Assembly (NCBI GenBank): GCA_017654855.1
Contig: CM030335.1
Coordinates: forward strand, 2,170,001-2,234,000
Reading direction: 5' to 3'
Length of the DNA: 64,000 nt
Origin: Podospora anserina
Taxonomy: Eukaryota
Shown: positions 1 to 64,000 of the stretch, in pieces
How the letters are laid out: the number at the start of each line of letters is the position of its first letter
Position numbering within the stretch: position 1 is the stretch's first letter
Made by a program: the position numbers and the translations under genes
The notes under the pieces: generated by a model
Databases searched by the model: none
What the model saw: only the letters and a program-made list of their open reading frames with translations
Told to the model about the DNA's origin: nothing

Positions 1-1738
1 CCGTTCGTTTCAACTCGCCCCTGCACACTTCTCCAGCCTGGAAGTCCCCAATCCACGCAAGGATCCTCACCTGCGTGCCGAGCCACGTTATTTTCTTTTT
101 GCCATTATTTTTTGATCCTGAATCCTCACCCTCTCTCTCTCTCCCGCCGTCAGAACCTCTGTCACGGGATCTTGTTGATCTGATCTGTCTTTCCTCCTTC
201 TGTTCCATTCTCTCTCCCTTCACAAAAGGAACATCTCCCACATCTCATCTCGTCACATCAGATACGTCTTCAAACAAGATTCTCTGCGATCCCACACCTG
301 TCAAGCCACCTCACGGTACGTAACCAAGCAACCGCCCAACACACGGATCTCATAAACACCAGTGCTGAGGTGGAGGGGACGTGCTGCCACCAAACCGCAC
401 GACGCCTCAACCCACCGCCATTGTTTCCTCCTCTCGCCGGTGCTGGTGCTTCTGCTGGTGCTGGTGCTGGTGCTGGAGAGATGGGAGCATTGGTCTCTGG
501 TCGCGCTCGGCTTTTCTCCCACTTTTTCTTCTCTTGAACTCGACATGTTCAAGATGGCGATCCCATCTCGAGCTCCCCCCGTTGTACAAAACACCTCATC
601 TGTTGGATCATTTGGCTTTGCGTTACACTTCTTGTTGCGTTGTGATTTGAAGAAGCTGACAGCCGGTTGGCATACTGCAGGTCCGTTTGACGACGACTCC
701 CTCCCTCCGACGACTTACTTTTTTGTCCCTACCGCGCCATTGACGACTTATTTGAAGGCTGCGGACAGGCATCCGGCAGCTCTTTGGCATAGCGAGGGGG
801 TGAATTGTGACTGGTCATCGCAAATTCAGGCGAGATTCTGACATCAAGGTGCCAATACCTTGCTCCGTACCTTAGCTGGGTGATTCAGATCGGGACCCAC
901 TGGAGCAAGGAGCGATAGACGTGGAATTTCTTTCCAACCAGACCGCAGTCCGCACCGCAGCTCTTTCCACAACAGAAATTTCCGTCGCGGCCGGCTGTAG
1001 ACCTTTTTTTTTTTTTGGTTTTTGTTTTCCCCTTCACACAACAAAAAACAAGAGCAGACCGGAATCCGAATCCTCCTGCCCGCGCCACATCCCATCCCAT
1101 CGTCGTGGTGCAGTTACCAGACAGTGGCGCAAGTCGAGCAGTCGAGCAGCAGTCGAGCGACGTAATCCCAACCGACCCCAAAGTTTAAGTCACTACCGCG
1201 TTGTGGCCAAGGCGCGTTTGCAGTTCCTCTGCTCAGCAACAAAAGCCCACACTTGAACCGTGCACCTGAACCGTGCCTTCACCACCCTCGCAAGCGACAT
1301 CAAGCGGCCATCACCAGCTGTCGGTGCCGCCATATATCGGGAATAAAGGCATCAAGATTCGTCTTTTTTGACGTGTCAGCCTCCGTCAGGCTCATCCTGA
1401 GGGATTCAACTGAGGTAAGAAAAATTCTGCACGAGCCGACCCCGCACGGTTTTTCCTCCAAAAATCCTTGTCCTCGCCGTTCCATCTCATGGCCTGCCGC
1501 CTACACCCGAACCTTTGTGCCCATCGTTTGATTCAACGTAACCTCTGTGGTCGCAGAGTAAATAAGAACCTACCCATGTCGTGGCTTGCCTATCGGAAAT
1601 CGCGCGTTTGTCGCGACCTCGTCTTCTTTGATAGGCAGCCTGGTCACCTGTTTCGAGTCGCCTCACCGCCTCTAGTTCGTCGCGAGTTTTGCTGACCATT
1701 AAAGCTAGACTCTTGACCCTTGAACCCACAGGGCAAAC

Positions 1739-3281
1739 ATGTCACAATCTCCATCAGCCTCTGGTGCGATGGGAATTGGCAGTGTGCTGAACAATAAAGG
1801 TGCCGCCGCCGCCCAAGCTCTCCAACAAGCCGGAGCCATGCCTGTCGACCAGCAAGTCCAGCAGCAGCTTCAGCAGCAAGTTCAACAGGTCCAACAGGTC
1901 CAACAGCAAGTCCAGCAGCAGGCCCAACAGGTCCAGCAGGCTCAACAGCTTCAACAGGCCCAGCAACCGCTTCAACAAGTTCAGCAGCAGCAGCAACACC
2001 AACAAGGTCAGACCATTCCACAGCAGGTTCCCATGAACAGACCAAACTCGCCGCATGGTTCCGAGAATTCGGGATACACATATCCCTCCCCAACCGCGAT
2101 CGGGGGCGCGCCATTGCCGCCCGCGAACATGGCCCCTGCGCCCATGGGCATTCCCATGCAACAAACCATGCAGCAGCCCATGCCACAGTCCATGATTCCT
2201 GTCATGCACCCCGGGTTCAAGACCGAACCTACTCCCGCTCCTCAGCAACCGCCCCCAAAGGCGTACCCCTGCCAGACGTGTGGGAAGGGCTTTGCCAGGC
2301 GGAGCGATCTTGCGCGCCATGGTGAGTAACAACCCATGTGAGTTGAGACGAGGCTTGCTTACTGACGATGTTTGAACAGAGCGCATCCACAGCGGAATCC
2401 GTCCCCACGTTTGCGATTACCCGGGATGTGGGAAACAGTTCATCCAGCGATCTGCCCTGACCGTCCACCAACGTGTGCATACCGGCGAGAAACCCCACCA
2501 GTGCGAGCGTTGCGGAAAGCCCTTCAGTGACAGCAGCTCTCTCGCGCGTCATCGTCGAATTCACTCGGGGAAGCGGCCATACAAGTGCCCTTATGTTGAC
2601 TGCCAAAAGACCTTTACGCGCCGTACAACCTTGACCAGGCATCAGAACCACCACACCGGGACAGTGGAAGACTCGCAGCGGGCTCGCAACGAGGCTCTGG
2701 CGCAAGGCTCCAACACCGCCTTGGCCGCCGCTGCTATTAGGAACAAGCGCGGGGATAGCGAACAGGCGTCCAACCAGGAGTCGCCCATCACGACACCCTC
2801 TCCCGCTCAGCGTCCCATGTCCATGTCTCCCAACGAAGATCTCGCCAACATTAACAACATGCAGCAGTATCTGACCAACACCTCGCTCCCACCGCACATT
2901 CGTGGTGATGTCCACGGAGGAAGTCCCGTTTCTACTGCCTCCTCTGGTTACAATAACGGGATGCGTCCCACCTCGCACCCAAGCGGCGGGTATGCTCCCC
3001 CCCCGCCTTTGGAGCCCAGTCTCGATCAGTTTCAGCAAGGCCCCGGTAGCGCGAGTGGCAGCCCTCACATTGGCAGTGTCGGCTGGGCTTCCCCCGGTCC
3101 TGTTGGGTCCCCTACCGAGAGCCACGGCCAGGGTGCGTCGGTCTATCCGGACCCCGAACCATCGTATCAGAACACGGCTCAGATGGGCCAGATATACTAT
3201 GCCAGCGCTGCGACACAGGGTCGTCGGCCCGGGAGCACGGAGCCAGGACAGCGGCCAAGTGAGATGTGGACGGGTCAGTAG
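1739..3281 (+). CDS. C2H2 zinc-finger transcription factor with Q-rich N-terminus (exons 1739-2321, 2380-3281)
   Basis: Four tandem C2H2 fingers with HTGEKP/HSGKRP linkers once intron 2322-2379 (GTGAGT...CTGAC...CAG) is removed. Poly-Q/QQVQQ tract at ~1850-2010. An acceptor-like CTGAC...CAG ending at 1731 suggests an upstream intron. Confidence 0.9.
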
Positions 3282-4378
3282 GTCGAAGCCCACCACAATC
3301 CCACTCGACCGGATACCAGCTCGTCCGAGACCGCCTCCCCCGAGACTGCTTTTACCCCCTCCGCCTCGCTCTCGGAGCTCGATGCTTATTATGGGCATCC
3401 TGTCAAGGTGGAAACTGATGGGGACACCGGTGCGGGACTTGACCCGGCTCACTGGGACTATCAGTAACAGCCTGTTCTGAAGCGAGAGCTCAGGACTTTG
3501 GGCCTTGTGGATGACTACCAGACCGCTCGGCCCACCCTATCTCAACTCTACTGGCTCACGAGCCGTACCTAATAACTTGCCGACGTATATCTGGACTGGA
3601 TTGGCAAAATCTTCTTATACGGGTGTGCATGCGTCACGGGAGGGCTGGGAGGCTTATTATATCTCTGTGTGTTTTTATAATAAAGACGGTCAGGACCGGC
3701 GTGAACTACTTTAATCATAGCGGGCGGGCTTTATTCAACTGCTCTTCTTTTCGGCTTGCTTTGGGGTGGTTGGCACTTTTTCTTTTCTCTCTCTCGGGGA
3801 CCCATTAGGCAGGCCAGCAACAAACACAAGGTCGATCACGAATGCAACACAAAGTTTCTCTCTTTCTCCGTCGGTTTTTCTTCTTTCTTTTTTCTCTCTC
3901 GCTACTAGACTGGTATCACGAAATGGATTGGTTTGTCTTTTATTATTCTGTCAGTTTTATGGCGCTCAGTCATGTAGTTTTCTCCAGCGGAAAGGGGGAA
4001 AAGTCAAAATGGGGTGAGAAAGAAATGGTGTGTGTGTGTGTGGGTGGGTGGGTTTATTTATAGTGTGCAACGAACGCGGTAGCATGCGAATAAAATTGTG
4101 GGGTTTTGTTTTGAGGGTTGAATAGAGGTGTTTGATGATGTGCTGTGATGTGTGTTTATATGTGATTTTCCTGTGCCGTATTATCGGGCTCTTTTATGTG
4201 TCCAAAACATACTGCCTCGTGCTCGACCGGCAATGATATCGAAGCCTCTATCTCTCCCCTTTAGGTACTAATAAGCCAAACCCGAAACACCAAACCTCCC
4301 GTGTCCCATATACATGTGTATATATACATCTCGTCAAATCTACAATCTTCCCCCCCTTTTATGCTCGTCATACATGAT

Positions 4379-6975
4379 CTAGTACGTCTCTGGCAAGTCG
4401 GAAAAGCTAGGAATCTTGCTCAAATCGCAGTTGAACTCCCTCTCGTAGGCCTTTTGGGGCAGGACACCGGCCGCCATGCCCTTTTTGTAGCTCCATTGTG
4501 CTCTGTTTTTACTGTCAGTCAGCATCACCACCCCCTTTTCGTCCGAGAGAGAGAAGAAAAAAAAACTTACGCGTCCTCCGTATCCCAAACCCAATAAAAC
4601 CACCCCCACCCCTTTTCGAACGAATCCATCTGCGCCTCCGCAAACATTCTCAAAAACCTTTTGTACCCATCACTCCACCTCTCCGGACCCGCATTCGCCT
4701 CCTCACAGCTACACGTCCTGTCCAGCGCAGGACACCTCGGCCTCACGTCCTTCGGCCTCGTCCCCCCCGGCCCGAGTGTGCCAGTCCAGCGGTTCCCCCA
4801 ACCGACGTTTGTCAAATGCTTCGCGCAGTCAGTATCCGCCTGGCTCCACTCGGCCACGAGCGTAGGTCCAAACCCCGTCGATCTATCCATGCTCTCCCTC
4901 GTCTGCCGTGCCCACCCCTCGCACGCAAACCGTATCTTCTGGGAGTGGTTGTACGCGATCTGTTCTTCGTTAAAAATGACATATTGATGCACATCCAGTG
5001 CCGCGTTGGGGAGGGACTGAAGTTCGCCCTGCCAGTTCCCCAGCCCTCTGAACCCGTCCCCAAAGACGAGAATGACGTCCTCGGGGATGCCGTTTTTTCG
5101 GATCGTGGAACTGGCTTGGGCTGTCCACTCTAGCACGGCGGGAACGCTGAGCTCTGTCATCTTTGGCTCGTTGGCGAGGCCGTAGTGGGAGATTACATTG
5201 CGGTAGCGAGGCTGGGAGAAAAATCGACTGAGCCGGTCGTGGAATTCGAGGGATCGCCTCGCGTTGAGGTCGCCTTCTGTTCCGTTTAGCCAGTTGATTG
5301 CCCCCAACCGACCGGAGTGATTCCACCCGTTCTGCGACCCTGGTAGCCCGTGCGGGTCGAGGTTCACGCGCAGGCCGTACTTGCGGCAGTATTCGATCGC
5401 GCGGAGGAGATACCGCCAGCTGGTCCGGAAGAGGTAGGGGTCGCCTTCGTAAGTCTGGACTGCCCAGTAGGAAAAGGGGATGCGGACGTGGTCGAGCCCT
5501 GCGGCGGCGATGTCGCGGAAGGTGGACTCTGTCACGAAACTGGCGTAGTGGGCTTCCAGCACGGAAGCGCAGCGGGAGGCGAGGTAGGAGCAGAGGGTGT
5601 ACTCGTCTACGATGCCGAAGCGGGAGTCATAGTCAAAAAGGCTGGGGGTGATGAACGGCTCGAGTGACAGCCAGCCGCCTACGTTGACGCCTCGGGCGGG
5701 GCGTTTGGTGTAGTCGCCCCAGGGTTTGTTTAGCGGGGGGACCTTGTCGTTTGCGCGGGCGGAGTCGTCCCAGGAGGTGAACAGCCCCATGAGGGGGAGG
5801 TCGCCGACGGTTTCGGCTGTGTAGGTTAGGTTGAAGTCGTCGGTGGAGGCCCAGAGGAAGGGGTTGAGGTAGGAGGGGGCGTCTTTGGGGATGCTGTCGG
5901 GGGATATAGACCCCAGGTTACTCTTCCCACCGCCTCCTCCTCCTCCGCTGCCGTCGTCACGTTTGTTTTCGTCTTTGCCCGAGTTGGGGACCACCACCGC
6001 GGCAACGATGATGATGATGATCAAGAGGACGGTGCAAACTCCAATCAGCCACCAGAGCTTCTTCTTCTGCTTGTACCACGGCCGGGGCTTCCCTCTCCAA
6101 AGCTCAGATTCTGTTTCCTGGGGTTTCGCGCGGAGCATGCTGTCTTCACTGCTGACACCAAAGTTCATCCCCATAAACCCGCCGCCGCGGAGGCCAGAGC
6201 GGTGCGGTTTGCGGCTCTGGACATTTTCGATACCCTCTTCCAGCTGAGCCCCGCTGACGACTCGCCTCCCGCCTTTGGTGGTGCGGTCCCGCTCGTATCG
6301 TTCGCCGGAGGGTCCCGCTACGGTGATCACCTTGGGAGCCAGCCCCCCTCCTCCCCCATCAACCTTTTCGTACCCCTTCCGCCCCCTCCTCCTTTCCCGT
6401 TCAGGCGGCTCACCGCTCTCATAGCCTCCCTGCCTAACACTCTCATAACCAGCAGCTCTGCTCCTTTCCCTCGTCCTCGCTGCTCGCCTGGCAGCCCTCC
6501 TTGCCTCTCGCTCAGCATCCTCGCTGTCTTCCGGCGGCGCAAATCTTCCTTTCCCTCTCGACCTCTCCCACTCCAACGCCAAATCCCTCGCGTCTCTAAT
6601 TTCCGGTTCTGGTGCCGGGGTGCGTGATGACCTCCTCCTCTGCTCCGGCTGCCGCGAAGTAGGTCGCGATCGCGACTTTGCCTTGTCTTTCGCATTGGCT
6701 TTATTCAACTGCGCCAATGCCGCTGCTGATAGTCCCTGGGAGGAAGATGGCGCATCGGATTCATTTTCTCCTCCTGCCCCACGTGGCGTGCTGGTGGGTC
6801 GTCTACTTTGACTCCTGCGCTTGCGACGACGTTCCTCCCTTTCGGCGTCAGTTTCGCGATCTCGATCTCCATCTCGGTCGTGTTTGGCGGAGGAGCGGTT
6901 GCGGTGGTGTCCGTGGTGGGTGCTCCTGCGACGTTCCCCGCGGGCTTCGCGGTCGGTGGAGGGATCGCGGGGCAT
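4379..6975 (-). CDS. exgD: GH5 glucan 1,3-beta-glucosidase, ExgD-like type II membrane protein (intron 4503-4570)
   Basis: Charged low-complexity N-terminus, one TM helix (LWWLIGVCTVLLIIIIIVAAVVV), then GH5 motifs RGVNVGGWLSLEPFITPS, DHVRIP, HGLPGSQNGWNHSG, NEP and AEWS. The spliced C-terminus reads DAAQWSYKKG...CD. Confidence 0.9.
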
Positions 6976-7874
6976 TTTGCTGTGGTGGTGCTGGTGGTTA
7001 GGCGGTCAAGAAAATGACATTCCGGCACAGTGTGTACAGATTCAATTGGCGATGTTGGAATACAAACGAGACAAAAAGTAAACACATTTTTTTTTTTTTT
7101 TTTTTTCGCGCGCTGAAATGTGAAATCAGTTTCATGCCCAGGAGCCCAGCATCCAAAAAACCTGGCATCAGGATCCCACTGCGACTGGATGCGACGCTTG
7201 TGTGCGCTCCTCCCCAGCCCACATCCAAGGCGCAGCCCAGCCCGGCCCAGCCCAGCTTCCTAAACGCTAATTGTTGTAAGAATGGCTTGATAGTTGGCTG
7301 GGTAACCTTATCCTTGCTTGTCTACACAAAAGGGATTGGTTGAGTGAGGCTCCGCCTGGGCGCCAATGCTACGTCATTGGTTTACTTCTGAGAGATTGGA
7401 TCGCGTGTGAGCTCGATCGAATTGGGGGTCTTCCACCCCGATGGGAATCCAACTTCAGCGCGTCAATTGCCTCCAACCGGAGCTTTTTTGATAATCGGTC
7501 CAAATGATGATGCTCCAGTACCTGAGCGTGGGCCCTTGGGAAAACGGGCTAGCGTGCTGTCGAACACCCTCCAGTGCCTACCGGTACCTAAAGTGCCCTG
7601 CAGCGTGTGACGTCCGTGCGGCAGCTCCCCCCCCAAAAGGCGGGGACCCCGCGAAAAGGACAGGCCTGGTGGGCTGGGCGGTGGCAGCCAAAGCCGCCGC
7701 AAGCCGACACGCCCGTCATCCCTTCCACCTCCTCCTCCTCATGACCTCCTGTTTTACACAGATGGCTCTGTTGATTTGCATCTGTTCTCTCACAATGTGA
7801 CTGAGCTTATTCCCAACATAGTCCTCTCCATCTGTTTGTGTGTCTTTTTTGTTGATAAACTCGCCTAACCAACC

Positions 7875-9203
7875 ATGAGGGGCCCATCCGCCTTATCGCT
7901 ATCGCGGGCACTTACACGCCGCCCTCATCATCTTCATCATCATCATCATCGCGCGCTATTCACCACCCGCGGACAACGACAACAACAACTAGCCGCTCTC
8001 TTGACCTCTTCTCCTCTGAACACACCAAAAAGAACCTACTCAACCCATCCCCCAAACGCCAAACTCAACCTTCCCACCGATTACTCCACCACCCCCCTCC
8101 TCTGCCACACCACCACCACAGCCCTCACCAACCCCGAGCTCCCCCCCGAAACCCGCAACGGCACCACCAAGCGCATGAACCTCTTCCAAGCCGTCAACGA
8201 CGCCCTCGCCACCGCCCTCGCAGAAGACGAATCAGTCCTCATCTTTGGCGAGGACGTCGCCTTTGGGGGTGTCTTCCGCTGCACCGGCAAGCTCGCCGAG
8301 ACGTACGGCGCAGACCGCGTGTTCAACACCCCCTTGACAGAACAAGGAATCATGGGTTTCGCCATCGGGGCCGCGGCCGAGGGGATGAGGCCCGTGGCCG
8401 AGATTCAGTTTGCCGATTACGTCTACCCTGCTTTTGACCAGCTTGTCAACGAGGCGGCCAAGTACCGGTATCGCGACGGGGCGTGCGGGAGGAGCGCGGG
8501 GGGGTTGACGGTACGAATGCCTTGCGGAGGTGTGGGACATGGGGCGTTGTATCATTCCCAGAGTCCGGAAAGTTTGTTTACGCATATTCCTGGGTTGAGG
8601 GTGGTTATGCCGCGGTCGCCGTTGCAGGCAAAGGGGTTGTTGCTTGCGGCGATACGGAGCAATGATCCGGTTGTTTTTATGGAGCCAAAGATTTTGTACC
8701 GGGCGGCGGTGGAGCAGGTGCCTGCGGGGAGTTATGAGCTGCCGCTGTCGAAGGCGGAGGTGTTGAAGAAGGGGGATGATGTGACGGTTGTGAGTTATGG
8801 GCAGCCGTTGTACAAGTGCATGGCTGCGTTGGAGCAGGCGGAGAGGGATCTTGGGGTGGGGGTGGAGTTGATTGATTTGAGGACGATCTACCCTTGGGAT
8901 AAGGAGACGGTGCTCAAGAGCGTGAGGAAGACGGGACGGTGCGTGGTGGTGCACGAGGCGATGGTGAATGCGGGTGTGGGAGCCGAGGTGGCGGCGGTGA
9001 TTCAGGAGGATGCCGAGACGTTTGTGAGGTTGGAGGCGCCGGTTGTGAGGGTGGCTGGGTGGAGTATTCATACGCCGTTGTCGTACGAGCAGTTTAATGC
9101 TCCGGATGTTGCTAGTAAGTTGACTCTGACGAAGTTGAAAGAGGGAAGCTGACATTGTTACCTAGGGATATATGACAATATCAAGAAGGTGCTGGGGTTC
9201 TGA
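7875..9203 (+). CDS. Branched-chain alpha-keto acid dehydrogenase E1 beta subunit, mitochondrial (intron 9115-9165)
   Basis: Motifs GEDVAFGGVFRCT, FNTPLTEQGI, EIQFADY, GHGALYHSQSPE and ELIDLRTIYPWD. Arg-rich presequence. Confidence 0.95.
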
Positions 9204-9655
9204 GGTGGATATTGAGTCTGGAGGGTGAAGCATAGGGAGCAAGCGTGGCGTTGGGCGTGTGGCCATTGAAAGGCCGTGATGTGTATATATATCTGTGGTA
9301 GGTAGATCTAGAGGTCTTTGGTTAGTGACATACGACGACGAAGGAAAACCATGAAATAAAGTTTGGATATCAAAAGCATGGAGGGTCATCTCAAATGGAG
9401 CCTGCCACTTGTCTGGCGGCAGGCAACATCCCTGGTCTTGGCGGCCGGCGCATTTTCCACAGCGTGCCCCGCATCTTTGGGGTTTCATCAAACTGCCAGC
9501 CAGCAGTGCCAGCTTGCTTGCCCAGGGGCCCGCCGACTGACGACGACTTGCTTGCTTTCCATCATTTCGACTGCAGTAAAGCATTTGACGACGATTCTCG
9601 CCTGCAAGAGCTTCGTCTTTGGCCAAGCTTCGATTGGCGATTCACAGACACAGCC

Positions 9656-10806
9656 ATGTCCTCCAACACGGCTATCATCTCCTCCTTTGTGGAGGGAGCT
9701 CCGCCAGGAGAGGTGAGTACCTCGATGCCCAACCCGCCACGTCAGCTGTATTCCGTTGCTAACGATTGTGTTGGATACATGTAGCTCGCGAATGTTATCG
9801 AAGGCATGTCTTTTCTTCTGCACTCCTCTCTTGCTACAACCGGTCCCCGAACTCCCGATTCTACCGAAACGAGCGACACCTTCTGCCCTTGATCTACACC
9901 CATGTTGGTCCAGAACGACTCGACTAACTGTGCGAGTAGACATCAAAGCTATTACCGGTCCAGACCCCAACCTCATCAAGAACCTCTCTCCTGCGTTCCA
10001 AAAGTACAACGAAGAGCAGTTCATCACCGCGAAGCTCCCGGGTGGAAGCAGCCAGGTGATCATCAGCGAGTTTAGCGCGCTGGGGGAAGGGAGGTACTTT
10101 GATTCGGAGAGCCAGAGCTCGTTTGAGTTTGATCACTCGACGGGCAAGGCGGCGAATGTGCAGAGTCATGTTCTGGAGGGGGAGCAAGCCTCGTTGGTGT
10201 GAGTACTCCTGGGTTGGAGAGGGGAGGGGATGGGTGCTGATGTGTGGTGATGATTAGGAAATCAACCCTCAGCACTGTGGGCACCTACGTCAAGGAGCAC
10301 TACCCCAACGCTGCGTACGGGGCTTACCCGATCGAGAACGACACCAAGGTCGCGGTGGTGATTGTGGCTAATAAGTATAGTCCTCATAACTTTTGGTATG
10401 GCCCTCTCAGCCCCCCAATCCCCTTACGGCACGGCATGCTAACAGAAGGAATAGGAATGGCCGCTGGCGCTCGTTTTACATTTATGATCCCTCGTCAAAC
10501 TCCTTGGAGGGATCCATCAAGGTTGATGTGCACTATTATGAGGATGGAAACGTGAGGCTGCTGACGGACAAGAAGGTGAATGCTTCTGTGTCTGCCGGCC
10601 GGGCTGCGGATGGGATCGCGAGGGAGATTTCCACGGCGGAGAAGAAGTACCAGGAGGATCTGAACAGGAGTTTTACGCAGCTGAGTGAGGGGGCGTTTAA
10701 GGCGCTGAGGAGGCAGTTGCCGGTGACGAGGCAGAAGATTGAGTGGGACAAGGTGGCCAGTTATAGATTGGGGCAGGATATTGGGGGGGGTTCTGTGAGG
10801 AGATAG
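9656..10806 (+). CDS. cap1: F-actin capping protein alpha subunit (about 5 exons; introns 9713-9784, GC-AG 9804-9939, ~10199-10258, ~10396-10455)
   Basis: Spliced product FVEGAPPGELANVIEDIKAI...KYNEEQF...NKYSPHNFWNGRWRS...VDVHYYEDGNVRL...FKALRRQLPVTRQKIEWDK matches the CapZ-alpha family signature. Confidence 0.93.
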
Positions 10807-11803
10807 GGGTGTTGTTGATATGAGCGAGCGTGGTGCCTACAAGTGTCTAGAGCAATAATGTATGTCTCTTTGAAAGAGAACACATGTCGATATTCACATG
10901 AATGAGGGAAAGAGGAGGGGTCAAGATCAGACGGTTATCAAGGTGCATGTCCCCTCCCGAATGAGAAGGCCGGTAGGTGAGAGGGGGGTGGGGTTGTTGA
11001 AGGGAGCTCCCGCCCACTCTGCCCCGACATGATGCCCGATAAGCCCCGACTCAAGGCCGTTTCACTCGCAGATTTTCGGATAACGGTGACCGCCAGGCAT
11101 GCTCGCATCCAGATGCCGCAGCAGCTCGTGCATATTTATTATATGACCGATTGATCAGTTGCGGTTTTCAACAACCTGGGAGACTGGCCAAGTTTGCAGT
11201 GAAGAGCCCAGTTTTCGGCCCCAATTTTCCTTACTCGGGGTTTCGTGGATATCGTTGTTCCGAATCGAACGAGCCCGGGGTCCGGCGAATCAGAGGAGGC
11301 GTTGCATAATTTTGACCTCTTCCGATTGGCTGCTGAGGTATCTGAGGGGCTGTCAAGCGCAAATCTGTTTATGGTTCCCCCGTCCAGGGTTTCTGGGGAG
11401 CTGCCTGTTGTTGAAGCAAGGCCCAGTGGCACAGTGCCGTCTGTCGTGTCCGGTCTTGTTGAGAAACGTGGGAGATTTCTCCATAGCCGGAGCCGAGACT
11501 TTGGGACTTTTTCTTTCCCTTCTTCTTCTTCTTCTTCAACCCCCCCCTTTTTCCACCACACAAACACCGTCTCCGGACTACTGCCAGCCTCTATTGCTTT
11601 GCGTACTTGAGCCTCTCGTTTGTAAGTTTGCAACTGCCCCGGGGTCAATTGCACTTTCCCTGTGTTGCGCGACCGATTACCCCAAAGTGTGGCGCTTATC
11701 GGTGTATCTTTTGCTGACCGAAAGCTGTTCTTTTTTTTGGTACTTTTTGATAGAACACATCCACCACCGACAAATCAACCCAACCCACGCACGATCAGTC
11801 AAA

Positions 11804-12406
11804 ATGGCCCTCCAGGAGCTCACTTACCAGGATGTTGCTGAGCACAACACCAAGAAGGACCTCTATGTTGTGATCCACGATAAGATCTACGACATCACCA
11901 AGTTCGTTGATGAGCACCCGTAAGTTTTGACCCAAAGAGTAGATCGCGTCTTATCGAGATCGGACTCCGCTCTCCCCGCATGGACAGATGCAGGTTCCGC
12001 AAACAAGCACAGAATGGCTGACAATGGATGATATATAGTGGTGGCGAGGAGGTCCTTCTCGATGTTGCCGGTCAGGATTCCACCGAGGCTTTCGAGGATG
12101 TTGGTCACAGTGACGAGGCCCGCGAGGCTCTTGAGCCCCTTCTTGTCGGCACCCTGAAGCGCAACGTGAGTTTATACCCCTGTGCTCTTGTATCGGCGTG
12201 ATAACCCGAACTGGATTGCTCACGCGATTTTTCTACAGCCCGGCGACCCCAAGCCCAAGACTCCCCTCCCCGGTGCCGTCTCTCCTGCCGCCAACAACTC
12301 CAGCGCCGGTCTCGGCGTCGGTCTCTACGCCGTCGTCCTTCTCGGCGGTCTCGTTGCTTTCGGTGCCTACCAGTACCTCCAGCAACAACAGAACCAGCAG
12401 GCTTAA
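11804..12406 (+). CDS. cyb5: Cytochrome b5, tail-anchored (introns 11920-12038, 12166-12238)
   Basis: Heme-binding motifs HNTKKDLY...[33 protein letters not shown] and a C-terminal TM helix. Confidence 0.95.
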
Positions 12407-13502
12407 GCAACCACGGCCACGGAAAAAAATGGTTCAACACTGGGGGCGTTTTTTTTTTTTGTTTTTTTTTTGTTTTTTTTGCTGGGTTTGACATGACAAG
12501 ACACGAGACGGGAAAAGAATGGGGAGGTACAGGCAAGGAGTTTCAGGGTCAGGGTCTGGGATCCTTCCTTTGTGCCATTTGGGAGCGGGTGGGATGGGGG
12601 TCCACACCGCTTTCCAGCCGCTGCCCAACACACAAGAGGTCGAGATGCGATCCACATCCTGAAAGGGTGATGGTGGTGGTGGTGGTGGGGGGAGGAGCGT
12701 GGCATTGCATATCTTTGCAATAACACTCTGCTTTTTTCCCAGACCGGGATTCGATTCAACACGTACACAGGACACAAAACGAAATGTGAATGCGTTGGCG
12801 GGTTTCGTGGACGATGAATGATATACCGGGGTGTGTGATGTGTTATTATCTTTTCTATATTGCAAGCGAGAGGGGGTCAACAAGCAGGCAAGCAAGCTAT
12901 CTCTTTGGTGGTCTGGAGGCATTGCAATGCTGGCTGGAATTGGGCACATAGTTTAATAGACTGGTAATTTTGAATCTTTTGTTTCGTCTGATGTGTTGAG
13001 GCGTTGTTGGTTGAAACCCGTATATCGAGGCTGGGTTCGATAAGCGACGGTGGAATTTCACTCTGAAGTTTGACACATCTTGGCCTTTTGTTTTTTGCTT
13101 TTTGTTTTTGGATACATCTTGCAATCTAGGAGAGCTGTTTGAAGCAACAAGAGCATCGTTGTACTTGGAGTGAATATAATAGATAACCAGGAAATAAATT
13201 GTGGCCTGCTTCGTTCTGCCGGTTGGCTGTCTCCCTCCAGCTAGCAACCCCAAAGCGCCCGCCTGCCTGGCTCTCAGCCTCAATTCACTTTCAGCGCGGC
13301 CGCACCAAAAGTTTCCGCTTTACAACCCCGGTCGCCTCTTTTCAGCGCCGCAACCTCCGTCATTCTTTTTCGACCTCTTCTTCCTGCGACAAACTTAACC
13401 TTTGCAAAACCTCGACAACAAACCCCATCGCCACTCTCACAAATCAACCCACCAAACCGAACCCCCTCCCCGAGATAATTGCACAACAGCAGATCAATCA
13501 CC

Positions 13503-14426
13503 ATGTCGCGCCTCGACCGCGAAGCCGACGCCTTTCGCGCCTCCATGGCCGCGGCAGCCTCCAAGCTCACGGGCACTACTGGCACCTCAGCCATGTCCTC
13601 GGCCGTCAAGCGCAACCTCGCACCCCCCTCGCCATCCCCCTCTGTCGGATCAACCACCTCGGCGGCGGTGGGCACACCCTCCCGCCGCGACCGCGAGCTC
13701 CCCGGCGCGAACATTGTGTACTCGCAACCCGCCGTCACGGGAACAGGCGACAGCGTCATCTCCCAAATGGCCTACGCGGTCACCTGGCTTAGGGGCAAGG
13801 ACGAGCCGCAGACCTACCACGACGTCCTCTCGTACCTCAGCGCCACGGGCCGGTCAGATTCAGAGCAGGAGTTTTTTGTGGAACAGATGCGTCGCCATCC
13901 GCAGATTCAATGGATCCCGGACCCGAATCTGAGCGAGCAGACGTGGAAGACGGGGACGTATATCCACCGGCCCACCATCCCCAACGTGAGGAACAAGACG
14001 CAGTTGATTGCGTACCTGCAAAAGAAAACCGATGCGTCTGGGGTGAGCGTCAAGGACTTGAAGGACGGCTGGCCGGATTGCGAGCCGGCGATTACGGAGC
14101 TCGAGAGGGAGCATAAGGTGCTGGTGATTAGAGCCAAGAAGGACGGGGCGGCGAGGATGGTTTGGCTGGACGATCCGAGTTTGTTTCACGAGGTGGAGCC
14201 GGATCTGGTGAGGGCGTGGAGCAGGGTTGAGCTGCCGGCGCTGGATGTCATTGCGCAGAAGCTGATACAGGCGGGGCAGAAGCCGGCGAGTGAGGATCCG
14301 AGGTTGAAGGCGGAGAAGATGCCGAAGGTGGAGAAGAAGAAGAAGAGGGCGGCGAGGAAGGGGACCAAGAGCACGAATACGCATATGGAGCATTTGTTGA
14401 AGGATTATAGTCACATGAAGAGGTAG
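13503..14426 (+). CDS. tfa2: Transcription initiation factor TFIIE beta subunit
   Basis: Motifs YSQP, YIHRP...VRNKTQL, GVSVKDLKDGWP and a C-terminal basic region with TNTHM, typical of Tfa2. Confidence 0.85.
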   Translation: MSRLDREADAFRASMAAAASKLTGTTGTSAMSSAVKRNLAPPSPSPSVGSTTSAAVGTPSRRDRELPGANIVYSQPAVTGTGDSVISQMAYAVTWLRGKDEPQTYHDVLSYLSATGRSDSEQEFFVEQMRRHPQIQWIPDPNLSEQTWKTGTYIHRPTIPNVRNKTQLIAYLQKKTDASGVSVKDLKDGWPDCEPAITELEREHKVLVIRAKKDGAARMVWLDDPSLFHEVEPDLVRAWSRVELPALDVIAQKLIQAGQKPASEDPRLKAEKMPKVEKKKKRAARKGTKSTNTHMEHLLKDYSHMKR

Positions 14427-15807
14427 ATGGGGGTTCTGGGTAGGCTGGGAAGATGTGTGTGTGTGTGGGGGGGGGGGTGGGGAGGGCGAAAAGAGGTGGA
14501 CTGGGGAAAGGGGGTATATCAAGCATTGGGATGGCGTTTTGTGGATTTGGGGCTTGGTTTTTGGGAGGCATGATTAGACTTTTTTTCAGGAGGGGGGGTT
14601 ATAACTTTCAGAATGGGGCACATACTGGATGGGGGGACGGGACGACAAGACGGGGAGATGAACGACAATGGGGACGAAAAATTGATATGAGAAGGGAGGA
14701 GGATGGGGGATGGAACATTGCATTAAGCGTTTGGCGTTGGGGGGGCTCTTGATATATATTTTACGACAGACAAAAAAAAGTCTACAGTGTTTTTTTTTTA
14801 TCAGGTGAGATACTGTTTTGGAGGTTGGGGGAGCCGTTGCTATTATCAAGGGCGGATTTGGCAGAGGGCAGGATAGCGATAATAACCAAATGAGGCTTTA
14901 TGCCAAAATCATGGTTTCTTGGTGGTATTAGTGCTCGTAAGTCCAGCTTCAATGGCGGGACTCCCATGTCGAATCAAAGCTAGCTGTCTTGCTTGGGGAG
15001 AGCGGGCAACACAAGTTATGTCTTGTCTTCAAGACAAGTTGTAAGAACAAGGGTTAATCACTCGTCGTCATTTGGGAGGTGTTTATGTAACGCCTCTCGA
15101 CTCGAATTGTGTATTTGTCGTGATCAGTAATCATGATGTTGGGAGCCCGCCTTGCCGACCTAGAAAGTGGAGACGGATTGATGGGTAGCGGCAGGTTTTT
15201 TCTGTCTTTGTTTCTGCTGCGTATAGCAGTTACGAGAAAACCCTTACGGCTTTGGACAGAGAGAAGGTATGGGGCGAGAGTGAGGTGGCGCGTGGTTGCC
15301 GAGGTCGGGCAGTGGGTGAAGGTAGGTAGCGTAGGGCTGGGAGTGGAAGGGGGCTATGGACCCGGACCCCCTTGATGCAAGTGGTGTGCGTCTCCTGGTA
15401 TTTGATTAAGGTGGTGGACGGGAGGTGGTGGGCACGTGGGAGGTCTCGGGGGTGTTTGTTCTTGTTTTCTTTTCATTCTTTCTTGATTTGATTGATTTGA
15501 GTTTTCATCGTCTTTCGTCTTCATCACCAACCAGACAGTAGGGCCACTTGCCCGCTGTTCTCGTCTCGACATGACCAGCTACAGCACGGGATACGGGGTC
15601 ACTAGTAACAAACAGACAAGAAAGACGGAAAGAAAAGTGGCTGGTTGCTGCCTTGCCGGTCAACGCAACGACGAAGCAGCTCACTCCATCAGAGCGAGGC
15701 CCAACGTATCTACCAGAGGCCAAGCCTCAAGAGACAACCCGAGATAGACAACCCACTCACTCACTCTATTCTACCAACACCGTCTCCAATTTTGAGCCCC
15801 AACCATC

Positions 15808-16620
15808 ATGCCCCCCTCCCCAACCACAACCACGACAACCCCCCAACCCTTCCACTTCAAAATCGACATCTACACCGACACAGTCTGCCCCTTCTCCCAC
15901 CTCGGCTTCCTCTCCCTCACCACCGCCGTCTCCTCCTTCTCCCCCCCGACCCCGGTGACCTTCTCCCTAACCTACCACCCCTACATCCTCTACCCCAACT
16001 CCCGCCCCTCCTCCCGCAAACTCGGCGCCGCACTCACATACATTTACTCCTCCCACACCCGCACAACCTCCATCCTCACCCACCTCGACAATCTGGCCAG
16101 CACCTACAACATCAAATTCAACTGGGAGGGGATGACCGGCAACAGCAGGGACTCGCACCGGCTGATCCTTTTGGCACAATCCCGCTTTCAAGCATCCCCC
16201 TCCCAGCAAAACCTCCGACGCTTCATGTCGCGCCTCTACCAAGCCAGCTTCCAACGCGGCCGCGACATCTCCTCCAGACAAACCCTCGCCGAACTAGGGG
16301 TGGAGGCAGGATTGTTCGGGACGGTAGACAAAGGGTTGGAATGGTTGGACTCGGGGGCTCTAGGGGAGGAGGTCGACAAAGAATGCGAAAAAGCCAAGCG
16401 AGAAATAGGCGTCAGAGCGGTACCAAGCTATGTCGTCAACGAACAGTACGTAGTGGGGGGGATGCAAGACCCGGTCGTGTGGCTGTCTTTGTTTGACAAG
16501 ATCATGCGACAGCCCACATCACAGCTGCAGGGTGGTGGTGAACAAAAGGGGGGGCAGCTTGGGAGGAGGGAGGAGCACGGGGGAAATTGTAGGGTTGTTG
16601 CTGTCGAAAATGACACATAG
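15808..16620 (+). CDS. DsbA/FrnE-like thioredoxin-fold protein
   Basis: IDIYTDTVCPFSHLG (CxxS), GNSRDSHRLI and GVRAVPSYVVN...VGGMQDP. Confidence 0.8.
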   Translation: MPPSPTTTTTTPQPFHFKIDIYTDTVCPFSHLGFLSLTTAVSSFSPPTPVTFSLTYHPYILYPNSRPSSRKLGAALTYIYSSHTRTTSILTHLDNLASTYNIKFNWEGMTGNSRDSHRLILLAQSRFQASPSQQNLRRFMSRLYQASFQRGRDISSRQTLAELGVEAGLFGTVDKGLEWLDSGALGEEVDKECEKAKREIGVRAVPSYVVNEQYVVGGMQDPVVWLSLFDKIMRQPTSQLQGGGEQKGGQLGRREEHGGNCRVVAVENDT

Positions 16621-16669
16621 GGGGGGAGCAAACAGGGGGGGAGGTGACACTTGGGAGAAAATAAAATAA

Positions 16670-16700
<31 letters not shown>

Positions 16701-17415
16701 CAGTGTTGGTTATGATGGTCTTGCATCAACAGAACAGCACAGATAATGGGGTTGAGGTAGACCCCGACATGCTGTGGCTAATGCTCAAAGAGGATGGACT
16801 TACCTACGCAGCCTCTTGGACAAGAGTCAGAGGCTGTTGAAAAAGGGGTGGGGGGTGTATTCAACTCTCCCAAACACTCACGCACTCATTTCCATCACAG
16901 CAGGTATACCAAACTTTCCCAATACATCATCTTCAAACTATTGACCTGATCATACATCATTAAACCTCAAAACCAACGCACGATGCGAGACAAATCAGTA
17001 ACATCAAAACCCCCAAACAAATCAACAATAAATAGATGAGATTCTCCCAGTCAAGAACCCCAGATAGTAAAAAACTAAATAAGCGCCATTCCCTATTCCA
17101 CCCATATCTGGCCAAAGAAATAAAACATCAAATAAACGACGTGCCCCTTTTTTTCACATTCAGATGGCCCCGTCTGGTGTGGTATATCTTGTAAAAACTC
17201 CTTGCCTTAAAACCCTCATTGATATTCCCTTTCCTTCCCCTATAAACCTTCCTCCCAATTTCCCGTCTTTCCTCCTCTTGATTAGGTGCATTCGCTAAAC
17301 CTGTGGTTCCGAACCGCCCCGGCCTCTCTGGGCCAACAGCCGCCTGCTTTTTATCTGCCGGGTGGTGATTGGTGTTGTACAGCTGTGGTATACATCGACG
17401 TCTAACAATGCCGAA

Positions 17416-19240
17416 TCAAATCTTGGTGCTGCCCGTCGCCTCCTTCACAGCCGCCTCGAGATCAGCCTGCCCGGCCCTGTCTTTGCAAGGTAGATACTTG
17501 TTCATGACCTGCTCAAAATCCTCCTTAGCCACGACAGCGCCGCCGCCGGAGCACTTGGCCTTCTTCTGAAGGTCCGAGCACAAGCCATCCAGATCAAAGT
17601 CGCCGTTTTGCACCTTGGGACACGTTTGCAGTTTCTCCCTGTTTTGCCTGTCAGTTACCCCCGTCACTGAAGCAGGAGTTGCATGTAACTCACCATATAC
17701 TGGTGCAGGTCAGTAGCTGTCCATTGGGCGTAACTTGATCGGCTTCTTTGGCGGCATCGATTTGGGCGAGGAGGTCGGGCTTTGGCGCTGGTACTTCGGT
17801 GGTTAGTGGCAGGTTGTATGGGGTGATGAAGTCGGCATCAAGGGCGTCGTTGAAGAAACTGTCATCGAAGCCATTAGACAGGATGTTCTCCTGTGGCTCG
17901 CGATAGTCCCCAAACAACTGAGGCTCAAACTGAAAGTCTGTCTGGGGCAGCCAGTTGAAGTCATTTGCATCACCGAAATGACCAAAGTCTGCAAGCTTGT
18001 CAGCATTATCGAACCGAAAACCGCGATATTGCACTGCAATTCTCACCCTGTGATGAGCCGTTCACGTTGAAACCAGACTGCTCCTCCCCGATGGTGGCCA
18101 GCGTGTCCACGGGTTTGAAGCCCATGGGCGACTGCGTAAACGGTTCGGGTGATGTCCCGCACGACGAGTTCGGCCCACCCATGTTGGAATTTGATGAGGC
18201 TGACGGCGAGCTTGTCGTTGTCGGGCCGTTCAAGTTGAACTGCGAGTCCAGATTGTGCGAGTTCAGGCCGAGGGGGCTGTATGTGCTCGAGTGATCAGGG
18301 CTGAAGCCGCTATTCGACTTGTCCAACGGGCTCCGTGTATCTGAATTGTTCCGCTTCGGCGGTATTGATGCTGCGGTCGATGTGGAGGACTTCTTGGTGT
18401 CATTGGTAACATTGGGCCCAGGCAGGGTGCCGAACTTGGGAAACTCGAATTGAAAGTTGACATCGTTCATGTTTTGAAGGAAAGGAGCGCCGAATAGCTT
18501 CGTGGGTCCTTGGTAACTTGGGCGACCGTTTGAGAGAGCTGACAGACGCTTTTTATATTCGTTCAACTCAACCGTCATCTTGTCGACCTGCGCGCGGAGA
18601 GCCTGCTTCTCCTTGTTGTGGGTTTCAGAGGCCTTCTCCAACTCCTCGACCTTGGTTTCCAACTCTTTCAGATGCTTTTCCTTGCGCTCTCTGAAAGCCC
18701 GTTGGGCAGCGCGGTTCTGGGCCTTGCGCTTCTGTTGCGAAACGGTCAGAATCCAACGTGGTTCGCTCAGGGGTTGTATTTACTTACTGAGCTTGGTTCT
18801 GTCGTCAATGGCTTTCTTCCCGGCTTCTTGGCAACCCTATCCTCACTCTCTCGCCTCTTGGCTCCACGGGCTTCATCCTCTTCATCGTCTGGATGGCTGC
18901 GCTTGTCGGGAGACTCTGTGTCGTCGGGAGATTCGGACTTGCCTCCATCTGAAGTACCGGGCAGGTCGGGAATCATCTTGGGCTGATTGCCGTCATTGAA
19001 GGAGAAGTCGAGAGTTGAATCGGCCCCGGCGAAATCGTAGTCGTAATCGAAGTCGGGGCTGCCTTGGAAGCTACCGAAGTTTTCCTGAAGCGGAGACCCA
19101 TTGAACTGGAGAGGAGACACGGTCATGGCCGAATTCACCGGAGTGTTTCCTTTGCGGTTGGAATTGAGGGCGGCATACAACAGGTTCTGCTGTTGCGGCG
19201 TGAGGATGAGGTCCTGAACGGGATTGCGTGTCGACGTCAT
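17416..19240 (-). CDS. yap1: Yap1/AP-1-like bZIP oxidative-stress transcription factor (introns 18732-18787, 17989-18046, 17639-17693)
   Basis: bZIP region KKPGRKP...KRKAQNRAAQRAFRERKEKHLKELETKV, SCGTSPEP, and the C-terminal CRD CTSIWEKLQTCPKVQNGDFDLDGLCSDLQKKAKCS. Confidence 0.93.
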
Positions 19241-20932
19241 TGTGTCTGCTTGACTCGCGTGACGTTTTGGACAACTAATTGAAGAAAATTAAGACTTGGG
19301 CCTTTCCCTCGAGAAGTTCAGATTAGACAGGGCCCAATGTCAAATGCGATTGCTGTCGGAGACGTAGGTGGCGGGAGCAGTGATGATTGGGCTGCTTATC
19401 TCCGCCCACACCCAACGGCGGACAGCGGGGTATCTGACGTTGAAGACAAAGACGAGCGCAGGGACAGCGCAGAGTGTCTCTCCACTAGTCTAAAGGCTGG
19501 TTCAGATTGATGAATCACTGAACCCTTGGTGACAGACGGCGTAAAAGATGGAGATGGGGTGTCTGGGACAGGTCGGGGCCACGACGAGGAGAGACCATAG
19601 AGTTCGCCTCCCGGGATTGGGGGAAGAGGTTTAGGCGCAGGCCACTCGAGTGCGACGCAGGGCTCGCAGCAGCAGGGCAGTGGAAAACGGGTCGGGAATC
19701 GGAGTCGGCGGAACTCGAATGCTTGCCTCGCCGTGTTCTTCTGGATGCCTGGACTGGAATTGGATGGACAGCTGGCAGCAGTATCTCGGTATGTATGGTA
19801 TGGTATGTACGAGTACGTAAGGACTTTCTACGGATGGGAGAAACGAGAAAAAGGACGAAGAGTCAGACCGATGGGCGAAACTGGGAGCAAGACTACAGGT
19901 CGAGGGGGCCCTTGGTCTGGTGAGCTCCATCAATTTGTCAGCCGTCAATGGAAGATGTTGGACGGAAGCTGGTCCGAGCGAGCGCGAACCGACAGGGGTC
20001 CTTCGGCGTGCGGTCTTCTTCAACAGCGGCCCAGGGTCGGCCATGATTGCCCCACCTTGTTGACCCTGAACGGGTTGTGGGTGGTCAGCCCAGCCCCTCT
20101 ATCTTGGGGACCCTACTGCGGTAGACCCGTGCAGACAACGGACAATAGACAAGAGATCAGCAAGCACACGCCATTTTTGCATTTTGGGTGATGGGATTCT
20201 AGATGCCATAGATTTACCTCTGGCCGTTTAATATCCGGTTCTGTTGGTAGCGACGAGCATGTTACAAGGTGCTGAGTCAAGCCAACAGCGCTGTCTCATA
20301 GGACCGAGGGGTATGTGGGCATAGAGGACTGCCTGCGCCTTTCAAGCGACACGGGTGACTATTCGATAAAAGGGGAAGTGGAACTGATTGTTTCTGAATC
20401 ATTATCTCCAGGCAGCTGTTCTCACCGCATGACCTGGTTCCTACAGTAGAAAGCCTCGGAGATAATATTCATGACCGAGGCATAAGTCCTTGTGCAATAT
20501 GTCGATATGCCGCGAGCTACCATGAAGCATCTCATCTGGGGTATGTTTCCGATATCAAGTGTCAGTTGTACATCCATCGACCTAATAGTCCCACTTCACT
20601 GCAGGAATATATACATCTCCGCTCTCTAGTGTAAAGGTCTGGATGGCCTGGACGCATGCGTGGCGATGACAGTGTAGTGGAGGGCCCGTGCAGCTTGTCC
20701 CCCGTTTTAGGCGCAAGCAGCGGAGCCCCGCGCGCAGTTTGTGCCCGCTCCATCCGCTCACGGCAGTGGGATTGGCGACATCATGCCATCAGCCTTGTGT
20801 AACGCCAGGTGACGACAGAGCAATCACTTGCCGGCCAGCCATATCCAAGACCAACCACCTCTAGCAAAAGTGACCACTTGGTAGCATATCAGATCCAGTA
20901 ATCTCAACGATAACCCCCACGTACAGTCCCTC

Positions 20933-22355
20933 ATGGACATCGCATACGACCACATCCTCGAGTCCAACTTCGAGGACAAGAGCGAGTCCCAGAACAGACA
21001 GAACCAGCCCGCCGCTCCACAGGCGAGCTTGAACGAGGATCTCCAGGATGCTTACCGCGCCTTTTCCAACAGTCCTTGGGGCGCTAGGATTGGAGGTTTC
21101 TTTGGTAGCGTGGTGAAGCAGGTGTGTGTTTCTCTCTCTCGGGTGGTCAACCTCGGCATAGCTCGACTGACGGTGTTTGTTCCCAGGGTGAGACTATCTA
21201 TCATGAAGCCCAGCAAGAGCTCTCCGCCGTAAGCCAAGATGCGACCCGCGGCTTCACCGACCTGCGCCAGACTATCATCAACCGCACCCGATCGCTCTCC
21301 TTGAACACCTCACCACCAGCCGACGCCGGTTCCTCCTCTCAGGACACGGGCGACCAGACCACCCCCACCCGCGCCAAAGCCCTCTCATCAGAAGAAGCCC
21401 TCGCCGAATCCGAATCCGTACTCACCCGTCTCAAAGAAGAAGCCGCCAAACGCCTAAAGGATCTCCAGAAAGCCGAAGACGCCGCCGACGAAGCTCTCCT
21501 CAGGTTCGGTTCCAACCTCCGCGACTTCTTCCGCGACGCCATCCAAATCGCACCACCCACCAACGATCAGGGAGACAACCAGGGCAACACCGTTTTGTTC
21601 GAGAGCAAGGATGCCGCTGGGAAGAGGGTGATCCACACCTCGCGGTTCGATGCGCAGCTTCACGTCATCCACACCACCACGGACAACTTCATCAAGGATG
21701 GCACTGGCGCCGAGTATGAGACCTGGGCCAAGGAGTTTGATGTCGATAAGAAGACGGAGGACATCGCTGCTGATCTCGCCAAGTACCCCGAGTTGAGAAC
21801 GACAATGGAGAAGCTGGTTCCCGACACGGTTCCCTATGCGGATTTCTGGAAGAGGTACTACTTCCTCAGACACGGTATTGAGACTGCTGAGGCCAGGCGT
21901 AGGGACTTGCTCAAGGGTAAGATTATGAGCCCACCTGTCCACTTGGAAACTTGTACCTATGCTAACATGACCCAGCTGCCTCGGCTGAAGAGGAAGTTGG
22001 CTGGGACGAGGACTCTTCCGAAGAAGAAGAAGAGGAGGAGGATTCCAGCGAGGAGGAGTCCAGTGATGAGGAGGAGTCGGCCCCCGCCAAACCCGCCATT
22101 GCCAAACCTGTGCCTACTGCTGAGGCCAAGCGCCCTGGTTCTTCAAACTCTGCCTCCACGATTAACCCTACTACCACTGCTGCCAAGCCGGCAGAGCCTC
22201 GCAAGTCTGACGACAGGAAATCGATGGCGGATAGTGACACCAGCTACGATGTTGTCGGCGCCGCGTCTGGTGTACCCAGTCAGGCGCCCAACAGTCCCAA
22301 GGACGCGAAGAAGCTCGATGACAGTGATGGCAGTGATGAGGAGGATTGGGAGTAG
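20933..22355 (+). CDS. BSD-domain protein, Dos2-like (introns 21122-21186, 21917-21975)
   Basis: SPWGARIGGFF, TSRFDAQL, BSD core MEKLVPDTVPYADFWKRYYF, EEEVGWDED, and an acidic tail ending EEDWE. Confidence 0.85.
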
Positions 22356-22696
22356 GAAGCCAGATTGGGAGTCAGCATTTGAGAGATGTCACAGCAGGAA
22401 ACATGGATGGACGGCGTTTGATTTGTTGAATAACTTTTGGGTTTATCGCTTTGCTAGTCGGCGGAGTTTATAATGGGTATTTTCACTCTGCAACATCAAG
22501 GGGCCAGAATATTTTGTTGCCTGTCCGGAAATTCTGTTATAGTTTCTTCAACGTTTGGAAGCTCTCTTTTCCATAGCAACCCCCTTGGAGCAGACCTTCA
22601 CAGAGGTTCTTAACTGGGTATCTCGCTTTTTATTTCACCCCTCCCTCTTTGGGCACCCCCCTTTTTTTTTTTTTTTCCCCTTCCACCCCATTACCA

Positions 22697-23331
22697 TTAC
22701 CTCTTCTTCCTCGTGACAGTCTGAAACCCATCCTCATCCACCTCGGGCTCCTGCTTTTCCCTTCTTGGAGCCTGCACCAACGCAGGCGCATCCTCCATAT
22801 CCTCATCCTCCTCCTCATCATCATCCGTATCCCACTCCCCTTCTTCCTCTTGGTCCTCCCCCTTTGCAAAAACCACTTTACTCCCCTTCTTTTCGGTGTA
22901 CCGCCTCCCCAGCTGCTCCACCTCGTCAAACTTGCCCTTTAGACAGTCCTTCCTGATCCTGATGATGCTCTCGGCTACCTCGAAGGCGGAGTCGTCGTCG
23001 ACGTTGACTTCGAACTCGTCGAGCATGACGTTGAGGAGGAATTCTTCAATGTATTCGGCGTCTGGTTCTTCTGAGGGGGCAGAGCGGGAGGTGGAGGTGG
23101 AGGTAGTAAGGGGGGGGAAGAGCTCGGAGACGGCGCCGGCGAACCAGTCGCGTTTGTCGGAGGAGTCGGGGCCGCCCCAGTGGTTTTGCACGGCGAGGGT
23201 GAGGGCTGGCCAGAGGTTGAGGAGGAGGGAGATGCCGCGCTCGAAGGTGGTTTGGGTTTGCGCTGGGGGGGAGTTAGCATCTGGTACGCAAAGGAGGGGG
23301 GACGGTAAGTACCTGGTGATGGGGCCTCCAT
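22697..23331 (-). CDS. tsr2: Pre-rRNA processing protein Tsr2 (intron 23263-23312)
   Basis: LWPALTLAVQNHWGGPDSSDKRDW (WGG motif), DEFEVNVDDDS and C-terminal DEDGFQTVTRK. Confidence 0.92.
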
Positions 23332-23989
23332 TTTAGGTAATTTTGATGTGAAGAAAGAATGTGCGACTCTGGGAAGAAGCGGGAGAAGTTGATATGACGG
23401 GAATTAGCGGCGGTGGTGGTGGTGATGGTGGTGGTGATAGTTGTATGCTGGTTCATGGAGGGGTTCCCTCTAGGATTTTTTTTCTTTGGAGCGCCCAAGT
23501 TTACTTGCGCACTGCTGCGGGTTGCCCCGCCAGTTTTCTCAGTTTGCGACAGCACCTTGATGGATCTGTTCTGGGTTAGGGTTGGGTGTGGCTGATCTTG
23601 TGCCACCGGACTTGTACTTGGATTCAGGTTTAGCCCGTGGTTGAGACGGGTTTAAAGATCTTGATTGCGCCGGCCATGTAATATATTATCCCGAATCTCT
23701 GTTCACTGTCATTATCCCGAATTCCTTCAATTTGCTGCCATGACAGCTCGGCTGAGAGTCGAAGATGCCAAGACGCAATGACGGCATCGGTTAACAGTGC
23801 GACGACAGGGGCTCGCATTTGTTCTGGCCGTTTCCAGCGTCCATCAATCAAGAGCTCCGTGGTGCACCGTGGACTGCCGTGACTCCCTCGTCCCTCGTTG
23901 CGTATCTGTCCGACGCCTATTTAAACGTCTCTTCCTCACCACAATAATCCGGGAGACCTGATATCACCTCACCACCTCACCACCACAAA

Positions 23990-24700
23990 ATGTCCCAACA
24001 ACCAACACTCCTAATCGGCTCAACAGGCCTAGTAGGCTCCCACATCCTCTCCACCCTCCTCTCCTCCTCCGTCCCCGTCACCACAATCTCCCGCCGCCCC
24101 CCCAAAACCCCCGGCCCAACCCTCACCCCCATCATCGAATCCAACACCGACCTCTGGACCTCCTCCCTTTCCTCACTCGCCCCCCCGCCCAAAACAGTCA
24201 TCTCCGCCCTCGGCACCACCCGCACCGCCGCAGGCGGCATAGCAAACCAGTGGAAAATCGACCACGACCTCAACGTCGCCCTGGCCAGAGCAGCGAAAGA
24301 TTCTGGAACCAAAACCTTTGTTTTTGTGTCTAGCGGTGGGACGAGGGGTTTGTTCAGCAATTATGTGCCGTACAGCAAGATGAAGATTGGGGTGGAGGAT
24401 ACGATCAAGGAGTTGGGGTTTGAGCACGCGGTGATACTCAGGCCGGGGTTGATACTGGGGGAGAGGGAGCAGGCTAGGCTTGGGGAGGGGCAGGCGCAAG
24501 GGGTGGTCAAGGCGATTGGGCGGTGGTTTGGGAGGGGGGTGGTGGACAGGTTTGCGCAGGAGGGGGAGGTTATTGCGCGGGCGGCGGTGAAGGCGGTGGA
24601 GATGATTGAGGGGGGGAGGGCGCCGAGTAAATACTGGATTTTGGAGCAGAATGATATTGTGAGGTTGGGGAGGGAGGAGTGGAAGGGGGAGACGAAGTAA
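23990..24700 (+). CDS. fmp52: Fmp52/TIP30-like NAD(P)-binding Rossmann protein
   Basis: IGSTGLVG, SALGTTR...KIDHDLN, YSKMK and ILRPGLILGER. Confidence 0.85.
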   Translation: MSQQPTLLIGSTGLVGSHILSTLLSSSVPVTTISRRPPKTPGPTLTPIIESNTDLWTSSLSSLAPPPKTVISALGTTRTAAGGIANQWKIDHDLNVALARAAKDSGTKTFVFVSSGGTRGLFSNYVPYSKMKIGVEDTIKELGFEHAVILRPGLILGEREQARLGEGQAQGVVKAIGRWFGRGVVDRFAQEGEVIARAAVKAVEMIEGGRAPSKYWILEQNDIVRLGREEWKGETK

Positions 24701-25234
24701 GGGGAGGGAAGCGATGTGGATGGGGAGAGGAGGTAAGATAGGGGAGATGGTATAGGTGTGGGCGGGCTAACTGTTGTACTGGATGGATGTGGCGTTCGGG
24801 TCCGGGTTGCTGTGTTTTAACTGGAACCGGTGAAGATTGTATCGTGCTGGGTATCCTATAGGAATAATTCTTTTCTACTATAATTCGAGATCAATCACAT
24901 CTCCCATGCTATCTCACATTGTACAGTACAGCGTAATTCGTAATTACACCACCACGCTGTGTCACCCCGATAATCACACCAAGCCAAGCAAGACTAGAAA
25001 ACAAGCTTAAATCCACGTCCGTGGTCCCCCTCCTATCGGGTTATCGTTGGACCATTATCTTATTATTCATCTCATCCCACATTGGCCGTTGTCAACCATT
25101 CCCCCTGAACGGATGGTGTGAGAGCGGGAAACGTACCAAGCTGCCCCACTACCCCGCCACCACCCACGCCGCGGCACCCGCTCCGGTTATCTATCTATCT
25201 GGTCTATCGAGACATTTTAGTGTGATTCCACAGC

Positions 25235-25443
25235 CACTCACTCACTCACTCAATCACTCACTCACTCACTCACTCACGCAGACTGATTTGTCTCATATAT
25301 ACACCTTTATACTTTCTCTCATTTTTTGCCAGAGGGGGTGAGTTGACTTTGACTCATCACCACACAAACAACTCACTCACTCACTCACTCACTCACTCAC
25401 TCACTTTGACCAACCACCACCACCACCACCACCACCACCACAC
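25235..25443 (+). repeat. (CACT)n and (CAC)n microsatellites upstream of riboflavin kinase
   Basis: CACT runs at ~25235-25276 and ~25371-25405, and a CAC run at ~25414-25443, read directly from the sequence. Confidence 0.9.
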
Positions 25444-25450
25444 CCAAAAG

Positions 25451-26062
25451 ATGTCCAAAGAAGAGATACCAACCGGCACCACCACCGCCTCGGGCCTCCG
25501 ACCCCTCCTCATCGGCCCCAGCTCCGGTCCCGAACCTCCATACCCGTACCGCATGTCCGGCCCCGTGATCTCCGGCTTCGGCCGCGGCTCCAAAGAACTC
25601 GGGATTCCCACCGCCAACCTCCCCGTCGATAACTCCCTCACCCCCTGGATCTCCTCCATCCCATCGGGCGTTTACTTTGGTTGGGCGTCTCTTCTCTTAC
25701 CCCCCAGCCACCCGAACTACAGCCCAGCCTCCAACACCAGCTGGAGCATGTTTCCAATGGTCATGTCCATAGGCTACAACCCCTTCTACAAAAACGACAC
25801 CCGCTCCGCGGAAGTCCACGTGTTGCATGAGTTCCAGGCAGACTTCTACGGCACAGACATGCGCCTCCTCATCATGGGCTACATCCGCGACGAAAAGGAC
25901 TACAAGGGACTCGACGACCTGGTCGAGGACATCACCTTTGACTGTCGGGTCGCTCGACAGTCCCTCTCGAGACCAGGGTGGAGGGTCAAAGAATTAGGGG
26001 ATGGGGGTCAGTTTGAGGGCGGTTGGCTGGTTGAGCAAGAAGAAGAGAAGGCGAGTTTATAA
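25451..26062 (+). CDS. fmn1: Riboflavin kinase
   Basis: [41 protein letters not shown] and GYIRDEKDY. Confidence 0.95.
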
Positions 26063-26522
26063 GAAATAAGCGTTTTTATAGACATAAAAAAGCAAGCGAT
26101 TCAATAATTGAGCATTCAACAACCCCCCCTCCCCCCCCCCCCTCTTCCCTTTCCTCTCTCTCCCAAAAAATTATGAACAGTTCTCCGCGAGTTGTGTAAT
26201 AGGTATAGATCACGAGACAGAAAAACAAATGTATACAAATCACTTCTTCTCTTTTATATAACCAACCATCAACATATCCAAAACTTGTTGAATCCAAACT
26301 TCGCTTTAGCGAAAAGAAACGAAACGCAGAAACGAAAAAGCAACACCATTCAAATGCCAACCTTTCCCCCCCCGCCTTCCCTACCGCTTCTTCCACCCAG
26401 TCACGCTTTTTGAATATACCCATCCAATACGTATCCCTTTCCTTACCCAAGAAATATATAAACTAGTCTTCATATTACCCCTTCCCCTTTTTTTTTCCCA
26501 CGCTTGCGCTTTCGCCTCTTCT

Positions 26523-28731
26523 TTAAACCGCCAATTGGTTATGATTCCGGTAATAACATGGTAAAAACTAGAATCCCGTTAGCAATGCCTTCTTCCATAG
26601 TAATCGTCGAAAAAAAAAAAAAAAACCTCACGTTAATAACAAACAACATCGGCATATCAAACATATCCCTCTTAATCGTCCAAGTATAACTGCACTCCAG
26701 CTTCCCATCCCTCTCCAGCTTCGAAATCCCATGCTCCCCATCAATTTTCGCCACCCTGTTGCTCAAAATACTATGCCTCGAGTCCTTTTCCTGCTGCCGC
26801 GGCGCGGCGCTCGGATCCGGCTTCCTCTCCTCCTCCCCCGCACCACCACCGCCACCCGCAGCCGGCTTATCAGTCCGGTACTTGAGCAACCTGCACTTCC
26901 TCGTCATCCTCCCTCTGCTGTCCCCAAACGCAAGTTGCGAGTAATCCTCGTAAAACTCCACCGCGCTCTCGTGGTCCATCAGCTCAGCAAGAAACACCGG
27001 TCTCGGACCGCTCGCGGCGCCGCCGTTCTCTGCGCTGCTCTCGTTGAGGCTCTTGAGCCGCGGGGTGGTCCGCACCCCTGTCCCGCCGAGGTTGGTGTTG
27101 CGGTTTGGTTCCTTCCCCAGCAGGACGTCCTTGGTCCACCCTGTCAGGGCAGTGAACTCCTTGTTCACGCCCGCGATCTCGCCCGTGCGCCGACAGGCAA
27201 GGGTGGGACTTGAAGACTGCGTCATGAAGTCTTCGTACTCGAATAGCGTTCGTTGGAAGCACTGCTCCATAAAGATGAGGTCTTGCGTCGTCAAGTTTCG
27301 TGTGGACGCGAGGAGGGCTGGTCGGATGGCAGCTAACGACTTGGCTATGCGAGCAGCATGAGGTTGGGAAAACCGACTGGACAAAACTTCAAAGAGTTTG
27401 TGGAAGCTGCCAACATAGTCAAACGACTTCTTGACCGTGTCATAAATGTACGACGGGTCGCGCTGGCGTTTTTGCAGAATGGCCACCTTGTCGAGCTTTC
27501 TCAGCTTTGACGGACGGCTGTTTGATGAGCTCTTGGCTCCGGGAGCGTTGGGGTATTGTGACATGGTCGGTGATGGTCGGTCGTCAAAGCCAAAGGTGGT
27601 AGGTTGTGGGCTGTTGTTCTCGGTGCTGGGACTCTGAAGACTAGTTGGGCCAGCTGGTATCGCGTAGGCATGAGGGAGACCATGTTGCAGGTTCCCTTGC
27701 GAGTAGATGCCGTTGGCGCCTGCATCCAGACCCAGAAACTCCGGCAGCATGCGGTTGTCGAAATGGCTCCCAAACAACCCGGCCCCAAAATGCACATCGC
27801 CTGGCTGTTGACCCATGCCAGACTCTTGCGGTGGGGTATCGGCAGCGCTTGATGACATGTGGCCCAGCATTCCAAACTCCATCGCTCCGTAGTGACTCCC
27901 AAAGTTCAGACCATCGATGTTGAAGTTGAAGATGTTGGGGTCGCTTGGGTCGAAGGGTAGCCCGAAGGGTGTCATTGGACTCGAAACTGGAGGCGCCACC
28001 ATTCCACTGATAGGAGGGTTGCTCGAGGTCTGCTGGAATGTTGGGGAGACAGGTGACTGTTGACTGTTGAACGGTAAACTCTCCGTCAGACCATGCGGGA
28101 TGCTCTGTGTCGATGAGTAGACAGGATACTGCGAAGCGTTTGAATGTGAGAAAAATGTCCTGACGGTAGATGCGTCCGTCGAGACGCTGTGGTGCCTCTG
28201 GCCGCCGTGTCGTGAACTTGGCGCGTTGGGGTTGTAGTTGGGGCCCAAAACTGGCCTCAAGGCTTCTGGTGGTGCGTCGTGGAGATATTTGGCCTTTTTC
28301 CTGACCCCATCTTGACAGCTATCTTGCAATCCGCGCTTTATACAGCGTTGACATGGTCTTTCATCACCTAAACGACAGCGTCAGCCGACGAACAACGCCG
28401 CCCTCTGCCCCCTCGGGTATTCAAGAGAAAAACAACTGCAAAGGCTGTGAAGGACGACAAAAGACTTACCACATGTGAGATGGGCTCTCTGGCAGGCATA
28501 GCAGGCTCTCCTGGCCTTTTTCCGCCGAGGACGTAATGGGTCTTTTGGATCATACTTCTTCTTGACCTCACCGCCGGCGTCGACGCCATCTGGAGTCGTG
28601 TTTTGTTCAGACATCCTGTCGTCTTCGTCTTTATGATGCGGTTCGTGGTCGTCGTACTCGTTCTCGGTCTCAGACATGGCACCCGAGGCTTCTGCTGCCT
28701 CTGATCCGAAAGGCCCACCGTCTTCCGGCAT
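26523..28731 (-). CDS. acuK: Zn(II)2Cys6 transcription activator of gluconeogenesis, AcuK/Ert1/AOD-5 type (introns 28368-28469, 26568-26631)
   Basis: [55 protein letters not shown]-like C-terminus [13 protein letters not shown]...[13 protein letters not shown]...[20 protein letters not shown]. Confidence 0.9.
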
Positions 28732-31700
28732 CGTGCCTCGAGCTTCTTATACTTGACCAGGTCTCTATCTGGACGGGACGGCAATGCAGGACCCCAATCT
28801 CTGCCAGACCGCAGCTCACGGCCAGGGAAAGGACGTACTCCGAGATGGGGGTCAGGGGGTCTGAAAGCCCTCCTGCAGGAGTCCCCACGGCAGTATCACC
28901 CACCCCAAAAGTGATTGGCGCTGCACGGCGCTCCTGTTGACAAAAGAAATGTCCGGCAAGTTGACGGGAGAGGAAGAGCAGCAGGTACTGCGTGAGTGTG
29001 GTATGGGCGTGGCGAACCCCAGCAAGCCGTCTAATTAAAGCGCGGTGAGCGGCAATGAGGCGGCAGCAGAGCAGGCTAGTTGGCTACTTGCGAGACCGGA
29101 TGTGGCATCAACAGACGCTCTCTCTCTCTCTCTCTCTCGTCTCGTTCCTGATTTCACACACTCTCTCCCCTCAGGCTCTCTACTTTTTGGCCCTGTGGCC
29201 TCCCGTAATATGGGATGCTGATCGTCCTTCCCAGATAGAAAAGGGGGCACCTGCGCCAGCTGACGAGGCCTGATACACAACAACCGCGGGCTGTCTCGTA
29301 TTCTACGAGCAGCAGTTTCTGGAGGGCTTCCTGCCAATGAGCTCGGGGCCGGCTGGCAGATGGCGTCCTTGTACCACGAAGGCAAGACTGGCCGGATCGA
29401 AGCGTCGGCGGTGGAGCAGGGCAGAGGAAAGCTTGGTGTTGATGGCGACAGAGGGGAAGGCTCTTGGTCCTGGTCACGCGGCAGCGGCAGCGGCAGCTAC
29501 AGGCGGAGGGGCGGATAAAGCACTCTGATGTCGTCTGGGGAAGCTTTCGAGCGCTGGGTCGTGCACGTTGCACCGCAGTGATAGGAAGGCATTCAGGTGC
29601 AGCTATCCGTCACTTATGCTTGTATGAGCCCTTGGCGCCGCCTCGCAGCAGCCTGGACCTGGTTATGATAGGTACTAGGTTCGAGGTACCGTACCGTACA
29701 GTATGGATTCAAAGCAGGGCAACTCGGTGCGGCGGATGCGGGACTCTCCAGTGACTCGGTCCTCGTTCGAAGCGAATCGATCTCCAGCTGTTTCTCTTTC
29801 ACTGACTGAGACTTGAGATTAACCCCCCTCTCGTTTCCTACTCGTCGTTTTTTTTTTGGGGGGGGGGCTCGGCCCAGGACCTTTCTTCCTTCTACTGCCA
29901 ACCTTTCGATTCCTGGCGCCTCCTCAGGAAAAAGAAAACAAAACGGTCTAGCCCGTGGCCCGCCGTGGCTAGGGCAGATCCTTTGGGTATTTGTCGCAAG
30001 ACGGAAAGCGCCGTTGTCGAGTCGCAATTCGCAATTCGCAAGGGCCGGGGTTTGGTGTTTCTTCTGGAACTGTCGGCGCAGGATGGGTGTAAGGTGTGTG
30101 GTTATGGCGGCCAAACTGGAAAAAAAAAGGGAGTCTGGTCAAGTATCAATTGCGCAAAAGGCTGGACAGTGGACGGTGAGGAGCCTCGGGGCTTGGAATC
30201 GAAGGCGCGATGCGGGCAAGTGGGGTGCAAATCAGTCACTTTCCAATCGCCCGTCCTTGCAGCCGTTCCCAGACAGGTGTACCCAGTCGAGTCCGGTATT
30301 TGCTGGCATGGCAGATGTTGGAGTTGACCGTGAAAAACTCGAGTTTGCTCTTGGCTCCCAGTGGCTGGCCGCGGCTGGCTTGCTGCGAGGGCGTATCGAT
30401 CACGTATCGCTGAATGGAAACCGGCCCTGTTTACCTAATGGACGGTATATCTGATGATGAATACTCGAAATAGGAACTGTTGCTTGTTGCTATGTGTAAA
30501 GTAGGAGTCACGGATGGCTCACAAGCTCGAATGGAAGGGAGATCCTTTGCTCTCTCAACTTTGCCGACCTTCGTCCCATCAGGCCTTGGCTGCGGGTACT
30601 CGGTACCTGGCAGACACTACGCCAGACTCCCATTGGACACTGCAGCCCCCGCCTCGACCAGGTACCAGGGACCTAAGACGATACCCGACGAGGTTTAGCT
30701 AATCGACCGCACAGCTTTAGCATGTGGTCCCTGCCAATTCTCAATTCTCCGCCCCTCTTACCTACCTACATACACCAAAAACCTCTCCACTGGCCCGCGC
30801 GGACCGCAGCCCGGGAACCGTGGATCATCTCCAGAGAGAAAGTAACAGTTACACCAAGCACCTAGGAGTAATAATTTACGAGCAACGACATCTGAACTGA
30901 ATAGGTACCATCATCGACATCAAGCACCACGCAGGGGCAACCTCCCACAAAGACCGGCAGCTACCTTGAGCTATCCCCAATCCAGATCATTAGAAAGCCA
31001 TTGCAAAGCACAGTTGGGAGACCGGTCAACAAGATATTGTCTCTAGCCCAATCTTGACAGCGGCTGGCGCGCATCGCGTCACCGGAGATGGCTTCATTGT
31101 TTTTTCTTCTTTTCTCTTTACCTGAGGGACTTCTTCATTTCTTCTTCGACACATGTCTGTCTCACTCTCTTCGCCGAAGATCAATGTCTCAGCTCTCTCC
31201 TGTTGTCTATCTCCTCTTCATCCACCCAATCCCACTCTCAGACACCAATCTTCAACTCTTCACACCGCCAAGCCAGGCAGGCAGGGCACTGCACGCGGAT
31301 ATTGACAAGCAACCTAACTGCGCACACAACAGCCTCAACCTCCTTCTTGTTACGGAGAGGAACAGCACACCAGCTTGATCACAGGAAACTTCAACACCTT
31401 TCAACGCCAGCCCGCCGCCGCCCACCTCATGGCCCCCTCATCCCGCCTGCCACGATGCCACCGGGTTGGCCAGCAATCAACAACGAGATGGCAATCTGTC
31501 AAAATCCATCCACTCTCCCCATGCAGAAAAGACCGCCAGAAAAGAAAAGTGCTGAGAGCACGCAAGCCAGCCTACATCTCGGCCATCTGCAGATCCCTTC
31601 ACACAACCCCTAGTAGCTGTTGTTGTTGTTGTTGTCATCAAGAGGCGGTATGGGCTGGTGCTGAAAACGTGAACGATGAACATCAAATCTTGATCACTAT

Positions 31701-34255
31701 CGATCGGCCCGTCCGGGGACGCACGTCTTTCACATCCGCCCTCCTCCATCACGACGATAGGATATTTCGATCTAACACCATATATCTTCAAGGCTGAACG
31801 TGCCGTCCCTATTCCGCTCTCTGGTCAGGCCTTTGCTGCCCAGCCAGGCGCGTGTGATGGCCGTTGATCAGCCCATATCTGCCTCATGGCCGGCCATGTT
31901 GGGACAATTCTCCGTGGATCTATTAAGCGTTATCCAACAAATCCCACATGGGATGGCTGGCTGAGGATAGGACCTGAAGTTTGTGACTTGGCACCAACGA
32001 GCAGAAGAAGCAAAGAAAAAGCCGGTACTGGTGCCCGCCTCCATTGCCCTACGTAAATTGACATGGTCACATTTGCAGCATATTACAACCTGCACGTAAA
32101 CAGGCAAAGCGTCCGAATCGGATGAAAGTGTCCGTTATTCTATTACATACTGTCCACTTTCTCCGCGGCTTCATCCATCACTGCTACCCACCTACCATTC
32201 GCGGACCGAAACGATAGATGTGGTTAGACGCACCTTTAGATCGATCTGCCCACGCCCCTGGTCCTCCCCCTATCTGCCCGGCTTCCGGGTATCGTCACCT
32301 CACATTATCACATCGTCGGCAAAGGGCAAGGCAGGCGACCACAGCCAGCAACAGCCAGCCAGCCAGCCAGCCAGCCCCTCAGGGGTACCGTATGCACAAA
32401 CATGCAGAGCACATCGTGAAGAGCAGTGTGTTGGGCATCAAATGCTACGCTAGATCAGATCAGATCTACACACATCAGCTTGGAACGAAACTGCACAGCA
32501 GATGTAGACAGTGTGTTTGGTTTACTTTTTTTTCTTCTTCAGCTGCTGTTCCGGGAGCTGCTCGCGAGTGGACCCTACGTGTCTACTGCACGTTCATCCA
32601 AGCCCACACAGCCTTTACATCATCGCTAGTCCATGACGCCTCGGATAGATTACCTTGCACAGGACAAAGGCCCATGTCAGCAAGGTGTATACACTTCATG
32701 TGCTTGACATGCTGAAACCTCATCATTGGCCCACCTCCACACCATCCCACGTAATCCAAACAGCCAACGTGACCGCCAACACTATAACGCTGTCAGCACT
32801 TTAACTCCCACGACATGTTGTGGGCTGCCCGCCCTCTCCCCACAGCCATCCCTGGTGATGGGCTCAAACGATCACAAAAATCCCCTAACCAGATCTTGAT
32901 CACCCACCCACACCAACATCCAGCAAACCATGTGCAGCGGGTAAAGACCCTCGACCAATACCGTCCCAGAAACTCGGTATCACGGGGAGGCGGCGGCACC
33001 TGCTTCCCTCCATGACGGGCACCCACCCACACCACGAAACACACACCTGCCTACGGTTTACATGTACGGTTCAAGCGTGTGTTTCCCCAACTTTCACCGC
33101 CTTCAAACTCGTCATCTTGACCAGCAGCTCACGCACCCATCCGTATCGATCCAGGTACCAATAGAGAGAACCTGCGTGTACTCTTATTGCTTACCCACCA
33201 TTTCTCCCAGCACACATGTATATTCTCACCAACAAACACCATGGTCAATACCTTGCTCTTTTCTTGCACTTGACCACCGCCGCCCCATCGGCCATATACT
33301 TACCTCCTTGCCACCACCAGCCTCTGATCACCCGTCCCTCCCACTTCCCCACCCTCCCTTCCCATCTCCCCACAATCTATCTCACACCGTCCTTGGTGCT
33401 CTCGATCACGAGTTGAAGATTAGTTGGCAACATACATACCCTAGGTGTGACAAGAACAATAAGCCATGTTTGAGGTTTTCTCTCTCCCTCTTACTCTTTT
33501 GCCCCTTGGTTGATGTCACTCACCACCTACCTACCCAACTTGTCACTCCCCCAGATCAACATGCGGGCCACATACCTCCCTCCCCTTCTTCGCAGTTCAA
33601 GTAGGTAAGGTCCCCGGACACAGCATCCACCAAGGCCCAGAGCTCAGCCCGCACGATCGTCATAGTCAGACCACTCCAGCTTCTCACGTCGTCCACAAAG
33701 CAACCCAGGCCAGACCCATGTCCTCAAACCAACCTGTCTTTCGTGAATATCCACTGCCTGATTCCGACTCGATCAAGTCCCCCATCGGCAATCCCGCATC
33801 TCACTAGTCGCCTCTGCCGATCCAACCTCTTCCCGTCCCTATCCCTCCCCTTGCCCGGCCCGGTTCAAGTCTCTCCCATATCAAGAACCAATTCGTCCCC
33901 AAAGCAACACCCCACTCAAAACTTGGCCAAGACAAAATCAATCACAAACCACCAACAACAAGCTTTTCTCTTCGCGGGGAAAATAAATCTCTTAGCTCTC
34001 AACTAGTGCCAGTGAAATGTCTCAGAAACGGGCGGGAGCTCCCATCAACCACCTTCTTTTTTCGTCTGGGCAACAAGCCAGCCAGCCAGCCAGGACTTTT
34101 CCAACCCCCACAGCGACCAAAACATCACTCGTCCAATCCATCTCTCAATAAAAGGTCGCTCATCTAATATCTGCCATTAAACCACAATGTCTACATCATC
34201 CATTAAACACAGGCAATAGTCTATATTCCATCCCCCCTTTTAACCCCCCAAACCC

Positions 34256-36158
34256 CTACGTAGCACTAGCAAACCGACTCCTCTCCCTAATCCTTCTCCC
34301 ATACCTAAAAAATATATACGGAAAAGGCATCAATCCCAAAGTAATAAAGGCCAACAACCCCGTCGCCCACTGGAACCCCAGCGCCTCATACATCTGGTAC
34401 CCAAACAACGGAAAGGCGGCTATTTCCCCCCACCAGTGTCGTTAGCAATCGTCCAGTCATTCCCAGGCCATCAAGGTACATGGAACAACGCCCCAAAACA
34501 TGGTAGTTTATCTGATCCTCCCTCGTAACCCAACCCAGCAAGTAACAAAAAAAAATCAAAAAACCAAGACAATCGCCTGACCAGACAGCAGAGGACAACA
34601 GCTCTCTCCCCTGCCATCGATAGATAGAGATATCATCCCGGCCGGTCCTCAAATGTCGTGGCACCAACCAAATAAATAAAAAAACCCCCATCCAAGGCGA
34701 ATGAACGATATGAAAGAAGAGAAAGAAAGAAAGAAAGAAAGAATTTGCTTACCAGCAAATGAACACCGCACCAAAGCATTAGACGCCAAAGCGCTGGCTG
34801 CGTACCGCGGGTAGGCTGCGACCTATGTAACAAAACCAAACGCCACCGTCTCGTATCAGCATACCTATTTCTTTCACTCTCTTCTTTTTCGCATTTTGTC
34901 CAATACATTTTCTCCAAACCAGGGTAAGAGGGGAGGGGGGGTGGGGGTTGAAAGAGGGGGAGTGCAGCTAACAGGGCCCTGCTTTTTGGTGCAGCCTCAA
35001 AAAATCACCACCACCTAGCTGCCTATACTCCGGGCTGAGCTCCGTCGTCAGGGCAGGCAGGCAGGCAAACGTCAATAACACTTACAACTCTCCCCTCTTG
35101 GTTGAACTTGCCTAAAAGTTTGGGGAAGAACAAGCGGTGGGTGCCATGAAATGGAAAGAAGATCAAGACTCACCAGAAAGGTAAATACCCCCGTAAAAGC
35201 GAACGACATCCTACGACGAAAAAAGCCCGGTTAGCCGCATGAACTCCTTGCATGCCAAAAAACACAACCAACACATAACAATCCCCCCTTTCTTCCAAAT
35301 CCAACTGCCATCAGGAAACCCCATCTTGACAAAGCCATGACTAAACCTCAAGCCCAAAGCCAGGCTTGCGTAAGGGCGTACAGAACCGAGAGACCTGCGG
35401 CCCTTTCTTTCCCCTTCCTGGGGGCCTTGCTTCCTGCGAAGACGCGTCTCTCGCCTCCTCCATGTCTCTGCCTTCTTTTTTCTCCGCCCGTGGGGTTGAA
35501 AAAGAAGAACAGAATGCAGAGAGACCGCCCCCCAAGCCGCCTCAAGCAGATCCCAACCTCTCCCTCTCCATGAAAGCAAAATGATGATGGGATGAAAACA
35601 CTTACCCAAGTCCAAAAACCCCCGACCCAATCAACGGCACAATCCAATGAATCTCGGGCGTGCTCGTAAACCCAAACCAAAACAACCCCCCCGTAATGAG
35701 CGGCGCGCCCACAATAACCTGCGGCAGTTGATCCTCGGGCTCATCCTTCAGCACCCCCGTCCTCCTCCTCCTCCTCTCCTTCAACGTATACCGAAAGTTG
35801 TTCCACAGCGGCGTGACGCAGCAGGCAATAATCATGGCCACCAACAACCCCGTAAACGTCAACCCAACCTGCCACAGGTTGAAGTCATGATTCGTCGTAA
35901 AGATCAGTGGAAACGCTCCAAAGAAGAGATACAGCAGGCCCAAGAGCATGGCAGTGTAAATATTCAGGATCAAAGCCATGGGCTCAAACATCAGGATCTG
36001 GAACGGTCGCAACAGCGAAAGACCAACAGTCTTTGGAATCGACTTTGTCGACCGCTCAATCGGCGCATAATACCTCTCGTCACCCGTCTCCTTTCTGATT
36101 CTCGCTGCCTTTCTCTTCAACAGAACGGGATCTAAGTCATATGCAATCTTGTGTCAGC

Positions 36159-36204
<46 letters not shown>

Positions 36205-37304
36205 GGGTTGAGGCCAAAAAGGGGGTTGAGGCCAAAAGGGGGGGGGACCGGAGTTAAAAAAAAAAAAACCATACGGTACGTCTCCGGCACAAGCAACGCA
36301 ATGCTCAAAAACAAGGCCCCGCTCAAAATAAGCAGATAATAATGCATCCACCTCCACTGAACAAACATCACCATCACACCCCCAATCAGCGGCCCAGTCG
36401 ACGGTCCAACAAATGGTGAGAGTGAGAAAATCGCCATGGGCATGAGCATCTTGTCGTGGGTGAACATGTCGCTAACCGTACCCCCAGACACAGACAAGAA
36501 CGCACTCCCAGCCAAACCCTGGAAGAATCTCGAGACGATCATGGTCTGGATATTCTTCGCCAGCGCCGAAGGAATCAGAAAGATCATGAAGAACAAAAAC
36601 GACGCGAGGTAGATGGGTCGTCGGCCATAAAACTCGGCCAGCGGCGACCAAAACGGACCGAGAGCAATCCCCAGGACATAAAACGACAACCCAAGCGTGA
36701 CAACAATCCGGCTGCTGTTGAACTCGGACATCATGTCCGCATAAGAAGCGGTGTAAACGGCCGAACCATTCGTTCTAAATCCCAATCGTCAGCCATCCAC
36801 CCAAAACTTGCCCCAGGAGAGCAAAACGCACACACAAAACGATCCCACCGAGGTGATAAAAATCACCAACCACTTCCTCCACTGCGGCATACTCCTCGGA
36901 CACATCGGGTCGTTATCCCCCCCATCCCACGTAACCTCGTACGGATCAGTCAACGCGTCCGGGGCATCAACCTGAGAAGAAACAGCCTCAATGTCACCAC
37001 CACCACCACCACCACCACCACCAGCAACACCATCTTCCTCCGATGAGCGGTCTACCAAATCATCAACCCCATACCCGTTATTCGACCTCACCCGGTGAAG
37101 CGACAATCTGTTCTGGCTGGCGTGACTTTTCCGACTGATTCGGGATGCCGGACGGATGGGTTCTAGCGTTGGGCCTTTGATTGAAGAGGACGACGAGTCC
37201 CGCGATGATGACCTGTCTTCATCGTCTGTCCTCTCATGTCCGGCAGTCTTTTCGTCTGTTATTGTTGTCGTTGTCGTTGTTGTTGTTGTTGTTGCTGTCG
37301 CCAT
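34256..37304 (-). CDS. MFS transporter (DHA1 family), putative GlcNAc-cluster transporter; exons 37304-36832, 36774-36275, 36131-35606, 35210-35174, 34822-34753, 34419-34256
   Basis: DHA1 motifs WDGGDNDPMCPRSM, PLAEFYGRRPIY, GGTVSDMF, PETYHPVLL, RPFQILMFEP, AYPRYAASALASN and PFPYIFFRYGRRIRERSRFA. All introns are GT-AG with branch sites. Adjacent to dac1. Substrate is inferred from context only. Confidence 0.85.
36159..36201 (+). repeat. Poly(A) homopolymer of ~42 nt (poly-U in MFS intron 2), followed by a duplicated GGGGGTTGAGGCCAAAA
   Basis: Read directly from the sequence. Confidence 0.9.
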
Positions 37305-38773
37305 TGTTGAATTCCTCTCCTCCCGGCAATAATTCCGCGACTGTGAGATATTGAAAAGGTGTAAAGGTGTGATGTTGAATCACCGTCGTTACAGTCAGTC
37401 ACTCGTCAGGGATCACTACCCTTTACTAGTCGACCTCGGCAGTCGTCACCGCTGCTCGACGATGGAACCCTTTCGTCTGATGATGACAAACAAAACAACA
37501 ACAGCAAACAGCCAAGACCACTCAGTAATAAAAGTTTTTTTTTTGAAAAAAAAACTAAAAAAAATGAAATGATGCAACAGAGAGTTGTTTTGGCCTGCGC
37601 GGGGAGGGACCCAGCTTCATCTTAACCCTTCTTGGGACGAACTAGGACCCTTCGAGCAGTCACGATGGATATGATTAAATCGCCTTGCCCCCTCCACTTC
37701 CCCAGCAAACACACACAAGCAGATGCCGAATACCGGCATTGGGGGCATCCCATCCCTCCCGTCAGTCATCAACCTGTCTTGCAAAAATTTGTGTATGAAG
37801 TATCGTTTTTCCTTCCCTTTTGCTCAGGTTCCCAATAGTCATAATCCCCATCCCCACCACATCTGTCAGCACCCACCCTCCCCCACTCCCATCATCCCCC
37901 GAAACCTCCATCCCCAGTACCACAAACCCAAACAAAGAAAACCCTCCCTCATGGGAATAAATGATCATGGACATCATGGAAAAACACTCTCCCCCCCAGT
38001 AAAAAACTGCCGTCATCGACACCACCCCAGCCCAACAACCAACCAAACCAGCCCCCCCCCCCGGCCCCTAAAAGCGGAGCAAAAAGCGGAGGGTCACCCC
38101 GACCACCACCCGGCAGAGCTCTTCCTTTCCTTCCTTCGGCCCTGCCATGCCATGACCGCTACCCTTTGTCACAAGCCCAATGACAATGGGCACGGCACAC
38201 ACACCCCTTCGCGCTTTCGGCTCGTCGCCCCCGGGGTTAGGAAATGATAGCATAAGCCCAGGTAGTTTAGGTGCTTATTTCCGTCAAAGAACCATTTTCA
38301 CCCAAAGCCGGTGAAACCACACCTTCCCGGAGGAGTGTCGTCGGTCAAATGCCGAAAATCCCCCTAGCCACGCGACAGGACAAGAGAAAAATAAAATGTT
38401 TCAGATCTCACCTTTGCAGATCTTACCGCCCGGCATTTAAAACCTGACATGGGTCCGTCCGTCCCTCCGTTCGTGCATCGGCCGCCGTCAGCTCCCGGCC
38501 GGCCGGAGGGGCAGGGCAGGATATGTCGGCTCCGGTGAAACACGGTGCTTACCGGCCTTTTCGGCGCTCCTTTTGAGTAAACTGACCATGTCGCGAAAGA
38601 GAACAAGAAAAGGGGTTTGCAATATCCCGCATAGCCTTAGAAACAGTCTGTATGGGATTCCAGGCCTCTTTAAATGTTCTCAAGGCCTATCGAGTGTCCT
38701 CCAAAGCCCAGTAATTTACTCTTCAAAACCCATCAATCTATCCTACAATGCCCATCAACCAAAACCCCCATCC

Positions 38774-40220
38774 CTAAAGCCGCCAGACACCACCCCAATT
38801 CTCCCCCTCAAAAACCATCCTCCCCTGCTTCCACACCTCCCTCAACTTCAACACCATCCCCCCACCCCCCTCCCCTGTAACCCTCTCCAAAACAACAATA
38901 TCCCCATCCGTCCCATCCTCCAAAGTCCCAATGCTCCCCTCCAAACCCAACAACCTCGCCGGCCGCTCCGTCACCGCCATCAACGCCGAAACAATATGCT
39001 CGTTCTCCCCCTCATCCCCTTCCAAACCAACACTCGTCGTATCAATATACCCCAAAAAATTATTCACACACTCCAACAACGTCACCGCACTCCCCGCCAA
39101 CACCATCCTCTCTCTCTTTTCCTCATCCATCTTCGGAGCCATCACCCTCCCCCTAGACTTGACAACACTCGACTTCTCGGTCCCATTCCGCCACGGATAC
39201 GTCCCGTCCCCCAACCCCAGCACATGCATCGCATCCGTCACCAAGATCAGCCCCTCCGGATGCACCGAGTGTGCCAGCATAACCGCTGACTTGTGGTTGT
39301 GAACCCCATCAGCAATAATGCCATAACTGGGAGCTTCTTCATTCCCCGCCGGGATAATGATGTTGGCGATACTAAGCTCCGACTCGCGGTGACCAAAAGG
39401 GGGCATGGCATTGAAGAAGTGTGTCACCATTCTCGCGCCAGCAGCGAGTGCCTCACGGGCTTTCTCGTACGAGGCTGCCGTGTGTCCCAACGAGACGACG
39501 ATGCCGTCGCCGGTGAGTGTCGAGATGATTTCCGGTCCTTCCTGGAGGAGGACTTCAGGGGCTAGGGTAACCATCTTGACAGAGTGGGGAGGGGCTCGGG
39601 AGAGGTTATAGACCGTGTCGAGGTCTTGGTAGGATTGGGCGGTGCGGAGGACGGAGCGGTCGTGGACGCCGCATTTGCATGGGTTTAGAAAGGGGCCTTC
39701 GAGGTGGGCTCCTAGGACTGAGGCGCCGCGGTCTGGGGATGGTCGGGGTGTGGGGGTGAGGAATGGGATAGCCTAGGCTTGTCAGACGGAGTGAGATTGG
39801 TAACGAGGGGGATCGTAAATGGTTTCGCACCTTATGATAGGCCTCGCTGTGCTGGCTCGTGAGGGTGGGCAGGTAAGATGTCACTCCTGTCTGGACAAGC
39901 CATTTGTTGACTTTGGTAAGTTGCTTAGGATAGTCGGAGATGTCGTCGGGGATGGTTGAGAAGTTGAATCCAATAGCGCCGTTTATTTGGCAGTCGATGA
40001 AGCCTGGGGCTATGATGCATCCTTGGAGGTCACGGACAGCATCCGGGGTTCGTTTGGAAGAGCCAATGGTGCCATTCTTGGTGTTTATCCAGAGATCTCC
40101 CTTGACGAGCTTGCCGTCTCGGAGTAGGCGGCAGTTGACGAACTGGATGACCTCAGGCTCTCCATGATCCTGCGCTCTCGAGGATGGAGTACTCGAGGAC
40201 GACGGGCGCAGGGCTGACAT
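38774..40220 (-). CDS. dac1: N-acetylglucosamine-6-phosphate deacetylase (intron 39773-39830)
   Basis: PGFIDCQINGA, TGVTSYLPT, GAHLEGPF, VTLAPE, SLGHT, THFFNAM, IIADGVH, LVTDAM and LAGS. Confidence 0.95.
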
Positions 40221-40962
40221 GTTGATATTCGTGCTGGCGGCTGATTCTAGGACATAGGTTGGCTACCTTAGAAGATACTGCTCGGGAAGAGGACTTGGAA
40301 AGGTTGAAATGCGGTTTGCGGCGGCTATCCACGAGCCATAAACCTCCATCATGAACATCGTGCTTGCCAAATAGACTTCATCAGTCATTCTAAGAAGGCA
40401 CATCTGGCGGCTTCGGGCGGAGGTAAGCAAGCCAAACCCGTGGCTATCCACGGCGATGTCATTGGAGCCCCGGTTATCGGTGCCGTCGCTGTCATGATGA
40501 TAGTGAACAGCGAGTGTGTGGTTTCATGATGTCTCAGGTCATGTTGCACCGTCAAAGATGGCTACTATCATTCACGATCGAGTAAACGTAGGTGGACTTT
40601 CAAATGTTCAAAAGTTCCTGGGAGGGAGCAGATGTAACGTTCCTGCTTGGGGCTAACCAAAGCTTGAACGGTTGCCTGCCTGTTTCGGCTAGCGGACCGT
40701 TAAATGGCCCCTTTCCAGACGTCTTCCTCCATGTGATTGGCCCGAGCAACAGTGACAGCGTCAACAGCAGTGCTTCTTCTGCCGGCCGGAAGGAGCCTGT
40801 ATGGTGGTGCTGAGGTTTGTAGGTTACACGTCCCGTCCGGCTGCTCGCTCCCCAGGCCAGCCAACCATCCCTCAACATGTCGCCTTCCATAACGTGACAA
40901 TTCTCCCCGCCGTATCCCGTATCCCGTTCCCCAAGAGCCCACTGGCATCCGGCACCGGCAAC

Positions 40963-43900
40963 ATGGTCAAGTTGGACGGTGACTTAGACCCACTATGGCA
41001 AGATCTCGACTGGTAACCGTTTCTCCTTTGCTTTTTGCCATGCTGTTTGTTGTCGTCGTTCTGAGTTCCTCATTCGCTGACTGTCTTGTCTCTCTCTCTC
41101 TCAGGGCCATAGGGCAGATGGTGATTATGGGATGGGATGGCACCGAAGTCACTCCGCAGATTCGTCATCTCATCGAGGAACACCATCTCGGCTCCATCCT
41201 TCTCACGGCAAAGAATCTCAAATGTGTTTTTCGGTCCGAGAGACGTGCGCGGGTGAATGGATGCTAACTCGTCAATGCAGCTGCCCACCAGACGGCCAAG
41301 CTCGTGCAGGAGCTTCAGACGATTGCTCACCAAGCCGGCCATCTTCAACCGCTCTTGATTGCCTTGGACCAGGAAAATGGCGGCGTCAACAGCCTGTACG
41401 ATGAGGACTACATTTGCCAGTTTCCCAGCGCCATGGGCCAAGCTGCCGCTGGTAATGCTGATCTCGCATACAAAGTCGCCAAAGCTACAGCCACCGAGGT
41501 CTCGGCCGTGGGAGTCAATCTGATTCTCGGACCCGTGCTCGACGTTCTGACAAACGCTCGTTACCAGCCGCTCGGTGTCCGCGCTGTCGGGGACGATCCA
41601 CAAGAGGTCTCACAATATGGCATCGCGGCTATGAACGGCTACAAGGATGCTGGGGTGGCCACTTGTGGAAAACACTTTCCTTCTTATGGGAATCTCGACT
41701 TTCTCGGGTCCAGCTTGGATGTTCCCATCATCACCCAAACCTTGGAGGAGTTGTCCCTGAGCGCCCTCGTGCCTTTTCGGAATGCTATTGCTACTGGAAA
41801 GTTGGATGCCATGTTCGTTGGCGGCTGTGGCATCACAAACCCGTCCATGAATGTGAACCACGCCTGCCTCTCCGATCAGGTGGTTGATGACCTTCTCAGA
41901 AACGAACTTGGTTTCACGGGTGTTGCCATATCGGAATGCTTGGAGATGGAAGCTCTTCGAAGTGAAATCGGAGTCAAGACTGGCACGGTCATGGCGGTAG
42001 AAGCCGGCTGTGACTTGGTTCTGCTGTGTCGGGCCTACGACGTGCAGCTCGAAGCCGTAGCTGGCCTCAAGCTTGGTGTGGAAAACGAGCTGCTCACCAA
42101 GGAGCGTATTTACACTTCTCTCCGCCGTGTTCTCAAGATGAAGAACGCGTGCACGTCCTGGGCTAAAGCGCTGAACCCGCCAGGAATTTCTCTGTTGTCC
42201 AAGATTCACCCGAGTCATCTCAACCTCTCAATCAACGCATATGATGACTCCATCACAGTTATTAGGGATAACGAAAAGCTTCTGCCCTTGAATGAGTCGA
42301 TGCACCAGGAGGAAGAGTTGCTACTCCTCACCCCGTTGGTCAAGCCTTTGCCAGCCTCGTCTTTGACCAAAAATATCCTCGAGGCGAAGAACAAGTCCGA
42401 TAGCGCGCCGTCGGAACACGACAAATGGATACACCGGGATCGGGGCGTCATAATGAGTGGCGAGGGGGTGTTTCGGGAGCTTGGGAGGTCACTTGCCCGC
42501 GCTCGACGTGGCAAGCTGCTACATACCTCTTACACTGCAAATGGTGTTAGGCCGGGTGAGTGCTTTGGGCAGCTGTGATGGGAGAGAATACAATGACTAA
42601 CATGGGGTAGTACATGAAAACTTGATACATCGGGCGTCCTGTATTGTTATTGTGACGGCCGATGCCAATCGAAACCTGTACCAGGCCGGGTTCACCAAGC
42701 ATGTCTCAATGATGTGCTCAATGTTGAGGGCAAGTGGCCAGAAGAAATCCCTGGTCGTGGTGGCCGTCAGCTCGCCCTATGATTTCGCCATGGACAAGTC
42801 GATTGGGACCTATATCTGCACCTTTGACTTTACGGAAATGGCCATGGCAGCTCTTGTGCGCGCTCTCTGCGGAAGCTCGAGAGCACGCGGGACGCTGCCG
42901 GGGACTCTGAGAAAAAGCAGAAAGGCCGTGAAGTCGAGGCAGCACTGGCTTGTCGAGCCCTATGACAGGGACCGCGACTCCAACGGTCTCAACGATCTTT
43001 TGAGCGCTCTTGCTCGTGCTGCTGCCCCGAACCATCGGTTTCTGACCACAACAACGGCACACTCGTTTGAGATTTTCAACCCAAACATTGAGGAGTCGCA
43101 CTTTGTGGTTCGCAACAGCAGCACGCAGGCGCTGTACGGATTCTGCGCGACGTATCACACCCAAGGGACCGGCATAATCGGAGCGATCTTCGTGGACCCT
43201 ACCAAGCGCAACGTTGCCATTGGGCGTTCTCTCCATCGCCGGGCCCTTCGAGCGTTGATTCAGAAGAGGGGCACAAAGAAGATACAGCTGGGAATATGTT
43301 TCCCAGGTGTGTTCCTGGGCATCCCGACAGACGACGGCGGGCTCAAGACGTGGTTTTCCAACAGCGGTTGGGACTTGCAGTTTCCGCGACGGTTGGCCAA
43401 CATGGTGATTGCTGACTTGAGCAGCTGGAGCGCACCAGAGGGTCTGCTGCAGAGCATCCAACGGGCGAACATGAGCTTTGATCTTATTCATGGGTTGGAG
43501 AACGCCGAGACGGTGCTTGCGCATGTATCCGGGAATGCGAACCCGGAGGTGTTTGAGCTGTACCGTTTGGCGTTGCAGGAGACAAAGTCGTGTGGGGTTG
43601 TTAGGGCCAAGTGCCAGAGGGGAGGGCTGGTGGGGACGGTGGTTATTTGTAGTCCTGGGAGTCAGGTTGCGGGTTATGTGCCGGCTTTGCAGGGGGGGGA
43701 GGAGGTGTTGGTTGGGGGGATCATTGCGCCGGTTGTGGCGCCTGGGAATGGGGATTTGTTGGTGATTCAGGGGCTCGCGTTGATGGGGTTGAGACAGAAC
43801 AAGGCGCACAAGTCTGGGAGGAGCGTGTTGAGCTGGGTGGGGGAGGAAGGGATGGAGGGGTTGGGGGCGATGGGGTGGGAGGTGCTGGAGGGGTGGGAGG

Positions 43901-43990
43901 AGTTTACTAATTCGGTTGAGAATGTGAGTTTTCTTGAGGGGTGAGTTGAGATGTGTTGCTGATGTTGAATAGTGGCAGGATCTTGCTTAG
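40963..43990 (+). CDS. ngs1: GH3 beta-N-acetylglucosaminidase-like domain fused to GNAT domains, Ngs1/NAG3-type GlcNAc sensor (introns 41013-41104, 41224-41280, 42556-42610, 43924-43972)
   Basis: GH3 motifs LIALDQENGGV, LGPVLDV, KHFPSYG, SECLEM and AGCDLVL. C-terminal GNAT-like segment GAIFVDPTKRNVAIGRSL. Divergent from dac1. Confidence 0.88.
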
Positions 43991-44014
43991 GGGATTTGAG
44001 CGTCGAGGTGCTGG

Positions 44015-44092
44015 AAGGGGGTCAGTTTAAGGGGTCAGTTTAAGGGGTCACTTTAAGGGGTCAGTTTAAGGGGTCAGTTTAAGGGGTCAGTT
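44015..44092 (+). repeat. 13-bp tandem repeat (AAGGGGTCAGTTT) x~6
   Basis: Read directly just after the ngs1 stop codon; degenerate copies continue to ~44124. Confidence 0.95.
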
Positions 44093-45156
44093 CGAGAGGT
44101 CAGCTTGGGAGGGTCGGTTTGGGGCGAAGAGGGTCTGGGGTTTGCTTCGTTTGTATCCTATTGTGTGTATTCCAAGATTGTTGGACTGTGATTTTGTCAT
44201 TCTACTTTGTGAAATGGTGTTATTCAGTCAGTAACTTTGACCAGAACGATTACAATCGGGACCAGAGATGCCTTCTTTTCCCGCCGCCGTGCGCTGATAT
44301 ATAGACACATTGGCCCCTTTTGCCTACGAGATTAAATCTGACACTAAACCAGCGACGAAGCTGTGCGGCAATGATGGTTGGAGTGTGGTGTATGGCGCGG
44401 ATGATTCAAGAACAGGGCGATGCTCGGGAGGCTGGGGAAACAGTGTAGAGTTTGGAATGCTTGCGGACATACAAAAACAAGAAGAGGCAAAGAGGCAGAG
44501 AGGCTTTTAATTCTTTTTCAGAGTTTTTACACAACTCAACGCTTCAGGGATGGTAGTCTCTTCCATATGAGAAGGACACCACCTGTGAAGCTGTGAAGGA
44601 GAGTAGTTACACAGATCCCGAGGATGGGAGAGGTCTTGTTGATTCTTTACGTTTTCTGTGTTTTCTATTTTCTCTCTGCAACCAGACTCGGCCGCTTGCA
44701 ATGGGGCTGAGCCATCCCTGGGACTTTTCGAACCTTCCGGATTATTTCGTGCTCAAAGTCCGGTCCCTAAACCCCCTTGGTAAGCTGATGGAGCGGGGTG
44801 TTTCTCTCCTGGTGTGGAGTGTGTTGTGGATAGTGGCTAGATAGGTACATGAGAGTATGTGAGCAGATACTTCTGAGAGGTGTGGGGGGTGGGAGCAAGA
44901 TTTTCCAAGAGAAAATTCAGGGGGTTCCGTGCAACTAAGAGGTACGAGGGTCCATGATCAGTCATGTATACTTATGGTTTTGCGGCATGATCGTGAATTG
45001 TGGGCTAAATTGGGCTAGAATCATCAGGATGTATGAGGTAGACATTAAAATTAACACTTACAACTGCCTAGCTAGTCCCAGACTACAGTTGACAAATCCC
45101 GCTGTGAGATTGCCCTCCGACCGATGATGCCCTCCTTTCTACCTGGTAGGCAGTCC

Positions 45157-46289
45157 TCATTCTTTAGGACTCGAAACGCATTGCTTCTTGCGAGAGGGGC
45201 TGCCATCTTCCTCTTGTTCCTCGATACTGCGCTTCTTTCCGGAGACAGTCTTCGTGTCCTTGTCTTCGCTGGTAGTATCCTTCTCGGAGTCTACGACGCC
45301 ACTATCTTCATCCTCAGCAACGACATCAGTAATTCAGCCAGAAGCGCTCAGTGCCATCTGCACGGTTGTACCAGTATTCCTAAAAACGGTAATGGTCGGT
45401 TGGCCGCCTATAGTCGGGGAATCGACAAACGTGTCGATCAGCCACCTGGCTGCCAATTGCGGCTTCTCAGCCCAAGCCTTCGGAATCCAGGCACCCAATA
45501 CACCACTCTTTTGTAGGGATAACAATGAGAACCGGCCAAAGGGCCACCATTGCACAATGGGCGAATATGGGCCAGGGTCATCGTCGTCATCTGACTCTTC
45601 AAATCCCTCGAAGTAGCCCAATAACTCGACATCCCTAAAGCTGATTAACTTCATACTCCCGTTCTTGCTGTTGACAAAAATATTCCCCGGAGGAAACATA
45701 GCGCCGTTGCCCATGCTACGAATCTTTGAATACCAATCGAGCTTGGTGACAGCTTCCAGAAGCTGCTTGAGAACGGCGAGACGAACTGGTTCGTCTGCTA
45801 GCTCCCCTCGCGATAGCAGTTCTTGCATGGTTTCTCCTTCCCCACGCTCTAAGAGGATCATGCGGACCCAGCGGACGGGCTTCTCTGGGTATCTGTCTCG
45901 AGCGGGAAAGTCCAGGATCCGTAAAACTTGGGCGCAAAACCCTCCTCGGGTGTGTCTTGCAGGGCCATGTAGGCGCGGGCCTCGAGTACATAGTCGCGGT
46001 CTGCACATGCCATGCAGTCGACGCAATTTACACAGGGATCTACGCATCTAAATTCACATTCCGCAGTGCTCAAGAAGTTCTAGTCGACGCCATTGTAGAT
46101 CTTGGCAATATACTCCATCGAGGGGTCGTCTTCGAGGTCTGAACCGCATAGGTACCATGAAGGTGGTTGTCCCCGTAACTGTCCTATCTTTACTTCATAC
46201 TCACGGCCGAATGGCATGGGCGGTGTGTGTGGATGAATCTTCAGTGTCGTGCCGAGGGGGTATCGCCCTAGGGCGTCGTTGGGAGACAT
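45157..46289 (-). pseudogene. Protein kinase-like pseudogene (in-frame TAG 46080-82, frameshift ~45890, in-frame TGA 45334-36)
   Basis: Joined frames read YIAKIYNGVD*...ADRDYVLEARAYMAL...PKFYGSWTF / PVRWVRMILLE...PGNIFV...KLISF..., a kinase-like order of motifs, followed by an acidic tail. Confidence 0.65.
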
Positions 46290-47042
46290 GACCTTTTAAG
46301 CATCCATGGTGAGTATGTGTAGATGAATGAATTATCGACGTTACCTGACTTTGATTGGCGGAGGAAATGTGTGATTCATAGGGTTTGCGATAAACTGAAA
46401 GTTTGGCACCGTGTACTAAGTGTGCACATTCTCATCCACACATGACTGAAGCTTCCACGCTTCTCAACGCCATTACTGATGGTGGACTGTGGTGCCTGGA
46501 CAAAAGCCAAGCTTTGAAAGTCCCCTGCAGCGGCGCCACTAGATACCCCGGAAAGGGCCGTTGAAGAAGAGATGTCGTCTGGGGTAAACCTCCGTAGCGG
46601 CTGGGCGGCTTGGCTTCCGGGCAAGGTGAGTCTAGGCTTGATGAGTCCATGACATTGAGAGAGAAACGGAAATGTATTGCTATCTGATGTGTCCAGAAAA
46701 GAAGAAGAAGAAGAAGAAGAAATGCACTTAATATCGGCAGGCGTGTTCTGCAGGGTCACCTGCGATCTGCATTCGGCCGCGGGCACAAGATCTCGCCAGA
46801 GTCGATTGGGAAGGAGCAACCACAGGGTCACACCGAGCGGGCAACTGACGGGGCCGCCTCACTTTAATCTTACTCCTCTTCTTCTCCACGTCTCACATGT
46901 CATCCAGTCTGTCGGATCGGATTCCATCTCGACATTCTTCAATCCTGTGGCCCCTTTACAAGTACAACCTGCGACCCGTCCCGAGTCCCGAGTGCAGTAC
47001 CGCCGAGTCCCTGCATGAACCGTGAGTGATCGGCCATGAGAT

Positions 47043-49031
47043 ATGGCCAGCTACAATGGCATGCCGGCCATGTCCTCCGGCGCCACGGGTCCTGACGCCC
47101 TGGGACATCAAGGCCAGCAATCGCTCGGCATCGACGGCTTTGATCCGCACAGTATGACATTTGACGACCCGTTGCTGTGAGTATCACAATCGCGGGAGCT
47201 CAACTGAGAACTAATCATCTCATCTTCTTACAGCCACAACCTCCCATTTACCCCGACAGCCGCATACGATTTTGACACCCTTAGCACAACATTTGAAGAC
47301 CCGTTCTCCTACCCAGCCAGACCGTTCGGTAACGATGTCGCCAACACCGCTCTCATGGGAAATTTGGGAGGGCTAGGCGTCGACCCAGAAAGCTGCTACA
47401 ATGGCAACCACGGTGGCGCCGAGGGGTCATCCTCCCCACAAGAACTCGACAACAAACTCCTCGGCTTCGGCGCGGTCGTCCCAGGCAAAGCCACCCTGAT
47501 CGACCCCTTGGGACAGTTTATCGAACCTATGATGAGCGCAGAGTTATACGGCATGTTCTTTGTCGCCGAGGACGTCTTTGGGGCAGATAACGGCGGCGAT
47601 AACCGACGTCCGATGGAGTTGACTTGCTACAGGAGGAATCTATGGCAGTGTTCTGGGCAGATTACTCTCCCGAGACAAGTGGCGCAATATGCTGTGGCCG
47701 ATGGGCAGCAACGGATGCCAGTGGTGGAATTAGCGGCGTCTATCACGGCGCTCGAGAGTATTGAAGGGAAACAAACGGAGATCATTTCCATCCCGTGGAA
47801 GAGTAACAATCCTGCTCTAGGAGGAGTGACTGAGGAATCGACAAAGTCCGCAGGGGCGCCAGCGATAACTGTGTTGGACTTGGGGTCGGGCCAGGAGATT
47901 GATGGGACGAACAGAGTGACGGTGGGGGTGTCGTGGAAGAGACTGCAGTTTAAGCATGCCACCGCGAACAATGGGCGGAGGAAGGGACTCCAGCAGCATT
48001 ACGTGGTGCAGATAAATCTGCTGGTTAAGGGGAAGGGTGGAGAGTATGTCAAGGTTGCCGAAGTTCAGTCGGGACCGGTCATTGTGCGAGGCAGAAGTCC
48101 CAGGAATTTTGACAGTAGGAAAGACGTGCCTCTGTCAGGAGACAAGAGGCTACTGGAGAGGAAAAGCATCGAGGGGTTGAGTTCGGGCTCTACGACTACG
48201 AAGCAACAGCAGCAACATATGGGAACTCCACAGAGCCAGCCCCTGAGTCAAGATTTTGGGCAAGGTTTTCTTCATGGATATCAGGGGATGGGAAGTTTAC
48301 CGGTATGCCTCCAAGTCTGATCAAGTTCTTTGTTTCACACGCTGACAATCACGCAGTCCACGACAGATTGGTCAACTCCTCGACCGTTCCTCTCACCAAA
48401 CCCCCAGCAACAGCACGCCAGTAAGAAGCTAGCTTTGTCCTCTCCAAGTCTCAACCGGCCGCCAGTACCGCCCTGGGTGCCAATAAATGCCACCTTAGCA
48501 ACTCCATTGCCAACCGGCAAACAATTACAACACACTAGCAACCTTTTGAAGCCAACCCGTGGACTACATTCTACTTCCCAATCCAACAACCTCCCTATCA
48601 ACCTCTCCCTCTCAGAAGACGAGCGCAGCCCACCAAACTTGAATCGATCTAATTCCTCGGGTGGCGAATCGTCTCAAAGCCCACAGCAGCACTTTTCCAT
48701 GTCGTCATCGTCAAAAGCGGGGAATAGCAGGCCGGGGTTGGGACACAAGAGCCAGAGGACTGAGAGTGGGGGTGCGCAGCAGCTTAACAGTCCGCAGGAT
48801 CAGACGGAGGTGGATATGTTGTATGAGTATTTTCCATTGAGTGTGGATGACTGGTAAGTCTGTGCCTGGAGAGATGGGAGTAGAGGGGAAAGAAAGTGCT
48901 GACGAAATCATAGGATGCCGCCGGTGGATGCGATTTATCGACCGCATGTGGTTCATCATACTATTGTGCCGCCTGAGGTGAAGGCGCAGCAGCTGAGGAG
49001 TAAGGGGAAGAGGTATTTTGCTGCTGACTGA
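47043..49031 (+). CDS. ron1: Ndt80/PhoG-family transcription factor, RON1-like regulator of GlcNAc catabolism (introns 47177-47233, 48303-48356, 48854-48913)
   Basis: Ndt80 DBD motifs LTCYRRNLWQ, WKRLQFKHATANNGRRKGLQQHYVV and SGPVIVRGRSPRNF. Conserved tail YEYFPLSVDDWMPPVDAIYRPHVVHH. Located within the GlcNAc cluster. Confidence 0.9.
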
Positions 49032-49333
49032 GGTCAGGAAGAGGGGGGCTATGATGGGATTTAGGTTGCATGTTGAAGAGGGTGGAGGATGTGCAGTTAT
49101 ATATACCAGGGACAGTTACTGCGAAGGAGATGGGACGATGTGAAGTATATGGGAGAATGGTGAATGATGGCACGGCCTGGGATGGATGTCTGTGCAAGTT
49201 TTTTGGTGTTTGTGGTGCGGGATTTTGGCTGGGCGTTTCAGGGGGGGATGATGTATTATTGTACGACAACATCACACTCAGGGGACGGGGGGCGTTAATC
49301 ATCAGCTTTTTGTATTGTGGCCTTTTTGGCTTT

Positions 49334-50991
49334 TCAGGATCTCGTGCTTTGCTTGTCCAGACAAGCCAACGCCACTGCTGCACCCAAAACTGAACTTTGT
49401 TTTGCGGGGACGAGCTTAAAGGTGGTGGGTGTGTTGAGGGTTAGTTGGTCGAGGTAGGATTGCAAGTGGGAGAGGTAGTGGGGGTAGTGCTCTATCACAG
49501 AGCCGGTATAGGCTATTGTTGTTGTCTTCTGGGGTTGTTTTTGAGGGGAAGAAGCTTCGAGGTTTATTTCGTGAAGTGCGTGGAGGGAGGCGGCGAGGAT
49601 CGAGGCTGAGCGTTGGGTTATGAGGGAGGCGATTGAGGTGAGGAGGGAGAGGTCGGTTTGGGAGGGGGGGTGGGGGGAAGGGTGGAGGGTTTGGAAGTGG
49701 AGGGGGTCACTGGGGGGGTGTTAGTGAACACGATGCATCAGAGAGGGACAGCGGACGGGGAGCACCTTTCGAGAAGAGATAGTGTCTTTGCATCGAGGGT
49801 GTATTCCCTCGCTAAAGAATCCGGGACAACCCCGCCGAATGCCCCCGTTTCGTGGATTGCATCGACCAAAATCAACCTGGCCACCTCGCCGAGGTAGAAC
49901 CCGCTGACGAGATGCTCCAGAGGCTGAAAGTCTGGTCTTGGGTGGGAGGCTTTGAGGGTCTTGTCCCATTTTGTTGAGGGGAGGGAGGGGCCGCCGAACA
50001 TGCCGAGTTCTGTGTTTACTACTACGTGAGTGGCGAGGGTTTGGGGACGGGGGGGGAGTTTGGAGGGGCTGATGGTGGTGACGGGGAGGTAGGCGGCGAT
50101 GTTGACGCCTGTACCGAGGATTAGACCGAAGGTTGTGGTTGAGGGGTGGGAGTAAGCTGCGGAGAGGAGCGTGGCGGAGGAGTCGTTTACTATGGCTGAA
50201 AGGGAGACGTGTAGGTTGTGGTGGAGGCAAGAGGTTTGGAGTATGGAGGAGAGGTTTTGGTTCAAGAGGCCGTCGGCGGCGTGGAAGGATTTTCCCATGG
50301 GGCGGAGGAGGTAGGTTTGGGGGGTGGGTTGTTTGCGTGGATGTTAGCATTGGGTATGTTTGAGAGGATGGATAGACATTATACGAGGAGGAATGGCATA
50401 CTCAATTGGAAAGCTCCACGACAGCCCAAGCAATAACGGGTCATCAGCACAGTGACCCTGCCTGCTGTCTTTTGCCACAGTTTGGTAGATTTTCTCAGCC
50501 ATCCAGTCAAAAAAGGCTCTGCCCTTCAATGCTCTGATATCATTGTCGATATTGAAGGTGTCAATGCTGACGATGACGCTCTCTGGACCTCCTGAAGAAC
50601 CTCTGCCCTTGAGGTCCACCAGAGCAACTCGCAAGGTTGAGCCCCCAACGTCAACAGCCAGATATTGACCCGACTCATCTCCCGTGGGAAGCTCGGTATG
50701 GTACGATGGAAGCATGCAAGCCGGATTTGAGAGGAGGCCCTCACGAAACTCAAGCTTCAGCTTTTGAGACAGAGCTCTACGCTTGTTTGGTTGAGTAGGA
50801 TCCAAAAGCAAACTCTCGGCTTTTGCGAGGAAATCGCTGATAGAGGTTGAGCCATCCTTGCTGGGTGGTTCACGTAGGGTTGGTGAGGACTCAGTCGAGG
50901 TTGTCCAGAAAGCTAACAAAGCTTGGAGAAATGATCGGCCTCGGAAAAGCGATTTGATGACGGCCAGGAGTAAGTCACGCAGAGATGCCAT
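49334..50991 (-). CDS. hxk3: Hexokinase-family GlcNAc kinase, HXK3-like; exons 50991-50402, 50332-49766, 49709-49334; intron 1 acceptor is non-canonical (CAA), so possibly non-functional
   Basis: MLPSY, YLAVDVGGSTLRVALV, WSFPIE, IVNDSSATLL, LILGTGVN, NTELGMFG, QPLEHLVSGFYLGE, GSVIEHYP and SSVLGAAVA. Confidence 0.85.
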
Positions 50992-52262
50992 GGCGAAAAT
51001 GAACGAATGCAAGAAGGAGGTCCCTGTTGGGGACCTGTCTCTATTACTTATGGGACGATGATGAAGGAGCAGACATCCAGATTCCAATACGAGGTCCCAT
51101 ATGAGGTGGAATAAGGCTGGCGATCAGAGCTACCTTCCTGGACTGGCATGGCTGTTAGCTCGCTACTTTTGACTCGTGCACAACATTACTCGATACCGCG
51201 CAGCAACGGGCTCGTGGGAGTTGTTCTTGGTGTATCGCTCTCCAAGAAACCACCACTACGCAAAGTCTGGAGATTGTTTAATAGAAACGAATAATGTACT
51301 TCGGCGAAAAATGAGGTTCCTGTTAGCCACCTGTTGTCTCGACCTAACAGGCATCCAACTCCAGCGGTTGCGTCGGTAGATTGCGCGCCAGCAAAACTGG
51401 CGGAAAGACCTTTGAGCCTCCAACGACCAATCTATTCAAGACGAGAAGCATGGCCGGTAGTGGGTAAGGAATGGCAAAGTCGTGGGGGACCAATGACGGA
51501 GGGATCTTGGAGATTGACTGGCACGGCTGCTTGGAGCTGAATATTGCAGAACATTTCCTCGTCTCGTTGTCGGTTTAGGGAGGTGGGTGGGAAAGTAACG
51601 TTCCATGCCTTCCTTGGCTGGGGGAGGCTGTCAGCGGAGAGTAACCCTGGAGGGAGCCGCAACTGAAGTCTGTCGAGACGATTGGGTTTCGTAGATTTGA
51701 CTTCAATCATTCGCCAAAGCCCTGTCCAACGGGGGCCATCACATCACCAGCAGGCCGTTCGTGGCCGTTGTAACCTGGACAGAGGAACACACAGTGTGGG
51801 CGGTATGGCTGGGCACCGTGGGAATCTCGTGATAGCACGGGCCACATGAACTCTAACCTCCCTCCCGTCCACAAACAGCAAGCACAACCCGGGGACAGGT
51901 TGAAGAGGGAAGGCGTTGGGGTGTCATACTTGCCATGGAGGGAGTAGTGGATGACAGGCGATCGGGGCACAGGTCCATCGCAACCTGCAACTTGTGCCAC
52001 CACTGCTCCTCAAGTACCCGGTCCTATGATAAACGTTTCATCCACTGCCATCATTACCAATTACCACTACCGTTGACAGTTCATCACAGGTATCACATTG
52101 CTTGAGTGACTGAGCCCTCCGAATCCCGGACATACTCGGCGTGGAATATCACAAGTGTTGTTCTGGGCCATCAGTCATCAGCCTCCGCAATCCTAAGAAC
52201 TCTCTGCCCTCCAACCTACCCGCAACGCCTTGCTGTGCTCTGAAGCTCTAATAGAGGCCAAA

Positions 52263-53488
52263 ATGAGACTCATCATCAGAGACAACGGAGAGGCTGCCAG
52301 CCGATACGCCGCCAACTATATTGTCGAGAGAATCAACATCTTCCGCCCTGGCCCAACAAATCCCTTTGTACTAGGTCTTCCTACCGGATCCAGTCCTGAG
52401 ATCGTATACCGAATTCTTGTCGAGAAGCATCGTGCCGGCAAGGTCTCGTTTCAAAATGTTGTAACCTTCAACATGGTAAGCCGACCTTTCTCTCTATACC
52501 GGACCGCGTGGCTGATTACCACCACCTCCAGGACGAGTACATTGGACTCCCACGAGACCATCCCGAGAGCTACCGCTCGTTTATGCACAAACACTTCTTC
52601 TCGCACATCGATATCAATCCGGACAACATCAACATGCTTGATGGCAACGCCTCCGACCTAGAGGCCCATTGTTCCGACTACGAAGCCAAGATCAAGGCTC
52701 TGGGAGGAATCAACCTCTTCCTGGCGGGCATTGGTGAGGATGGCCACATCGCCTTCAACGAGCCCGGCTCGAGCTTGGCCTCTCGCACTCGAGTCAAGAC
52801 ACTTACCTACGACACCATCCTCGCCAACAGCCGCTTCTTTGGTAATGACGTGGGAAAGGTACCCAAGATGGCCTTGACTGTTGGAGTTCAGACTATTCTC
52901 GACTCCCGCGAAGTGGTTGCCCTCGTCATCGGTGCCCGCAAGGCCATTGCTCTCCAACACTGCATCGAGCAAGGGGTGAATCACATGTGGACCTTGTCTG
53001 CCTTGCAGTTGCATCCATATCCTCTGATTGTGTGCGACGAGGACGCCACACTGGAGCTGCAGGTAAAGACGGTCAAGTACTTCAAGAGTATTGAGCAGGT
53101 TGCTCGATCCAATGGCCTTGAGCAATGTCTACCTCTCAAAATCAGCACCAGTCATGTGCCCACGCTTCATGATACACCACCGTCCCCGGCGCAGACGCCT
53201 GTTCGGTTCAGGATGCGAGTCCCCACGAAAGCGGAATTATTTGGCGAGTCGGCGTACACGGTCGAGTCCGGTTGCCCTTCTCCCAGATTAGACTCCATGT
53301 CGGCTCGAATCAAGAAAGACGAACGATGCCCTTCACCGCGCTTTGATGCCATGTCCAGTCGGCTCAAGAGTGACAAGGCTGATCACTCCGACCATGATCG
53401 GGCGCCTGATTCCGACAGCCTATGGCGTTTTATTTTGCCGCTACAACTGCAAGACCACAAAGATGGCCACAGCGGCACAACAGACTAA
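52263..53488 (+). CDS. dam1: Glucosamine-6-phosphate deaminase (intron 52476-52531)
   Basis: [37 protein letters not shown] and [13 protein letters not shown]. Confidence 0.97.
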
Positions 53489-54190
53489 AACGAATAGTAA
53501 CTGGGTCAGTCACGGGGAGTTGGGCATCTGGGGTCGAAGTTGCAACCGCCGCAGCCGTGGGTTCTGGTTTCTGAGGTGACTTTTAAGTTTTGTCTACTGC
53601 CCTAAAAATGCACTTCACATAGCTCTTTTTCCGAGTATTGAGGCTCAAATGCATGAGTGTGGATGGAGGCCTGGTAGTCGGCGGGCCGCGCCGCATATCA
53701 TCGCTTTCTTTGGTGTGCCCCTGAAAGTGAAGATTCGGCCCCCACGACCCCCAACTTTGCACTCGGCCGCCTTGCTGTGGTCTGAGGGCACAATTGGCAG
53801 CCCACCTTAACGATTGGAAAGATGGCCGTCGTCGGAGAGCCATATCAAACATCAAGCATTGCCAGCTGATTTGCACTGTGGCTTGCCCACTGCCTCACCA
53901 GGCACCACCACAGCTGGCCTCAGTCTTGCCCATAGTCGGTAAGTATAAGCCATGGTCACATGCAGGCAACTTTTGTGGCCGTTTGTGGTGATTATGCGAA
54001 CAAAAGGGTATTGTGATGGGGCGTGGTCTAGGTGGTGGGTGGGTGTGGTGTGGTGGTCATGGACTTTTTGTACTCTAACTACCCAGCCGGCTCAATAACA
54101 CCTTTCTCAGCAGGTTTTCTCGATCTCTCATTTTGATGAAAAACCAAATGGTTTTTTTTGGGTGTTTTTGTTGGTTGTTTTTTTGGAACA

Positions 54191-55258
54191 ATGGAGCTCC
54201 TCTGTAATAAGACGCTCGTCACAGCTGCGTGTTTGAATGGTACGGCGGCGGCGGAGGCTGGTGGTGGTGGTGTTTTGCCAGAGTCGATGCTCCAGCTTCA
54301 TATTGTTGTTCCTGCGGTTACGGTGCTTGGGTTGATTGTTTTGGGGACGTTGATGGGGATGGTTTTGTTTTTTTGGAGGAGGAAGTACGCGCTGGCGGAG
54401 GAGGGGGGGGATAAGAAGGGGGGGAAGTGGTGGGTGGATAGTGAGAGTGGGAGTGAGAGGGGTGGTAGTGTGACGATGAAGACACAACAACAAGAGGAAC
54501 AGGGGAGAAGAGAGGTGGTGAAGCAGGGGGGGAGGACTGAGGATAAGGAGTTGCCGCCGCCGCCACTGAAGTTGGTACGCAGAGAACGAGAGACTACACC
54601 ACTGCAGGGGGAGATGGGGATGGGGATGGGAATGGGGATGCCGGAGGGTATATCTTCTGGTTTTGGAGTGGGAGGGGAATTGACGAACGCGCTGGTCTGG
54701 GCGAACTTTGGACCACCACCTCCTCCCAGCCCACCAGTACCACGAGTGCCGTCGGAAGTGGTATTATCACCACCACCACCACTACCTAGCCCAACTTCCC
54801 AGAGACCAAACAACATAAGGTCTCTAATCCCCCCTCCGCGACCGTACAGAGCTCCCAATCGGAACACCTACCCCAACCAAGCGCTCCAACCACCCCCTCA
54901 GCATGGTTACGCCCAGCTACGGAGCTTGACACAATCAGCCTCGCAGCCAGAGATGAGGCAGCAACCGCACCATAGCGTTCAAGCAAGTCTGTCGAAAGAG
55001 CGGTGCTTGACGCAGTCAACATCTCAGCCGGAGATGCGCCAGAGGGAAAGGGAGAAGAATACGGTGCTAGTGACGAGGTTGGAATACAACCACCCAGATG
55101 AACAGAGGGCAGCAGCGTCCAAGTGGGAGAGGCCTGGGCTGGGGCTGGGGCTGGGGTTGGGGATACCAAGGCAGAGTTTTGACGGGGAGAAGGGGAAGGA
55201 AAGGGAGAGGTTGTTGGTGAGGAGTAGTAGGAGGTTTTCGGTTTCGCAGAACTTTTAA
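54191..55258 (+). CDS. Hypothetical single-pass membrane protein with Pro-rich cytoplasmic tail
   Basis: Long open frame with one hydrophobic segment (IVVPAVTVLGLIVLGTLMGMVLFFW) followed by RRK. No recognisable domain. Confidence 0.55.
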   Translation: MELLCNKTLVTAACLNGTAAAEAGGGGVLPESMLQLHIVVPAVTVLGLIVLGTLMGMVLFFWRRKYALAEEGGDKKGGKWWVDSESGSERGGSVTMKTQQQEEQGRREVVKQGGRTEDKELPPPPLKLVRRERETTPLQGEMGMGMGMGMPEGISSGFGVGGELTNALVWANFGPPPPPSPPVPRVPSEVVLSPPPPLPSPTSQRPNNIRSLIPPPRPYRAPNRNTYPNQALQPPPQHGYAQLRSLTQSASQPEMRQQPHHSVQASLSKERCLTQSTSQPEMRQREREKNTVLVTRLEYNHPDEQRAAASKWERPGLGLGLGLGIPRQSFDGEKGKERERLLVRSSRRFSVSQNF

Positions 55259-56010
55259 TTCTTCAGGTACCTTAATGTCATGGTTAGGTAGTGAGGAGTG
55301 AATAGGAAGGGATCTTTAGGTTTGTATTACTATCTTGGAAGCATCTCTTGGTGAGAGGATGGTGAGCCAAACTATTCCATGTATCATTGCTTGAATGCGT
55401 GATAAAGCGCATCGACTTGAACGGATGACAGTGGCAATCCCCACCAAAAAACTGGCCGAAATGCCATTGACGCCAATGCTTGATGCAGGAACAACACCTC
55501 AGCGTTCGGATGGTTTGTCTGGGGGAAATGTGAGCTGGTTTCAGGGGTCATCCCATGTGTTATCTCCGTCCATCCCATCTCCGTATCCCATCTCTCCATC
55601 CCGTCTCTGAGGACTGGCTCTCACTCCCATCTCTCAGCCCCATCTCTCCAACGCCCATTCTCCTCGGCCTATTCACTCTTCACCTAGACAGAGCCCTCAC
55701 AAAATCATCACAAATCACATCACCATCAGTGCACACGCAAAAAGCTCTCTCTAAAGATCATGAGTTTTCATTCCAATCCATCGATCCTTTTCCATAACTA
55801 AACACAGCGAGCACCCCCCATCCATCATTCCACAGGATAGGTATTGTCCCTCGCGCAAAAAGGCTACATAAACAACAAAAATATACGTATCCGAAAAGAA
55901 TAAAAAATATCTCCAAAATCAAGTACAAAAAAGTCTCAGCGGCGGGTGTTGTTATCCCCCCTCCTGTCCGAACAAAAAAAAAGAAAATTACCCCTTCATC
56001 ATCCACTCAG

Positions 56011-59000
56011 CTAATACCTCAACACAACCTTGCTCCCCTTACTCTCCCCCCTCCCATGCCCCGCCCTCCAACTCTCCTCCTCGCTCACAACCTCCCTCCT
56101 CTCCGGAATCGGCACCAAACTAACACTCGTCCTCCTCCTCTCCCTCCCAACCTTCATCTCCACAACCGGCTTCGCAACACAAACCTTGTGCAACCAGTCA
56201 ACCTCACACTTCTTCTCAACCACTGGCACAGCCGCCCACAACCCCTGCCCCTCAAACCTCTCAAAAGGATCCTCCCCCCTCTTCACAGCCCTAATCTGCC
56301 CCAAAATCTCCACTTTCCTCGCCTTCTTCTGAATCGTCTTCCTTCCCTTTTGCCTCCTAGCAGCGCTCTCAGCGTCTTCAACAGCGCCGTCAACAGTAGG
56401 GGTGTTAACACCCTTAGCCAACCCCCACATCTGCTGCGACGGGATCACAGCCACAGCAGCAGGGGGCGCCCAGAGGGTGGCAGCCGGCTTGGTAGGGACA
56501 ACAGCAGGGACCTTCGACCTGCTCGACTTGTGAGATTTGGAAACAGAAGGCTTGGAGCGGGAGTGAGTCCTAGCAGGGGTGGACACGGGGGTTTGCTCAG
56601 GGGTGGTTTGGCGAGAAATAACGAGGGATTCGCGGATGCGATGGCTCAACCGGCGCTGAATGTCCTGCACCGTCTCAAACGTTGTCGTCGCCATGGTGGG
56701 CTCCTCTGTTGGGATGGGGGGAGGTGGTGGGAAGGGGGCTGAGATGGAGGTGTTGCGGCGGCGGTATTCAGCCTGGGCAAACTGCTGGGCGAATAACCTC
56801 TCTTGCTCCAAAGCTTCAATCTGGGCTTGGATCGTGTCCCTTCTGCTGCGGGTAGATGAGGAGGCCGAACGCTCACGCTTGGCCTTGGAAGCCTGACGAC
56901 GGAGCTTCTTGGCGGCGTAGGAAGAGATAGCTGGGTGGACAGACTCAAGAGGGCAGGTGATGGCCAGAGAGCCAAAGAAGACGGGGTGAACGTTGGCTAC
57001 GTCGTAGGTATAACCAGTGGCAGCGGGGTGGAACCACTCGGAGCGAGTGATCAAACTCTTGGCCGCGAAGACGGGGTGGCGGACCGAGGAGTCAAACTTG
57101 GCAGGATAAGAAAGGGCGAGGGCCTCTTCAAGAGCGGCGTCCCACTCGGCGGCGGTGGCAGCGATGCGAGTAACCTTGGGGTAGCTAGCGGCAACAGCCT
57201 CGTTCAAAGCGGCGCGCCAATCGGCAAGGCTGAACTCAGGGCGGGTGGTCTTCTTGGGCTTGGCCTGTCCCTGAATCCAGTTGCGTTCAGTCTTGGTGAC
57301 AGCCTCGAGGGTCCAAAGAGAAGTCGACTTGAGCTGCTCAAGTGGCTTGCGCTCAACAGGACGAGGGCTACGGCTCATGGAACGAGCAGCGGGCTCCTCA
57401 GTGGTGGTGCGGTAGACGGTACGGCTGGGGTCGACGGTAAAGAGACCTTGAGGCGGAGAAGATCTGCAAACGACAGGCGGGCTCCACACACCAGTAACAA
57501 CCGACACTGGCCTGGACTGAATCCAGTTGCGCTCAGTCTTGACGACAGCCTCAACAGTCCAAAGAGAGGTCGAGGCAAGCTTGTCGAGGGGCTTGTGGTC
57601 AGCCGGGCGAGGGCTTCTGCTCATGTACTGAGCAGCAGGTTCCTCAGTGGTGGTCCGGAAGACAGTGCGGCTGGGGTCAACCACAAACAGACCTCCCCGC
57701 GAGGAAGATCTATCAGTGACAGGTGGGGTCCACAAGCCAGCAGAGACTGTCTTGTTCTGAATCCAGTTGCGCTCGGTCTTGCGAGCCTCGGTCTGAGCAG
57801 TCCAGAGGGAAGTCGATACCAAACTGTCGAGAGGCTTGCGCTCAGCCGGACGGGGGCTGCGGCTCATGTACTGAGCAGCAGGCTCCTCGGTGGTAGTGCG
57901 ATATACGGTGCGGTTCGAGTCAACGGCGAACAACCCACCCCGCGAAGAATCTTTATCCAATGTGACGGGTGGGCTCCACAGACCTGCAGAGACCTGCTTG
58001 ACAGCGGTCTCGGCCTGGGTGGATTTGATGGGGTGGCGAGGAAACTGGGGTTGTTTGGGTGCCGAGGCCGGGGCAGCCGGTACTTGCGACTCGGCGACGG
58101 GGGCGGGCGGAGCTGGGCGGGGGTTGGAAGGCAGGCCAATCCTGGCAACAGGCTTGGACACGGGCTTCTTCTGGACTTGGGGCTCGGGCTCATAGACGGC
58201 ATCGTTGAGGATCGTAAGGGCATCGCTCTCGAGGGTGGCAGAATCACGCTTGCGGCTAACAACAAGCTCGCTGGGCTCAGCAAGGCCAATGACAATGGAT
58301 TGCTCGCGGGAAGACTGGTCCTCATCATCGGACTCGAGCTCTTCAACATAGTCACCCAAAACAGAGTCCTCAGAGGGAACCAAGCTGCTTCTAGAGGGGA
58401 CGTTGTCAACCTTGAGTAGGCTGGCAATCTCCCAGAGGGTGGTCTCATCGAAGCCATCGTCGCTACCATCTTCATCAGAGTTCATGCCGTCAACGACGTC
58501 ATCGTCGTCATCGTAATCATCAAAGAACGAAGAAGAGTATTCGTTGAGCTCAGTCTGCTGGGAACGGACAGGTGCACCAGAGGCCATGGTACCAGGCATG
58601 GCCATCAAGACAGGAGGGCGAGCCTGGACGGAGGCCGTGTCGGACTTTTCTCCCCAGGGGAACTGGAAGATACCGAGAGTGCCCCTCTTGTTAGGCAAGG
58701 GCTCGGGGTTCTCGATGATATCAGGGAGAAGAGTGACGCGCTTGTTGCGACGAGGCGGGCGCTGTGTCACCGGACGAGGAGCCTTCTGGGGCTGAGGCGC
58801 CGCAACCTGTGAGACACGCTTGACTGGCTCAGCTGGGGGAGCAGCTGAGGCCCAGACGGGCTTCCAGAGTCCGGTGGTGGACCGGCTGGTGTTGGTGTAA
58901 GGCTTGCGCCAGAGGTGGGTGCTGTGAATCTGGAGGGGCTCCGGCTCCTTTCTGGCCATGGGGCGGACAGAAAGGCTGGGGAGGACAACCTCGGTCTTGG

Positions 59001-62000
59001 CAACCTTGATGGGAGCAGTCCACAAAAGACCAGCAGGGGCGGAAGACCTGCTTGGCGGGGTCCAGAGCCACTCGGCCTTGGGCTGCTCCGGAGAGGGCTC
59101 GGGAGTCTGCTCGAGGCACTTCGCCGGGAGCTCTGGGACAGGGGGAACCTCTTCCTCTTCCGGAAGATTGATGGAGGATGCGTCAGACTCCGGGGGAGTT
59201 GGGCTCGCAAGCTGAGCTCTGGTGAGCTGCAAGAAGTTGACGCTGCTCTCGCGGAGGAGACGGGCGTCCATGTACTCCATCTGCGCCTCAGTCAAGCGCT
59301 TCTGCCACTTGCTCATCTGAGCGCTGCCAGAGTTGCGGACCGAAGGTTGCTCCTCAATCTTGGACATGCTGCTGTGCTTGGACAGGCGAGCAATGCGGGA
59401 AGCCCTGCGGTCAGATCCGATGCTCACTCTGGTGTTGGCGGTCTCGGGGACAATGTTGGCAACGCTGGCGACAGAGTCATGCTTGACGGCGGGCGAGCTG
59501 GTCTGGACGCTCGAGAGAGAGTCACGACCGATGTCGTGCTTCATCTCCTTCCAGTGATCAACCTGCATGCCCATTTCCTTTTCCATCATTTCGAGCAGGG
59601 CCAAACGCTGAGAAGGCGTGTCAGCATTGACTTCAGGCTCCTCCAGCTTCTTGAGCTGGGCCTGAATCTGTTGCAGAGCGTGTTCTGGCGACTCCAGAGG
59701 GGAAGGCTCAGCGTGAACGATGACGGCCTTCTTGTTGGGGGTGCGAAGCGAAAGGGGAGTAGGGGGTGTCTTTCTGCATCCCTTCTTGCTCAAGCAGTCC
59801 TTGGAAAACGCAGGGCACTCGTCACCAACACGCCTGTGCCACTGGCTCTGAGGTGCAGGCTTGGGCGCAGAGACAGGCTCGGGGACTGGTTCAGGCTCAG
59901 GCTCCTCGGGGGCCGGAATGGTTACTTCATCGTCCACGAGCCAGGATTTCCGCATACCGAACTTGGAAAAGGTAGACGTGTCGAGCATGAAAGGCACGTC
60001 ATCGCTGTCGCGAGACTCGACAACCCTGGTCTCCTCCTTGGGCTCTTCAGCAACCTGCTTAGCAGGCATCCGAACAGCGGCAGGGAGACCCTGAGCCGGC
60101 ATGATGGCCATGGGCATGGCGTACTCGGGAGAATTCATGGAGCTCCAGTTTGTGGCTGTTCCTAAATCGTCCACAGTAGTCTCGGTCCAAGCTGAGGCTC
60201 GAATTGCAGGAATGACTGGCGAAGACTTGCGCTTGTCTTCTTGCTTGCCAGCCTCAAAGGCACTAATCCATGCCTTGCTTGTTTCGTCCGTGGCTTGGAC
60301 ATTTGACTCTTTCCGCGGAATCTCGTCCACTTCGAGGATGCTATCAGTCCGTACAGATGTCTTGGTGGTGCGGTTGGACACCGTCTGATTGTCGGCTTCA
60401 CTTGTAGAGGAAGTAGTATCCAGGTAGGACATGGGTATTCTGGGGAGCTCGGGCACTGAGGAGGATCTGCGTCTAACGGACTTTGACCTTGGTGGAGCGG
60501 GGAAGAGGAGAGTCATCTTCTCGTCAAAGGTCATGCTCTTGGTGTTGTTGGGTTGTGGCCTCGCAGGCAATCCCACGCTTCTGGGAGCAGGTGGGAGCGG
60601 GGGGAGCTGAGTAGGGCTGCCAGAAGTCGCATCCAAAATGGACTTCCTTCCCAAAAGAGAGCTGGCAGACTTGCTTCTGCGATGGCTGGGAGAAGCAATG
60701 TTATCCGGCTTGCGTGGGATAGGTCGCGGACGGTTGACGACTGAAGCAACCCTGGCCGGAGCCTTGGAAGTTGGGGCTGGCTTCGAGGGCAGAGTGTTCG
60801 CCCTGCTCATGATATTTCCAACAGCAACCGGGTCGTGATACTCGATGTTGTTGATGAACATGATGGTCTTGTGCTGCGACGAAGGACCCATCTCCTTGCC
60901 AACCTGGATGCCGCGAGCTCTTGGGTTGGTTGGGAGACCAATCGTGGGTCTTCTCTGGAGCGGCGTCTTGGCTGCTTCCTGAGGAGGGGTGTCGGGCGAG
61001 GGAGGCAGCTGTCGCGACGGGCGGATGCCAGGTCTTTGGATCGGCTGAGGGACGTTGGCTTGCAGCAACACTGTTACTGGACGAACGTCATTTTGGGATG
61101 CCCTCGCAGGTTGAGGGGCAGGAGTCAGCTTCTCAGGGGTCCAGGGCCGTTGCTCCTCTGGCTCTGGCTGGCGTGGTGATCTACGACGAGTCTCATCACT
61201 GGCAGGAGAAAGCTGGGTCGAGGTCGTGGAGGCAGAGCTGTCGGCTTGCAGACCTCCAGGGAAGGCACTCTGACGGGATGAAACTGAAGCCACCTCCTTT
61301 CTCTTCATGCTGGCAGCCCGCTTGACGCCCTCCTCGGGAGTCAAATGCATCGACTGCATGACGGACCGGTGCGGCACCGATAGGCTTCCCTCCTCAATCC
61401 TGGTCCGTCTCCTCTCCTTATCCGCCACGATCGCCGACTGAAGATCAATAACCGTGATCTTGTTTAATGGGTTACCGTCCTCGTTAGACTGGAGGACTGG
61501 CTTGCCAATCACTGGCCTTCCCCCTGTGGAAGATGTCCTCTTTCCAAAATCGCCCCACATGCCCCTCTTCTGAGAAGCCGATCTCTCCAACTGGCGGACA
61601 TATTCGGAGCTCACGGGTGGCGGCATCGCTGGTACTCCTTGGGTAGCGACGCTCATGGCGAAGGGGAACCCAGCACTGGTCTCATCCTTGGTATTTGGCA
61701 CCTCTCTAGGGTTGACGAAGCTCCTCGATGAGCGGATGTTGGCCTCCTTCAAATCCTCAAACCGGCTTGGGGGATATTCCGAGTCAGCGGTCGAAATATC
61801 ACGGCTGATGTTGATGCGTCTCGGTGAAGGGGCCTCGGGAAGCCCAGAGTCGGATTTCCTAGACGAGATCAAAGTCATGGCGCCAGCCGTAATGAAAACT
61901 AGAGGTTGTCAGTTGAAGGAACTAGCAGGGCAGTGTACAACTTACCGATCAGCACCAACAGTCCGCCGGCAGGGAGAGCTGTCCTAGCGGCAGATGGGAT

Positions 62001-62753
62001 GGTGGTGATGCCGAGCAGCATCACAATGCTGGCAGCTGTCCAGCAAATCAGACCTAGCAAAACTGAGGTGAGAGACCTGGAGTTTGTCTTCGCAGCACCG
62101 CCACTCGAGTAGGCCTTCTGGATCAGAAGAACAATGATGATAGCATCCAAAGCCAACACAGCAACGCCGACAGGGAGAGCCGAGGTCGTCGCGAGGCAAT
62201 AGTCGTCGGTCTGAGGTCGAGCGAAGCCGACAAACACGGCACCGGCGAGGAACCGGGCCAAAACGAGAATCTGGGGTAGCAACTGCACCACCGAAAGCTT
62301 GCCCCCCTTGTTAGAATTCAAAGCCCACAGCAAGAACTGTTCGATCGAGAACCTCGCCAACTGGTCGAAAATAGAAGCGAAAATAACACCGATTTGACAT
62401 GGCATCGATGAGCCTGTGGTATCGATGAGCGTCGTAACAAAATCGATGGCAGCCCATAGGGCCGAAGAAATAAGAAATAATACGAGGACCAGCCTCTGGC
62501 TGTCGCGGAATACCGCAGCACCATGGCCGTTGATGTAAAGAACGAGAGCCGCCGAGGCAGCATAGACCACGCTTCCGCTATACCAGTATGTTAGCTAACC
62601 TCCTTCACGATGTCCATCCTCATCCTCCGTCTTCTTCACCACCGCCCCCAACAGACAACACCTCGACTCGGGATAGGACACATAGAGTGGCGAGAGAACT
62701 GACAAGGTAAAGGCCCCAATGAGGGCCTGCGTGGTGGTACCGTTGTTCGCCAT
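56011..62753 (-). CDS. Very large (~2,190 aa) hypothetical protein with an N-terminal multi-TM domain and a long low-complexity region with tandem repeats (introns 62578-62703, 61899-61945)
   Basis: The 1955-aa ORF splices in frame to an upstream hydrophobic exon (about 6-7 predicted helices) and a short first exon MANNGTTTQALIGAFT. Confidence 0.8.
57271..57993 (-). repeat. Three ~80-codon intragenic tandem repeats
   Basis: The unit G(L/V)W(S/T)PPV...GLF.VD..RTV(Y/F)RTTTEEPAA..MSRSPRP...KPL..L.STSLWT.....KTERNWIQ occurs three times. Confidence 0.95.
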
Positions 62754-64000
62754 GATGGACGATGATTAGCAGTATAAACGAGACAGAACGAGTACAGAGA
62801 GAAACTCAAAAGGCCCAATCAATGGGGGGCAAAAGTATTAAGGTAAGAATAGAATAGAATGTTAGTTGAATGAGCGTCTCATAGTGATCGTTTCCCGCAC
62901 GTCACGGCGTTGATGTTGTGAATAGTGTCAATGACAGGCAGACATGTCAGGGCCCATGCCGTGTCGTGCCAAACAAACAGAAGGAGAGCAAAAGGCAAAG
63001 GAAAAGAGAAAAGAGAGGCGGTTCTCGAAGGGAGTCCCGGCCGGGGCTGCTGGTGCAACGCTTGACGGTCAACGCCCCCGGATCAGCTGGGTTCCTCACG
63101 GGGTGGGATGGCGGACATGGGACAGTGGAGAAGGGGTTGATGAGAGGAGGTAGCAGAGAGGCTGCCAAGGCAGAGCTTGTCGCGCTTGTTACAGAGCCCC
63201 CCTAATCGCCATCCAGTCAAGGCCCGCGGCGAAAAGTTCCGTCTGGACTTCGCTTGCAAAATCGTTTCCTCTGGTAAACGGGAGCTAAGCCCAGTCTCGC
63301 CATCTGTTGTTCATGCTGGCGCGAGGCATGGGCAGGCATTGGACGAGAGGCGAGGCTGACAAGGCCAATGCTCGGCGGTTGCATCGTAACCCCGTCCTTG
63401 GTGTTTCACTTGAAACCTGAGATGTCGCATCTCGCACAGACTCATTGCAGAAACTTCAGCATCTGGCAGTAGCGATAAAAAAAGAGTAAAAAGAGGGGAG
63501 ACCCTGTCGTCGTCGCTTCTTTTCTCCTGAGCTTGGGATGCCCAGTCTGTCGTCCCGAACGGGCTGTCCGTGTGCCCAAGCAGCTGGGAGGAGGATGCCA
63601 GTTGGATGGGCAGACGCTGTGACTCGTGACGAGGATAGCTAACTGTAAAAGGGCGGCGAAACAGCCATCAGGCGCTGGATGATGTGACGATGTGTGTGTC
63701 TGTCTATGAGCGTTGATAGGATAATTGCTTCGTCATCGCCCGCGGCCGAGTTGGTGGGAATGGAACACATTTGCAACGCGCCCTGGGGTTGGTCTTTGTT
63801 TGGAGTGATATGCTGTGTATCTCCAGAATCCATCCGAAGGCCTACTCAAAGGCTCATGTATAAGACTGAGGTGAGCCTTCTGGTGCACGATGTTGGACGC
63901 GTCTAAGCAGCGGGACCACCCCTCCCGGTCGTTAACAGAGAGCTTATCGAAGCAGTGCACGGACCTTCTGCTGCTTGCACTGATAAGGAAGCTGTGGATA

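Follow-up and report, generated by a model that had tools for sequence, protein, structure and literature searches.

The kinase gene at positions 49334 to 50991 of the window (the whole stretch of 64,000 nucleotides of Podospora anserina DNA analysed here) raises the question of what becomes of an intron that has lost its terminal AG, since the first intron of this gene ends in CAA. Is the final A real, is the intron nevertheless removed, and is the gene still able to yield a complete enzyme? The gene is carried on the minus strand by a member of the Podospora anserina species complex, and its three exons form a 510-aa open frame:

50402..50991, minus strand: exon 1, from the ATG at 50991-50989 to ...CCA ATT GA; Pfam Hexokinase_1, E=1.5e-33
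50333..50401, minus strand: intron 1, 69 nt, phase 2, GT..AA; precisely skipped in RNA contigs of runs X15, X16 and X20
49766..50332, minus strand: exon 2, starting A CAA CCC ACC (E-Q-P-T); Pfam Hexokinase_1 and Hexokinase_2
49710..49765, minus strand: intron 2, 56 nt, canonical GT..CAG with branch site ACTAAC; spliced in the X20 contig
49334..49709, minus strand: exon 3, TGA stop included; Pfam Hexokinase_2, E=1.2e-20

The stretch is present in twenty public sequencing runs; of the words sampled from it, all 194 occur in each of 14 DNA-like runs, which come from 4 studies. Four runs were examined at the level of contigs, namely X1 (DNA) and X15, X16 and X20 (RNA); the RNA status of X15-X20 is a guessed label, none of them being on record as RNA, and the material consists of assembled contigs and not of raw reads.

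Both hexokinase Pfam domains of the kinase (PF00349 and PF03727) lie above the gathering score, with 116.7 bits for Hexokinase_1 and 106.1 and 74.3 bits for Hexokinase_2, and the best matches to it among solved structures are human hexokinases 1 and 2 (E ~1e-57). The read-through translation (P0001) matched Sordariales hexokinase-family proteins, the top match being a 510-aa protein of Podospora pseudoanserina that NCBI names N-acetylglucosamine kinase 1, the label also borne by the sister-species orthologs. The 510-aa proteins of five named species of the P. anserina complex share 98-99% identity with the exons of the window and all read SFPIE/(Q/E)PAPQ at the junction of exons 1 and 2; these are protein models and are silent on whether the intron ends in AG or AA. 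The NCBIfam library, which was built for prokaryotes, returned no family for the kinase. Shortly after the junction (50296-50282, minus strand), the window, the Podospora complex, Cercophora samala and Triangularia verruculosa have MGKSF and other relatives have MGKGF, a Gly-to-Ser change inside a conserved hexokinase motif.

The kinase is located as expected of a GlcNAc kinase of the hxk3/Nag5 type, with homologs of ron1, nag3, dam1 and dac1 nearby. These neighbours are intact as ORF pieces, and Pfam searches of the ORFs gave the expected domains:

47208-48320, plus strand: NDT80_PhoG, ron1-like regulator
41268-42578, plus strand: Glyco_hydro_3, nag3 homolog
52400-53488, plus strand: Glucosamine_iso, glucosamine-6-phosphate isomerase, dam1-like deaminase
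38774-39772, minus strand: Amidohydro_1, dac1-like

The GlcNAc catabolic cluster of Trichoderma reesei has the same gene make-up, and its hxk3 is similar to Candida albicans Nag5/Hxk1 (PMC4950302). As there, the hexokinase-family gene of Podospora stands beside NDT80-like (ron1), GH3 (nag3), deaminase (dam1) and amidohydrolase (dac1-like) genes; unlike that of T. reesei hxk3, the specificity of the Podospora kinase is a prediction from sequence and context. On the basis of the NCBI name and the gene context, we infer that GlcNAc is its probable substrate. The passages of the T. reesei paper that describe the cluster (PMC4950302) mention neither Podospora nor intron 1.

Some further observations concern the surroundings of the gene. 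At 41268-43944 (plus strand), the GH3 domain precedes a GNAT match (E = 6.5e-4) that is weak and under the Pfam cut-off. The single RNA contig of X20, 5103 nt long, extends from ~500 nt past 49300, through the kinase, to ~2.9 kb past 51100 (about 48800-54000) and reaches the region of the neighbouring deaminase, which points to transcripts that overlap or read through within the cluster, although one contig over two genes is no proof of a single transcript. An uninterrupted ORF of 1965 aa at 56011-61908 (minus strand) is rich in S, P, A and R, displays a coding-like third-position bias (A 0.10) and matched no Pfam or NCBIfam family at E <= 0.001; it probably encodes a large disordered protein. 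Two long ORFs on the opposite strand (56860-58419 and 58849-60165) gave no family in the NCBIfam search.

Intron 1 and its surroundings contain the following elements:

50396..50401, minus strand: 5' splice site GTATGC, donor GA/GTATGC, with the intron G at 50401
50343..50348, minus strand: branch site GCTAAC, putative branch A at 50344, 11 nt before the last intron base
50344..50346, minus strand: in-frame TAA inside the branch site, ending the unspliced translation after 215 aa (...HTQC-stop)
50333..50335, minus strand: 3' end of the intron, CAA and not YAG (C50335 A50334 A50333)
50196..50197, minus strand: first AG past the branch site (TTTCAG/CC), 148 nt beyond the branch A and in the wrong frame

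The gene strand thus reads ...TGG AGC TTT CCA ATT GA/GTATGCC...AATGCTAACATCCACGCAA/A CAA CCC ACC..., and the changed base is 50333, an A on the gene strand and a T on the plus strand. From 50402/50401 to 50197/50196 the gene strand is free of AG, and this gap of 205 nt is the longest of its kind on the minus strand within the 64-kb window; among the RNA contigs examined, no joint to the AG at 50197/50196 was found. Exons 1 and 2 share one frame and are separated only by the TAA in the branch site. Joining 50402 to 50332 gives ...WSFPIE QPTPQTYLLRP MGKSF... and the 510-aa open frame, while the 23 residues encoded by intron 1 are an insertion present only in the window when it is compared with nine homologs in a 10-sequence alignment. 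An earlier sequence-only reading of this DNA had described the donor, the branch site, the CAA end, the restored frame, the out-of-frame AG at ~50196 and the HTQC stop, all of them correctly.

With regard to intron type, GTATGC fits the GTRNGY-like pattern of U2-type donors and GCTAAC matches the CTRAY branch-site motif, at 11 nt from the intron end. The AG end of U2-type introns is missing, AA being found at 50334-50333 in the window, in the X1 contig and in the unspliced RNA contigs. Introns of the U12 type have an RTATCCTT donor and a TCCTTAAC-like branch site; intron 1 has GTATGCCA at the donor and CCCAATGCTAAC in the branch region, and neither fits. It was also observed that CGUGGA at the end of exon 1 (50420-50415) can pair with UCCACG (50341-50336) just upstream of CAA; such a pairing would bring both ligation partners together and may be due to chance. 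The RNA fold of 50420-50290 was not retained as evidence, as it had a z of -1.29 and 23 of 200 shuffles were as good.

One deviating base at so critical a site typically raises the suspicion of an assembly or sequencing error, in which case the true base would restore CAG. The X1 contig (15,947 nt) spans 49300-51100 with 0 other letters and 0 gaps, and X1 may be the source of the window. X15 and X16 belong to two other studies, and each has a 128-nt unspliced contig (50304-50431), again with 0 other letters. Further copies of the base could be traced at the protein level through an ORF on the opposite strand:

50215..50433, plus strand: antisense ORF, used as a probe with no claimed function; codon 40 (TTT) corresponds to 50332-50334, its middle base being 50333

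This is the only frame over 50333 that is informative; in two others a change at that base would be synonymous, as Val GTT/GTC in a plus-strand frame and as Gln CAA/CAG in the second frame of the minus strand. The protein of the antisense ORF that is identical to that of the window, with the Phe codon (P0131), was on 12 public contigs. The X1 DNA contig, the unspliced RNA contigs from X15 and X16 and 12 further contigs all carry this base, so that the AA is not an assembly error, an option that the sequence-only reading had entertained and that can be excluded for practical purposes.

The RNA contigs show that the intron is removed. A joint between 50332 and 50402, skipping 69 nt (TT..AC on the plus strand, which is GT..AA on the gene strand), was found in X15, X16 and X20, that is, in three runs from three studies, and in 0 contigs of X1. 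X15 and X16 have one 59-nt contig each with this joint, and the 5103-nt contig of X20 skips both introns, from 49709 to 49766 (56 nt, CT..AC) and from 50332 to 50402 (69 nt). The junction predicted from the sequence, 50402 to 50332, is therefore present in RNA, and the suggestion that a rare GT-AA intron is used there is borne out. The GT..AA removal is precise save for one ambiguous letter at the joint, so that an AG..CA cut fits the RNA equally well; GT..AA is favoured because of the orthologous introns described below. Two intronless ORFs of Logan contigs complete the picture: P0127, from a transcript contig, is 100% identical to the exons of the window, exon 1 included, and has the junction PIE/QPTPQ, and P0128 matches a Podospora comata protein and has the junction PIE/QP.

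Unspliced and spliced forms coexist in two of the runs. The mean word depths of unspliced and junction contigs were 21 and 10.8 in X15 and 11.2 and 5 in X16, contig depth being a poor measure of level, and X20 displayed only the spliced form, with a depth of 0 in the intron bin. The segment 49665-49765 has no cover in X15 and X16, which are uninformative on intron 2 there; in X15, a loose end of 8 letters at 49766, read by eye, fits the start of exon 3. These data hint that the removal of intron 1 is inefficient or conditional.

The ancestral state of the site was examined in a scan of metagenome contigs that yielded 42 loci with relatives at 39-66% identity. In 32 of these 42 metagenomic fungal relatives (26 distinct sequences), an intron occupies the same position and phase, and it ends in AG in 32 of 32 (CAG in 18, TAG in 12 and AAG in 2). 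All 26 distinct sequences start with GT, three of them with the GTATGC hexamer, and the distance from the CTRAY branch A to the 3' end is 9-17 nt, as compared with 11 in the window. As for the remaining loci, seven are intronless at this position, the script left two undecided (of which L032 reads TAG by eye) and one has no motif. Closer to the window, a sister lineage represented by one contig of 7062 nt encodes Ser (P0130) where the window encodes Phe at codon 40 of the antisense ORF; a genomic ORF covering exon 2 and intron 2 (P0129), whose contig is also 7062 nt long, has residues absent from the five named species. A Ser codon that is one change away from TTT is TCT, which has C on the plus strand, hence G on the gene strand and CAG at the intron end. 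The sister lineage must then carry G at the equivalent of 50333, as deduced from the amino acid and not from a read base. Because the 32 orthologous introns end in AG and the sister lineage has the Ser codon, the AA is best read as derived, by a recent G>A transition. The alignment of orthologs thus agrees with the sequence-only reading, which had postulated a single G>A change: AG stands at the intron end in 32 of the 32 relatives where it was located, and the sister contig has Ser (TCN) against TTT in the window.

Taken at face value, the shared frame of exons 1 and 2, with one TAA between them, would also be compatible with no intron at all, the 69 nt being coding and the stop read through or edited as in PUK1 of Fusarium, and introns mis-annotated in a way that hides edited stop codons have indeed been described (PMC4817773). 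However, the RNA contigs of three runs omit precisely these 69 nt, their 23 residues are absent from nine of nine aligned homologs, and the position is occupied by a GT..AG intron in 32 relatives against seven that are intronless. The ambiguous letter at the joint likewise leaves room for a cut shifted by one base (AG..CA), which has no orthologous support, and we regard either of these explanations as scarcely credible. As to a crippling lesion, by which the G>A change would mostly inactivate the gene, leaving spliced RNA as a minor by-product in a lineage that is losing its GlcNAc kinase, it would account for the unspliced contigs in two of the three RNA runs, where they are deeper than the junction contigs (21 against 10.8 and 11.2 against 5), and for the fact that the translation of unspliced RNA ends after 215 aa. 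Yet the only contig of X20 is fully spliced with no depth in the intron bin, the 510-aa frame is intact and keeps both Pfam domains, only three residues differ from the consensus of the five sister species, the allele is on 12 contigs with 14 DNA-like runs containing all 194 sampled words, and the neighbouring genes of the cluster have intact ORFs with domains as expected. We consider this explanation improbable. The sequence-only reading had also proposed that the change breaks the pathway; the gene is not dead, because spliced in-frame RNA exists in three runs, and of that proposal only a cost of the change survives, as something that the unspliced RNA suggests.

Editing of AA to AI by ADAR2 is an example of how a 3' splice site can be created, and the intron of Podospora resembles such systems in that a genomic AA at the intron end works as an acceptor. 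If A50333 were converted into inosine in the pre-mRNA, the A-I acceptor would be read as AG and the intron would be GT-AA only in appearance. Animals edit with ADARs and these fungi do so without them (PMC4817773). Sordariomycetes do possess a system of A-to-I mRNA editing (PMC13433876; PMC4817773), a Podospora preprint reports differentially expressed ADAT genes (10.1101/2024.12.09.627484), and editing of GT-AA to GT-AG has been cited as possible (PMC7072748); moreover, mRNA cannot disprove editing, since splicing would remove the edited base together with the intron. On the other hand, the unspliced contigs of X15 and X16 read only A at 50333, even if rare variants are lost in contigs, and the context of the site is not that of fungal editing. 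Edited sites of Fusarium graminearum have U at -1 in 85.7% and A in 8.0% of cases and prefer hairpin loops, and fungal A-to-I editing is specific to the sexual stage and occurs chiefly in coding regions (PMC4817773). In the window, the context is AAA, with A at -1, and the base, while unpaired, is not in a hairpin loop in the minimum-energy fold (z = -1.29). In contrast to AA-to-AI editing, then, no editing was seen in the contigs of the Podospora intron and the fungal editing context is not present, and we judge dependence on editing to be very unlikely.

In our opinion, the explanation that has by far the best chance of being correct is that of a GT-AA intron of U2 type in which a recent G>A change altered the last base, CAA is used at the ancestral 3' site and the full kinase is made. 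Intron 1 would be an old, position-conserved U2-type intron in which, in this lineage, an A has recently replaced the terminal G. Because the donor GTATGC and the branch site GCTAAC are intact, the first splicing step would proceed normally. At the second step, there is no AG for 148 nt, and ligation takes place at the ancestral spot, 11 nt past the putative branch A, with CAA as the 3' site; the outcome is an in-frame mRNA, which would give a complete 510-aa kinase. The last G of an intron normally pairs with its first G. Exon ligation is probably slower, because an A cannot make this last-G/first-G contact, and unspliced RNA encoding only a 215-aa stub would build up; in short, splicing efficiency is probably reduced. 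We infer that the 3' site is chosen by its distance from the branch point.

Work in Saccharomyces cerevisiae provides a parallel. Yeast spliceosomes can use branch-proximal non-YAG 3' sites, strongly so without Prp18, and at a short distance between branch and 3' site they can do without the second-step factors Prp18 and Slu7 (PMC10711555). As with the yeast sites described there, an AG-less 3' site close to the branch point, 11 nt in Podospora, can be ligated. The yeast sites presented in that work are, however, low-level alternatives enhanced in the mutant, whereas the Podospora site is the sole productive one and belongs to a wild-type fungus; in addition, the motifs that the yeast study names in this connection are BG and HAU, and CAA is not among them (PMC10711555).

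A more speculative reading, which we regard as rather unlikely, is that the AA end constitutes a slow, condition-dependent ligation step that sets the amount of GlcNAc kinase, and that the loss of the G and the removal of every competing AG over 205 nt come from a strand-asymmetric substitution pressure depleting G, of which patches of this genome bear the mark. The condition-dependent part of this reading derives from the two RNA runs with both forms, the third with the spliced form only, and the 215-aa stub encoded by unspliced RNA.

The composition of the window is in itself peculiar. Applying a threshold of absolute skew > 0.5 in 150-nt windows, we found strong G/C skew in 41 patches 150-870 nt long (for example, 49384-49820, 49918-50426, 8700-9349, 38651-39267 and 55535-56401), 18 of them G-rich and 23 C-rich on the plus strand. 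In the kinase gene, a patch that is C-rich and G-poor on the gene strand begins at intron 1, which has 6 G in 69 nt. Third codon positions in that patch have about 0.7 C and 0.02-0.06 G; over the patches of exons 2 and 3 the values are about 0.5-0.7 C and 0.02-0.10 G, and in exon 1 the mix is near-even. Compared with its relatives, the protein encoded in the skewed patch has drifted to P, T, S, Q and L (EQPTPQTYLLRPMGKSF versus EQTSSKGGKLCGMGKGF). The three residues specific to the window with respect to the five sister species are D>N, A>T and Y>H which, judging from the window codons, would require the gene-strand changes G>A, G>A and T>C. The splice-site change points the same way. The four events are possibly related through a substitution bias, for which they are too few to be proof.

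Introns of the GT-AA class have been found in other fungi. The curated annotation of Ganoderma lingzhi lists 22 among about 92,000 introns (PMC11590231, Table 1), and these resemble intron 1 of the kinase in that they begin with GT, end in AA and have RNA support for their removal. The tabulated data for Ganoderma, a basidiomycete, are a genome-wide count, whereas in Podospora there is a single named gene with its ancestral state and with RNA that is partly unspliced. PMC7072748, in its remarks on this class, brings in GT-AA only as editable to GT-AG, and the text of the Podospora re-annotation (PMC9801653) on splice sites and hexokinase does not mention intron 1. Within the collection of papers searched, none describes this intron, and the supplementary splice tables of PMC9801653 and PMC7072748 might list it.

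GT-AA introns are thus a known rare class, of which intron 1 is a new and well-supported example, and because the class was already known the finding does not open a new kind of biology. Its interest lies in that it is a natural and recent change from AG to AA at a 3' splice site that is still processed at the same position by the normal spliceosome, and it offers a clean in vivo case of how the second splicing step chooses a site in the absence of any AG within reach. For annotation it serves as a warning, as gene finders that insist on AG would break a conserved gene of the GlcNAc cluster or call it a pseudogene.
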